Assembly: GCA_020345645.1 (NCBI GenBank)
Contig: CP070765.1
Span: forward strand, 610,440-651,749
Origin: Candidatus Bathyarchaeota archaeon
GTDB lineage: Archaea > Thermoproteota > Bathyarchaeia > Bathyarchaeales > SOJC01
Direction: 5' to 3'
DNA length: 41,310 nt
The position numbers and the translations under genes are program-made. Below are positions 1-41,310 of this stretch, one piece after another (within the stretch, counting starts at the first letter, position 1; each line of letters starts with the position of its first letter). The notes beneath the pieces are model-generated. The model saw only the letters and a program-made list of their open reading frames with translations, did no database searches and was not told the origin of the DNA.

Positions 1-10
1 GGGGAAAAAG

Positions 11-18
11 TATTTAAA
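11..18 (+). promoter_or_regulatory. Possible archaeal TATA box (TATTTAAA) with a purine-rich BRE-like stretch upstream, in front of the uS10 gene
   Basis: TATTTAAA at 11-18 is preceded by GAAAAAG. A GGAG lies at about 50-53, roughly 10 nt before the ATG at 64. The window edge prevents seeing whether an upstream gene co-transcribes. Confidence 0.3.
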
Positions 19-63
19 ACATGTCACTGTGGATAAGTGAAGTCACTCGGAGAACCTTAGTCA

Positions 64-372
64 ATGGCAAGGAAGGCACGAATCAGGCTGACAAGCACCG
101 ATTATGAACGGTTAGAAGATATCTGTGGCGAATTGAAGGCGATCGCAGATAAAACCGGTGTCAAGATGACCGGTCCCGTCCCCCTGCCGACGAAACGCCT
201 TAAAGTGCCTGTCCTGAAAGCACCTTCCGGCGAAGGCACCCCGACTTGGGATCGATGGGAGATGCGCATCCACAAAAGACTGATCGACATCGATGCTGAA
301 GAACGCGTGATGCGTAGAATTATGCGAATCCGCGTCCCGGAAGAAGTTTACGTAAGCATCGAGCTACTTTAA
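64..372 (+). CDS. rps10: 30S ribosomal protein S10 (uS10), archaeal type
   Basis: The 102-aa product begins MARKARIRL.., contains ..[33 protein letters not shown], and has the length typical of archaeal uS10. Confidence 0.95.
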
Positions 373-387
373 TACTAATCTAATTGC

Positions 388-1692
388 TTAAAGATTGCTG
401 CACCACTCCGTCATGTTGCGCTGTGGCGTCTTCATATCCTCGCGATGAGGTGCTTCGTCTTCGTCAACCTTCACTTTCTGAAGATTCAACTCTCCGTAGA
501 CTCCGTCGTATCCAGGCGTCACATAGGCTCTGCCAGCACGAACCTTCAGAACTGCGTTCGTGATCCCCGCTTCAGTAACCTTTCCCAATGCTTCCGGAGA
601 AGCATCGATGAGGACTGCGTATTCACTGCCAAAAAAGGAGACTAGCCGGTTATACGCACTCCAAACGGATTGCACTGCCGGTGAAGAAGCCTCGAGAACT
701 GAAGCAATGATCTCAGATAAGGGGAGCAGATGGATGAAGCCACTCGCTAGAGGAGGTTTAAAACCACGGGGGCGGTCTGAAAGCTCCTCCACCCGCTGCT
801 CTACACCTTTCGTCATCTTCCGTCGACAGACAGGACACAGCGTCTTCGATTTCACCGCTTCTTCCGGAGGCAATCGGACTCCGCAGTTTCTGTGACCAGT
901 CCAATGGTACTTCCCATACGCAGGATTCGTTTCAATGGTGTATTTGAATCGCTTCGGATCCTTCTTTCGGAGAACCTCAAGAATTCCTCGGTAGGAAACC
1001 TCAGGCAATTCAAAGACGTTGGCTTCTCTTCCGATTCTCCAAGGCCAACAGCTATGGCAGTCACTGTTAGAAACAAGCGTGAAACGGTCTAATTCGCTCA
1101 GTCGCCAGTTCATCGGGGGATCCGAGGAGAGCCCGGTCTCTAAAGCATGAATGTGTCGAGTCATCTCGTGGTAACAGTCCTCAATTCGATCGTATCCACT
1201 TCGATCGCCGAAGAGGCTGAACCAAGGAGTCCACACGTGTGCAGGAATTAACTCGTTGTCTTTTGAAACAGCCATCACTTCTTCGACGAGGTGAGGAGCA
1301 GACATTTGAAGAAGAGGTCGCCCGTCAACGGTCAAATCACCGTATTGCGAGAGCCGCTCGTTGATTTGAGTCACCTCGTCAAAACCTTTCGCGAGAATCA
1401 CGTGATGAATCTGCTTCAAAGTACCAATAGGATCTGTGACGGTGCAGACTTCGCTAGTTAACATGAACCGAGGAGACGCAGATCCCTTAGCTAATTGGAA
1501 GAGTCCTGTGTCGTTGATCTCTGTTGTACGGTCCCGCATTTCCGCCAACCATTGAGGATGGGTGAAGTCGCCTGTTCCGACGACGTCTAGGCCTTTAATC
1601 TTCGCGAAGCGGGCAATCTCGGAAGGAGTGATCTTTTTACTTGTTGCCCGACTGAACCGACTGTGAATATGTAAGTCTGCAACAATCCTCAT
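388..1692 (-). CDS. Endonuclease Q-like PHP-domain nuclease (cleaves 5' of deaminated bases)
   Basis: The N-terminus carries the PHP metal site DLHIHSRFSRA..VVGTGDFTHPQW. An internal zinc finger CPVCRRKMTKGVEQRVEEL is present. The 434-aa length and domain order match archaeal EndoQ. Confidence 0.8.
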   Translation of the reverse strand: MRIVADLHIHSRFSRATSKKITPSEIARFAKIKGLDVVGTGDFTHPQWLAEMRDRTTEINDTGLFQLAKGSASPRFMLTSEVCTVTDPIGTLKQIHHVILAKGFDEVTQINERLSQYGDLTVDGRPLLQMSAPHLVEEVMAVSKDNELIPAHVWTPWFSLFGDRSGYDRIEDCYHEMTRHIHALETGLSSDPPMNWRLSELDRFTLVSNSDCHSCWPWRIGREANVFELPEVSYRGILEVLRKKDPKRFKYTIETNPAYGKYHWTGHRNCGVRLPPEEAVKSKTLCPVCRRKMTKGVEQRVEELSDRPRGFKPPLASGFIHLLPLSEIIASVLEASSPAVQSVWSAYNRLVSFFGSEYAVLIDASPEALGKVTEAGITNAVLKVRAGRAYVTPGYDGVYGELNLQKVKVDEDEAPHREDMKTPQRNMTEWCSNL

Positions 1693-1695
1693 AGG

Positions 1696-2304
1696 TTAAC
1701 TGGACCAGCTTTCACGGTCTTCTCCCGCTGAGATCGAATCCGAATCCTTGTCTACTTCATCCTGCCGGTAGTCTTCATTAAGGTTGCGTGAAGGGGTTCT
1801 GTTGAAATAGTGGTCGAAAACTTTCTCCCAGTCAATTCTGTATAGGAGGGCGACTACTAGGATTAGTAGAGCCATCGTGACCGCTGAAATTATCCAGCTT
1901 CCATCCCCGAAAAATCTCAGAATAATGTCTCCCTGAATCCTGCCAAAATACGCTACGGCGTAAATCATCAGGAGTTTACCGAAGAGGGCTGGAATGAACG
2001 CCTTCACCACGCTGTACCGCATGAGTCCAAGGGGGATGAACAGCAGGTCGTCAGGCAGCGGGGTAAGCGCAAAGAGGAAGATAGCTAGTGGACTGTATTT
2101 TCCGAATATTCGAAGGAGGTAGTCCATCCTTCGTTGTCTTTCGGCACTTATGAGCCTCCGTCCGTAGTACCCTAAAAAGTACCCTACGAGTTCTCCGATA
2201 GCTGAACCGGTTCCCCCTGCTAGGGTTAAAAGAAGAGGGTCCTCACCTGCGAGAGCCAGATAGTAAATTACTAACGTATACGGAATTGGGATTACGATAG
2301 CCAT
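1696..2304 (-). CDS. DedA/VTT (SNARE-associated) family membrane protein
   Basis: The product is polytopic and contains GYFLGYYGRRLI plus the LTPLPDDLLFIPLG re-entrant-type motif of DedA proteins. Its stop lies 3 nt from the start of the EndoQ-like gene, so the two probably form an operon. Confidence 0.75.
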   Translation of the reverse strand: MAIVIPIPYTLVIYYLALAGEDPLLLTLAGGTGSAIGELVGYFLGYYGRRLISAERQRRMDYLLRIFGKYSPLAIFLFALTPLPDDLLFIPLGLMRYSVVKAFIPALFGKLLMIYAVAYFGRIQGDIILRFFGDGSWIISAVTMALLILVVALLYRIDWEKVFDHYFNRTPSRNLNEDYRQDEVDKDSDSISAGEDRESWSS

Positions 2305-2442
2305 CGTGCCTAGGACACTTACTAGGAATACGCCAAAGTAACCGAATTGCCGTGCTATTTGATCCAGCCAGTCTGTTATCAGTGGGAAGCACTCCGAGTG
2401 AAGATTCCTTCCAGTGGGAATGAGTGTTCAATGGTTTCTGGG

Positions 2443-3645
2443 CTAGATTAAGTCTAGCTTCTTTCCTCCTTCCTCAAAGGCACATATGGCACGGTCTAAC
2501 TGCTCTTTTGTGTGTTTGGTGCATAGCTGTGCTCGGATTCGGGCTTTATCTCGTGCGACCATCGGGAAGACGATGGGGAGGGCGAAGATGCCTTTCTGCC
2601 AGATGAAGTCCGCTAATTCCTTCGCCTTCTTACTCTCGCCACACATCACGGGAACGATGGGGGTTTCGCTGTTTCCTGTGTCGAAGCCGAGGTCCTGCAT
2701 CGCTGTCAGGAAGTACTCCCGGTTTTGCCACACCTGTTGTACGTGTTGCGGTTCTGTCTCTAGGACGTCGATGGCGGCTGTGCAGGCCGCGGCGACGCCG
2801 GGGGGGACCCCGCCACTGAGGAGCCAGCTTCGTGACTTGTTGTAAGCGAAGTTCCGCAGGTCTTCGCCGCCGGTGATGTGCCCTCCGATCACGCCGAAGG
2901 CTTTGGAGAAGGTGCCCATCTCCACGTGGACTTGATCTCGTCGTAAGTGGAAGTGGCTGACGATTCCACGCCCGTCTTCGCCCAGTACGCCTTCGCCATG
3001 CGCGTCGTCAACGTATACTCCGGCTCCAGCTTCTTCGGCGAGTTTAGCGATTTCAGGTAACGGAGCTAGATCGCCATCCATGCTGAAGACGCCGTCGGTT
3101 AGGATCCAGATATGGTTGTATGGTGGGTCATGTTTAGCTACTTCATCCATGACGCGAGCGAGGTCTTCAACGTCTTTGTGTTTGAAGATTGCACGATCCG
3201 CCTTCGTTAATCGGACACCGTCGATGATGGAACCGTGGTTAAGTTCGTCGGAGACGAAGAGGTCGCCTCTCCCGCAGAGCTGTGGGACGAGCCCTTCGTT
3301 CGCCATGAACCCAGTCTGGTACGTTAGGGAGGCTGGGGCGTTCTTAAAACGGGCTAGCCGTCGGTCCAGTTCTTCGTGGACGGTCATGTTACCTGAAATG
3401 GAACGGTCGCTTCCAGCTCCGGCGCCGTATTTCTTCGTCGCTTCCAACATGGCGTCGACGACTTTTGGGTGGGTGGAGAGGTTAAGGTAGTTGTTAGCAC
3501 ACAGCAGAATCACTTGTCTGCCGTCGACCTTGCAGACGGGTTCATTCGCCGTCTGCAGCTCTTTGAGCTCCCAGTTCAAGTGTTCGCGGACGAGCCGCCG
3601 ATATTCTTCCCCTAAATACTTGGTCGGGTGGCGCGTTGCCTTCAA
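2443..3645 (-). CDS. kbl: 2-amino-3-ketobutyrate CoA ligase (glycine C-acetyltransferase)
   Basis: This is an alpha-oxoamine synthase fold with CANNYLNLSTHP, DDAHGEG and the PLP-lysine block TFSKAFG. It sits directly downstream of a threonine dehydrogenase gene. The start codon appears to be TTG. Confidence 0.85.
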   Translation of the reverse strand: MKATRHPTKYLGEEYRRLVREHLNWELKELQTANEPVCKVDGRQVILLCANNYLNLSTHPKVVDAMLEATKKYGAGAGSDRSISGNMTVHEELDRRLARFKNAPASLTYQTGFMANEGLVPQLCGRGDLFVSDELNHGSIIDGVRLTKADRAIFKHKDVEDLARVMDEVAKHDPPYNHIWILTDGVFSMDGDLAPLPEIAKLAEEAGAGVYVDDAHGEGVLGEDGRGIVSHFHLRRDQVHVEMGTFSKAFGVIGGHITGGEDLRNFAYNKSRSWLLSGGVPPGVAAACTAAIDVLETEPQHVQQVWQNREYFLTAMQDLGFDTGNSETPIVPVMCGESKKAKELADFIWQKGIFALPIVFPMVARDKARIRAQLCTKHTKEQLDRAICAFEEGGKKLDLI

Positions 3646-3713
3646 TCTTGAGACCTCACGTTGAATTGCTGCATTCTATTCAAGACTCCGTTCTCTTAAC
3701 CTTTATCGCCATA

Positions 3714-4766
3714 CTACTTGGGTTTTATAACGACTTTCGCGGCTTTCTTCGACTCGATAAGGTTGATGCCGTCCTCAATCTTACTCATCGGTAGCTGATG
3801 CGTGATGACGGAAGCGATTTTCTTCTGGAAAACCAAGTCTGATAACAGCCCTTTCACTTGATGCCACGTCTGATAGATGCGTCTGCCTGAGATACCGTAA
3901 ATGTGAGCGGCTTTGAAGATGATGGCTTCATTGAGGTTCAAGGTCACGGGGGAATCGAAGATTCCTAAGAGGGAGACACGACCGCCACTTCTCAAGATTT
4001 CGAAGCTCTGACGTAGGGCAGCTGCGGCACCAGACATCTCCAAGACGACGTCGACGCCTTCTCCATCAGTCTCGTCTAAGATGATCTGGGGAAGCTGGGC
4101 TCCTTCTTTCTTGGCACTGAGTACGAGGTCTGCACCCATCGTGTGCGCCAGCTCCATACGTACTTGGTTCAAGCCACCAGCAGTCGCGTAGACTCGGGTC
4201 GCCCCGAGTTTCCGGAGTACAGCGATCGCCATCAATCCAATGGGACCGCAACCTATCACTGCCGCGGTCTTCCCCGCGATGTCTTCAACATTGTCTTTTG
4301 GGAGAGCCGCTTGCACAGCATTACCGAGGGGTTCTTGGATGGAAGCGACTTCGGGAGGGATGTTCGGGTCGTTCTTCCACGCGTTCTGGGCAGGCAGAGC
4401 GATGTACTCAGCGAAGCACCCATCGGTGTCGACTCCTAAAATCTTGAGGTTCCGGCAGATATGCATCCGATCTGTCTGGCAAAGGGTGCAGGTGCCATCG
4501 TATATGTGGGTCTCCGCGGACACTGCGTCGCCTTCATTAAATCCAGTGACCCCGGGTCCGAGTTCCACGATTTCTCCGCTGAACTCGTGCCCGAAGACGA
4601 ATGGAAGCTTCTTAATCCTTGTCTGGGCCCATTCATTCCACTCCCAGATGTGGAGATCTGTTCCGCAGATTGAAGCGACTTTAACTTTAACTAAAACCTC
4701 GTCTCGCTTCAACGTCGGAAGGGTTGTAGTAGTGATTTCAGCACCTGGACCTCGCTTCGTCTTCAT
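3714..4766 (-). CDS. tdh: L-threonine 3-dehydrogenase (Zn-dependent MDR family)
   Basis: Motifs seen are the Zn-ADH motif GHEFSGEIVELG, the catalytic C..H pattern ASICGTDLHIW and the Rossmann motif VIGCGPIGL. The gene is paired with kbl. The start is placed at MKTKRG; the ORF stays open up to 4817, so upstream starts (4778, 4817) are possible. Confidence 0.85.
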   Translation of the reverse strand: MKTKRGPGAEITTTTLPTLKRDEVLVKVKVASICGTDLHIWEWNEWAQTRIKKLPFVFGHEFSGEIVELGPGVTGFNEGDAVSAETHIYDGTCTLCQTDRMHICRNLKILGVDTDGCFAEYIALPAQNAWKNDPNIPPEVASIQEPLGNAVQAALPKDNVEDIAGKTAAVIGCGPIGLMAIAVLRKLGATRVYATAGGLNQVRMELAHTMGADLVLSAKKEGAQLPQIILDETDGEGVDVVLEMSGAAAALRQSFEILRSGGRVSLLGIFDSPVTLNLNEAIIFKAAHIYGISGRRIYQTWHQVKGLLSDLVFQKKIASVITHQLPMSKIEDGINLIESKKAAKVVIKPK

Positions 4767-4913
4767 TATGGCAAACATGTTCATGCACGACACGACGGAA
4801 CGTGAGAGTGTAATCATTCAATTCATTGAGTAAAAAGGTTATCCAAGAGCATAGGTGTGCGAAAAAGATATGACCGTTAAGGATGGGCGTAATAACCGAC
4901 GGATTGCAGAATC

Positions 4914-6044
4914 ATGAAAGTGGGCTTCCTCGTCAATCCCATTGCTGGCATGGGTGGGAAGGTCGGTCTAAAGGGCACTGACGGCGTCGTTGAGCGAGCT
5001 CTTGAACTCGGAGCAACGTCAATAGCGCCTCAGAGGGGAATCGAGTTCCTGAAACACCTAACGCGGCTAGGTGTGAACGAGAAGATCGAGGTGGTTTCAT
5101 GCCCTGCGGAGATGGGATTCAGTGAATTGACTACTGTAGGATTCGACGCCTCTATCCTACCGATGGATGTCCCGAAAGACTCAACGGCGAAGGACACCAA
5201 AACCGCAGTGGAACTGATGGTCAGACGAGGCGTCGATCTCATCGTCTTCGTCGGAGGAGATGGAACCGCCCGAGACATCATGGATGCAGTCCTCGAAGTA
5301 AGTACGTACGAAGACGCACCTCTGGTCCTCGGAGTCCCAGCAGGGGTAAAGATGTACAGCGGCATCTTCGCCACCAATCCCACGGATGCTGCACACGTAG
5401 TGGAAGCAGTCGTAAATGGCGAGGCACAGACTACGGACTTCGAGATCATCGACGCTGACGAGGAAACCACTCGAGAGGATCACTTCACCATCCGCCTCTG
5501 CGGTCTACTGAAGGGTCCCTTGATGCCGACGTTTATCCAGGGAAGTAAACAGGTCTCGTCAGAAGCCACCGACGAACATGAAAACCAGATGGCGACAGCT
5601 AGGTTCGCGATGGAAGAGCTGGACCGCGACGCGGTTCTACTGCTTTGCCCAGGCACAACCGTACGATGCGTTGCAGATCTTCTTGGCGTAGCGAAGACGT
5701 TACTGGGCGTAGACGTCTACTGGAAGGGAACCCTCCGTAAAGACGTGAACGAAACAGCGATTCGCGAGGCGATTGCGGGGAAAAAGCGTGTACAGATCAT
5801 CGTCTCACCGATCGGTAGACAGGGAATCCTGTTCGGCAGAGGAAACCAGCAGGTTAGTCCCAACATCATACGTAGCGTCGGTAAGGAGAACATTTTCGTC
5901 GTAGCAACCAAAGCGAAGATTCGTGGCATCGAAGGGGGGAAACTGAGAGTCGATACAGGAGACGAGGACTTGGATAAGCAGTTGGGCGGGTTCATTCGGG
6001 TGATGACGGACTACCGCGAATGGCGGCTAATGCCGATCGAATAG
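4914..6044 (+). CDS. ATP-NAD kinase-like family protein (COG3199-type predicted NAD/diacylglycerol kinase fold)
   Basis: The GGDGT signature (VFVGGDGTARDI) is present, the N-terminus reads NPIAGMGGKVGLKGTDG, and the product is 376 aa. Confidence 0.65.
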   Translation: MKVGFLVNPIAGMGGKVGLKGTDGVVERALELGATSIAPQRGIEFLKHLTRLGVNEKIEVVSCPAEMGFSELTTVGFDASILPMDVPKDSTAKDTKTAVELMVRRGVDLIVFVGGDGTARDIMDAVLEVSTYEDAPLVLGVPAGVKMYSGIFATNPTDAAHVVEAVVNGEAQTTDFEIIDADEETTREDHFTIRLCGLLKGPLMPTFIQGSKQVSSEATDEHENQMATARFAMEELDRDAVLLLCPGTTVRCVADLLGVAKTLLGVDVYWKGTLRKDVNETAIREAIAGKKRVQIIVSPIGRQGILFGRGNQQVSPNIIRSVGKENIFVVATKAKIRGIEGGKLRVDTGDEDLDKQLGGFIRVMTDYREWRLMPIE

Positions 6045-6056
6045 CACCGTCGATGT

Positions 6057-7301
6057 TTAGGAGCCGGCTTTCTCAGCTTTTCCCAGCAGGTTCATAAGGA
6101 TAGGCATCAAGTCCACGCCGCGAATTCTACCTAATCCTCCGCGACCACACGGTCGCTCGCCAAATTCACCGACGTCGTCTCGGCGGACATTGGGTCCTGA
6201 AATAGCGAGTGGAACCGGTTCCCCACTATGTTCACCCTTCACGGAAGACGTGGTGTGATCGGCAGTCACAGCGAGAAAGACGTCTTCAGAGTCAATGTGC
6301 TGAAGTAGGTAAGCCACGAGGACGTCGACTTTTTCGATCATCTGAATCTTCTTCTGCGGGTTACGATCATGACTCGCCAAGTCCGTGGCTTTCACATGTA
6401 CCAGTACGAAGTCGAAACGTTGTAGCGACGTGATCGCAGCCTGCGCTTTCGCCTTGGTCTCTGTTTCATATGTTCCGTTACCGCCTTCAACGTTGATCAG
6501 GCGCATTCCTGCCGCCTTACACACCCCTTTCACAAGGGGAACCGCAGCGATTGCGGCAGGGTGGATCCCGTAGAGAAGCGAGAGAGGGTCAAGTTCAGGC
6601 AACGTTCCGACGCCCCTGAAGAGAACCGCGTTGGCTACTGGAAGCCCGTTACTCGCTCGCCGTTTGTTAACGGGATGATCGGTCAATGCATCATGTAGCT
6701 GCAAAGTAAGGGTGTTTAACACGTTGGCTGTGTGCTCAGCTTCCGGGTTTTCATCCAAGGCGTGCGCCTGAAGAACCTTCTGCCCGGTCCTGTGAGGGTC
6801 CGTATCCGAGACGAATGCTGACAGCTTGGGACCACTCAAGCGAAGGATAGCCCGATGTTGGACAGTGTTCGTGAAGAGGATATCTCCGACTTCAGGAGGA
6901 TTCATTTTGATGGATTCCTGGATAGCCGCAGTCAACGTAGCAGCTTCCTCACTAGTGATTCGCCCAGCTCTACGATCCAGCACAATGAAGTCAGCGTCAA
7001 CTGTGGCGAAGTTGCAGCGAAAAGCCAAGTCGTTTGGCAGAATATCGACACCGGAGCCGATGGCTTCAAGAGCGCCCCGTCCGGTATAGGACTCGATTAA
7101 GTCATAACCCAAGAGGGCAAGGTGAGCGGTATCGCTTCCCGGAGGGATTCCTGGACCAATGACGTCGACTAGACCGCAGATGCCCTTCTTCGCGATCTCG
7201 TCGAGGCTGGGCACCTCAGCGGCTTCGAGCGGAGTCCTCCCTTTCAGTGCCTTCAGAGGAACATCGGCCATTCCATCGGCAATAACGAGAATTGCCTTCA
7301 C
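6057..7301 (-). CDS. apgM: Cofactor-independent phosphoglycerate mutase, archaeal type
   Basis: The N-terminus MKAILVIADGMADVP and the later TADHTT..GEHSGEPVP metal-site blocks are characteristic of ApgM (alkaline phosphatase superfamily). The product is 414 aa. Confidence 0.9.
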   Translation of the reverse strand: MKAILVIADGMADVPLKALKGRTPLEAAEVPSLDEIAKKGICGLVDVIGPGIPPGSDTAHLALLGYDLIESYTGRGALEAIGSGVDILPNDLAFRCNFATVDADFIVLDRRAGRITSEEAATLTAAIQESIKMNPPEVGDILFTNTVQHRAILRLSGPKLSAFVSDTDPHRTGQKVLQAHALDENPEAEHTANVLNTLTLQLHDALTDHPVNKRRASNGLPVANAVLFRGVGTLPELDPLSLLYGIHPAAIAAVPLVKGVCKAAGMRLINVEGGNGTYETETKAKAQAAITSLQRFDFVLVHVKATDLASHDRNPQKKIQMIEKVDVLVAYLLQHIDSEDVFLAVTADHTTSSVKGEHSGEPVPLAISGPNVRRDDVGEFGERPCGRGGLGRIRGVDLMPILMNLLGKAEKAGS

Positions 7302-7385
7302 AGAGAGACCTCAGTCACGCTTTCTGTTAACAGAATGAGTGGAAAGCTATTAGAATTATCGTCTCGATCAACAGTTAAACATGGT

Positions 7386-7793
7386 TCACAACGCGGTGGT
7401 CAGTTCACTGACCTTCATCTTGATCTGATCAAAGATCCGTTTCGTGTGACCATGGGGGAGAAAGTATGGGTCGTCGATGTTCCAAACCGTAATTCGATCG
7501 GTGCATTCAGGGCATTCAGCTGAGATGAATGCTTTGTGTCGAGGTTTCATAGCGATAATTAAATCGTAACTGGCAAGGTTTTTCTGCTGCAAGCCTTCGG
7601 GGGTCTGCTTTAAGAACTGGAGGGCTGCTTCATCTTTCAGATATTCCTTAGCAGCTACCGAAATAGGGATCGCCGGGTCGGTTCCAGCCGAGTCAACATC
7701 AACGGAAGGGTGGAGCTTCCTGAGTAAAGCCTCTGCTACCGGACTCCGATATGCGTTACCTGAACAGACGAAGAGGATCTTCATTTGAGCCAC
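7386..7793 (-). CDS. Low-molecular-weight protein-tyrosine phosphatase / ArsC-like phosphatase
   Basis: The CX5R(S) P-loop is present in ILFVCSGNAYRSP, and a downstream DP general-acid motif (NIDDPYF) is seen. The product is 135 aa. Confidence 0.85.
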   Translation of the reverse strand: MAQMKILFVCSGNAYRSPVAEALLRKLHPSVDVDSAGTDPAIPISVAAKEYLKDEAALQFLKQTPEGLQQKNLASYDLIIAMKPRHKAFISAECPECTDRITVWNIDDPYFLPHGHTKRIFDQIKMKVSELTTAL

Positions 7794-7850
7794 TTAGACT
7801 AAGCCATCTCCATATAAACATTGTAGATGGAGAGCAGTAAAACTGCAGGA

Positions 7851-8420
7851 TTATTCAGTTAGTTGCTTCCGCTTCTTTCTCAGATGGTCGAAGAGAGTCT
7901 TACCAATCAATGTCTCAATCTGGTTCTCAGCGGTGCACCAGAAGGGTTCAAGAGCGTCACGATTGAACCCTGCTTCTTCATATTCCAGTGCCTGCATCAC
8001 CATCTCGATCCGGTCGATGTCCTTCGCTAGGATCGCTTCAGGAGTCGTTTGCGCTTCAAATTCCTGCCATAGGAGAAAGTAACGTTCCTTCAAGTCACTT
8101 GGTAACAGGGATAGGAGTTGTTTAATCGCCTTTTTCTCGAGTTGCTTGACTTTCGAAGAGCCTGTGCGTTCCTTGGCAAAGAGATCGTAGTCGCCCGTCA
8201 GTGCTTCCTGTACATCGTGGAGAAGCAACATTCGAATGAGTTTATCGGCATTCATCTCCGCCAGATCGCCAAGGCACATCGCTAAGACTGCACATCTGAA
8301 GCTGTGGTCAGCAATCGACTCAGCTTTCTCCATGTTTACGTGTGAAACCCAGCCTGATCTCGCAGTTGTCTTCAATCGCCCCACATGGCGCGTGAATTTG
8401 AGCACGTTCTGAATGGTCAC
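7851..8420 (-). CDS. HD-domain phosphohydrolase (YfbR-like 5'-deoxynucleotidase family)
   Basis: The H...HD...D pattern is seen in ADHSFRCAVLA and LLLHDVQEALTGD. The product is 189 aa. Confidence 0.75.
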   Translation of the reverse strand: MTIQNVLKFTRHVGRLKTTARSGWVSHVNMEKAESIADHSFRCAVLAMCLGDLAEMNADKLIRMLLLHDVQEALTGDYDLFAKERTGSSKVKQLEKKAIKQLLSLLPSDLKERYFLLWQEFEAQTTPEAILAKDIDRIEMVMQALEYEEAGFNRDALEPFWCTAENQIETLIGKTLFDHLRKKRKQLTE

Positions 8421-8566
8421 AGATGAATCCCCTTTGTAGGAGATATTGTATATGGTGATAGCAAAGACGCTTTCGCTTCGAGGTTCACATACGTAAACGT
8501 GTGAGAAGGAAAAACACGGTACGTTTATGTTCTAGAAAAGACATCTATATTATATCTGGAGAAGGC

Positions 8567-8833
8567 ATGAATTCTAACCTCCTTTCGAAAAGAAGGGGCG
8601 TTCTCGCAATTTCAATCGACATTCTAAAGGAGGCTAATTCAGGCGCTGGGAAGACGCGTTTGCTCTACTCAGTGGGTTTGAGTTACGATCAACTCAAGCG
8701 CTATCTTCAGTATCTAACGAATCAAGGCTTCATCAAAGAAGTTGAGGATTGTTATCAGACGACTCAGAAAGGACACCAGTTGATTAATGAGTTTGATTCC
8801 TCCCCGTTGACGCAAAGCATCCTCGCGGTCTGA
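8567..8833 (+). CDS. Small winged-helix DNA-binding protein (archaeal HTH_45-like)
   Basis: The roughly 88-aa product contains ..ILKEANSGAGKTRLLYSVGLSYDQLKRYLQYLTNQGFI.., typical of archaeal wHTH regulators. The start is set at the first ATG (MNSNLL); the ORF is open from 8501. Confidence 0.6.
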   Translation: MNSNLLSKRRGVLAISIDILKEANSGAGKTRLLYSVGLSYDQLKRYLQYLTNQGFIKEVEDCYQTTQKGHQLINEFDSSPLTQSILAV

Positions 8834-8853
8834 GGTGCACATACACCCGACCT

Positions 8854-8878
8854 CCTCCTTTTTTCTATTAGAAGGAGG
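8854..8878 (+). terminator. Possible transcription stop after the wHTH gene: a T6 run embedded in a 7-bp hairpin (CCTCCTT / AAGGAGG)
   Basis: An oligo-T tract lies at 8859-8864 immediately downstream of the stop at 8833. Inverted repeats flank it. Confidence 0.3.
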
Positions 8879-8893
8879 CTCAAAAGAGGGTAC

Positions 8894-8902
8894 TATTATA
8901 TA
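8894..8902 (+). promoter_or_regulatory. Possible TATA box (TATTATATA) for the riboswitch-thiT transcript
   Basis: This A/T box lies about 25-30 nt upstream of where the THI-box aptamer begins. Confidence 0.35.
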
Positions 8903-8919
8903 GTTAGTCAGTTCTTCAT

Positions 8920-9015
8920 TACGTTCACCTAGGGGAGCTGGGAGTACTCGGCTGAGAAGATGGGTGGAGCCCGTCGACCCTTTGAACCTGATCCAGGTAA
9001 TGCTGGCGAAGGAAA
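8920..9015 (+). promoter_or_regulatory. TPP (thiamine pyrophosphate) riboswitch, THI-box
   Basis: Conserved cores are AGGGGAGC, the CUGAGA junction (8952-8957), ACCCUUUGAACCUGAUCCAGGUAAUGCUGGCGAAGGAA (8977-9013), and the pyrophosphate-sensor helix CCAGG/CUGG. It lies directly upstream of a thiT homologue, with the AUG at 9016. Confidence 0.85.
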
Positions 9016-9534
9016 ATGACTGAGCTCAGAACTCGAACCTTGATTATTGCCGAAGCTGTAGTTTTTGTAGCACTTGCGACTGCATTAAGTTTCGTGAAAT
9101 TATTCAGCCTTCCTCAAGGAGGGTCGGTTACAGCGGCATCAATGATCCCTCTTCTTTGGCTCTCCCTTAGAAGAGGTGCCAAGATCGGGATCTTCGTATG
9201 TGTGGTCTATGGCTTAATTCAGTTGATGGTGGAACCCTTCGTCGTTCATCCAGTACAGTTCCTCTTGGACTATCCGATTGCATTTGGGGCTCTTGGGTTA
9301 GCAGGTCTCTTCCAGAACCGACCCTTTATCGGGATTAACATCGGGATCCTGGGACGGTTCCTCGCCCATTTCGCGTCAGGAGTGATCTTTTTTTCAGAGT
9401 GGGCACCTGAAGGGATGTCGTCATTCGCATACTCAGCCATCTATAATGGAAGCTACTTGCTACCTGAATTAGCCATCAGCATCTACCTCACCTACTTAGT
9501 TGTAGAGACGAAAGCACTAAAGATGTACATGTAA
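9016..9534 (+). CDS. thiT: Thiamine transporter ThiT (ECF-type S component)
   Basis: Strong block similarity to ThiT: LLWLSLRRGAKIG, LLDYPIAFGALGLAGLF, HFASGVIFFSEWA, AYSAIYNG. The product is 172 aa with 6 TM segments and is preceded by a TPP riboswitch. Confidence 0.9.
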   Translation: MTELRTRTLIIAEAVVFVALATALSFVKLFSLPQGGSVTAASMIPLLWLSLRRGAKIGIFVCVVYGLIQLMVEPFVVHPVQFLLDYPIAFGALGLAGLFQNRPFIGINIGILGRFLAHFASGVIFFSEWAPEGMSSFAYSAIYNGSYLLPELAISIYLTYLVVETKALKMYM

Positions 9535-9585
9535 GAACAGGATTTACTAGGACTTCAGACTACCAGCATAGTTGTGCATCGAGAT

Positions 9586-10635
9586 ATGGGCAAACTCCTT
9601 GACGAAGACCTGCGTCGATTACTGAAGACTATAAAGAAACATCCGAAGACGGTAGTCCCTCCTCAACTAGGATTCGACTCAGGCGTCCACGAGCTTGATG
9701 ATAAGCTGCTACTCGTTGTTTCGACCGATCCCTGTGTCAACGTGCCTGAAGCATGGTTCGGTTGGCTGTTAGTGAATTATGCTGCTTCCGACATCGCAGT
9801 CTTTGGTGCCAACCCACAATTCTGTGCAATCACCCTATTGGGTCCATCATCAACGGAGTCAGAGCACTTTGTGAGAATAATGAAACAGGTAGCCGCGGCA
9901 ACTGAGGAGTTGCGGATGGGTATTGTCACAGGGCACACAGGGACCTACAATGGGCTATCTACGATGTTAGGAGTCTGTACAGCGTATGGCATAGTTCCTA
10001 AACATAGATTGATTACTCCAGGAGGAGCCGTGGTTGGTGACCAGATTATCTGTACCAAAAGCATCGGGTTAGAGACCGTGGTGAACTTCACTCTGTCCCA
10101 GCAGGCTGTAGCCAAAAGCTTGTTCGGTCCAGAAAGAACGCGAAAGCTGAGAACAATGGTGGATCAGCAGACGTGTGTCAAAGAGGCGCAACTTCTTAGC
10201 AGTCTTCAAGGAGTGCACGCGATGCATGATGCGACTGAGGGAGGGTTGGTGGCAGCGTTGAATGAGATGGCGGGGAATGCAGGGCTCGGGTTCAGGATAA
10301 ATCTCCAACGATTACCGATATCAGAGGAACTCACAATTCTTCAAAAGCACTTAATGTTATCGGAGACAGAGGTTCTGTCAACCTCTTCTACTGGCACGTT
10401 ATTAGTAGCACTCTCGCCAGAGGAAGCGGGGAATGCACTCCATCGATTGGAGCAAGCAGGGTTAGCAGCAAGGAGTATCGGGGTTTTTACCGAAGACCAA
10501 GATAGGGAGATTTTCGATGAACAACAGCGTAGAGACTTCCCTCACCGAGCCTTAGATCCATATTCAACGATCGTTAAAATCCAATCTAGAGCACTGACGA
10601 TTCCTAGAGAAGCTGGAGAAGAGCAGGAAACATAA
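9586..10635 (+). CDS. AIR-synthase-related protein (PurM/ThiL/HypE superfamily)
   Basis: The N-terminus reads MGKL..DL..LL followed by LLVVSTDPCV, then the GHTG.. block and a C-terminal AIRS_C-like domain (HAMHDATEGGL). It lies 40-50 nt downstream of thiT on the same strand. An alternative GTG start is at 9574. Confidence 0.7.
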   Translation: MGKLLDEDLRRLLKTIKKHPKTVVPPQLGFDSGVHELDDKLLLVVSTDPCVNVPEAWFGWLLVNYAASDIAVFGANPQFCAITLLGPSSTESEHFVRIMKQVAAATEELRMGIVTGHTGTYNGLSTMLGVCTAYGIVPKHRLITPGGAVVGDQIICTKSIGLETVVNFTLSQQAVAKSLFGPERTRKLRTMVDQQTCVKEAQLLSSLQGVHAMHDATEGGLVAALNEMAGNAGLGFRINLQRLPISEELTILQKHLMLSETEVLSTSSTGTLLVALSPEEAGNALHRLEQAGLAARSIGVFTEDQDREIFDEQQRRDFPHRALDPYSTIVKIQSRALTIPREAGEEQET

Positions 10636-11236
10636 AGAGGCCTAGCAGGAGATAGATGAAGAGCATCGCCAAGGTTATCAAAAGGTTCTCGACCCATTTG
10701 CGACTCCAACCGATACCTAACGGGACGCCGATTACGAATCCGATAACATGCGAAATGTAAGCGATGTTCCCTTGATACCCATAGTATACAGCTGCAAGAT
10801 TATAGATGAAGTAGATGATCGCTGCGAGGCCGATTGGCATTAAGAAGAAGAAGGAGAATTTCAACGGTCTCACTAACATGGCGATAGCGGCGAGGGTGAA
10901 TATTGCAGCAGATGCCCCGATCATAAGCACTTCCGGATCGTAGATGAAAGCGCTCACGAGAAACGAAAGCACGCCACCGAGGAAGAACGCGGAGAGCGTC
11001 TTCTCAGCGTTTAAGATGTCCTCAAGCGTGTTGCCGAAGACGTAGAGGAAGATCATGTTTCCGAGGAGATGGAGGGGATCCCCATGAAGAAACAGCCCAG
11101 TGAGGAGAGTCCAAACTTTCCCACGTTGAAGGTTCTCTCCGCTAAAGGCGAGGTGCTCAAGCAAGTCAGGTCTCCAGAACCAATAGAGTAATGATGCCAC
11201 AATACAGAGAAGAATAACGTAGTTGATTCTCTTCAA
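10604..11236 (-). CDS. Rhomboid-family intramembrane serine protease
   Basis: Seen are the HGDPLHLLGNM (HxxxN) block, the catalytic GASAAIF (GxSxxxF) and the H in SHVIGFVIGVPLG. The product is a polytopic 210-aa protein. Confidence 0.85.
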   Translation of the reverse strand: MKRINYVILLCIVASLLYWFWRPDLLEHLAFSGENLQRGKVWTLLTGLFLHGDPLHLLGNMIFLYVFGNTLEDILNAEKTLSAFFLGGVLSFLVSAFIYDPEVLMIGASAAIFTLAAIAMLVRPLKFSFFFLMPIGLAAIIYFIYNLAAVYYGYQGNIAYISHVIGFVIGVPLGIGWSRKWVENLLITLAMLFIYLLLGLFMFPALLQLL

Positions 11237-11343
11237 ATCCGTCGAGAATTCAGATGAGTAGGTGAACTAAAAGACTATCGGAGTCGCAGGTGACAGGGAT
11301 ATAACGAAGAAGTTAAAAACGTGAACCATCACGTTCTACGTCC

Positions 11344-11535
11344 ATGAACTCGATTAAACTGAAGGTGATCGGTACAATCTTATTACTCATCTGCGCTGCA
11401 GTCACCACCATACTGTTTCTCGCGTTCTATCCAACTGGGTTCAACGTATGGCAGAACATAGCGGTCCTCCTCGCCGCTGGCTTCATCACAATAGGTGCGA
11501 TTGTAATCATTTGGATCCGAATGATTCCTTTATGA
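11344..11535 (+). CDS. Small hypothetical membrane protein (2 TM)
   Basis: The 63-aa ORF has two clear hydrophobic helices and sits in its own intergenic slot. No family was recognised. Confidence 0.4.
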   Translation: MNSIKLKVIGTILLLICAAVTTILFLAFYPTGFNVWQNIAVLLAAGFITIGAIVIIWIRMIPL

Positions 11536-11611
11536 TGGTGGTGGCTTCCGTAATGCTATTCGACCCGCTCGAAGGCAGCTAGAGCCGACTCCAATTTGCT
11601 TGGTTTAAACA

Positions 11612-12685
11612 GTGAAGCCCAACCTGATCAGGTTCTGCACCTTCGGGGCGCTAATGGCTTCCTGGACCTACTTGGCGATTTTTGCCAAAGAGCTGGGAAT
11701 ATCTGACACAGAGATCGGAGTAATAGTCGCTTTCAACGCCCTAGCGCTGTTCACTTCATCCTCTATTTTCGGGAGGGCGTCAGACAAGTATGGAAGGAGA
11801 CGGTTTCTACTAGGCGGTTTAGCCCTGTCATCCCTCGCGTTCTTCCTCCAGATCCTTGCGTACGACTTCTTGAGCCTGCTAATCCTCCGTAGCTTCCTCG
11901 GGTTCTCGCTAGGGATCTTCCCAGCTTCACTGATCGCATACGCCAAAGAAAGTAACCAGAGCCTCGCCAAGTTCTCGGCTTTCGGGGCCCTAGGATGGGG
12001 AGTAGGCACGCTTCTCAGTGGACTGATAGCGTTCTACATTGCGGTCAACCAAGTCTTTCTATTCAGTGCATTCCTAGCTTTTCTCGCGTTACTGATAGCT
12101 CTCATGCTGAAATTCGAGAGTCATCAGGCGATCGATGTTCCCAGGTTCCCAGCGGAGGTCGTGAAGAGGAACCTGCCACTCTACTTAGCTGTGCTGGTCC
12201 GGCACACAGGGGCTCACATGATTTGGACGTTCTGGTCGCTTTTCTTGATAGAGCTTGGTGCAGACCTCTTGTGGGTAGGCGTGATTCAAATGATGAATAG
12301 CCTGACGCAGTTTCTGTTCATGTACACGCTCGGAGGACGGATCAAGTACAGCCTGTCAATTGCAGCGGGACTGCTACTCTCAAGTGCCACTTTCCTCACC
12401 TTTACGATTGCCTCGGACTTCTGGCAACTCATTCCAACTCAGATCCTGCTAGGAGTCTCCTGGGCACTTCTATACGTTGGAGGACTCCGCTATCTGATGG
12501 ATAAGAACGTTGAGAAAGCTACCGCAGGAGGACTTCTAGACTCAGTGTTGAACCTGGCGTCGATAATTGGACCTTTTCTTGGAGCGTACGTGGTGGCGTT
12601 TGGAGGTTATCGAAGCACAATGTACTTGGCGTCAATCTTCGCCTTCGCAAGTTTTCTTCTGTTCAAGCTATTCAGAACCGAGTAA
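11612..12685 (+). CDS. MFS transporter
   Basis: The product has about 10-12 TM helices and the MFS loop 2-3 motif GRASDKYGRRR. The start codon is GTG. Confidence 0.8.
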   Translation: MKPNLIRFCTFGALMASWTYLAIFAKELGISDTEIGVIVAFNALALFTSSSIFGRASDKYGRRRFLLGGLALSSLAFFLQILAYDFLSLLILRSFLGFSLGIFPASLIAYAKESNQSLAKFSAFGALGWGVGTLLSGLIAFYIAVNQVFLFSAFLAFLALLIALMLKFESHQAIDVPRFPAEVVKRNLPLYLAVLVRHTGAHMIWTFWSLFLIELGADLLWVGVIQMMNSLTQFLFMYTLGGRIKYSLSIAAGLLLSSATFLTFTIASDFWQLIPTQILLGVSWALLYVGGLRYLMDKNVEKATAGGLLDSVLNLASIIGPFLGAYVVAFGGYRSTMYLASIFAFASFLLFKLFRTE

Positions 12686-12718
12686 TCCACATCATCTTTC
12701 ATCGGATCAAATCAACGC

Positions 12719-13486
12719 TCAACGCTTCTTCTCGATGTTGAAACCGCGCTTCTCGAGTTGCGTGTAGAGATCTGCTGGATCAGGAAACCACTGACCCCAT
12801 TTTCGACAGATGTGTTCGGTCCAACTATAGTCGTCGTAGGTGAACGTTTCCTTTCGGTCTACAGTTAAAGGGATCTTTGCCTGTCGGCTCCGATAGTAGT
12901 CCTGTGCAAGGTATCCTTCATCCATCTGCTGCATTGCATGGTCCACCAACGCCTCCGTCAATTCAGGGTATCTGTCCTCGAAGAGCGTGTATGCTAAAGG
13001 GTATCGAGGTCTCCTCGGTGGGTCTTCGGAAGGATACCCCATCACCAACTGGACAAGGGGGAAGACTCGCTGTGGCAGATTGTACTCTTCCGCAATCTGA
13101 TCAGCCCTGAAGGGAGCGTTGCCCAGAAAGCAACTCCCGAGCCCGAGGCTTCGCCCGGCAACCACCATGTTTTCAGCCATCAAAGCAGCGTCTTGGATTC
13201 CGAAGAAGAGTAACGTCAGATCGTTGGTGACAAGTTTCCATTTCCGTTTGGCCATGATCTTCTCAAATTTGAAGGAGTCTACACAGATAGTGAAAAGGAG
13301 GGGAGCATGCATCGGGTTACGCTTCGCGTTGCGAGAAAGTAAGACACTGTAGTACTGAGAGGCGAAGGGCGCTTGTTGCCCCGCTTGAACAAGCGTGGTT
13401 ATGATCTCGTCTGAAACCGGTTTCTCGATGAATCGCCGAATCGACTTATGGTCGAGGAGAGTCTGTACAACTGAGTTTTCTTTCAT
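12719..13486 (-). CDS. Nitroreductase-family NAD(P)H-flavin oxidoreductase (NfsA-like size)
   Basis: The N-terminus LLDHKSIRRF..PV is the nitroreductase FMN-binding signature. The product is 255 aa. Confidence 0.75.
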   Translation of the reverse strand: MKENSVVQTLLDHKSIRRFIEKPVSDEIITTLVQAGQQAPFASQYYSVLLSRNAKRNPMHAPLLFTICVDSFKFEKIMAKRKWKLVTNDLTLLFFGIQDAALMAENMVVAGRSLGLGSCFLGNAPFRADQIAEEYNLPQRVFPLVQLVMGYPSEDPPRRPRYPLAYTLFEDRYPELTEALVDHAMQQMDEGYLAQDYYRSRQAKIPLTVDRKETFTYDDYSWTEHICRKWGQWFPDPADLYTQLEKRGFNIEKKR

Positions 13487-13597
13487 TACGCTTCACTTCA
13501 CCGTTTCAAGAAAGATCAGATCATCAATTCATCGCTTATTCAATTTTCCCCGAACAGGGGCTTATATCTGAATCAACATAACGCTAGGGAGGATCCC

Positions 13598-14263
13598 TTG
13601 GAGATCGTAAAAGTCTACGAAAGACTGTTGACGGAATTTGGCAGGCAGTTCTGGTGGCCAGCGGAGACTCGATTTGAGATGATGGTTGGGGCAATCTTGA
13701 CCCAACGCACAACGTGGTCTGCAGTGGAGGTGGCGATTAGGAAACTGAAAAGAAAGAAGTTATTGAATCCTCATGCCCTCGCCAATTCGAATCCGCAGCT
13801 TGTCGAAGCGATGGTGCGACAAACAGGCTTCTACAGGCAAAAGGCACGCCGGATTAGGAAATTGGCAAATCACCTTGTTGAAGGATACGGCGGATCCGTT
13901 GACAGATTCCTCAGGAAACCGTGGCAAGAACTTCGGAGCGAATTACGCTCCTTGGAAGGAGTTGGGCGGGAAACGGCAGACGTGATTCTGCTATATGCAG
14001 CGAATCAACTGGTGTTCCCAATCGATGCATACACTCAGCGATTCTCACGTCGCTTCGGACTCGGTGACCTGGATTATGAAGGGTTGAAAGCACATTTCGA
14101 AGAGCAAATGCCAAAAGATCTCCAAGTCTACAAGGAGCTTCACGCCTTAATCGACGAACTCGGAAAGAAATACTGCAAGAAGGCCCCGGAGTGTCCATCC
14201 TGCATTCTCTCGGACACATGTCCAAAGAACCTGACTGACGCCATCCGACCTATCTCTACTTGA
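13598..14263 (+). CDS. Endonuclease III-like HhH-GPD base-excision repair protein with a [4Fe-4S] loop
   Basis: A helix-hairpin-helix (LRSLEGVGRETADVILLYA) is followed by an Asp. The C-terminal cluster motif is CKKAPECPSCILSDTC (C-x6-C-x2-C-x5-C). Confidence 0.8.
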   Translation: MEIVKVYERLLTEFGRQFWWPAETRFEMMVGAILTQRTTWSAVEVAIRKLKRKKLLNPHALANSNPQLVEAMVRQTGFYRQKARRIRKLANHLVEGYGGSVDRFLRKPWQELRSELRSLEGVGRETADVILLYAANQLVFPIDAYTQRFSRRFGLGDLDYEGLKAHFEEQMPKDLQVYKELHALIDELGKKYCKKAPECPSCILSDTCPKNLTDAIRPIST

Positions 14264-15236
14264 CTCGCAGGCTCTCGATGTCAGAGACATCCAGCGATCG
14301 GACGGTGATAGCTCGATTTAAGTCCGTACTTCCATACATCACGGTCGCACGGGGTGCAGTGTTATCGGAGTATCGAAGGGTTAACGCTGCCGCGGTTTCA
14401 ATAGCGGTCCTAGTGCCGGAAGCACCTTGCAGTAGAGTGACTGGACTACCACAGTCTGGAACCTCAAAACACAATTCTTCATCCTTTCGGAGAGCGAGTA
14501 ACCTGTCATTTTCCGCTTCGTCTCTACCTACGATGATCTTCGCGTTCCCAAGTCGAAAATGTCTACCGATTTTCAGGAGGTTAACGTCTCGGAAGTCCAC
14601 ATCGTTCTTCCATTTCAGGAGATCTCGCATTTTAGCGGCGAATTCCTTGACGGTGAGTAGGCAACCTCCCGCGGGGGTAGGGAAGCTGGTGAATCCATAT
14701 GCCTTCGCGAGTTCGAGTTGTCGTCGTCGAGACCTTCCATGGATATCTAGCAGTCGACCTCTATCGATCCATCCTTGTTCTTCAGCTTCCGTAATGGGAA
14801 GTAGCTTGGCGGAAAGGGGACGGAGGATCTGCTGTTCCAGTTCTGTTTCTCGCTCAATGAGTCTTAGGGCCTTCATGGTTTGAGACATCGGTCGTTCACC
14901 GAGCACTTCTCCCGTGAACAGAAAGGAGGCGTCTACTGTAGACGCGATTGCCTTGGCCTTCTTTAAGATGAAGATTCGGCAGTCTATACATGGATTCAAG
15001 TTCTTGCCATAGCCAAACCGAGGATTCTTGATTATATCCAAGTAGTCTTGATCAGCTTCCAAGGTCTCCAGCGGTATGCTAAGATTTTCAGCGGTCTTTA
15101 AGACACCACACTCATCGTTGCTGGAGTGGAAAGGGGATTTGAAATGGAATCCAATGACGTCGATGTTTTGATCTTGAACAAGCCTGATGGCTAACGTGCT
15201 GTCGAGACCTCCTGAAAACAGCGCCAAAGCCTTCAT
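14256..15236 (-). CDS. PP-loop ATP pyrophosphatase, ThiI-like (tRNA sulfurtransferase-type AANH domain without THUMP)
   Basis: The N-terminal PP-loop is ALFSGGLDST. Also present are a GEVLGERPMSQT block and RPL..., as in ThiI adenylation domains. The product is 326 aa. Confidence 0.7.
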   Translation of the reverse strand: MKALALFSGGLDSTLAIRLVQDQNIDVIGFHFKSPFHSSNDECGVLKTAENLSIPLETLEADQDYLDIIKNPRFGYGKNLNPCIDCRIFILKKAKAIASTVDASFLFTGEVLGERPMSQTMKALRLIERETELEQQILRPLSAKLLPITEAEEQGWIDRGRLLDIHGRSRRRQLELAKAYGFTSFPTPAGGCLLTVKEFAAKMRDLLKWKNDVDFRDVNLLKIGRHFRLGNAKIIVGRDEAENDRLLALRKDEELCFEVPDCGSPVTLLQGASGTRTAIETAAALTLRYSDNTAPRATVMYGSTDLNRAITVRSLDVSDIESLRVK

Positions 15237-15526
15237 ACCAGACTCGGTGACTCTACGTGCTCTTATCGATTTCGTAAAAGCAAGCGTTCATTGTTAGTCA
15301 TCGCTGAGAGGTGTTAAGGAGGGATCAGGGAGACTCCTCTCAGCTCAGTAACGCCTTCTCCTTGAGTTCCATGTCCGCAATACCAATATTTGATTCAGGA
15401 AATAAAGGAGTTATGCCGTATTCTGATATATGTAGTTCTAGAGACTACTTATAGAAAGCCAACGTTTCAGCAGAAGAAACTAGCCTTTTACCGAAGCGTA
15501 AGGATCTTCAATGTAAGTGAAGGAGA

Positions 15527-15646
15527 ATGTTTGAGGAGATAGCGACCTCAGGAGCAGGGTTTCTCATCGTCCTGTTCTGGGCATCTCTGCTCTTCATGTT
15601 CGTCTGGGGTGCACTCTGGGTGCGTGCCTATAGGCGTTCAGCTTAG
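15527..15646 (+). CDS. Possible 39-aa single-TM micro-protein (MFEEIATSGAGFLIVLFWASLLFMFVWGALWVRAYRRSA)
   Basis: I translated this by hand; it is too short for the ORF track. It has one clean hydrophobic helix with a positive C-terminus, and AAGGAG lies just upstream of the ATG. There is no other support. Confidence 0.25.
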   Translation: MFEEIATSGAGFLIVLFWASLLFMFVWGALWVRAYRRSA

Positions 15647-15758
15647 CCCAAGAGTTTGATCTGAAGCGTAGAGACCGTCAGCAGGATCGACGACCTAATC
15701 GAGACCTCTTATCAAGTACTAACGTTTTCAACAGAGTGAAATTCTGATCAGCTCAAGC

Positions 15759-15768
15759 TTTAAATTAA
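15759..15768 (+). promoter_or_regulatory. Possible TATA box (TTTAAATTAA) for tRNA-Asp
   Basis: This A/T box is centred about 34 nt upstream of tRNA position 1, consistent with an archaeal promoter plus a short leader. Confidence 0.4.
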
Positions 15769-15796
15769 GGGAATTGAAAAGTTCTTGGCTTGAATT

Positions 15797-15874
15797 GCCC
15801 TGGTAGTATAGTCCGGTCTAGTATAAGCGGCTGTCGCCCGCTCGACCCGGGTTCAAATCCCGGCCAGGGCGCCA
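15797..15874 (+). tRNA. tRNA-Asp (anticodon GUC), genomically encoded CCA
   Basis: I folded the cloverleaf by hand. The acceptor is GCCCTGG/CCAGGGC and the D stem is GTAT/GTAT (with G-U pairs). The anticodon stem is AGCGG/CCGCT with loop CTGTCGC, giving anticodon GTC. The T arm is CCGGG-TTCAAAT-CCCGG, the discriminator is G, and CCA follows. The body is 75 nt with no intron. Confidence 0.93.
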
Positions 15875-15941
15875 TTAAACTCTGTGGATGCAGGTCGAAT
15901 TATATCTAAGATCACATCCATTGAATAGGGTGAGTTGTTCC

Positions 15942-17534
15942 ATGGCTGAGTTTCGTTTGCAGAGTTTCATAGACGTAGCCGATAGAATCCAAGATAAGGC
16001 TTCCAAGGAAGGAAGACTCATCTCGAACCCGTCTGACGAAGAATTAAGGTCAATTGCTGAGAAAGAACCAGGAGTCAAGACGACGGTTTATGGCAGCTTG
16101 GTCGTCGAGAGTGAACCTACGTCCCGAGCTGCGATGTTCACGAAGAACAGTGTAGATTTTAAATTTGGTGAAGACGAACGTCAGTTACTAGTCAAATGTG
16201 AAGAGATCCTGGCAGAAAAACGACTGATTTCAATAGATCGTACTGTCGGCAACAGAGAGAGTAAGACCATAGTTCGGCTGATTATTCCAGACGCCTTTTC
16301 TCACGTCGGCTATGGAGGTAGAAACCTCTTTCTTCCAACGACGGCGAAGAACCCACGACCTAACTACCACATTATATTCTTTGCCGACGACAAATTTGAA
16401 ACCAACAAATCCAAGGTGCTCCCAGAGAAAGACATCACAATACGGCTGGCATTCCTGCCGGATGGCAGAGTTGTTAAAGTCGTCAGAAACAGCAACTACA
16501 TCGGGGAATACAAGAAAGGCGTCTTCGCCGCCGAAGACTGGACCGCGAAGACCACGAGAGGCGGCATCTTTCTCCACGCGGGCTGCCGAGAAGACTACCT
16601 GCAATCGGTTCACGGAGACTACCAGAAGGTCAGAACGTTACTCCTCGCCTTAAGTGCAAATGGCAAAACGACTTTGACCTGTCGCATCCTAGCAAGAAAG
16701 AGAAAGGAACAGTCGTGGCTCGTTCAGGATGATGGAGGAACCCTCATGCCAACTGGTTCATTCCACGGGTTCGAAGCAGGCGGAATCTTCGTCAAAACCG
16801 AAGACGTGACACCTGGCGAACAACGGGAAATATTCTTCGGTTTACTGAAGCCTAACACCTTCATCGAAAATGTCCATGTCACACCGGAGGGTGACCTCGA
16901 CTTCCACGCTTTAGAACGAACGTCAAACGGACGAGCCGTCATCCCACGAAGAGACATCATGCATGCGAGTCCTTACATCGATGTCGACCGAGTTGACAAC
17001 ATGATCCTGATCACGAGAGGCCCCTTAATTCCAGCCCTCTCCAAACTCACTCTTGAACAAGCAGTCGCGTTGATGATTCTAGGACAAGCCATGGAGTCAT
17101 CGGCAGGTGACCCGACCCAAGCTGGATCCATCGCAAGTCAGTTCTTCTACGACCCATTTGTCGCCGGAGACCGAGCAACTCACACGAACCGGTTCTATCA
17201 AACCCTGAAAGGCCTACCCCACATCGAGTACTTCCTACTCAACACAGGCGGAATCGGCGAGGGGCAACGGTACAAGGAAATCACAGTAGAACACACAATG
17301 GCGATCTTGGACTCCCTACTGAGAGGCGGATTGGAGGATTGGATATCTTCTCCCAGCGGGTTTCAAGTTCCAAAAGCTGTCAGACTAGTAGATGACATCT
17401 ACTTCCACCCAGAAAACCTCTATTCAAACGAGGAGTTCGAAGCAAAACAGACGAAATTAAACTACTTTAGGCAGAAAACCATTTCCAAGATCAGCGGTCT
17501 GCTCCTGCCTGAAATCTCCACGGTCTTTGGTTAA
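15942..17534 (+). CDS. pckA: Phosphoenolpyruvate carboxykinase (ATP)-like protein, divergent
   Basis: The layout resembles PckA: a kinase-1a-like loop LALSANGKTTLT (versus GLSGTGKTTLS), a following ..DDGG.. block (versus IGDDEHGW), and a late LLNTGGIGEG block (versus NTGWNG). The start is set at MAEFRL; the ORF is open from 15888. Confidence 0.7.
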   Translation: MAEFRLQSFIDVADRIQDKASKEGRLISNPSDEELRSIAEKEPGVKTTVYGSLVVESEPTSRAAMFTKNSVDFKFGEDERQLLVKCEEILAEKRLISIDRTVGNRESKTIVRLIIPDAFSHVGYGGRNLFLPTTAKNPRPNYHIIFFADDKFETNKSKVLPEKDITIRLAFLPDGRVVKVVRNSNYIGEYKKGVFAAEDWTAKTTRGGIFLHAGCREDYLQSVHGDYQKVRTLLLALSANGKTTLTCRILARKRKEQSWLVQDDGGTLMPTGSFHGFEAGGIFVKTEDVTPGEQREIFFGLLKPNTFIENVHVTPEGDLDFHALERTSNGRAVIPRRDIMHASPYIDVDRVDNMILITRGPLIPALSKLTLEQAVALMILGQAMESSAGDPTQAGSIASQFFYDPFVAGDRATHTNRFYQTLKGLPHIEYFLLNTGGIGEGQRYKEITVEHTMAILDSLLRGGLEDWISSPSGFQVPKAVRLVDDIYFHPENLYSNEEFEAKQTKLNYFRQKTISKISGLLLPEISTVFG

Positions 17535-17589
17535 GACACCTGAAAGGATCTCCGCCAAATCTTAAATCCAGACCAAACCACGATGACTC

Positions 17590-18846
17590 ATGGAGATTGA
17601 AGCCGATACTTCAACGTTCAGAAGCTACCTAGTGTTCTGGACCGGTCAACTAACTTCGCTCCTAGGATCGATAATCGCTCAATTTGTCATCATCTGGTGG
17701 ATAACATTACAGACTGAAAGCGCAGTCTATCTATCGATTGCCTCCTTTGTCGGCTTCATTCCTCAAATTGCATTGGGACCATTCGCTGGGGTACTCGCTG
17801 ATCGATGGAGTCGAAAGAAAATCAGTGGCGTCACCGACTTTCTGCAAGCGCTGACCACGATGTCGTTAATAGTATTATTCTGGTTCAACGCAGCTTCAAT
17901 TTTGCATGTTCTGGTAATGCTGGCCATTCGAAGTGCGTTTCAAGCCTTCCACACGCCAGCCGTGGCAGCGATAACACCTACTATGGTGCCAAAGGACAAA
18001 CTTAGTCGAATAAATGGGTTAAACAGCTTCTCAGCTGGAGCATTCAACCTAATTGGACCAATCTTAGCGGCTTTGTTACTCACCGTCTGGGACATCCATC
18101 AGATCCTCTGGATTGACGCTATCACGTTTGTGGTAGCGGTGATCCCTCTGTTAATAATCACAATTCCGGCAGTCACTGGAGTTCAAGAGCAAGCTAGAGA
18201 AAAACCCTCTTTCCTCAGCGAGTTGACTACGGGTTTAGGGTTCATCAAGCGTGCGAGAGGTCTTCTGCCGCTCCTGTTCACGGCGACAATGTTGAACTTC
18301 TTACTCGTCCCACTCTCTACACTTCTCCCCTATTACGTCAAAGTAGATCATTTTGGGGGCGCTGAAGACTTGGCGTTCGTCTCTGCGTTCTTTGGAGCAG
18401 GGTCACTAGGGGGAGGGCTCTTGATGTCGATAACGAAAGGATTCAAAAAGAAAGTGACAACAGGGATAATCTTCGTCTACGTCATCTTCTTAGGGTACTC
18501 GATCATAGCACTCACACCAACAGGTCTATTTTGGTTTATGGCTATGGGGGCTTTAATCGGTGCATTTGCACCCCCAATATTCAATGTCTCTCTACTGACA
18601 ATATTGCAGGTAGTTGTTCCTCTGCAAATGCAAGGTAGGGTAAACTCGGTATTAAACACCCTTGCGACAGCAGCGATGCCTTTGGGCATGATTATTGCTG
18701 GACCATTAGCAGAGTATATAGGTACGAGCAGTCTCTTCCTCGCCTGTGTTATAGCCGGAGTAACCATCCTGACATTCTCATGGTTTTTCACTGACATGAG
18801 ACACATAGAAAAACTTGAAGCAGCACATAATACGGTTTCACAATAG
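17590..18846 (+). CDS. MFS transporter (EntS/MFS_3-like)
   Basis: The product has 12 predicted TM helices and the GVLADRWSRKK loop motif. It is 418 aa. Confidence 0.8.
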   Translation: MEIEADTSTFRSYLVFWTGQLTSLLGSIIAQFVIIWWITLQTESAVYLSIASFVGFIPQIALGPFAGVLADRWSRKKISGVTDFLQALTTMSLIVLFWFNAASILHVLVMLAIRSAFQAFHTPAVAAITPTMVPKDKLSRINGLNSFSAGAFNLIGPILAALLLTVWDIHQILWIDAITFVVAVIPLLIITIPAVTGVQEQAREKPSFLSELTTGLGFIKRARGLLPLLFTATMLNFLLVPLSTLLPYYVKVDHFGGAEDLAFVSAFFGAGSLGGGLLMSITKGFKKKVTTGIIFVYVIFLGYSIIALTPTGLFWFMAMGALIGAFAPPIFNVSLLTILQVVVPLQMQGRVNSVLNTLATAAMPLGMIIAGPLAEYIGTSSLFLACVIAGVTILTFSWFFTDMRHIEKLEAAHNTVSQ

Positions 18847-18932
18847 CCATAAGGTTTGGCACTGGATTGCTAACTTCTTTGCAGGTGCACACTGGCATAA
18901 AGTTGAACTGGTAGAACGATGAAGTGGTAGAT

Positions 18933-19292
18933 ATGGACTTCAAGGTCATATTCGGCTCAATTGGCGCCATCATCTGTTTCTTTTTCGGTGTAATCTTCGC
19001 GTTAGCTTCAGGGGCGTCTGGTGCAGACACGTCTTCAAGGCTAGCCGTCTCAGCAATTCTATTCATTATGGGTTGCGGAGTAGTGGTGATCCTATATGTG
19101 ATCTCCAAGAAGCCTGCTAGAATCATTCACCAAGTAGAACTCTCCGGAGAAATGAAGGCGGTCCCCATTCAATGTCCAAGCTGTGGAGGTTCAATCGACC
19201 CTCAACGCATAAAGATCAAGGACGGAGTGCCCTACGCAACGTGCAGATACTGCGGAAAGACGGTGGAGGTCGCAGAGGAGCCGAAATGGTGA
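18933..19292 (+). CDS. Membrane protein with 2 TM helices and a C-terminal zinc ribbon
   Basis: Two hydrophobic helices are followed by CPSCGG...(20 aa)...CRYCGK (CxxC...CxxC). The stop overlaps the next gene's ATG (ATGGTGA), implying translational coupling. An alternative GTG start is at 18924. Confidence 0.55.
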   Translation: MDFKVIFGSIGAIICFFFGVIFALASGASGADTSSRLAVSAILFIMGCGVVVILYVISKKPARIIHQVELSGEMKAVPIQCPSCGGSIDPQRIKIKDGVPYATCRYCGKTVEVAEEPKW

Positions 19293-20908
19293 CTACCAAA
19301 AAGAGTCTACTCTTGCTCTCCTTGAGCTTAATCGTTGTTCTCGGACCGATCAATGCAGAAGCTCAGAGTCTCATCTACCACGTCAACCACGAATGGGTGA
19401 AGATCTGGATCAACCAAGATGGCACAATCGACGTTCTCTACGACATTGAAGTTGCGTGTGATCAAGGGACCCTACATTGGTTCGAGATCGGACAGCCCAA
19501 CGATGACTTCATCATAGGTGATGCGTTCGACGAATCCGGAACTAGGTTGCCGACATCGGATGAAAGCTCTCGAGGCGACTACAGGGTCCGAGTGGACGTT
19601 GAAGACATTGATGCTGGTGAAAGCACACGCTTCACCTTGACAACGAACGTCGGACGGATGGTCTGGGAAGACGTGGAGAATCCGGGCAATGTAGGCATGA
19701 AGTTTACACCTTCATGGTTCTCCGTAAACGTGGGCAACTTACGGGTTCGGATTGTCATGCCAGAAGGAGTGACCGAGGTAGACGTGAAAACGCTGACGGG
19801 CGTTGAATGGGACAACGCAGACTATGTAGATGGCCCCTTTGCAGTCTACTGGGAAAGAGAGGATCTTTCTCCGAACGTTAAATTCACGTTTGGCGTTTCG
19901 TTTCCAGAGCAGTATGTTGAACACTATGAAGTGCAGCCGGATTTCATAGGGAAGTATGGACTCTGGATTGGAGTCTTCATCGTACTCGTCTTAATTCTCG
20001 TCGGAGTCGTCTTAGCTTCCTTCCAGAAGAAGCCCTACTTGAAGCCGGTGATGAGTATGGAAGCTTTAGGCGTCAGAAGAGGCTTGACAGCTGTAGAAGC
20101 AGCGTGCCTTCTGGATCTCAAACCAGAGATGATTGTTACGACGATCTTATACAGCCTCTTGAAGAAGAGAGCGGTGTGGGTAACAGCGACTGAGCCTTCG
20201 GTAAGGTTAAGAGTGATAGAGAAATTCAAAGAGACACCTCAAAGTTCAACGGTAAACCCGCTTCGATACTACGAGATCGACTTCTTGAAAGCAGTAAAGA
20301 AGGACGGGACCTTGGATGAGCAGCTTTTAGCCGAGACGATCTCGTTTCTCGACCGCAGTGTCGAAGAGAAACTTCACGGGTATTGCAGAAAGGATACTGT
20401 AGATTACTATTCACGGGTCGTGGAGAAAGTGTGGACAGAAGTTGCGCAAGCGGAAACATCGAAGCTGTCCTCGGAGCTCTTCGACGAACACCTCCTCTGG
20501 CTCCTTCTGGACCCTAACCGCCAAAAGAAGACTGAGAAAGCATTTTCAAATCGAGTATTTGAGCCCTCATCCCTCTGGTTCTGGTACTGGTTCGGATATC
20601 GACACTACCATCCACGACCAGAATTTGAACCAAACGTGGATACACCGGCAAAATCAGGTCAACCACCGAAGATACCAGGTGCAGAGTTCGCGAATAACAT
20701 TGCGACAGCCGTCGAAAAGACGTCGAATAACATCGTTAACAACTTAGAGAAGTTCGCAAACGCCATACTCCCTGCATCCCCACCGCCTAAAACATCGCGG
20801 CAGCCAACGCATCATCGCTCAAACTGTGTCTGCGCATGCGCTGCGTGCGCATGTGCATGTGCATGCGTCTCCTGTGCCTGCGCCTGTGCAGGTGGCGGGG
20901 CAGGATGA
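19286..20908 (+). CDS. Membrane protein with DUF2207-like architecture ending in a Cys-Ala repeat tail (NCVCACAACACACACVSCACACAGGGAG)
   Basis: A signal peptide (MVTTKKSLLLLSLSLIVVLGPINAEAQS) leads into an extracytoplasmic domain of about 230 aa. One TM helix (LWIGVFIVLVLILVGVVLASF) follows, then a cytoplasmic region of about 270 aa with RGLTAVEAACLLDL... The last 27 residues contain 10 Cys. The start is chosen at the ATG overlapping the upstream stop; the ORF is open from 19172. Confidence 0.7.
   Translation: MVTTKKSLLLLSLSLIVVLGPINAEAQSLIYHVNHEWVKIWINQDGTIDVLYDIEVACDQGTLHWFEIGQPNDDFIIGDAFDESGTRLPTSDESSRGDYRVRVDVEDIDAGESTRFTLTTNVGRMVWEDVENPGNVGMKFTPSWFSVNVGNLRVRIVMPEGVTEVDVKTLTGVEWDNADYVDGPFAVYWEREDLSPNVKFTFGVSFPEQYVEHYEVQPDFIGKYGLWIGVFIVLVLILVGVVLASFQKKPYLKPVMSMEALGVRRGLTAVEAACLLDLKPEMIVTTILYSLLKKRAVWVTATEPSVRLRVIEKFKETPQSSTVNPLRYYEIDFLKAVKKDGTLDEQLLAETISFLDRSVEEKLHGYCRKDTVDYYSRVVEKVWTEVAQAETSKLSSELFDEHLLWLLLDPNRQKKTEKAFSNRVFEPSSLWFWYWFGYRHYHPRPEFEPNVDTPAKSGQPPKIPGAEFANNIATAVEKTSNNIVNNLEKFANAILPASPPPKTSRQPTHHRSNCVCACAACACACACVSCACACAGGGAG
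20825..20890 (+). repeat. Imperfect (TGY-GCN)n hexanucleotide-type repeat, alternating purine/pyrimidine, encoding the (Cys-Ala)n tail
   Basis: The codons are tgt gtc tgc gca tgc gct gcg tgc gca tgt gca tgt gca tgc gtc tcc tgt gcc tgc gcc tgt gca. Third positions vary, so the repeat is kept at the peptide level rather than being a clean DNA microsatellite. Confidence 0.85.
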
Positions 20909-20924
20909 TGCAGGAGGAATTAGA

Positions 20925-22271
20925 TTGAGCTTCCTACGGAAGATCTTCAAATACCCCAAGATCCCAACTGGTCGCTACACGTACAGAGGAGTGGGAGAAC
21001 TCGCGAAGATGGCTCTGCAACTCCGAGTGGAACCCAACCATCAAGGATTATTAGTGATCAACGCCAACACCGTCCTGTATCTCAATGAAACAGCTACAGT
21101 CCACGCCTACTTCTTGATGCAGGGAATGCCCATCGATGAAGCTGTGGAAAACGTTCAGAGGATGTACCATGTGAAGAAGGCTACAGCGCGATCTGAACAC
21201 GAGAAGCTCATCTTCACCATCAGCACCCTCGCGCAAACCGAGAAAGTCTGCCCAGTCTCCTACCTCGACGTGAAACAAGTAGAACCGTTCACCCAACCAG
21301 TCTCCGCCCCCCTCCGAATGGACCTCGCCCTGACTTTCCGATGCCAAAACAAGTGCGTCCACTGCTACGCGGGAGGTTCCCACGAAACGGCTGAACTCTC
21401 GACACACGAGTGGAAAACCATCATAACGAAGCTCGGAGAAATCGGGGTATTCATCGTCACCTTTACGGGTGGTGAACCGACCCTTCGAGAAGACTTACCA
21501 GACCTTTTAACATTTGCCCAGGAGAACGGCGTCGTCACAGGGCTAATCACCAACGGAAGAAGACTCGCTGACCGAAATTACGTGCAGAGACTCGGAGGAG
21601 CCGGATTGGATTTCGTGCAGATTACGCTAGAGTCGCATAAGGCCACAGTTCATAACAGAATCACAGGCGTGAAAGGAAGTTGGACTGAGACCGTCAGAGG
21701 AATTAAAAACGCGGTAGAAACGGAGATCTATGTCACCACAAACACTACGCTGAACATGCAGAACGCGGACGGATTCCTAGAAACCATAGATTTCATCAAG
21801 GATTTGGGCGTAGCCGCGTTTGGCTGCAACAGCCTCATATATTCTGGAAAAGGAGCCGAGGTCAGCGATCAAATTGCCCTTCAAACAGAAAGCCTAGAAG
21901 AACTGCTGCGTGACATCAAAGAAAAAGCAGCCCACCTAGGACTAAAGTTCCTTTGGTATACACCTACCCAATATTGTCAGTTAGATCCAGTGAAGTTAGG
22001 GCTTGGAGTGAAATCCTGCACTGCAGCTCAAGTCAACATGTGTATTGCTCCGAACGGAGACGTGTATCCTTGCCAGAGTTACTTTGAGAGCCTAGGAAGC
22101 ATCCTCAAAGAGAAATGGATAACAATCTGGAATCACCCGCTGGCAAAAAGAATTAGAAACCGAGAGTACATCGAGCCAAAGTGTGAAGAGTGCCCGCAAC
22201 TCGCAGTATGTGGAGGAGGATGCCCCTTGGAACTCGAGTATAGAAAATACTTGTGCAGTTCAACTAATTGA
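20925..22271 (+). CDS. Radical SAM / SPASM-domain enzyme with an N-terminal PqqD-like RRE domain (peptide/protein-modifying maturase type)
   Basis: The radical SAM cluster motif is CQNKCVHCYAG (CxxxCxxC, 21342-21365) and the GGEPTL SAM motif is present. The C-terminal SPASM cysteines are C..CTAAQVNMCIAPNGDVYPC...CEECPQLAVCGGGCP. The N-terminal segment LQLRVEPNHQGLLVINANTVLYLNETATVHAYFL..GMPIDEAVENVQRMY resembles PqqD. The start is uncertain: TTG 20925 follows a GGAGG, with alternatives GTG 20892, GTG 20826 and ATG 21009. Confidence 0.85.
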   Translation: MSFLRKIFKYPKIPTGRYTYRGVGELAKMALQLRVEPNHQGLLVINANTVLYLNETATVHAYFLMQGMPIDEAVENVQRMYHVKKATARSEHEKLIFTISTLAQTEKVCPVSYLDVKQVEPFTQPVSAPLRMDLALTFRCQNKCVHCYAGGSHETAELSTHEWKTIITKLGEIGVFIVTFTGGEPTLREDLPDLLTFAQENGVVTGLITNGRRLADRNYVQRLGGAGLDFVQITLESHKATVHNRITGVKGSWTETVRGIKNAVETEIYVTTNTTLNMQNADGFLETIDFIKDLGVAAFGCNSLIYSGKGAEVSDQIALQTESLEELLRDIKEKAAHLGLKFLWYTPTQYCQLDPVKLGLGVKSCTAAQVNMCIAPNGDVYPCQSYFESLGSILKEKWITIWNHPLAKRIRNREYIEPKCEECPQLAVCGGGCPLELEYRKYLCSSTN

Positions 22272-22394
22272 GATAAGTACGTGTTTCACGAAGCTGCCTC
22301 ACTACACAGAGAGAACGTCGGGGATGGAGGCGTCTCTTCAAACGTGCGTTTAAATATGCGTCTTAGGTCCATCATCGGTAGGAGAATCAACCAA

Positions 22395-22505
22395 ATGCCA
22401 AATTGGGTATGTGAAGAATGTAAAACTGAGTACCAAAGCAGGTGCCGCATGGCAGAATGCTCCAACTGCGGAGCCCCCAAAGAAAAGCACAAAAAGAAAG
22501 CTTAA
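22395..22505 (+). CDS. 36-aa zinc-ribbon micro-protein with a Lys-rich tail (MPNWVCEECKTEYQSRCRMAECSNCGAPKEKHKKKA)
   Basis: The CxxC...CxxC knuckles are present. TTTAAATA lies about 45 nt upstream and TAGGAG about 10 nt upstream of the ATG. The ORF is open from 22281, but that N-terminal extension looks non-coding. Confidence 0.45.
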   Translation: MPNWVCEECKTEYQSRCRMAECSNCGAPKEKHKKKA

Positions 22506-22517
22506 CGTTGAATAGCA

Positions 22518-22916
22518 ATGGACTATGGCAAAATGGACCACACAATAGTCCACTTTGAGATCCCTGCCAACGACGTAGAAAAGCTACGGAAATTCTACTC
22601 AGAGCTTTTCGGATGGAAGATCGAGAAGACACCTGGGCCAATCCCCTATTGGACCATCGAAACGGTTCCAATCGATGAGAACATGATGCCCCTGAGACCC
22701 GGCGTTAATGGAGGGATGTACCCAAAAGTAGACCTGGAGCAGAAGCCTATCAACTACTTCTCGGTTGAGTCAATCGACGAGTGTCTTCGCAACATAGAGA
22801 CCTCAGGGGGAAGGATCGTTCAAGAAAAGCAGGAAGTCACAGGAGTAGGGTGGATCGCAGTCGCCCTCGACCCAGAAGGAAACCGGTTCGCCATCCTGCA
22901 ACCAATGCGTCAATGA
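22518..22916 (+). CDS. VOC (glyoxalase/bleomycin-resistance/dioxygenase) family protein
   Basis: HFEIPANDVEKLRKFYSELFGWKIE and the C-terminal DPEGNRFAILQ are typical VOC beta-alpha-beta-beta-beta modules. The product is 132 aa. Confidence 0.8.
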   Translation: MDYGKMDHTIVHFEIPANDVEKLRKFYSELFGWKIEKTPGPIPYWTIETVPIDENMMPLRPGVNGGMYPKVDLEQKPINYFSVESIDECLRNIETSGGRIVQEKQEVTGVGWIAVALDPEGNRFAILQPMRQ

Positions 22917-23008
22917 AGCTCCCATAAAAAACCGTCATGGAAAGTAGCAAGCCAGCGTCAGCACAATTCTTTAATTACGTAAGGTAACAAGGAAGAGCGA
23001 GAAGCACC

Positions 23009-23443
23009 TTGAACCCAACTGAGAGAGCACAGTTAAAAGACGAGATATTCCGATACTTCGTCGAACAACAACACATCTCTCTCGCCACGGTTGAGGGGAA
23101 TCAGCCTCGAGTTAGACCCGTGACCCTAATCTATCTTCGTGACGACTTCTACGTTGCTACGGGTTCAGGCGATGCGAAAACGAGCCAGATCCAGAGCAAT
23201 CCCCGAGTCGAATTCAGCCTTCTCGTTGAGCAAGGCGAATCCAGAGGCACAATTCGAGCAGAATGCGAAGCTAGCCTAGTGAAAGACGCGGAGATCCGAA
23301 CACACATCTTCGAGAAGATTCCTTTTATGAAAGAGTTCTTCAAAACCCCAGAAGATCCAAAGTACACCCTGATCAAACTCGAACCAAAAGCTTTCGAATA
23401 CATGAAGCCTGGCAGTATCCAATCCCAAAAGATCAAGCTTTGA
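23009..23443 (+). CDS. Pyridoxamine 5'-phosphate oxidase-like FMN-binding split-barrel protein
   Basis: The product is 144 aa with ..ISLATVEGNQPRVRPVTLIY..DDFYVATGSGDAKTSQI..NPRVEF, typical of the family. The start codon is TTG. Confidence 0.7.
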   Translation: MNPTERAQLKDEIFRYFVEQQHISLATVEGNQPRVRPVTLIYLRDDFYVATGSGDAKTSQIQSNPRVEFSLLVEQGESRGTIRAECEASLVKDAEIRTHIFEKIPFMKEFFKTPEDPKYTLIKLEPKAFEYMKPGSIQSQKIKL

Positions 23444-23480
23444 CGTACAGATACTACGAGAGGCATTTAGAGAGAAAGGC

Positions 23481-24377
23481 ATGTCTGAGACGAAGCCCCC
23501 GCCAACTGGAATAAACTCTACACCAAAGAGTCGGGTGAAATTTACCAACTTACAGAAGATCCTGTACCCTGGCCTTAGAGTCGCAAAATACCAAGTTGTC
23601 GAGTACTATCTCAACGTAGCTTCCCGAATGCTGCGTTTTCTTGCAGGAAGACCAGTATCAATGTACAGGTTTCCAGACGGAGTCGGCGAGGCAGGATTCT
23701 ACGAAAAAGACGCACCGAAAGGAAAACCGTTCTGGGTAAAAACCTTCAGCCGGTTCTCTGAAACCGCCAACCGAACACTGGACTACATAGTCTGTGAAGA
23801 CACTGAGACACTCGCTTGGCTCGCAAACCTCGCAGCACTAGAAATTAACATCACCCTCTCCACCATCGAGTCTTATGGTAAACCAGACATGGTTCTCTTT
23901 GACATTGACCCAGAGCCCCCAGCAGGATTCAATGACGCAGTAGAAGTGGCACGCCATCTGAACGAGAAACTGGATCTACTTGGATTCAAATGCTATATCA
24001 AAACCTCCGGGAAAAAAGGGTTACATGTCGCTCTTCCCATCGCAAAGAAGTACACGTTCAGGCAGACTCGGGCGTTCGTCCACCAGATGGGGAGAATCCT
24101 CGGAAAAGAATTCGACCTTGTCGTCTCAGAGTTCTCTCGAACAAAGGACCGAGGGACTGTCTTCGTCGACTACATGCAGAACGTTCAGGGGAAAACGATG
24201 GTATGTCCTTACAGTCTGCGAGCGACGAAGGAAGCATCCGTCTCAACCCCTCTCGAGTGGAGAGAGGTGAAAAAAGGGCTCATCCCTGAAGACCTGAATA
24301 TCTTCAGCGTCGCAAAACGTAAAACCGATCCCTGGAAAGGGTTTTTCGAGAACCAGCAGACCTTAGACTTCACTTAG
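23481..24377 (+). CDS. LigD-type NHEJ polymerase/primase domain protein (stand-alone PolDom, AEP superfamily)
   Basis: Seen are FTNLQKILYP...Y, the catalytic DxD in VLFDIDPEP, SGxxGxH in KTSGKKGLHVALP, and VDYMQNVQGKTMVCPYSLRA. The product is 298 aa. Confidence 0.88.
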   Translation: MSETKPPPTGINSTPKSRVKFTNLQKILYPGLRVAKYQVVEYYLNVASRMLRFLAGRPVSMYRFPDGVGEAGFYEKDAPKGKPFWVKTFSRFSETANRTLDYIVCEDTETLAWLANLAALEINITLSTIESYGKPDMVLFDIDPEPPAGFNDAVEVARHLNEKLDLLGFKCYIKTSGKKGLHVALPIAKKYTFRQTRAFVHQMGRILGKEFDLVVSEFSRTKDRGTVFVDYMQNVQGKTMVCPYSLRATKEASVSTPLEWREVKKGLIPEDLNIFSVAKRKTDPWKGFFENQQTLDFT

Positions 24378-24396
24378 AGAAGAGGATGGCAACGCG

Positions 24397-25461
24397 GTGA
24401 AACTCTACAAGCCCATGCTCCCTAAGAAAGTGAAGAGTCCGTTTTCGTCTGAGGACTGGGTTTTCGAGCTCCAATGGGGCGGGATAAGAGCAATCACGTA
24501 CATCTCCTCGGAAGTTAACATCCGAAGCTCAGACCAGCAAGAGTTGAAAGACTGTTTTCCCGAATTAGAAGAACTGCTGACGCTCCCAGCATCAACAGTC
24601 CTAGACGGGGAAATCGTTATCTTGAAAGATGGAAAGACTGATCAGCGAGCACTCGAAAATAGACTGAAAACACCTATGGAGAATCGCAACGTAGCAACAG
24701 CGAGTTCTCCCCCAACATACATTGTCTTCGATGTTCTCGAAAAAGCCGGCGAATCGCTCGTTGACAAACCGCTGATGCTGCGAAAGCAGATTTTGCAGAG
24801 AATGGTGCAAGGACTCCGATACACCATACCCTCCATCTTCGCAGAGGGAAACGGTGAGACCTACTTTGAAGCAGCCGTGAAAAGCGGGTTCACCAACATC
24901 ATCGGGAAGGAGAAGAACAGTAAATACGAATCAGGCTTTACCAGCGAGAAGTGGTTAGAAATACGTAACGATCAGCAGCCTCAGAAAGAAACCGAGTCGC
25001 CGCTGCAGGAGTATGTACGAAAGAGGGATTTTGGTAGGACAAGCGAACCGAGAGGAGATGAAACGATAGATGAAGCTCCGAGATTCGTTATCCAAGAGCA
25101 TCAGGCCAGGAGTCTTCACTATGACTTTCGTCTATCGCGTGATGGAGTTCTCAAGAGTTGGGCAGTTCCAAAAGGTGTGCCATTGCAGCCGGGAATACGG
25201 AGACTCGCTGTGGAAACAGAAGACCACCCACTTGAATATGGCATGTTTGAGGGCGTTATCCCTAAAGGAGAATATGGTGCGGGAATTGTGAAGATCTGGG
25301 ACAAAGGATCCTATCGACTGAAGATCTGGCACGATGACAAGATCGAGTTCTATTTAGATGGTGAACGAGTCAACGGCATGTACGCGTTGGTAAAACTGAA
25401 GAAGTACAGCCAGCGGAAGCAGGACCAGAATCAATGGCTCCTCATCAGAATGAAGGGTTGA
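24397..25461 (+). CDS. Fusion of a degenerate ATP-dependent DNA ligase nucleotidyltransferase domain (no OB fold) with a LigD 3'-phosphoesterase (PE) domain
   Basis: The C-terminal part reads FVIQEHQARSLHYDFRLSRDGVLKSWAVPKGVP...VETEDHPLEY..FEGVIPKGEYGAGIV, which is the LigD PE domain. The N-terminal roughly 195 aa align to ligase motifs I-V, but motif I is ELQWGGIR instead of ExKWDGxR. The start codon is GTG. Confidence 0.8.
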   Translation: MKLYKPMLPKKVKSPFSSEDWVFELQWGGIRAITYISSEVNIRSSDQQELKDCFPELEELLTLPASTVLDGEIVILKDGKTDQRALENRLKTPMENRNVATASSPPTYIVFDVLEKAGESLVDKPLMLRKQILQRMVQGLRYTIPSIFAEGNGETYFEAAVKSGFTNIIGKEKNSKYESGFTSEKWLEIRNDQQPQKETESPLQEYVRKRDFGRTSEPRGDETIDEAPRFVIQEHQARSLHYDFRLSRDGVLKSWAVPKGVPLQPGIRRLAVETEDHPLEYGMFEGVIPKGEYGAGIVKIWDKGSYRLKIWHDDKIEFYLDGERVNGMYALVKLKKYSQRKQDQNQWLLIRMKG

Positions 25462-25984
25462 AGCTATGACGCCACATCGTCTTCTCCTGCTTCTCGCCTA
25501 CTGTTCGCTCCCGTCGCCCCGTCAACTCCTCCACGTCGATAACAACGCAACAGCATTCTGATGCTCGAGACCTGCTGAATCTTTTCCCACCTTCAGACGT
25601 AGGCTTCCTGTAAGGTTCGCTGTATTTCTCAGCAAACAACTGCAAAAGACGGGTCTTCTCAGCCACATCCTTCTCCACGCGTGCACGACCATAGGCTAAT
25701 ACACTATCGTAATCGAGATGGCATCGCGTCTCATGGTGATCACTTACCGAGCCCACAAATGTATCAACTTCAAAGCAGCAGTTCGGGTTCTCTTCGATGC
25801 TCGCCAGCTTCTTCCCCTCCCAAGCACAGTGAAAAACGATCTTCCCTTCATGGTATAAGAAGTTCAAAGGGATAACGTAAGGCTTCGACCCATGAGCGAG
25901 CCCAATCCGACCGACTTCAGCCCGCCTCAACATCTGCTCCATCTCGGCTAAACCGTTTTCAACGAACACTCCATCATCAGTCAT
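25445..25984 (-). CDS. Pyridoxamine 5'-phosphate oxidase-related FMN-binding protein (Pyridox_ox_2 / NimA-like)
   Basis: ..RAEVGRIGLAHGSKPYVIPLNFLYHEGKIVFHCAWEGKK... is typical of this split-barrel family. The 3' end overlaps the converging ligase/PE gene by 17 nt. Confidence 0.7.
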   Translation of the reverse strand: MTDDGVFVENGLAEMEQMLRRAEVGRIGLAHGSKPYVIPLNFLYHEGKIVFHCAWEGKKLASIEENPNCCFEVDTFVGSVSDHHETRCHLDYDSVLAYGRARVEKDVAEKTRLLQLFAEKYSEPYRKPTSEGGKRFSRSRASECCCVVIDVEELTGRRERTVGEKQEKTMWRHSFNPSF

Positions 25985-26077
25985 AACACACAATCCTCAC
26001 AGTGAATGCATACAAGAGTGATTTAAGATTGTGTGCCGGGCCATTATATTGTATGGAACCAGATCGCGAGTGCTTAC

Positions 26078-26608
26078 TTATCTTGTTGCGTTGGAGCGTT
26101 GTGCCCGTATGCGTCTACTAGTCCTGGGTATTCTTTTCTCCGACCTCATCATACGGTTCAATTGCTGATGCCATTCGTCTCTACTCATCTCATCGATCTT
26201 CTCAATTAGCCAGAGGAGATCCACGAGGAGCTGGTGATGGCGTTTCTCATCGTTGATGATAATCTCGAAAAGCTCTTTGGTGTGGGCGTCCTCAATCAGG
26301 TCACTGATTTCTTCACTTCTTTTCAACATCTCCGCTTCTTTGCTAACGTGAGTTGTTAACTCCTTTGTCAGCTTATCTTTTTCAAGATCGCCAACTATGA
26401 CACCAGAGCTAGAATCTAATGTAATTAGAGTTTGATAAATCTCTGAGTGCTTCTTTGTATCCAGAATAATCCAGCGCACAAAAAGTTTAACGAGAGGGTT
26501 TGTAGTAGAGTTGTAGAAAGCTATTAGCTGGTCGGCCATCTCATCTTCAAGCGTCTTCTGCTCCTTGAACTGATCACTAATTGTGCTTTTAATCTTCGAT
26601 TGACCCAA
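26078..26608 (-). CDS. Hypothetical helical protein, possibly ferritin-like/four-helix-bundle
   Basis: The product is helix-rich and acidic, with one clear ExxH (NDEKRHHQLL) and other E/H-containing helices, plus a basic C-terminal tail. The start is TTG. I could not confidently name a family. Confidence 0.35.
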   Translation of the reverse strand: MGQSKIKSTISDQFKEQKTLEDEMADQLIAFYNSTTNPLVKLFVRWIILDTKKHSEIYQTLITLDSSSGVIVGDLEKDKLTKELTTHVSKEAEMLKRSEEISDLIEDAHTKELFEIIINDEKRHHQLLVDLLWLIEKIDEMSRDEWHQQLNRMMRSEKRIPRTSRRIRAQRSNATR

Positions 26609-26844
26609 AATCCCTCACCTGCGTAAGCAATCCTGCCAGTATGAGGGTTATAGCTTAGAGTGTAGAAGAGAAAAAGGTTACGTTGCTCTTCAAGCAGTCG
26701 AAATCTTCAACATGCAGATTCCCGGTGAAAGAACGGCCCCATTAGGCATGGAAGAGTATTCTGGGATTTTCTGGTCCGCTAGCACATCTTCGTGCACATG
26801 TATCACGCGTTTTTATATTCGTAGTGCATAAAAAGAGAATTCGG

Positions 26845-27624
26845 ATGTGCTTTGTGCTGGATCAAAATGCTACTGCGTTAAAATGGGCAAACATCATAGC
26901 GTTCATCCTAATGGTAGTGGTAAATAGCTTAGCGGGTAGCACCACGATTCTCGGAGGTAAGTTCACAGCGGAGATTTCTGATGCCAACCCGACGCTTATT
27001 ACACCTGCTGGCTACGTATTCTCTATCTGGGGCATCATCTACGTTTTGTTAGGGATTTTCGCGGTCTTTCAGGCGTTGCCCAGGGAAAAAGGTGAAGACT
27101 ACAGGAATCGCATTGGTTGGCTGTTTGTTCTCAGCAGTATAGCGAATATTGTTTGGCTTTTTCTTTGGCAGTTTGAATATCTTGGTTTTTCGGTCATTCT
27201 GATGTTTCTACTTCTGGCAAGTTTGATAGCGACCTATCTGCGCCTCGATGTCGGGAAGTCCGAAGTTCGATTGCGGGAAAAACTGGCAGTTCATGTCCCC
27301 TTCAGCACTTACTTAGGTTGGATCACCATAGCTTCAATTGCCAACGTTGCTGTTACGCTAGTGTCATTAAACTGGGATGGTTTCGGAATAGTCTCAGAAA
27401 CATGGGCGACTCTGATCATTATAGTTGCATTGCTGATTGCGGTACTGGTCCTAGCTACGCGAAAAGACGTAGCGTACGGGTTAGTAATTGTCTGGGCATT
27501 ACTTGGCATTGCCGTCGGGCAGAGTGGAAACCAAAACATCGTCACCTTGTCGCAAGTCAGTGCCGCTGTGGTCTTGATTACTTTAGTTACTACCGTAGTC
27601 CTCGCTAAGCGAAGGCGTCAATGA
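26845..27624 (+). CDS. Polytopic membrane protein, possibly TspO/MBR-related (tryptophan-rich sensory protein-like)
   Basis: The product has about 7 TM helices and is Trp-rich. The N-terminal block ..NSLAG...G..TAEISDANPTLITPAGYVFSIWGIIYVLLG.. matches my memory of proteins annotated as TspO/MBR-related. The start is set at the ATG after a TTTTTATATT box; the ORF is open from 26824. Confidence 0.45.
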   Translation: MCFVLDQNATALKWANIIAFILMVVVNSLAGSTTILGGKFTAEISDANPTLITPAGYVFSIWGIIYVLLGIFAVFQALPREKGEDYRNRIGWLFVLSSIANIVWLFLWQFEYLGFSVILMFLLLASLIATYLRLDVGKSEVRLREKLAVHVPFSTYLGWITIASIANVAVTLVSLNWDGFGIVSETWATLIIIVALLIAVLVLATRKDVAYGLVIVWALLGIAVGQSGNQNIVTLSQVSAAVVLITLVTTVVLAKRRRQ

Positions 27625-27759
27625 AGATCAGCGTTTGTATGTGCCCTGGTTCAGTTACGCTCTTCTAATATGCGTGTAAGATAGCAGAAGCTGATCTGCG
27701 AGCACCCCATAAGAGTACACTTATTGAGGAACCACAAGATGGTTTAGTAGACGGGTATA

Positions 27760-28227
27760 ATGAGCCGTTTAATCCCTGAGAAATTATTCGTAAGATACTT
27801 GCCTGGGGGCGATCCGACGGGACCGGTAGTTCCGAGACGGTACACACTCACACATTCAGATTTCACTGGGAATCTGTATTTATCGATAGGTGGAGATTAC
27901 GACCGAAAGTCAATATCCGGACTTTATACGAGGTTGATGAGGGATGAAGTTTTAGCAGAATGGTGCCAAAGTAAAACTGGCTTTTCTCTTCACGTATATT
28001 GTCATGTCAGTGGTGGAATGGTGTTTGGGAGAGCTCGTTGGAGATTTTCTATATTTAGACGGGAAATGCCCCTAGTGCTAGAAGCGATTCGTTATGGTGA
28101 TAGAACGCTCTTTACTGAGTACTCGAATCTAGATAATTCAGCTGTCATCGTTTACTTCAAGTCTACTAAAGAAGAGTATAACAAGATTGAGGAATGGGGA
28201 GTTCTAGGAGAATACCGACCTCGATAG
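27760..28227 (+). CDS. STAY-GREEN (SGR) family protein, Mg-dechelatase homologue
   Basis: Near-collinear similarity to plant/bacterial SGR is visible: PRRYTLTHSDFTGNLYLSIG, LMRDEVLAEW, SLHVYCHVSGG, FRREMPLVLEAIRYGD, VYFKS...YNKIEEWG. Confidence 0.85.
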   Translation: MSRLIPEKLFVRYLPGGDPTGPVVPRRYTLTHSDFTGNLYLSIGGDYDRKSISGLYTRLMRDEVLAEWCQSKTGFSLHVYCHVSGGMVFGRARWRFSIFRREMPLVLEAIRYGDRTLFTEYSNLDNSAVIVYFKSTKEEYNKIEEWGVLGEYRPR

Positions 28228-28405
28228 TGAGAAGTTCGTCGGGTGTAGCATTTGTAGAAGAACTAAGTTTCTCAAGCGAATCGGTTCTTCAAAGACCCAA
28301 GCGGTAGTTACTCAAACGATGACAGAATGCGTTCTCCCTACATGCATAAAGGTATAGGAAAAACGATAAACCTGAACTTTTCATGTAGTATTCAGGACGC
28401 CCAAA

Positions 28406-28918
28406 ATGGAAGTCTTTACAGCCATAGAGAAAAGATGTAGCATCCGATCGTACAAAACAACCCAAGTGGGGAAGAAGGACCTCTATCGAGTGTTAGAAGC
28501 AGGTAGATTAGCACCTTCTGCCAGTAACAAGCAGCCATGGCAATTCATAGTGGTAACAGACAAACAGGTCAAAGAAAAACTAAGGGCAGCCTATGATAAA
28601 GATTGGTTCGTCTCTGCACCCGTGATCATCATAGGATGCGCTGTTCCCGAAGAAGCCTGGAAAAGAATGGATGGTCAAGAATACTGGATGGTGGATGTAG
28701 CAATCGCCATACAGAACATGATCCTAGCAGCCACAGAACTTGGTCTGGGGACTTGTTGGATCGCAGACTTCGACGAAGAAGCTATCCGAAAAGCGGTCAA
28801 ACTACCCTCGAATATTCGCGTTGTCGCCATGACTCCTTTAGGTCACCCAGCCGATGAAAAGGGCCCAAGAAAAAGTAGAAAACCACTCGCAGAGATTGTC
28901 CGACACGAACACTGGTAA
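28406..28918 (+). CDS. Nitroreductase family protein
   Basis: Seen are RCSIRSY...V, LEAGRLAPSASNKQPWQF and LGLGTCWI. The product is 170 aa. Confidence 0.85.
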   Translation: MEVFTAIEKRCSIRSYKTTQVGKKDLYRVLEAGRLAPSASNKQPWQFIVVTDKQVKEKLRAAYDKDWFVSAPVIIIGCAVPEEAWKRMDGQEYWMVDVAIAIQNMILAATELGLGTCWIADFDEEAIRKAVKLPSNIRVVAMTPLGHPADEKGPRKSRKPLAEIVRHEHW

Positions 28919-28919
28919 G

Positions 28920-30146
28920 ATGGGCAGAGATTCACGAGTGGCGAGTTTGATTAGCATCCCAAAAGAGGAAGCCAGGAGATTTCTGGTCAGTAAACAACTC
29001 TTTCTAAGTGGCAGGGGGAAAGGAGGGAGCCTAGAAGCGACTCGGCAACTCGAATGCATCCAGAGGGATCCAATCAATGTCGTTCATAGAAATCACCACT
29101 TAGTACTGCACGATCGAGTCATAGACTATGAGCCTTCATTCTTAACCCAGTTGTTGTACAAGGAGAAGTCACTATTCGAATACTGGTGTAATGCGAAATC
29201 CATAATCCCAAGCAGAGACCTGCCCTACTTCCGGTTCAGGATGAAGAATCCTACCCTATTCCACTCCCCATTCTACGAGAGGATCAAGAGACGAAGAGGC
29301 GAACTCAGACACGAGATCTCGTTGGTCCTCTCAGAGATCCAGAAACACGGACCGCTCTCAGCAAAAGAGCTACAGGAAAGACTGCTGAAGCGAAAACAAG
29401 CTACCCACGTTCTGAACCTACTTTGGGATTTAGGAGAACTCATGATTCACCACGTAGATGGCAATGCACGATACTACGACCTCGCTGAGCGTGTTCTTCC
29501 ATGCAACGAGGAACTTCCCAGCCTAGAAGAATACAGGAGCTTCATGGTTAAGAAGTATATGAAGGCATACGGACTCGTTGATGTCCGCGATTGGCGATTC
29601 GGTTGGCTCTCGATGAAAGCACCTCAGCGAAGAGACCTCGTGTCAAAGATGGAGAAAACCGACGAGCTAACCTCGGTAAAGGTCGAGAACGTGAAACACA
29701 CGTACTATGCCTTGGCAGAATGCAGGGAGCGTCTAGAAGCCCCAAGTGCTCCTGTGGAAAGGCATGTGTTGTTAATCCCGCCCTTGGACAACCTACTATG
29801 GAATCGCAGACTGCTCTCAGAGATCTTCGATTTTAACTATTCATGGGAAGTATACAAGGTTCCAGATAAGAGAATATACGGATACTACGTTATGCCAATA
29901 CTCAATGGAACCAGCTTTGTCGGCAGACTGGATCCAAAACTCGATCGGAAAAGCAGGAGATTAATCGTTAACTCCTTAATACTAGAGAAAGAAGCTGATC
30001 CCGACTTCCTCGAAGGACTCGCTGAAACACTGCGACGATTCCTGAAGTTACATAATGCACGCGAACTCACAATAGGTAGAACGGAGCCAACAGGATTAAA
30101 GGGGAATCTCATGAGAGAGCTGAAGAAACTCGGACCTAAGGAGTGA
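28920..30146 (+). CDS. YcaQ/AlkZ-family winged-helix DNA glycosylase (DUF1006; interstrand-crosslink repair type)
   Basis: The N-terminal ..EEARRFLVSKQLF.. is followed by the IQRDPINVVHRNHHLVLHDR block, containing a Q-x-D catalytic-type motif, and later YYVMPIL.G..VGRLDPK. The ATG lies 1 nt after the nitroreductase stop. The ORF is open from 28854. Confidence 0.78.
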   Translation: MGRDSRVASLISIPKEEARRFLVSKQLFLSGRGKGGSLEATRQLECIQRDPINVVHRNHHLVLHDRVIDYEPSFLTQLLYKEKSLFEYWCNAKSIIPSRDLPYFRFRMKNPTLFHSPFYERIKRRRGELRHEISLVLSEIQKHGPLSAKELQERLLKRKQATHVLNLLWDLGELMIHHVDGNARYYDLAERVLPCNEELPSLEEYRSFMVKKYMKAYGLVDVRDWRFGWLSMKAPQRRDLVSKMEKTDELTSVKVENVKHTYYALAECRERLEAPSAPVERHVLLIPPLDNLLWNRRLLSEIFDFNYSWEVYKVPDKRIYGYYVMPILNGTSFVGRLDPKLDRKSRRLIVNSLILEKEADPDFLEGLAETLRRFLKLHNARELTIGRTEPTGLKGNLMRELKKLGPKE

Positions 30147-30215
30147 TATCGTACGAGCTTAAAGAGTCCCGTAGAACGATGTCTGCCATTAGGAAGGCGG
30201 GATTGAGGTATCGAG

Positions 30216-30785
30216 ATGAATGATGAACTATACGTAGTCAACAGGAGTGATTGGCGGAAGTGGTTAAGCCGAAACCACGATACGGTAGAAGCGGTCTGGC
30301 TTGTTTATTTCAAGAAACACACTGGGAAGCCCCGGATCCCCTACGATGACGCAGTTGAAGAAGCCATATGTTTCGGGTGGATAGACAGCTTAGTCAAGCG
30401 AGTTGACGATGAGAAATATATTCAGAAGTTCTCACCTCGAAAAACTGGAAGCACATGGTCTGAACTAAACAAAAAACGAGCCGAGACGATGATTTCCGAA
30501 GGAAAGATGACGGAAGCAGGGTTGATCAAGATTGAGGACGCTAAGAAGAGCGGCGAGTGGTTCCGAAACCCTATTAGCAAGGGCTCGCTTGCTGTTCCAT
30601 CATTCATCCAAGCAGCACTGAATGGTAACCTGAAAGCCAAGAAGAACTTTGACCGATTAGCCCCAACATACAAACGACACTACATTGGATGGATAACAAG
30701 TGCCAAAAAGGAGGAGACACGCAGACGACGCCTCAAGGAGGCACTAGAACTTCTAGAGCAGAACAAGAAACTCGGTTTGAAATAA
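30216..30785 (+). CDS. YdeI/OmpD-associated family protein
   Basis: Seen are WRKWLSRNHD....VWLVYFKK....IPYDDAVEEAICFGWIDS and a C-terminal F..L.P..KR.YI.WI..AK..ETR..R. The product is 189 aa. Confidence 0.75.
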   Translation: MNDELYVVNRSDWRKWLSRNHDTVEAVWLVYFKKHTGKPRIPYDDAVEEAICFGWIDSLVKRVDDEKYIQKFSPRKTGSTWSELNKKRAETMISEGKMTEAGLIKIEDAKKSGEWFRNPISKGSLAVPSFIQAALNGNLKAKKNFDRLAPTYKRHYIGWITSAKKEETRRRRLKEALELLEQNKKLGLK

Positions 30786-30875
30786 GCATAAAAAGACCAC
30801 GGGCAGACCCATTGATGGTCGATTCGTAAGACAGCATTACGTTCTGAGCTGTGACCACGCAGGCGGATGACCACC

Positions 30876-31433
30876 TCAAGTCTTGTTCCGCGATAATTCT
30901 TCAAGGAGCGGTTTTACATCCGCGGGGCTTGATAGAACGGTGATCCCCTGCATCCGTTTTAGTTTCTGCACGTTCTGAATATCTATGTCTCGCATGTGGA
31001 GGGTGAGTTGCTTTCCGTGCGGAAGATCGGTCACGAGCGTCCCCGGTTTCTGGTCAACAGGGAAGATGGCGACGGGGACATTCGCTTTGATAGTCTGAGC
31101 TACGCAATTGGTAAGTAGGGAGTCGGCAATGCCATGCACGATCTTGGCCGTCGTATTCGCTGTCGCGGGGCAGATCAGAAGCAGATCATATCTGCCTAAT
31201 TGAAGAGGACCAATTAAAAATGGGTTGTTGGGGGTGTTTTCTATGAAAACCTTGGCGAAACTCTCGTTCAAAGTGTCCCAAAGCTTGTACCACCTGATCA
31301 CCGTCTCCCCTTCCCTAGATAGGATGACATGGATCTCCCAATCGTGTTCTTCATGGAGCATCTTCATGGTGGTAACAGATTCTACTATATGGTCGCCGCT
31401 TCCAGTGATTCCCCACGCGATCTTTAAGGTCAC
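30876..31433 (-). CDS. Flavoprotein (PF02441-type; archaeoflavoprotein AfpA / UbiX-like fold)
   Basis: Seen are IAWGITGSGD.., ICPATANTTAKIVHGIADSLLTN. The product is 185 aa. Its start overlaps the stop of the upstream Isf-like gene by 4 nt. Confidence 0.7.
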   Translation of the reverse strand: MTLKIAWGITGSGDHIVESVTTMKMLHEEHDWEIHVILSREGETVIRWYKLWDTLNESFAKVFIENTPNNPFLIGPLQLGRYDLLLICPATANTTAKIVHGIADSLLTNCVAQTIKANVPVAIFPVDQKPGTLVTDLPHGKQLTLHMRDIDIQNVQKLKRMQGITVLSSPADVKPLLEELSRNKT

Positions 31434-32074
31434 TGTGGCAACATGTCTCCTTTCAGCTTAAAGGCGACCTCAATCAATCGGTCAATGGTTCTGTGCAACG
31501 ACTTGAGACCTTCAGTGTCTTTCTCAGCTCCTTCCTTGCCAAGATCACGCGACCACGCAGAGCAGCCCAAGTTTGCACCAAAGGGGCCTCCGCTCACGGG
31601 AATCATCTTGTTGGCGAGGAAGAAGGAGTGAATGGTCAACAGTGCGGGTTCTTGACCGCCAGCACGGTCTCCACCGACCGCCAACCCGACCCCTACCTTG
31701 TTTCGCAGAACGTCAGGATTCCTAGCGACTAACGCACGACAGCGATCGAAGAACGTCTTCAGTTGCCCACTGATCGAGCCACTGTATACGGGAGACCCTA
31801 TGAGGAGTGCATCTGCTCGCGAAAGTTTCTCATAGGCCTCAAGCATATCGTCCTTGTGAACGCATCCTTTCTTCTCCCGAACGCAGTAGTCGCAGTGGAT
31901 ACAAAAGTCTATCTTTTTCCCCTTCAAAGAGAAATACTCGGTCAGAACTGACTGTGAACGCTTCTCAGCATATCTCAAACCCTCTTTCACCAAGTACGCC
32001 GTAGACGCGTCACGTGGGCTTCCTGAAACCCCTAAGAGTCGAATCGTGTTTGTTGTTGAACCGTTGGACTTCAA
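31430..32074 (-). CDS. Iron-sulfur flavoprotein / NADPH-dependent FMN reductase family
   Basis: Seen are LLGVSGSPR flavodoxin-like FMN loop plus compact Cys cluster CIHCDYCVREKKGC and GSPVYSGSISGQLK. The product is 214 aa. Confidence 0.75.
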   Translation of the reverse strand: MKSNGSTTNTIRLLGVSGSPRDASTAYLVKEGLRYAEKRSQSVLTEYFSLKGKKIDFCIHCDYCVREKKGCVHKDDMLEAYEKLSRADALLIGSPVYSGSISGQLKTFFDRCRALVARNPDVLRNKVGVGLAVGGDRAGGQEPALLTIHSFFLANKMIPVSGGPFGANLGCSAWSRDLGKEGAEKDTEGLKSLHRTIDRLIEVAFKLKGDMLPQ

Positions 32075-32118
32075 GCCACCCTCACCTACACAACTTCAGC
32101 AAATCATATAACGTGTGA

Positions 32119-33054
32119 TTAACCGGTCAGCACCATTGAATAGGTGAGTTCCTTTCGCGTTATTTTAAACCCGACTTTTTCGTAGAGGTTGATCGCCAAG
32201 GTTGGGTTCGAATCGTCGACGCCCAATGCAACCTCAGTCATTCCTCGTTTACGCAAGTGTTCCATTCCTCTCAACATCAGCGATGTCCCTATGTCCTTAT
32301 TACGATAAGGCTTCAAGACGCCTATGGAATCGATCCATCCTAGTTTCTCTTCTCGGTAAGCTACGTACTTGCGGTCTATCCACGTCCCAACGAACCCAAC
32401 AGGTTTCGCGTCTATGAACGTGAAGAACCATCCTTCTCGATCGAAATCAGGATGCTGACTCCAATGCAACCACTCTTGCAGAGTGGAGGGTCTAAAGTTG
32501 AAATGCTCCTTGAAGGCTTCATTGTTCAGTTCTCGCATGAGCTGAAGGTCTTCAGAGGAGTCGTTCATAGACCTAAAGGTCACTTCTCGGTTCATCTCTA
32601 CGTCTACAACTGGGCTCAGATCTCGCCGCATCGTACTGAAGACTCGGACCACTTGGAATCCCGCTGATTCAAGCAGGTGTTTGGCTACCGGCTTGTCATC
32701 TCTGCTCCAAGCCTGTGCAGTCTCCATTCCCCGCTCGCGTAGACTGGAGAGTGCAGTCTCCAACAACGCACGAGCTATACCTCTTCTCCGGTAAACGGGG
32801 ATAACGCACAACCCTTGCACGAAACCTTTCTTCTCCTTCCGTTCTCTGTCCACATGGGCTTGAACACGCCCAACCGGTTGACCTTCAACCTCAGCGATGT
32901 ACATACCAACAGGATCAAACTCAGGCGATTTCTCCCAAATTTCAATATCTTCCATTGTTCCAGGTCGGAAATCATCATATTCAGTGAAGGATTCATTCCG
33001 CATCCTGAGCCAGATCGCTTCATCTTCTCCCTGTACAAACGCTCGAATTTTCAA
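32119..33054 (-). CDS. Tandem-GNAT N-acetyltransferase
   Basis: Two acetyl-CoA motif A copies are present: VIPVYRRRGIARALL and VLKPYRNKDIGTSLM. The 311-aa product resembles two-domain GNATs such as mycothiol-synthase-like enzymes. Confidence 0.8.
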   Translation of the reverse strand: MKIRAFVQGEDEAIWLRMRNESFTEYDDFRPGTMEDIEIWEKSPEFDPVGMYIAEVEGQPVGRVQAHVDRERKEKKGFVQGLCVIPVYRRRGIARALLETALSSLRERGMETAQAWSRDDKPVAKHLLESAGFQVVRVFSTMRRDLSPVVDVEMNREVTFRSMNDSSEDLQLMRELNNEAFKEHFNFRPSTLQEWLHWSQHPDFDREGWFFTFIDAKPVGFVGTWIDRKYVAYREEKLGWIDSIGVLKPYRNKDIGTSLMLRGMEHLRKRGMTEVALGVDDSNPTLAINLYEKVGFKITRKELTYSMVLTG

Positions 33055-33140
33055 GGTTACAATCTCACTTAGAATCGGAGGTGCTGATGCAGAAAAGCAG
33101 ATTTAAGGGTTATGTAGGAGAACCTGCACATCGATGTTCA

Positions 33141-34382
33141 TCATTCTTCCTTCGTCTTTGGCTCTCGAACCGCGAAGAGCACAATTAGACTGACTGAGGC
33201 ACCTAGAATCATGCTGAGGAAGAATGGGTAGACAGGTGACGCCCCGTACAGAACTCCACCAAACGCGGATGAAGGAACCGTAGCGAGGATGTTCATCGTT
33301 ACGATTGTACCCATAATTCGACCTCGCTTCTCTTTAGGAATCAGGTCAGCTAGCAGCGCGTTGTAGGCAGGCATAATCAAGCAGCCGCCAACCCCAAACA
33401 TAACGTGGACGACCAGCAACATCGAAAACCCAGTTGATAAAATGAAGAGAAGAGTGGAAGGCATAAAGAGAGCGTAGGCTATGAGGATGGAGCGCCTCCG
33501 ACCGATCTTGTCAACGACCTTCCCAAATGGAAAACCGAGGATCAGAGTTGTAGCAACCCACACGGTGTTCACGAGACCCCACTCCAACTCCGTTATCCCA
33601 ACGACATCCAACACGTAGAGAGAAGTGAACATGCGAAACATAGGCTCTTCAAAGGCGCTTACGAGAAACGCGATCGTCACAAATCGCAAGGTTCGAGGCA
33701 TGTCTCTCCAAGCTTCTCTAATCGCAGTCAGAGAGTCCCGAAACGCCGCTTTCACCGCTCTAAGTTCAATTGGCTGCGGGTTCTCAAGCGTCTCTTGAAG
33801 GAAGAACAAGCGAATAAGTGCCGCCGACAACATGCAGAAGAACACGACAGTATAGACTATCCGCATACCAGGAACCACGCCATAACTATCCACGAGGTAC
33901 CCAGCGATTGCAGGTGCAACAATCGTTGGGATGTTGGGAATTACATTCACCGCGGCGTATCCCATGCCACGTTTCTCTGGAGGAACTGAATCTGCTAGGA
34001 TCGCGTCGAGAGCGGGTTGGTAGATTAAACTCAGATTCGAGATGACCATCCCAATTAAGACAAACCGCCAATCAGGTGCAAAGATGTGAAAGAGGAACGA
34101 GAAGGCGATGACGAAAGTCATCATCACAATGATCTGCCTCCTCCCATGTCTGTCAGCGATGACCGCGCCGGGAATCCGCACTAATCCCAAAGCCAACGCA
34201 CCAACTGACCCCATCAACCCGATGACTTCAGGAGGCGCTCCAAGGTCTCGGAAGAAGGGGGATTCAAACGAGAAGGTCATGGAGAAAGTGAAGAAAACAA
34301 AAAGCCAGCTGACAATGAGAGTCAGCAAGTTTCCTCGCATAAAGGAAAACTCAGACTTGATCTTTGTCAGAACTTGACTCAA
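33141..34382 (-). CDS. MFS transporter
   Basis: The product has 12 TM helices and the motifs ADRHGRRQ and GKVVDKIGRRRS. It is 413 aa. Confidence 0.8.
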   Translation of the reverse strand: MSQVLTKIKSEFSFMRGNLLTLIVSWLFVFFTFSMTFSFESPFFRDLGAPPEVIGLMGSVGALALGLVRIPGAVIADRHGRRQIIVMMTFVIAFSFLFHIFAPDWRFVLIGMVISNLSLIYQPALDAILADSVPPEKRGMGYAAVNVIPNIPTIVAPAIAGYLVDSYGVVPGMRIVYTVVFFCMLSAALIRLFFLQETLENPQPIELRAVKAAFRDSLTAIREAWRDMPRTLRFVTIAFLVSAFEEPMFRMFTSLYVLDVVGITELEWGLVNTVWVATTLILGFPFGKVVDKIGRRRSILIAYALFMPSTLLFILSTGFSMLLVVHVMFGVGGCLIMPAYNALLADLIPKEKRGRIMGTIVTMNILATVPSSAFGGVLYGASPVYPFFLSMILGASVSLIVLFAVREPKTKEE

Positions 34383-34503
34383 CTAACTAACCAACGTGTA
34401 ACGTCAGAACTAGGCGGTTCCTACATATATCCGCTCCGCGGACACGTGTAAACTCCAATCAGCGGATTCTGAAAATTAAGAAAACGGTTGATCGCGCTTG
34501 GAA

Positions 34504-34773
34504 TTACCGTTCATAACCAATTTCCCAGATGACACGCCCCTCGGGATCTGGGCACTCGATCTCGAAGACTTCAGGAAGCCAATCATCTGGTTCATCAATC
34601 TTCCTCTGCTTGGCGGGTAGCAAGGGAAGGAGACTGGAAAGCGCATAGAGACAGACGTGTTTGTTTCCTTCAGGTAAACTCAGTTTTCCCCCCTCAAGAC
34701 GGAAGCAGTCGCCAACTTGATGCGTGTTACAGTAACCCTCAATGGCTTTAACCCTCACAATCAGCGTCTTCAT
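34504..34773 (-). CDS. TIGR04076-family small Cys-containing protein
   Basis: ..VKAIEGYCNTHQVGDCF......CLYALSSLLPLL...................CPDPEGRVIWEI matches my memory of the TIGR04076 pattern. The start is set at MKTLIV; the ORF is open to 34788. Confidence 0.55.
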   Translation of the reverse strand: MKTLIVRVKAIEGYCNTHQVGDCFRLEGGKLSLPEGNKHVCLYALSSLLPLLPAKQRKIDEPDDWLPEVFEIECPDPEGRVIWEIGYER

Positions 34774-34872
34774 AGAATTGCACAGCAAAACGGGAATAGT
34801 AGCAAGATTAAAGGTTTACGCTATGATGTAGATCTGTGCGTTACTGCAAATTCAGGAAAGGGAGCAACGTCA

Positions 34873-35346
34873 TTGAAGAGAATATCCTCAAACATCAATC
34901 GCTGTTCTGGTTGCAGACTCTGTGAACTGCATTGTAGTTGTAAGAAAGAAGGCGTCTCCGAACCTGCTACATCCAGAGTGTATGTGAAGAAAGATGACCA
35001 GCTCGGAATTGATTTCCCACTTCTCTGCTGGCACTGCGACCCATGTAATGCGATACAGAATTGCGAGCAAAACGCCTTGCAGAAGAACGAGGATGGTCTG
35101 ATATATCTTGACGAAGCTAGGTGCATCGGATGTGGAAGCTGTATTGATGCATGTATCATCGAAGCAATTCGACTTCACCCAGTACAAAATATCCCTATGA
35201 TCTGTGATCAATGCGGAGGGGTCCCCGTCTGTGTTCAAAAATGCCCAACGCAGGCACTATCATTTAAGGAGACAAAAGAGAAAACGCCAAGACTGCTAGG
35301 ACAGGTCGTCAAGGATGCCTTGAAGAGTTGGGGTGTTAGTGCCTAG
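34873..35346 (+). CDS. 4Fe-4S polyferredoxin (four cluster motifs), AOR-associated electron-transfer subunit
   Basis: Cluster motifs are CSGCRLCELHC, CWHCDPCNAIQNC, CIGCGSCIDAC and CDQCGGVPVCVQKCP. A TTG start at 34873 follows GGGAG. The gene overlaps the AOR gene start by 14 nt. The ORF is open from 34717, but that part overlaps the divergent gene. Confidence 0.8.
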   Translation: MKRISSNINRCSGCRLCELHCSCKKEGVSEPATSRVYVKKDDQLGIDFPLLCWHCDPCNAIQNCEQNALQKNEDGLIYLDEARCIGCGSCIDACIIEAIRLHPVQNIPMICDQCGGVPVCVQKCPTQALSFKETKEKTPRLLGQVVKDALKSWGVSA

Positions 35347-37216
35347 ACTGTGTGGCTATGCAGGAAAAACCCTGCGCATCAATCTATCAAAGACTGTTTC
35401 CAAAGCCCAACCCCTTGACAAAACACTTGTAACAATGTACTTGGGTGGAAGAGGATTCAACTCTCAGAGAATCTATACTGAGTTACCCAGGGATGTTGAA
35501 CCGCTCTCCCCTCAAAACAAGCTGTTCTTTGCTACTGGCCCCCTTGTTGGAACAGCGTTCCCCCTAGGTGCAAGGTTCAACGTAAGTGCGAAGTCTCCAC
35601 AGACACGGATCCTTGGAGATTCGAATGCGGGAGGACACTTCGCACCCGAGATGAAGTATGCTGGGTACGACCAGATCATCATTGAAGGAAGAAGCCAGAA
35701 GCTAGCGTATGTCCAGATCGTAGACAACGATGTCCGGATAATTGATGCAGAACATCTCGCTGGAATGGACGTCTATGAAACTACTAGGACCATAGAGAAG
35801 GAGTCAGGAATCCGACAGATTCAGACAGTTGCAATTGGACCCGCAGCGGAGAATGGCGTTCTCTTCGCTGGAATCTTCGCCAACCTTGCGAGAGCGGCGG
35901 CGAGAACGGGCATGGGGACTGTGATGGCCTCAAAAAACCTCAAGGCGATTGCAGTTAAGGGAACTGGAGGTGTGAAAATCGCTGCTCCCAGAAAATTCGA
36001 AGCGATTATTGAAGAAGTTGAAGAAGAAACGTATGCCCACCCACAATATCAGCCTCGAAGGTTAATGGGCACAACTAGAATCCTGATGCTAGCCAACAGA
36101 CTGGGCTTCCTTCCAACCAGACATTTCACCTCAGCCACCTTTGAACATGCTGAGGAAGTCAGTGGTGAGAGGTTGGCTAAAGAGTTCAATGTGAAGAACA
36201 GAGCGTGCTTTGCGTGCATTGTTCCATGCAGTCGATTCTACGCTGTGAAAAAAGGAGAATTTGCTGGCTTGTACGGAGAAGGACCAGAATACGAACCGTT
36301 AAGTAGCTTCACTGCCAGAGTTGGCAACTCCCATTTAGATCTGGCGTTGAAAGCCGTAGACTTGGTGAACAGGTTAGGAATGGATGCAATCACCACTGCA
36401 GAATGCATTGCTTGGGCGATGGAGCTGTATGAAAGAAAAGAGCTTACTACAGAAGAGTGTGATGGACTTAACCTTGAATGGGGAAATGGTGAAGGAGTAT
36501 TGAGTTTAATTGAGAAAATCGCTACCCGCGAAGGATTCGGTGACGTATTAGCTGACGGAGTGAAACGGGCAGCTGCGAAACTGGGCAGGGGAGAGGAACT
36601 AGCACTCCACGTCAAAGGTCTCGAGATCATCCAAGCTGATCCTCGCGGAGTGAAGGGGTATGGATTAGGATACGTAGTTGCTAGCAGAGGTGGTGATCAC
36701 CTGAGGTCTGAGCCATTCCTAGAGTTAACAGATGATCCTTCGAAAGGAATAGAGCTCTTCGGGGTACCTGAGGCAACCATGAGGCTTGAGTACAAAGGAA
36801 AAGGAAAACTTGTTCGTTACTTCGAAGATTGGTGTGCGGTTATAGACGCCTTGGAGGTCTGCAAGAACCTTGCAGAGAACATGAACCTATTACCATGGAA
36901 GAGAGCCGCTGAAGTCACTGAAGCAGTAACAGGTCTCCACTTCACGGAGGGACAAATACACGACATCGGTGAAAGAATTGTCAATCTTGAGAGATTATAC
37001 TTGCTTCGAGAAGGGGTCACAGGGAAAGATGACTGCTTACCAAGCAGATTTCTCACTGAACCTATTCCAGATGGAGCCTCCAAGGGAGCACTCTTTGAGA
37101 TCGAGCCAATGTTGAAGGAGTATTACGAAGAACGAGGATGGACGCAAAATGGAGTACCGCAAGGAGCAACTCTCAGCCGCCTTAAGCTCCCACCAGCGTC
37201 ACAGAGGAAAAACTAA
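35333..37216 (+). CDS. aor: Aldehyde:ferredoxin oxidoreductase family tungstopterin enzyme
   Basis: The N-terminus GYAGKTLRINLS, GGRGF, later DxxGxC/D-type pterin blocks (LGMDAITT), the [4Fe-4S] Cys pattern (CFACIVPCSR) and VASRGGDHLRSEP are all present. The product is 627 aa and the start is GTG. Confidence 0.9.
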   Translation: MLVPRLCGYAGKTLRINLSKTVSKAQPLDKTLVTMYLGGRGFNSQRIYTELPRDVEPLSPQNKLFFATGPLVGTAFPLGARFNVSAKSPQTRILGDSNAGGHFAPEMKYAGYDQIIIEGRSQKLAYVQIVDNDVRIIDAEHLAGMDVYETTRTIEKESGIRQIQTVAIGPAAENGVLFAGIFANLARAAARTGMGTVMASKNLKAIAVKGTGGVKIAAPRKFEAIIEEVEEETYAHPQYQPRRLMGTTRILMLANRLGFLPTRHFTSATFEHAEEVSGERLAKEFNVKNRACFACIVPCSRFYAVKKGEFAGLYGEGPEYEPLSSFTARVGNSHLDLALKAVDLVNRLGMDAITTAECIAWAMELYERKELTTEECDGLNLEWGNGEGVLSLIEKIATREGFGDVLADGVKRAAAKLGRGEELALHVKGLEIIQADPRGVKGYGLGYVVASRGGDHLRSEPFLELTDDPSKGIELFGVPEATMRLEYKGKGKLVRYFEDWCAVIDALEVCKNLAENMNLLPWKRAAEVTEAVTGLHFTEGQIHDIGERIVNLERLYLLREGVTGKDDCLPSRFLTEPIPDGASKGALFEIEPMLKEYYEERGWTQNGVPQGATLSRLKLPPASQRKN

Positions 37217-37304
37217 GGGATCTCTCAAACGCGGATTGATCGTCTGACAACAATCTTAATAGTGTACTAAGACCCTTCTTCAAAACTCGCTAAAGGAGAG
37301 GGCG

Positions 37305-38879
37305 ATGACTTCAGGCTCAGGCGTCAAAATCGTGCTCACTGCTTCTGGCACTGAGATGAGCGATTACTACAACAACCCGTTTGTAGCCTTCGTTGCAGGC
37401 TTCGCTAAAGGTCCAGTTCCTTCGTGGTTGTTGAGGAAGGTGATTTACCCACCAGTTGAGCGCGATGCCCATGGAAGGGCTAAATACGCACCTTATGGGT
37501 TGAGGAAGGTCGAAGCTCTTCTCCTAAAGAACGGGTTCGCTGAGTCAGATGTCGCCGTGGTTCACCCCACAGACCTAGACTCGTTTATTGGTTCAGAAAC
37601 AAAAGTGGTCGGAATCTCCTCCATGGATCCAACAGGAATGGGATACGTCAGCAAGACGTATTCTTCGCTACTAGGCGGAGGAGAATCAATGAACGCAATC
37701 GAGTTCAAGAGACTCCTAAATCATCCCAACATTCGAGCTTTTAAGCCAAAAGTCATCGTTGGAGGATTCGGATCGTGGCAACTCGAACGAAAAGGCTTAG
37801 TCGACAAATATGGCATTGATTGCTTACTCATCGGCGGGAAGGTAAATACGATAGTTGATCTTTTCGACAAAGCAGTCAATGGAGAACCGCTTCCAACGAT
37901 TATCCGTGATGAAAAGAACCATACGGGTGACGCTGAAGATGCAGGGTTACCAATGATAAGGCATGCCGCGATTCATGGCGCAGTGGAAATTTCCAGAGGA
38001 TGTGGTAGAAACTGTCAATTCTGCACTCCGACAATGCAGAACAAGGTCGATATACCACTCGACGCAATTTTAAAGGAAGTTAAGACAACGATGAATGAGG
38101 ATTTTTCAAACATCACTTTAGTTACGGAAGACCTGTTCCTCTATGGAGCAAAGACTAGTCGATTCATCCCGAATAAGAGAGCAGTCTTAAAACTTGTCAG
38201 AAGCATCGCGGATCACCCGGGAGTTATAGGTATTCAACCTTCCCACATGTCTTTAGCTCCTGTAGTATATGACCAAGGAATGGTCAAGGAAGTCGCAGAA
38301 GTTCTTATCGAACACAGCTGGTACTCTCATGGAGGGAAGCCGATCGTTACGTCTGAAACGGGGATTGAAACAGGTAGTACAAGACTCATGAGAAAGTACA
38401 TGGCTGGCAAAATGCTACCGTACAAACCGGAACAGTGGCGAGAGGTCGTCACACAGGCTTTCGGGATCTTGAACGATAACGATTGGTATCCTCTTGCCAC
38501 CCTCATCATCGGGCTTCCTCAAGAAAGGGAAGAGGATGTAACGGAAACACTTGAGCTCATGGATGGTTTGAAAGGTTACAACGCTTTCTATGTGCCACTC
38601 TTTTTCGTCCCACTAGAAAACTGCTTACTGATGCATCGGAAAGCCGCAGAGATCGATTCGCTCACAGAAATCCGCTGGGAACTCTTAACCCGTTGCTGGG
38701 AATACAACGTCAGAATCTGGCGTGACACGTTCCTTCACCACCGAATCCGCAACCCATTAGTCTTCAACACCATAAAACGAGTTATGATTCCATACATAGC
38801 TAAAACTGTCGGGCTCTACTATGGACTGAAACACGGCGAGCAGATGAGGCAGGCCATATGGAAAATGGCAGTCGCTTAG
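37305..38879 (+). CDS. Radical SAM protein with an N-terminal B12-binding-like domain
   Basis: The radical SAM motif is EISRGCGRNCQFCTP (CxxxCxxC). The preceding roughly 200-aa Rossmann-like region (VVGISSMDP) resembles class-B rSAM enzymes. The product is 524 aa. Confidence 0.72.
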   Translation: MTSGSGVKIVLTASGTEMSDYYNNPFVAFVAGFAKGPVPSWLLRKVIYPPVERDAHGRAKYAPYGLRKVEALLLKNGFAESDVAVVHPTDLDSFIGSETKVVGISSMDPTGMGYVSKTYSSLLGGGESMNAIEFKRLLNHPNIRAFKPKVIVGGFGSWQLERKGLVDKYGIDCLLIGGKVNTIVDLFDKAVNGEPLPTIIRDEKNHTGDAEDAGLPMIRHAAIHGAVEISRGCGRNCQFCTPTMQNKVDIPLDAILKEVKTTMNEDFSNITLVTEDLFLYGAKTSRFIPNKRAVLKLVRSIADHPGVIGIQPSHMSLAPVVYDQGMVKEVAEVLIEHSWYSHGGKPIVTSETGIETGSTRLMRKYMAGKMLPYKPEQWREVVTQAFGILNDNDWYPLATLIIGLPQEREEDVTETLELMDGLKGYNAFYVPLFFVPLENCLLMHRKAAEIDSLTEIRWELLTRCWEYNVRIWRDTFLHHRIRNPLVFNTIKRVMIPYIAKTVGLYYGLKHGEQMRQAIWKMAVA

Positions 38880-38977
38880 AAGTTTGAATCACCGTTCCAA
38901 CCTAGCTGAGCCTACTACACCAAGAGGTCAAATCCATCGGGTAAACGACGGGTTCCCAGTTTGAGAGTAGTAATGAT

Positions 38978-41242
38978 ATGAAGAACACGCTTGAAATACT
39001 GAGAGATCATTACGGAATTGAAAACGCAAATTTGCAGCAGTTAGACAGTGACGGAAGGAAGCTCAACTACCTAGTAAGCACCTCGCAAGGACAGAAATTC
39101 GTCTTCAAACAATACAAAACCAAACTTGGACTCCAAGAATATCTGGATGCAGAAAACCAGATTCTACAACTTCTCACAAAACATGTCCCTTATGCCTTCC
39201 CTGAACCTCAAAGAAACCTGAACGGAGAATTCATCACAAACATCGAACACGGGAAAAAACTGGGTCGATTGCTCACATTCATTAAAGGAAGGTTTCTGAG
39301 CGAGGTGAACCATTCGACACGACTCTTTCATTCCATTGGTAGCTTCCTAGCCGAAATGGATCAAGCATTAACCTCTTTTCGCCACCCTGCAATAGAAGCT
39401 CGACAGCTAGACTGGGACTTACAGCACTGCCTAGACAATCAGAGACTTGCTATTTACATTGAAGAACTACAACGCCGGAAACTAGTCGATTACTTCTTCC
39501 TCCAATTCAGGGAAACGGTGCTTCCAGAGATAAGGAGTTTGAGAAAGAGCACAATCCACGCAGACGTTAACGACTGGAACCTAATTGTACGGAAAGGACA
39601 GGTCGCTGGGATCATCGATTTCAGCGATGTAGTTTATTCCCCTTTAATCAATGAATTAGCAGTCACAGTGACCTACGCGATTCTGGGAAAGCAGGAACCA
39701 ATTAAGTGGGCGTGCTACATAATAGAAGAATACACCAAAGTATTACCATTAGAGGACAAGGAAGTCGCACTGCTCTACTACCTTATCGCTGCTCGCCTAT
39801 GTACAAGCGTCTGTATCTCAGCCTACAACAAGAAGCAGTATCCAGACAACAAGCACCTCACGGTTAGTGAAAAACCCGCTTGGGACATGTTGGAGAGATG
39901 GATTACCATCAGTCCCATTCAAGCCACAAAGAACTTCAGACACGCCGCGGGTTTCCAGAAAAGAGTCTACTCACCCCTCCAGAAAAGCTTGAACGATCGA
40001 ATGAAGCACATCAGCAAATCACTCTCCATCACCTACTCACGACCCATTAGAATGGTGAAAGCAGCATTTCAATACATGTATGATGCTGGTGGACGAACCT
40101 ACCTCGACGCGAGAAACAACATCCCCCATGTCGGGCACTGTCACCCCAAAGTAGTCCAAGCAGGTCAACGACAGATGGCGACCCTGAACACCAACACTCG
40201 TTACCTATACGATCAACTGAACGACTACTCATCTAAACTCCTCGCGAAGTTCCCGAAGCCACTAAGCAAAGTCTTCTTCGTGAACTCCGGCAGTGCGGCA
40301 AGTGACTTAGCCATCCGCTTGGCTTACACGCATACAGGTCGCAGAAAGATCCTAGTCGTAGAACACGGCTATCATGGGAACACAAAGACAGGTATTGAGA
40401 TCAGCCCCTACAAATACGAAGGAAAAGGTGGTCAAGGTCAAGTTTCCCACGTTGTGAAAGCTCCCATTCCAGACACCTACCGAGGGAAATACAAACAGAA
40501 TTCCAAGGAAGCAGGGAAGCAATACGCCAACGAAGCCATTGAACTACTCAATGCGAATGGCGGAGACATAGCAGCTTTCATCTGCGAACCCGTGATAGGG
40601 GGAGGTGGCCAAGTGCCACTCCCCAGTGGATACCTGAAGGAAATGTATGGAGCCATTAGGACACGAGGAGGAGTATGTATATCCGATGAGGTGCAAACGG
40701 GTTTTGGACGCTTAGGAGGAAGTTTCTGGGGGTTCCAAACCCAAAACGTTGTCCCAGACATCGTTGTTCTCGGTAAACCGATGGGAAATGGGCACCCGAT
40801 TGCTGCAGTCGTGACCACAGATGAGGTGACACAAAGCTTCGAAAACGGAATGGAATTCTTCAGTTCATATGGAGGAAACCCCGTATCATGCGCAATCGGA
40901 CTGGCTGTCCTTGAAGTAATTGAAGAGGAGAGACTGCAGGAAAACGCTTTGGTGGTTGGTAACTACCTAAAACAGAAACTAAGCCTGCTTACCGAAGAGC
41001 ATACAGAAGTGGGCGATATACGAGGCACTGGGTTTTTCCTTGGAATCGAACTCGTGAAGAACCAAAACACGTTCGAACCACACACTGAGCTTGCACAGCG
41101 TTTGAAGAATCAGTTGAAAGAGAATGGCATCTTAGTCGGGACTGATGGGCCCTACGAAAATGTGATCAAGATTAAACCCCCCATGTGCTTCACTCAGAAC
41201 AACGCGCAACAGCTGGTCGATGAGTTGGAAAGGTGCCTTTGA
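38978..41242 (+). CDS. Bifunctional fusion of an APH-fold kinase (hydroxylysine/homoserine-kinase-II-like) with a class-III PLP aminotransferase-fold domain (AGXT2L-type phospho-lyase-like)
   Basis: The N-terminal half has the kinase catalytic loop HADVNDWNLIV and the IIDFSD Mg-binding motif. The C-terminal half has GSAASDLA, ICEPV.GGGGQV, SDEVQTGFGR and the PLP-lysine block VVLGKPMGNGHPIA, which is typical of the phospho-lyase subgroup. The product is 754 aa. Confidence 0.85.
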   Translation: MKNTLEILRDHYGIENANLQQLDSDGRKLNYLVSTSQGQKFVFKQYKTKLGLQEYLDAENQILQLLTKHVPYAFPEPQRNLNGEFITNIEHGKKLGRLLTFIKGRFLSEVNHSTRLFHSIGSFLAEMDQALTSFRHPAIEARQLDWDLQHCLDNQRLAIYIEELQRRKLVDYFFLQFRETVLPEIRSLRKSTIHADVNDWNLIVRKGQVAGIIDFSDVVYSPLINELAVTVTYAILGKQEPIKWACYIIEEYTKVLPLEDKEVALLYYLIAARLCTSVCISAYNKKQYPDNKHLTVSEKPAWDMLERWITISPIQATKNFRHAAGFQKRVYSPLQKSLNDRMKHISKSLSITYSRPIRMVKAAFQYMYDAGGRTYLDARNNIPHVGHCHPKVVQAGQRQMATLNTNTRYLYDQLNDYSSKLLAKFPKPLSKVFFVNSGSAASDLAIRLAYTHTGRRKILVVEHGYHGNTKTGIEISPYKYEGKGGQGQVSHVVKAPIPDTYRGKYKQNSKEAGKQYANEAIELLNANGGDIAAFICEPVIGGGGQVPLPSGYLKEMYGAIRTRGGVCISDEVQTGFGRLGGSFWGFQTQNVVPDIVVLGKPMGNGHPIAAVVTTDEVTQSFENGMEFFSSYGGNPVSCAIGLAVLEVIEEERLQENALVVGNYLKQKLSLLTEEHTEVGDIRGTGFFLGIELVKNQNTFEPHTELAQRLKNQLKENGILVGTDGPYENVIKIKPPMCFTQNNAQQLVDELERCL

Positions 41243-41310
41243 TACATGTTCGCAGGGCTTTTGTAACACGGAGTTGTTGAAGACCACAAACCAGTTGGTG
41301 AGGGCTATAA

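Follow-up and report, generated by a model that had tools for sequence, protein, structure and literature searches.

A conserved three-gene cassette, its gene order shared by Archaea and Bacteria, combines a membrane protein bearing a Cys-Ala tail, nearly invariant family-wide, with a radical SAM enzyme (rSAM) carrying RRE and SPASM domains. In the window, a 41,310-nt stretch of a Candidatus Bathyarchaeota genome, genes A, B, and C of the cassette span positions 18933–22271 of the forward strand. We lean toward a reading in which gene C modifies the Cys-Ala tail of gene B in place on the membrane protein, where the substrate role, the docking site, the chemistry, and the cellular role are what we infer from the features listed below. 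The initial annotation of this stretch had likewise proposed coupling of the tail to the RRE-bearing enzyme, with the tail as its probable substrate: the coupling is borne out, while the chemistry stays at the level of a proposal. It had also asked whether the system was already catalogued. Pfam, NCBIfam, PADLOC, and the literature searched contain no description of the pairing of a Cys-Ala tail protein with the rSAM, and the cassette family is absent from current protein-family libraries.

18933–19292, + strand: gene A, about 119 aa, two TM helices plus a C4 zinc ribbon on the cytoplasmic side, ending EEPKW (ORF listing; weak zinc-ribbon matches in Pfam and NCBIfam)
19286–20908, + strand: gene B, 540-aa type-I membrane protein with the Cys-Ala tail (ORF; homologue clusters; AF2 model)
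19286–19366, + strand: signal peptide of gene B, residues 1–27, MVTTKKSLLLLSLSLIVVLGPINAEAQ (sequence reading; modelled helix 3–19)
19373–19906, + strand: extracytoplasmic beta-sandwich of gene B, residues 30–207 (AF2, pLDDT above 90)
19943–20029, + strand: single TM helix of gene B, residues 220–248 (AF2 model)
20090–20767, + strand: cytoplasmic domain of gene B, residues 269–494 (AF2 secondary structure and pLDDT; conservation profile)
20825–20905, + strand: Cys-Ala tail, residues 514–540, CVCACAACACACACVSCACACAGGGAG, the proposed substrate (homologue alignments; conservation; codon analysis; AF2)
20925–22271, + strand: gene C, 448-aa RRE-radical SAM-SPASM enzyme (Pfam; NCBIfam; homologue starts; AF2)
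20970–21236, + strand: RRE (PqqD-like) domain of gene C, residues 16–104, four strands then three helices (AF2, pLDDT about 70–90; Pfam; profile)
21342–21365, + strand: CX3CX2C radical SAM cluster motif of gene C, C140 QNK C144 VH C147 (Pfam; alignment A1)
22017–22256, + strand: SPASM auxiliary-cluster domain of gene C, residues about 365–444 (Pfam; alignment A1)
22395–22505, + strand: 36-aa zinc-ribbon ORF, a neighbor of the cassette only (ORF exists)

All four ORFs that had been described as one cluster are present in the ORF listing of the window, but the cassette comprises three of them. Across 130-odd related loci, the closest relative (L002) among them, nothing homologous to the 36-aa zinc-ribbon ORF lies 3′ of the rSAM; this ORF, 123 nt 3′ of gene C, falls outside the cassette. 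Gene A begins at ATG 18933, within an ORF open from GTG 18924, and its zinc ribbon reads CPxCG...CxYCG; both the two-TM zinc-ribbon architecture and the overlap of its stop with the gene B start, in AAATGGTGA, are seen in the window as annotated. In cassettes of both archaea and bacteria it aligns with the small protein encoded 5′ of the tail gene; the ...EEPKW end is invariant among these proteins, and the overlap junction reads AAATGGTRA. Among loci with room for it, gene A lies upstream in 32/33 of type B and 12/14 of type A. Packing in the window is tight, with genes A and B overlapping and about 16–17 nt between the gene B stop and gene C, so that a separate gene for a small precursor would not fit.

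The gene B family is found in Bathyarchaeia, Methanocella, Chloroflexota, and Zixibacteria, and every identified host is an anaerobe with abundant Fe-S proteins. Tail and rSAM stay paired in four layouts: A-B-C; an expanded version comprising a methyltransferase along with two each of the rSAM and the tail protein; one in which a short tail protein follows the rSAM; and the Methanocella arrangement. A metagenome scan with the tail pattern alone yielded 108 true tail loci, 103 of which cluster together and none of which is a short stand-alone peptide. Among the 92 loci with at least 400 nt downstream, an rSAM orthologue starts −50 to +300 nt from the tail stop in 70, lies 0.3–2 kb downstream in 6 and upstream in 9, and is present somewhere in 85; no rSAM was seen in 7/92, and those loci are short or truncated. 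Approached from the other side, rSAM-first look-ups found the tail protein upstream in 3/3. Genes flanking the cassette, including those 3′ of the rSAM, vary between loci, indicating that this co-occurrence does not reflect general synteny.

The tail carries 10 Cys in 21–22 residues, arranged 3+4+3, and a degenerate version of its pattern occurs once in the window vs. 0 times in 100 shuffles. All of the 120 closest gene B homologues (53–88% identity overall) keep C[VA]CACA.CAC[AV]CACVSCACACA[GS]GG, and representatives at 27–49% identity carry CACACACAGCACACAGGGR or related forms, so that the tail is nearly invariant among orthologues down to about 27% identity. It is the best-conserved segment of gene B (0.78 vs. 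0.35–0.60 elsewhere in the conservation profile). At the DNA level the tail is a degenerate (TGYGCN)n repeat whose third codon positions are saturated, with every synonymous codon used at tail positions, which points to selection on the peptide. In some family members the Cys-Ala block is internal, with a domain of about 90 aa after it.

Homologues of gene B fall into >1,566 clusters at 90% identity, with at least 595 representatives at 50% identity. The AF2 model (mean pLDDT 82.5) agrees with the layout first read from the sequence: a protein of about 540 aa with a signal peptide, an extracytoplasmic domain, one TM helix, and a cytoplasmic domain bearing the tail. Judging from the sequence, signal peptide cleavage would probably follow AEA. 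Best Foldseek matches of the beta-sandwich are ribophorin I/Ost1 chains of oligosaccharyltransferase (8b6l_O, 3.5e-10; 6s7o_E; 6c26_1), along with N-domains of M1 aminopeptidases, and the modelled fold resembles ribophorin I/Ost1. A Methanocella homologue is labelled OST subunit 1 by NCBI and DUF2207 by UniRef. No Pfam or NCBIfam family matched gene B of the window; the suspected DUF2207 membership thus finds no Pfam match here, and relatives gave sub-threshold matches in 3–4/58. The basic stretch QKKPYLKP, read from the sequence as positive-inside residues, directly follows the TM helix. In the cytoplasmic domain a winged-helix-like unit is followed by a helical bundle and then by two conserved helices (465–494) before a linker; these two helices may serve as a leader-like recognition region. 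Residues 502–540, which include the tail, are disordered in the model and follow the helical domain, consistent with the proposed cytoplasmic location and with a tail that is predicted to be accessible there.

Gene C matches Pfam Radical_SAM (79.8 bits) and SPASM (40.5 bits; cut-off 21.5) and carries the motif CQNKCVHC. C140, C144, and C147 are invariant columns in alignment A1, as are SPASM cysteines 365, 373, 383, 420, 423, 429, 433, and 444. Its reading frame had been said to begin inside or right after the tail. The second option stands: 84/120 homologues are 448 aa long and begin MSFLRK, which identifies TTG 20925, past the tail stop codon and 7 nt 3′ of a Shine-Dalgarno GGAGG at 20913–20917, as the real start. 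A start at GTG 20826, giving a long ORF that overlaps the tail, was rejected on the same homologue lengths and starts. Gene calling frequently lengthens the rSAM ORF so that it reaches back into the tail repeat. Best Foldseek matches of the AF2 model are SkfB, SuiB, PqqE, and CteB, with anSME also among the matches, and profile matches are to SkfB (1.8e-24), SuiB, and PqqE. Best NCBIfam scores go to the tetrapyrrole enzymes NirJ2 and AhbD, far below cut-off and neither acting on peptides, with PqqE (126.6 bits; cut-off 381) and MftC (121.9 bits; cut-off 265) also among the best. Gene C falls under every NCBIfam equivalog cut-off and is therefore without an established substrate, rather than belonging to a clade with a different one.

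The N-domain of gene C is a PqqD-like RRE, firmly so only at the family level. The window's own N-domain matches PqqD weakly, below the Pfam threshold (E 0.16). PqqD is the top Pfam match in 8/9 close homologues, also sub-threshold, while PF05402 is matched by 17/20 diverse family members (best E 1.2e-07; one at 26.3 bits vs. a cut-off of 23.4), and the N-domain profile matches the lasso-peptide RRE TfuB1 (6jx3_B, E 2.5e-06).

Under the mechanism that we favor, gene B would be inserted in the membrane so that the ribophorin-I-like beta-sandwich faces outward and the helical domain and flexible tail face the cytoplasm. Through its PqqD-like RRE, the cytoplasmic gene C enzyme would dock on the region of gene B that precedes the tail and, by 5′-deoxyadenosyl radical chemistry together with its SPASM clusters, would modify the Cys-Ala block without detaching it from the protein. 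The likeliest modification would be several thioether crosslinks from Cys sulfur to carbon of neighboring Ala, Val, or Ser (sactionine or ranthionine type), and the membrane protein would end up with a rigid, crosslinked appendage in the cytoplasm, with no released peptide. In favor of the tail as substrate we count, besides the conservation of the tail and of its Ala residues, its co-occurrence with the rSAM in all four layouts, and the tight packing of the cassette, the RRE and the closest structures, which are peptide-crosslinking maturases (SkfB, SuiB, CteB, PqqE), and the predicted accessibility of the disordered cytoplasmic tail. Counted on the other side are the size of the partner, a 540-aa membrane protein being unusual for RRE-dependent enzymes, the tail loci in which the rSAM is not seen (7/92) or lies upstream (9/92), the sub-threshold RRE of the window (E 0.16), and top NCBIfam scores to the non-peptide enzymes NirJ2 and AhbD.

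The tail could instead be a metallothionein-like metal or iron-sulfur module, presenting 7–10 thiolates on a two- or three-strand ladder without covalent crosslinking by the rSAM; it would supply, receive, or scaffold a cluster or electrons, or the enzyme would build or insert a metallocluster that the tail holds. Runs rich in CxC are well known as metal ligands, the CxCxC spacing sets the thiols on one strand face, the tail is disordered without a ligand in the AF2 model, gene A brings four further cytoplasmic Cys, the identified hosts are all Fe-S-rich anaerobes, and AhbD and NirJ, the best NCBIfam scores, are SPASM enzymes that do not crosslink peptides. We nevertheless consider such a module rather unlikely. 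Metal sites usually allow Gly, Ser, or Lys between cysteines, whereas the Ala between the tail cysteines is invariant from Bacteria to Archaea, as would fit a role in chemistry or active-site fit but would be unexpected for a mere metal-site spacer; moreover, gene C has a genuine peptide-binding-type RRE and its nearest structures are peptide crosslinkers. A target other than the tail is improbable for the rSAM; candidates would be a small molecule, a lipid, or, in gene A, the zinc ribbon or the ...EEPKW end, and the tail protein would then be only a membrane partner or regulator of the enzyme. Gene A is conserved in the cassette almost like the rSAM and has an invariant C-terminus, and one of the best structural matches, SuiB, crosslinks Lys to Trp; however, type D loci hold the rSAM and the tail protein with gene A not seen, and the EEPKW codons (GAGGAGCCGAAATGG) also provide gene B with its Shine-Dalgarno and start codon, a possible reason for their invariance. 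A lipid target has a precedent in the archaeal SPASM enzyme Gms, which acts on membrane lipids (PMC11186832), but the N-domain of Gms is a six-helix domain with no RRE (PMC11186832), and the cassette occurs in both Bacteria and Archaea, between which lipids differ.

Release of the modified tail from gene B, as an oversized precursor, to give a small Cys-rich RiPP (a natural product or cofactor, as for PQQ, mycofactocin, and SCIFF) appears quite improbable. The core does lie at the C-terminus, as in MftA, PqqA, and SCIFF, and TldD/PmbA and Rce1-like proteases flank the cassette in one locus (L006), with an Rce1-like gene near it in another (L011). Yet among the tail loci examined the cassette lacks a conserved protease or exporter, the tail was found there solely on the gene B family, the block is followed by further sequence where it is internal, and the body of gene B is well conserved too. 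A translated DNA microsatellite as the source of the tail, or tail conservation imposed at the nucleotide level by rSAM overlap or RNA structure, has a negligible chance of being correct: the repetitive DNA and the rSAM ORFs extended into it by gene callers invite this explanation, which is already refuted by fully randomized third codon positions with fixed amino acids. The true rSAM start is also past the tail stop codon, and real microsatellites among the metagenome scan matches look quite different.

Among the closest known systems are the SCIFF/ranthipeptide and sactipeptide systems (CteB, PapB, AlbA, SkfB, ThnB), in which an RRE-radical SAM-SPASM enzyme likewise adjoins a Cys-rich C-terminal core. 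Repeated short motifs, each crosslinked, are a known theme in such RiPPs, and thuricin CD has sactionine bonds onto Ala. In contrast to the 30–60 aa peptides of those systems, the putative substrate here forms the tail of a type-I membrane protein of 540 aa, and its core alternates strictly between Cys and Ala. The cassette, single-copy and housekeeping-like in Bathyarchaeia, Methanocella, and Chloroflexota, comes with no conserved protease or exporter, and gene C misses all NCBIfam maturase cut-offs by a wide margin. The proposed action on Cys of a protein that stays intact and functional recalls QhpD, which makes Cys-Asp/Glu thioethers in QhpC, and anSME, which turns Cys into formylglycine; the substrates of these SPASM enzymes are, however, soluble or periplasmic enzyme subunits with unrelated motifs and without a Cys-Ala repeat, membrane anchor, or gene A partner. 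In both PqqE/PqqD and MftC/MftB, a PqqD-type RRE works with a SPASM enzyme whose site of action is near the substrate C-terminus, as proposed here, but there the RRE is a separate protein and a cofactor is released, whereas the RRE of gene C is fused; the internal Cys-Ala block of some members makes chemistry at a free C-terminus unlikely. Dense Cys-x-Cys is shared with metallothioneins and CxC metal sites, from which the tail differs in its fixed Ala spacer, its fixed length and register, its fusion to a membrane protein, and its place beside an rSAM (85/92 loci). In the literature searched, DUF2207 and radical SAM were not found together in a paper, and the cassette shows no link to an OST catalytic subunit. 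Gene B nonetheless shares with DUF2207 (PF09972/PF20990), a family described in one paper as of unknown function, and with ribophorin I/Ost1 the succession of signal peptide, extracytoplasmic beta-sandwich, TM helix, and cytoplasmic C-terminal part, and Gly-rich C-terminal tails are common among DUF2207 proteins.

The cassette was recovered intact from the window, and every gene that the initial annotation described is present on the forward strand in the ORF list and the raw sequence:

18933-19292, forward strand: gene A, a small protein with two hydrophobic helices, then CPSCG...CRYCG (zinc ribbon), and a C-terminal end EEPKW (ORF list, raw sequence)
19286-20908, forward strand: gene B, a 540-aa membrane protein with the Cys-Ala tail at its C-terminus, CVCACAACACACACVSCACACAGGGAG
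From TTG 20925, forward strand: gene C, a 448-aa RRE-radical SAM-SPASM enzyme (rSAM), with GGAGG 7 nt 5′ of its start, which lies 17 nt past the gene B stop
22395-22505, forward strand: gene 4, a 36-aa zinc-ribbon ORF, 123 nt beyond gene C (raw sequence)

The gene A stop and the gene B start overlap in AAATGGTGA (raw sequence). The gene C reading frame is open from GTG 20826, within the tail-coding repeat (ORF list), and the initial annotation had allowed for a start inside this repeat. Such a start is ruled out by the N-termini of homologues and by the position of TTG 20925 beyond the gene B stop: 84 of the 120 best gene C homologues are 448 aa long with an N-terminus MSFLRK, equivalent to TTG 20925 in the window. 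Gene 4, previously counted in the cluster, has no counterpart in any related locus and was removed from the cassette. A degenerate pattern of the tail occurs once in the window vs. 0/100 shuffles.

Over-long rSAM calls are an annotation artefact that masks the short intergenic gap. The tail repeat contains no stop codon in the reading frame of the rSAM (20826-20924 in the window), so the rSAM is often called too long; homologous proteins P0121, P0148, and P0153 and related locus L003 (7583-9001) are affected likewise. When gene callers extend the rSAM 5′ into the tail, the products are 460–480 aa long and have Arg/Leu/Cys-rich junk N-termini.

The Cys-Ala tail is kept among orthologues, as the proposal of a functional tail had supposed. 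It is near-identical in all 120 closest gene B homologues, which share 53–88% overall identity, and at least 595 gene B relatives are found among 50%-identity cluster representatives, each full-length one of which retains the Cys-Ala block. In an alignment of 58 archaeal and bacterial sequences the block is the best-conserved segment of gene B (0.78 vs. 0.35–0.60 elsewhere). Its form varies among lineages: type A (3+4+3 Cys) is found in Bathyarchaeia, type B (GGGCACACACAGCACACAGGGR) is bacterial (Chloroflexota/Anaerolineae, Zixibacteria, others), the Methanocella form is CACACACVSCACACACAGGGGCT, and some forms carry an extra segment after the block. The cassette is widespread in archaea and bacteria of anaerobic lifestyle, among them abundant uncultured lineages of sediments (Bathyarchaeia, Anaerolineae), a taxonomic spread judged from the names given to a few dozen MAG proteins. 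By the names of its homologues, the window itself falls in Bathyarchaeia. A single-protein scan of genome contigs, an insensitive query, returned one close relative (L002). Conservation acts on the peptide and not on the DNA repeat, because synonymous codons vary freely while the amino acids stay fixed: in 25 sequences of type A and 68 of type B, both codons for Cys, all four for Ala, and all six for Arg occur freely, which rules out nucleotide-level conservation.

The block does not always occupy the extreme C-terminus. In L030, L031, L065, L081 (human gut metagenome), L084, P0270, and P0298 it is followed either by ...AGC with a short CPxC segment or by a domain of ~90 aa. Short tail proteins of 330–424 aa have the rSAM upstream of the tail gene.

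The tail gene adjoins this rSAM across related loci, in agreement with the pairing put forward in the initial annotation. Single homologue look-ups found the small protein followed by the tail protein and then the rSAM, in differing surroundings in both archaea and bacteria, including the cultured methanogen Methanocella sp. CWC-04, which has the same cassette; in one bacterial locus a split or different rSAM lies ~1 kb away. In look-ups that began with rSAM homologues, the genes immediately upstream encoded the small protein and a tail-bearing protein in 3/3 cases. As an unbiased test, we searched metagenome contigs for a degenerate DNA pattern built on the tail alone. Among the 120 matches listed, at least 108 loci have a true tail ending an ORF of the gene B family, and the rest are microsatellite noise. 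Placement of the rSAM was scored, among these listed matches, in the 92 tail loci with at least 400 nt 3′ of the tail: an rSAM orthologue starts −50 to +300 nt from the tail stop in 70/92, lies 0.3–2 kb downstream in 6/92 or upstream in 9/92, and was not seen near the tail in 7/92. Where there was room, a gene-A-like protein precedes the tail gene in 32/33 type B and 12/14 type A loci among the matches listed.

The gene A/gene B junction is also preserved, with the ...EEPKW end of gene A and the overlap retained in both Archaea and Bacteria. At 19275-19292 in the window and in L001, L003, L006, L009, L133, and L134, the stop of gene A and the start of gene B share the sequence AAATGGTRA, and the Glu-Glu codons (GAGGAG) stand at the expected Shine-Dalgarno position for gene B. 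The invariance of EEPKW may thus stem from dual coding that couples translation of the two genes, instead of or besides a protein function.

No Pfam or NCBIfam model matched gene B, and its architecture was read from an AlphaFold model (mean pLDDT 82.5):

N-terminus: signal helix
Residues 30-207: beta-sandwich, confidently modelled
Residues 220-248: single TM helix with basic residues after it
Residues 269-494: cytoplasmic winged-helix-like and helical domain
Residues 502-540: disordered tail

This topology agrees with the earlier placement of the tail on the cytoplasmic side, where it is predicted to be within reach of a radical SAM enzyme. Foldseek matched the beta-sandwich to ribophorin I/Ost1 (8b6l_O at 3.5e-10, also 6s7o_E and 6c26_1), at 10–14% identity that denotes fold resemblance only, and to M1 aminopeptidase N-domains. 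Gene B follows the Ost1-type plan, an extracytoplasmic beta-sandwich and then a single TM helix, and the database labels of the Methanocella homologue, "OST subunit 1" and "DUF2207," fit this ribophorin-like fold. The DUF2207 models (PF09972/PF20990) suggested for the tail protein gave no match in the window's gene B at E up to 1; among 58 relatives, sub-threshold matches were found for the N-domain in 3 and the C-domain in 4 (best E 0.0039).

Gene C is a radical SAM/SPASM enzyme that belongs to none of the named equivalogs searched. It scores 79.8 bits against Radical_SAM PF04055 (cut-off 29.5) and 40.5 bits against SPASM PF13186 (cut-off 21.5). Its CX3CX2C radical SAM cluster motif is present, and the homologue alignment shows as invariant both C140, C144, and C147 and the SPASM auxiliary-cluster Cys 365, 373, 383, 420, 423, 429, 433, and 444. 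No cut-off was reached among NCBIfam equivalogs (NirJ2, AhbD, PqqE, MftC, SkfB, AlbA, GeoRSP, ScmE, and others), the best scores being NirJ2 144 vs. 500, PqqE 126.6 vs. 381, MftC 121.9 vs. 265, and SkfB 89.4 vs. 300 bits. Foldseek with the gene C model ranked the RRE-bearing maturases SkfB and SuiB best, in near full-length alignment, followed by PqqE and CteB, and the sequence profile gave SkfB at 1.8e-24, SuiB at 2e-18, and PqqE at 1.8e-16.

The N-terminal PqqD-like RRE ascribed to this enzyme holds at the family level, because diverse orthologues give a clear PF05402 and TfuB1 signal; the window's own copy is sub-threshold, with PqqD as a weak top Pfam match (E 0.16). In the AlphaFold model, residues 16-104 form four strands and then three helices, N-terminal to the radical SAM barrel. 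PqqD was matched in 8/9 close homologues (best E 0.0092) and PF05402 in 17/20 diverse bacterial and archaeal orthologues (best E 1.2e-07), one of which exceeds the gathering cut-off (26.3 vs. 23.4 bits). Sequence-only searches of the PDB returned noise for the N-domain of close homologues, and a profile of diverse bacterial and archaeal N-domains found the lasso-peptide RRE TfuB1 (6jx3_B, E 2.5e-06). A near-invariant Cys-Pro, C109-P110 (window 21249-21254), lies in the linker that joins the RRE to the radical SAM core and is kept across Bacteria and Archaea in the context ...VCPVS... or, in bacteria, ...ACPVHEL...; it could serve as an additional ligand or as an active-site residue.

Other layouts keep the tail/rSAM pairing. 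An expanded bacterial layout consists of gene A, rSAM 1, a ~220-aa protein, rSAM 2, two tail proteins, and a class I methyltransferase; in the metagenome loci L128, L103, L060, L032, and L053 the ~220-aa protein ends CPxxxCPGRRAPY, and the tandem tail proteins, CACACAGCACACACAGGGR, are 600–750 aa long. A compact layout, with one example from a human gut sample, has the rSAM and then a shorter tail protein. A class I SAM methyltransferase stands beside the cassette in at least 24 loci. Among the metagenome tail loci listed, no protease or transporter/exporter is conserved with the cassette. Individual neighbours, not conserved across loci, would be relevant if the tail is ever processed: archaeal locus L006 has TldD/PmbA protease genes (2767-5539) just upstream of the cassette and an Rce1-like (CPBP) gene (9028-10014) just downstream, and bacterial locus L011 has an Rce1-like gene (14368-15063) ~4 kb past it.

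These observations point to the gene B tail as the substrate of gene C, modified in place, because gene C bears a peptide-recognition domain, its closest relatives crosslink Cys-rich peptides, the sole hyper-conserved element of the adjacent gene is a flexible, putatively cytoplasmic Cys-Ala block, and the cassette has no space for another precursor gene. Radical SAM/SPASM enzymes with an RRE are known for producing small peptides and cofactors; this cassette links such machinery to a tail borne by a full-length membrane protein. Gene C would work like those maturases, with the Cys-rich core located in its partner. The usual RiPP precursor, however, is short and separate (leader plus core) and generally comes with a protease or exporter, whereas here a 540-aa membrane protein supplies the only Cys-rich candidate, its tail. 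QhpD/QhpC and anSME are the nearest precedents for protein substrates, and those substrates are unrelated to the gene B tail. For docking, a candidate RRE site is the pair of conserved gene B helices just before the linker (residues 465-494).

The main rival reading gives the tail a metal or Fe-S role. Between the Cys of metal sites, small residues other than Ala are usually tolerated, whereas Ala is invariant in the tail, which argues for a chemical or steric part for Ala. That invariance fits Cys-sulfur-to-carbon thioether bonds, which gene C would make onto neighbouring tail residues, and repeated crosslinked motifs are familiar in ranthipeptides and related families. Alternatively, gene C might have gene A or a lipid as its substrate, which we regard as less likely. 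The archaeal lipid-modifying SPASM enzyme Gms (GMGT synthase) has a six-helix N-terminal domain forming a hydrophobic lipid pocket (PMC11186832). Gene C has an RRE instead and its cassette is also bacterial, so that domain architecture and distribution rule out a Gms-like enzyme. Release of the tail as a peptide is argued against by the lack of a conserved protease or exporter with the cassette and by confinement of the motif, among the matches listed, to the gene B family, with no stand-alone peptide bearing it in 108 tail loci. Members that carry the block internally speak against chemistry that needs a free C-terminus, such as MftC-like decarboxylation or CaaX-like processing. An anti-phage defence system was rejected after PADLOC gave no match to genes A and B and, for gene C, only a resemblance to viperins in the generic radical SAM core.

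The tail/rSAM pairing is undescribed in Pfam-A, NCBIfam 20.0, PADLOC, and the full-text literature searched. Literature queries on the tail motif, Cys-Ala repeats, DUF2207 with radical SAM, and Bathyarchaeota/Chloroflexi SPASM returned nothing relevant, matches to the motif string being DNA primers. The Cys-Ala block, absent from these libraries and publications, is among the most strictly conserved short motifs to be expected, and there is a real chance that the product of the system is something new. If gene C modifies the tail, RiPP-type chemistry would extend to membrane-protein maturation, a new crosslink or protein-derived cofactor might emerge, and the large uncharacterised DUF2207/ribophorin-like prokaryotic group would gain its first functional handle. 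A bolder reading, to which we give a low probability, is that the product is a new kind of protein-derived structure: a ladder of Cys-Ala crosslinks, installed by radical SAM chemistry and tethered to the membrane, or a metallocluster assembled on such a ladder. In the cytoplasm this structure would serve a ribophorin-like membrane protein as a module for redox, metal handling, or signalling. Such crosslinks would match sactionine or lanthionine chemically, though with unactivated Ala as their source, and the structure would be ancient enough for Bathyarchaeia, methanogens, and Chloroflexota to share. Substrate modification is directly testable, with substrate, enzyme, and cultured host (Methanocella sp. 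CWC-04) all defined.

Elsewhere in the window, a TPP riboswitch (RF00059; 8921-9032, forward strand; 62.1 bits vs. a gathering score of 54.3) lies just 5′ of the ORF at 9016-9534 and overlaps its start. A tRNA gene (15797-15871, forward strand) has its 3′ end 17 nt ahead of the first start codon in a PEPCK-like ORF (15888-17534, PF01293), whose true start is probably further downstream. At 23481-25461 on the forward strand, two adjoining ORFs (298 and 354 aa) resemble, by eye, the polymerase/primase and ATP-dependent ligase modules of LigD-type DNA repair.

What the first reader, a model, noticed from the sequence alone, without database searches (positions are those of the whole stretch)
24397..25461. 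Catalytically degenerate DNA-ligase domain fused to a LigD 3'-phosphoesterase domain
The N-terminal roughly 195 aa align motif-by-motif with LigD-type ATP-dependent ligase adenylation domains, but the key residues are replaced. Motif I reads ELQWGGIR versus E-x-K-W-D-G-x-R, so the adenylated Lys is Gln and the Asp is Gly. Motif IV reads TNIIGK versus EGvvaK. Motif V reads WLEIR versus WLKvK. Motifs III (VLDGEIV) and IIIa (YIVFDVL) are retained. No OB-fold domain follows; instead a linker leads into an apparently intact PE domain (HYDFRL, EDHPLEY, GEYGAG). The ORF is uninterrupted, so this looks like a retained pseudo-enzyme domain, perhaps for DNA-end or nick binding, rather than a decaying pseudogene. 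The Lig(N)-PE(C) order is also unlike the LigD domain orders I know (PE-Lig-Pol, Pol-PE-Lig, Lig-Pol).
Basis: seen in the sequence. Interest (0 to 1): 0.62.

Follow-up and report, generated by a model that had tools for sequence, protein, structure and literature searches.

The report
Dead ligase relic fused to phosphoesterase
An archaeal DNA-repair gene keeps the folded core of a DNA ligase that can no longer ligate, fused to an intact DNA-end-cleaning enzyme; it is one preserved stage in the stepwise dismantling of an end-joining repair operon.

Summary
ORF 24397-25461 (+, 354 aa) has a LigD-type ligase nucleotidyltransferase (NTase) domain with no OB domain, fused to an intact LigD 3'-phosphoesterase (PE). 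The adenylated Lys is Gln, the motif I Asp is Gly, and motifs IV and V are degraded.

- The Lig-then-PE order is not unusual. It is the standard Bathyarchaeial architecture: about 464-aa NTase-OB-PE proteins in Pol-Ku-LigPE operons.
- All 117 such proteins examined keep K and D in motif I.
- The window gene belongs to a rare monophyletic clade of 7 sequence clusters that lost the OB domain once and lost Ku.
- That clade then replaced the catalytic Lys at least three separate times (Q, R, E).
- The relic still evolves under purifying selection. dN/dS is about 0.21, with bootstrap intervals below 0.36, against about 0.13 in live ligases.
- The relic is dispensable. A same-genus genome deleted Pol plus its first 144 codons, and related genera carry direct Pol-PE fusions nested in the same PE clade.
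- The genome has no Ku and no LigD-type ligase. It has Lig1-type ligases elsewhere.

Most likely this is a Ku-less Pol+PE end-healing module with a non-catalytic ligase relic. I rate it a new variant of a known kind, of moderate interest.

The parts
23481..24377 (+). Stand-alone LigD-type primase-polymerase (Pol) gene, 298 aa, 19 nt upstream of the relic-PE gene
   Evidence: PF21686 E 7.9e-78; TIGR02778 242.5 bits against a cut-off of 214.7. DID, SGKKGLH and VDY motifs are visible in the translation. It is the only Pol hit in the genome. A Pol gene sits directly upstream in every OB-less orthologue locus.
24397..25461 (+). Whole ORF: dead NTase relic + linker + PE, 354 aa, GTG start preceded by AGAGGA 8-9 nt upstream. 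An in-frame ATG at 24415 is an alternative start.
   Evidence: Orthologues start at the equivalent M-K-x-Y-K/Q-P-M. The protein database holds only a 194-aa call from this genome (P0003, GTG at codon 161).
24397..24972 (+). Ligase NTase-domain relic (aa 1-192)
   Evidence: PF01068 at residues 6-187. AlphaFold2 block pLDDT 80-97. Foldseek matches ATP-dependent ligases including Mtu LigD 6NHX/1VS0.
24463..24489 (+). Motif I, FELQWGGIR: Q26 (24472-24474) replaces the adenylated Lys and G28 (24478-24480) replaces Asp
   Evidence: K and D are present in 117/117 full-length relatives.
24598..24618 (+). Motif III, VLDGEIV (retained)
   Evidence: D70, G71 and E72 are invariant in all 7 relic proteins.
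24715..24735 (+). Motif IIIa, TYIVFDV (retained)
24886..24909 (+). Motif IV, GFTNIIGK (E166T, G167N, A170G; K171 kept)
24952..24966 (+). Motif V, WLEIR (K188E, K190R). The OB domain and motif VI of full-length relatives would follow here and are absent.
   Evidence: There is a gap of about 110 columns relative to the 464-aa relatives.
24973..24993 (+). Flexible linker (aa 193-199)
   Evidence: pLDDT below 50 at residues 194-199.
24994..25461 (+). LigD 3'-phosphoesterase: N-peptide (aa 200-227, LQEYVRKRDF...EP) and beta-barrel core (aa 228-335) with HxxxxxHYDFR and EDHPLEY, then a C-terminal tail
   Evidence: PF13298 E 2.6e-39; TIGR02777 above cut-off. PDB 3P43 E 1.3e-42; fold TM 0.94-0.96 to 3P43/3P4H. 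57 of 64 conserved positions are invariant in the clade. dN/dS 0.04 against G038.
23561..24828 (.). Segment absent from the syntenic locus of the same-genus genome G038: most of Pol plus relic codons 1-144
   Evidence: blastn of L013 against the window; ORF list of L013.

Best explanation
The gene is a reduced descendant of the Bathyarchaeial LigD-type Lig-PE gene, whose operon is normally Pol - Ku - [NTase-OB-PE].

Inferred history:
- In one lineage Ku was lost and the OB domain, with motif VI, was deleted once.
- By established ligase enzymology, loss of OB/motif VI abolishes self-adenylylation. After that the nucleophilic Lys and the motif Ia, IV and V residues were free to drift.
- What remains is a well-folded but catalytically dead NTase domain. 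It is the N-terminal module of a fully intact 3'-phosphoesterase and is co-transcribed with an intact Pol.

Shown here: the domain architecture, the residue losses, the single origin of the clade, the purifying selection on the relic, the absence of Ku and of any LigD-type ligase from the genome, and the repeated later loss of the relic.

Inferred working mechanism:
- The PE removes 3'-phosphates and 3'-ribonucleotides.
- The Pol fills short gaps.
- Nick sealing is left to the genome's Lig1-type ligases.
- The relic does no chemistry. It persists as a structural or adaptor module of the PE polypeptide. Its most plausible accessory role is to hold PE together with Pol, because the lineages that lost the relic either fused Pol covalently to PE or lost Pol in the same deletion.
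For: Architecture and dead motifs.

Ancestral state:
- 464-475-aa NTase-OB-PE proteins sit in Pol-Ku-LigPE-DUF72 operons (also G017/G130).
- K and D of motif I are present in 117/117 of them.

Single origin and later Lys loss:
- The 7 OB-less proteins form one clade (UFboot 100 / SH-aLRT 99; 100% of 200 bootstrap trees) with three deep sublineages.
- Lys26 reads Q,Q / R,K / E,K,E across them, which needs at least three independent replacements.

Selection on the relic:
- dN/dS of the relic is 0.22 and 0.21 in two independent pairs at dS about 0.58. Bootstrap 95% intervals are 0.14-0.36 and 0.12-0.35.
- PE in the same pairs gives 0.13 and 0.11.
- In 15 full-length control pairs the medians are NTase 0.127 (range 0.08-0.21), OB 0.21 and PE 0.085.
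- Relaxation is real but partial. At PE identity 0.75-0.80, NTase identity is 0.65 +/- 0.04 between live ligases, against 0.45-0.48 for the window versus P0004/P0005.
- 41 of 73 conserved NTase positions remain invariant in the clade, against 57 of 64 in PE.

Fold: pLDDT 91.3, with both domains confident.

Genome content:
- No Ku.
- One Pol and one PE.
- The other PF01068 hits are Lig1-type ligases of 619 and 597 aa, plus one cut by an N run, all with intact KxDG.
- Ku is present in only 3 of 25 genomes of the family, each time beside an NTase match in a Lig-sized open frame; one of these (G102) carries an in-frame stop.

Dispensability and the link with Pol:
- G038 has one deletion that removes Pol plus relic codons 1-144.
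- Five genera of the same family have direct Pol-PE fusions. Their PE groups with the relic clade at 99/97 support.
Against: - No biochemistry, expression data or interaction data exist.
- dN/dS could not be measured in the window's own lineage, because the DNA of P0002 was not retrievable.
- That lineage has the longest stem branch (0.56) and the weakest PF01068 score. Its sister species has dropped the relic. The relic may therefore already be neutral here.
- In contig L041 the Pol is a pseudogene while the relic-PE ORF is intact. That does not fit a strictly Pol-dependent role.
- Adenosine-pocket residues (R31, E72, F111, K171) are invariant in 7/7. This could point to a retained ligand-binding function rather than a mere scaffold.
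- pTM of 0.58 gives no defined NTase-PE interface.
Confidence: 0.6

Rival explanations
1. In this genome the relic is a functionally neutral leftover on its way out. The ORF stays open only because a frameshift or stop upstream would cut off translation of the essential PE, or only the C-terminal PE part is made from an internal start.
For: - The window copy is the most degenerate of the clade. PF01068 scores 64.4 bits, against 100.4 for P0005 and 136.5 for a live ligase. It differs at 17 of 73 conserved NTase positions, against 2 of 64 in PE.
- The stem branch of the P0001/P0002 pair is the longest internal branch (0.56).
- The ratio of amino-acid differences, relic to PE, is 19%:7% for P0001/P0002. 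In the other pairs it is 24%:13% and 24%:16%.
- The same-genus genome G038 deleted codons 1-144 and keeps PE under strong selection (dN/dS 0.04).
- The truncated 211-aa form P0036 has 17 member sequences.
- The protein database holds only a 194-aa call for this gene (P0003).
Against: - P0001 and P0002 still share 81% identity over the relic, with no frameshift or stop in either.
- The relic keeps 45-52% identity to the other OB-less sublineages and a mean of 46% (at most 50%) to live ligases.
- dN/dS is 0.21-0.22 in the two sister sublineages.
- The model is confidently folded.
- The GTG start has a Shine-Dalgarno-like AGAGGA and lines up with the orthologues' start.
- The 47-codon relic tail that G038 retains gives dN/dS 0.28 against the window, though this is a noisy estimate.
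Confidence: 0.2
2. The relic is a true pseudo-enzyme with a specific retained binding function. It could be an adenine-nucleotide sensor or a reader of DNA 5' ends that steers or gates the PE and the Pol.
For: - Residues that line the adenosine pocket in ligases are invariant in 7/7 relic proteins: E24, R31, D70/E72, F111/D112, K171, K173. The phosphate- and catalysis-facing residues K26, D28, K188 and K190 are lost. The assignment of these roles comes from my knowledge of ligase structures.
- Persistence across three deep sublineages at dN/dS about 0.2.
Against: - The same residues also hold the fold together, so their conservation is not specific evidence for ligand binding.
- The motif Ia Arg, R182 and the motif V lysines, which contact DNA or ATP phosphates in live ligases, are gone.
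- The relic was lost at least twice without loss of PE.
- No ligand or DNA binding can be tested with these tools.
Confidence: 0.15
3. The domain is still an active ligase. It would use another lysine, or an OB domain supplied in trans.
For: The NTase fold is intact and motifs III and IIIa are kept. Two clade members (P0005, P0007) still have the motif I Lys.
Against: - The alignment register at motif I is unambiguous against 1VS0, 6NHX and 117 relatives. No alternative Lys lies in the loop.
- Motifs IV and V are degraded, and motif VI/OB is absent.
- No stand-alone LigD-type OB or ligase exists in the genome.
- The Lys is replaced by Q, R or E in five of the seven proteins.
Confidence: 0.03

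Closest known systems
Bathyarchaeial bifunctional Lig-PE ('LigD-like ligase / 3'-phosphoesterase', about 464 aa) in Pol-Ku-LigPE operons
   Same: Direct homologue. The domain order is the same, NTase first and PE last. Identity is about 46-50% in the NTase domain and 55-62% by BLASTP over the PE half. The same stand-alone Pol gene lies upstream.
   Different: The window protein lacks the roughly 110-aa OB domain and motif VI. It lacks the motif I Lys and Asp and the motif IV and V residues. Its operon lacks Ku.
Bacterial LigD (M. tuberculosis Pol-PE-Lig; P. aeruginosa PE-Lig-Pol; B. subtilis Lig-Pol)
   Same: The same three domain families, with matches to PRK09632 and PRK05972. The PE active site is identical to PaePE. 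The NTase domain aligns to Mtu LigDom.
   Different: The domain order differs and Pol is a separate gene. The ligase half is dead and has no OB domain. There is no Ku partner. Scores are far below the equivalog cut-offs (287 against 989).
Methanocella paludicola archaeal NHEJ (separate Ku, Lig, Pol and PE; Bartlett et al. 2013/2016, cited in PMC8656161 and PMC7719229)
   Same: An archaeal LigD-type Pol and PE encoded as parts of one repair module. The PE fold matches 5DMP.
   Different: Methanocella has Ku and an active ligase. Here both are missing, and a dead ligase domain is fused to PE.
Stand-alone archaeal PE enzymes (Candidatus Korarchaeum CkoPE 3P4H, Methanosarcina barkeri MbaPE 3P43; PMC3082917)
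   Same: The PE core is 52-54% identical, with TM 0.94-0.96. They show that PE can work as an end-healing enzyme without Ku or a ligase in cis. Stand-alone PE is also the commonest state in this archaeal order.
   Different: The window PE carries the full N-peptide and a 195-aa dead ligase domain at its N-terminus.
Pol-PE direct fusions of sister genera
   Same: Their PE belongs to the same clade as the relic-PE proteins (99/97 support). They share a longer C-terminal tail, about 5 residues more than in full-length Lig-PE; two relic proteins (P0006, P0011) lack it. They also lack Ku.
   Different: They have no NTase relic at all. Pol is joined to PE by a linker of about 35 aa.

Membership tests
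ATP-dependent DNA ligase, LigD LigDom type (PF01068 + PF04679; TIGR02779) | NTase-domain sequence and fold homology | tested here: met
   PF01068 E 1.5e-17, above the cut-off. phmmer to 1VS0 E 2e-10. Foldseek hits to ligases at E about 1e-13 or better.
ATP-dependent DNA ligase, LigD LigDom type (PF01068 + PF04679; TIGR02779) | Motif I KxDG with the adenylated lysine | tested here: not met
   LQWGG lines up with GKWDG of Mtu LigD. K and D are present in 117/117 full-length relatives.
ATP-dependent DNA ligase, LigD LigDom type (PF01068 + PF04679; TIGR02779) | C-terminal OB domain with motif VI | tested here: not met
   No PF04679 hit. The TIGR02779 match stops at model position 188 of 302, and 112 bits falls below the cut-off of 227.75. 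There is a gap of about 110 columns in the alignment.
ATP-dependent DNA ligase, LigD LigDom type (PF01068 + PF04679; TIGR02779) | Motifs IV (EGxxxK) and V (xLKxK) | tested here: not met
   TNIIGK and WLEIR.
ATP-dependent DNA ligase, LigD LigDom type (PF01068 + PF04679; TIGR02779) | Self-adenylylation and nick sealing | not testable with these tools
   Needs purified protein.
LigD 3'-phosphoesterase (PF13298; TIGR02777) | Sequence above the curated cut-offs | tested here: met
   PF13298 134.1 bits against 31.1. TIGR02777 183.6 against 144.
LigD 3'-phosphoesterase (PF13298; TIGR02777) | Six essential active-site residues (PaePE H42, H48, D50, R52, H84, Y88) and N-peptide R14/D15/E21 | tested here: met
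   H235, H241, D243, R245, H277, Y281 and R210, D211, E217 are aligned to 2LJ6/3N9B. They are invariant or nearly invariant across the alignments (D211 is at 90% or more).
LigD 3'-phosphoesterase (PF13298; TIGR02777) | Beta-barrel PE fold | tested here: met
   The AF2 model matches 3P43/3P4H with TM 0.94-0.96 and rmsd 1.0-1.3 A. This is a predicted structure.
LigD 3'-phosphoesterase (PF13298; TIGR02777) | Mn-dependent 3'-phosphatase and 3'-ribonucleoside resection activity | not testable with these tools
   Needs an assay.
Prokaryotic Ku/LigD NHEJ system | Ku gene in the operon or genome | tested here: not met
   No PF02735 hit in the 1.51-Mb genome, which is estimated about 71% complete. None lies between Pol and the relic-PE gene in any orthologue locus. 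Ku is present in 3 of 25 genomes of the family.
Prokaryotic Ku/LigD NHEJ system | Active LigD-type ligase | tested here: not met
   The only other PF01068 hits are Lig1-type proteins with N-terminal DNA-binding domains.
Prokaryotic Ku/LigD NHEJ system | LigD-type primase-polymerase | tested here: met
   The ORF at 23481-24377 matches PF21686 at E 7.9e-78 and scores above the TIGR02778 cut-off.

The most novel reading that the evidence does not exclude
The dead NTase domain is a selected pseudo-enzyme. It would act as a non-catalytic adaptor or sensor, either docking Pol or reading an adenine nucleotide or a 5' end. It would couple the PE and Pol activities in a Ku-independent, ligase-in-trans repair pathway for 3'-blocked breaks. 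The Pol-PE fusions of sister genera would then be the covalent solution to the same coupling problem. If so, it would be an example of a ligase-derived pseudo-enzyme with a defined role, and would define a widespread archaeal 'Pol+PE' repair module distinct from NHEJ.
Probability: 0.2. Interest if true: 0.6.

Novelty: new variant of a known kind. Interest (0 to 1): 0.45.

Why it matters
LigD-type repair is usually treated as Ku plus a live ligase. This locus and its relatives preserve an ordered series of loss:
- first Ku and the OB domain
- then the catalytic lysine, lost three separate times
- then the whole ligase core or the Pol.

The 3'-phosphoesterase is the one part that is always kept. 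Three things follow.
- In these archaea, PE (usually with Pol) has a selected role outside classical end joining.
- The series is a clean natural experiment on how a catalytic domain decays after an obligatory partner domain is lost.
- Annotation pipelines need a warning. Proteins like this one match 'ATP-dependent DNA ligase / LigD' models although they cannot ligate, so genomes could be scored wrongly as NHEJ-proficient.

The practical value is modest. The organisms are uncultured and the clade is small, at 7 clusters in a database of 5.8 billion.

Tried and rejected
- **Another lysine at motif I.** Rejected. The register is fixed by flanking invariant residues (F23, E24, W27, G29, R31) against 1VS0, 6NHX and 117 relatives.
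- **Sequencing or assembly artefact.** Rejected. An independent contig (P0002) has the same architecture, synteny and Gln.
- **Unusual domain order as a novelty.** Rejected. It is the norm in Bathyarchaeia.
- **DNA of P0002, for dN/dS in the window's own lineage.** Not obtained. The sample file was too large, and the single metagenome scan returned only more distant, mostly full-length loci.
- **More members of the OB-less clade.** A search with the NTase region alone and a profile search with the clade alignment found none beyond the six known clusters. Scores drop from 618 bits or more to 504.
- **Promoter and terminator scan.** Uninformative, because it is a bacterial sigma-70 model applied to an archaeon.
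- **Literature searches.** I found no paper describing Bathyarchaeial Lig-PE proteins, OB-less dead derivatives or ligase pseudo-enzymes of this kind. Absence from this library is not proof that none exists.
- **Structure prediction of a Pol:relic-PE complex.** Not possible with the single-chain tool.
Full report
**1. What is there**

The window carries two co-directional genes 19 nt apart.
- ORF 23481-24377 (298 aa) is a LigD-type primase-polymerase. It matches PF21686 at E 7.9e-78 and scores above the TIGR02778 cut-off.
- ORF 24397-25461 (354 aa, GTG start with AGAGGA 8-9 nt upstream) has two domains:
  - an ATP-dependent ligase NTase domain at residues 6-187 (PF01068, E 1.5e-17)
  - a LigD 3'-phosphoesterase at residues 233-333 (PF13298, E 2.6e-39).
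- There is no OB/DNA_ligase_A_C hit. NCBIfam agrees. The PE domain model scores above its cut-off. The NHEJ ligase domain model reaches only positions 2-188 of 302, at half the required score.

An AlphaFold2 model built on a 78-sequence alignment is confident for both domains (mean pLDDT 91.3). It has a disordered hinge at residues 194-199, and pTM of 0.58 leaves the relative domain orientation undefined. Foldseek matches the C-terminal half to archaeal PEs (3P43 and 3P4H, TM 0.94-0.96). It matches the N-terminal half to ATP-dependent ligases, including M. tuberculosis LigD.

**2. The motif claims**

phmmer against PDB sequences aligns FELQWGGIR of the window with FEGKWDGYR of the M. tuberculosis LigD ligase domain (1VS0). 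The K-to-M mutant chain 6NHX has its M at the same column. Gln26 therefore occupies the position of the adenylated lysine, and Gly28 the position of the motif I Asp.

I then aligned 117 full-length relatives retrieved from the protein database. All 117 have K and D at these columns, a motif IV of the form GxEGxxAK, and nearly all have WLKIK at motif V. The window has GFTNIIGK and WLEIR. Motifs III and IIIa are intact.

The PE half keeps all six essential active-site residues of Pseudomonas PE. It also keeps the N-peptide Arg/Asp/Glu that bacterial PE needs for its monoesterase activity (role of the N-peptide from PMC3082917).

**3. Where it comes from**

The homologues are from Bathyarchaeota/Bathyarchaeia (names given by sources). 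The bulk of them are 456-478-aa proteins with the order NTase - OB - PE (for P0010). Many are annotated as bifunctional LigD.

Four loci fetched for two of these proteins, plus two complete genomes, show the operon Pol - Ku - [NTase-OB-PE]. In the four fetched loci a DUF72 gene follows. An earlier first-stage note in this scan (e1-3383701) describes the same operon in another genome.

**4. A small OB-less clade**

Six database clusters (P0002, P0004-P0007, P0011; 345-352 aa) share the window's exact architecture. A profile search with these sequences found no others in 5.8 billion clusters. The score falls from 618 bits or more to 504 for the first full-length protein.

On a tree of the shared NTase+PE columns, the seven proteins form one clade. 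Support is UFboot 100 / SH-aLRT 99, and the clade appears in 100% of 200 bootstrap trees. It has three deep sublineages. The OB domain was therefore lost once.

In every locus that could be read, a Pol gene lies directly upstream and Ku is missing.

Within the clade the motif I Lys reads Q,Q | R,K | E,K,E, and the Asp reads G,D | N,N | G,D,G. Mapped on the tree, this needs at least three independent replacements of the nucleophile after the OB loss.

Established ligase enzymology (my knowledge of the Chlorella virus ligase and LigD literature) says that motif VI in the OB domain is required for ligase-AMP formation. Loss of OB would already have abolished ligation, which freed the catalytic residues to drift. 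The order of events seen on the tree fits that.

**5. Is the relic decaying or retained?**

Both, to different degrees.

*Relaxation.*
- Take the 73 NTase positions that are at least 90% conserved in 67 full-length proteins. Of these, 41 are invariant in the seven relic proteins and 16 are changed in four or more of them.
- The changed set includes K26, D28, motif Ia R45/N46 (7/7), E139/G140 (7/7), E166/G167, R182, K188 (6/7) and K190.
- In the PE half, 57 of 64 such positions are invariant and 2 are changed.
- At equal PE divergence (identity 0.75-0.80), NTase identity is 0.65 +/- 0.04 between live ligases. It is 0.45-0.48 between the window and P0004/P0005.

*Constraint.*
- Nei-Gojobori dN/dS of the relic is 0.22 (P0004/P0005) and 0.21 (P0006/P0011), at an unsaturated dS of about 0.58.
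- The bootstrap 95% intervals are 0.14-0.36 and 0.12-0.35.
- In 15 control pairs of full-length genes, the NTase median is 0.127 (range 0.08-0.21), OB 0.21 and PE 0.085.
- The relic is thus under purifying selection about as strong as that on the OB domain of live ligases. It is not a neutral pseudogene in those lineages.

*The window's own lineage looks weaker.*
- It has the longest stem branch (0.56).
- It has the lowest PF01068 score: 64 bits, against 100 for P0005 and 136 for a live ligase.
- It has the highest relic-to-PE ratio of amino-acid differences.
- I could not compute dN/dS here, because the DNA of P0002 was not retrievable.

**6. The relic is dispensable**

- The same-genus genome G038 has the same synteny: radical SAM, PNPOx, then PE and a PNPOx-like gene. 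It lacks window positions 23561-24828. That is most of Pol plus relic codons 1-144, removed in one deletion of about 1.27 kb. A 211-aa tail-plus-PE ORF remains. Its PE is under strong selection, with dN/dS 0.04 against the window. This truncated form (P0036) has 17 member sequences in the database.
- Five other genera of the same family encode direct Pol-PE fusion proteins of 458-565 aa open frame, with PF21686 + PF13298 and no NTase. On a PE tree these fusions, the G038 form and the seven relic proteins form one clade (99/97 support). Full-length Lig-PE and stand-alone PE fall outside it. Most of the clade also shares a longer C-terminal tail, about 5 residues more than in full-length Lig-PE; two relic proteins (P0006, P0011) lack it. 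An NTase domain homologous to that of the live ligases cannot be regained, so the relic state is ancestral to this clade and the relic was lost at least twice.
- In the contig carrying P0004, the Pol gene has two frameshifts, two stops and a His-to-Tyr change in motif II. The adjacent relic-PE ORF is intact.
- PE is the only constant across all these forms.

**7. Genome context**

The window's genome is one 1.51-Mb contig, estimated about 71% complete.
- It has no Ku.
- It has one Pol and one PE.
- Apart from the relic, its only PF01068 hits are Lig1-type ligases with intact KxDG. These are 619 aa, 597 aa, and a third ORF cut by a run of N.

In the taxonomic family, Ku occurs in 3 of 25 genomes, all in one genus. 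Each time it lies next to an NTase match in a Lig-sized open frame, and one of these (G102) carries an in-frame stop.

**8. Mechanism proposed**

*Shown:* a dead, OB-less ligase core fused to an intact PE; an intact Pol co-encoded upstream; no Ku; no LigD-type ligase.

*Inferred:* the module performs 3'-end healing and short gap filling. PE removes 3'-phosphate and 3'-ribonucleotides, and Pol fills the gap. The Lig1-type ligases seal the nick. The relic contributes no chemistry.

Its persistence at dN/dS of about 0.2 argues for a structural or adaptor role. Two patterns are compatible with a role in keeping PE together with Pol, and neither proves it:
- lineages without the relic either fuse Pol covalently to PE, or
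- they lose Pol in the same deletion.

The L041 case (Pol dead, relic intact) does not fit neatly.

The relic has lost the motif Ia Arg, R182 and the motif V lysines. A residual adenosine pocket (R31, E72, F111, K171, all 7/7) leaves a nucleotide-sensing role open.

**9. Comparison with what is known, and novelty**

The protein is a member of the LigD PE family. All testable features are met.

It is not a member of the functional DNA ligase family. The nucleophile, motifs IV to VI and the OB domain were tested and are not met.

The locus is not an NHEJ system, because it has no Ku and no ligase.

The papers I could search describe bacterial LigD domain orders, the Methanocella four-gene system and stand-alone archaeal PEs. 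These were the LigD structural review PMC8656161, the NHEJ comparative analysis PMC7719229 and the archaeal PE study PMC3082917. None describes an OB-less dead ligase fused to PE, or Bathyarchaeial Pol-PE fusions.

An earlier, unchecked note of this scan (e1-1530890) reports a dead internal ligase module in a bacterial LigD. Ligase death inside LigD-type proteins may therefore be recurrent. I did not test that note.

I rate this a new variant of a known kind. It is a tidy evolutionary story of moderate interest to DNA-repair and pseudo-enzyme specialists, and a caveat for annotation.

**10. Limits**

- There is no expression or biochemical evidence.
- The clade is small, at seven clusters.
- dN/dS rests on two pairs and a simple counting method.
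- The genome may be incomplete, so the absence of Ku is strong but not absolute.
- The start codon of the ORF is inferred from orthologue alignment and an SD-like motif. The protein database holds only a 194-aa call from this genome (P0003).

Noticed in passing
L014:562-1971(-), L015:1498-2901(-), L016:1498-2952(-), L017:1498-2871(-), L021:1465-3159(-): Five genera of the window's family encode direct LigD Pol-PE fusion proteins of about 458-485 aa (one open frame of 565 aa). They have no ligase domain, and none of the five genomes has Ku. Their PE groups with the relic-PE clade. I found no description of this architecture in the papers searched.
   Followed up: partly
L013 (genome G038, same genus), equivalent to window 23561-24828: One deletion of about 1.27 kb removes most of Pol and the first 144 codons of the relic, leaving a 211-aa tail-plus-PE ORF (P0036, 17 member sequences). 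The glyoxalase-like gene and the small Cys-rich ORF between the radical SAM gene and the PNPOx gene are also absent there.
   Followed up: yes
L041:987-1863: The Pol gene upstream of P0004 is a pseudogene. It has two frameshifts, two in-frame stops and a motif II His-to-Tyr change. The adjacent relic-PE ORF is intact.
   Followed up: yes
window 24877-25461: The protein database holds only a 194-aa product for this gene from the window's genome (P0003, GTG at codon 161). The gene caller therefore missed, or rejected, the N-terminal ligase relic.
   Followed up: partly
window 22518-22916 and 23009-23443; 25445-25993(-): A glyoxalase/bleomycin-resistance-family gene (including a Ble-like_N hit, E 2.3e-8) and two PNPOx-family flavoprotein genes flank the Pol/relic-PE pair. 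The same genes flank it in the P0002 contig. Bleomycin-type damage leaves 3'-blocked ends, so a functional link to an end-healing module is conceivable but untested.
   Followed up: no
L004:817-1797 (G000:C1 about 479113-480093): A third Lig1-type ligase ORF with an intact motif I (KLDG) is cut by a run of N. The next gene is a thiolase-like gene on the other strand. This is either an assembly gap or a masked stretch.
   Followed up: no
G102:C9:201708-202274 (not fetched): In one Ku-bearing genome of the family, the LigD-type NTase match next to Ku contains an in-frame TAA within a 210-aa open frame. This may be another ligase in decay.
   Followed up: no
L005:3196-4284(-) and 7185-8681(+): In the complete genome CP070649, the Pol/relic-PE pair sits between a Y-family (DinB/IMS) polymerase gene and a type IB topoisomerase gene. 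This is a DNA-damage-related neighbourhood different from that of the window.
   Followed up: no
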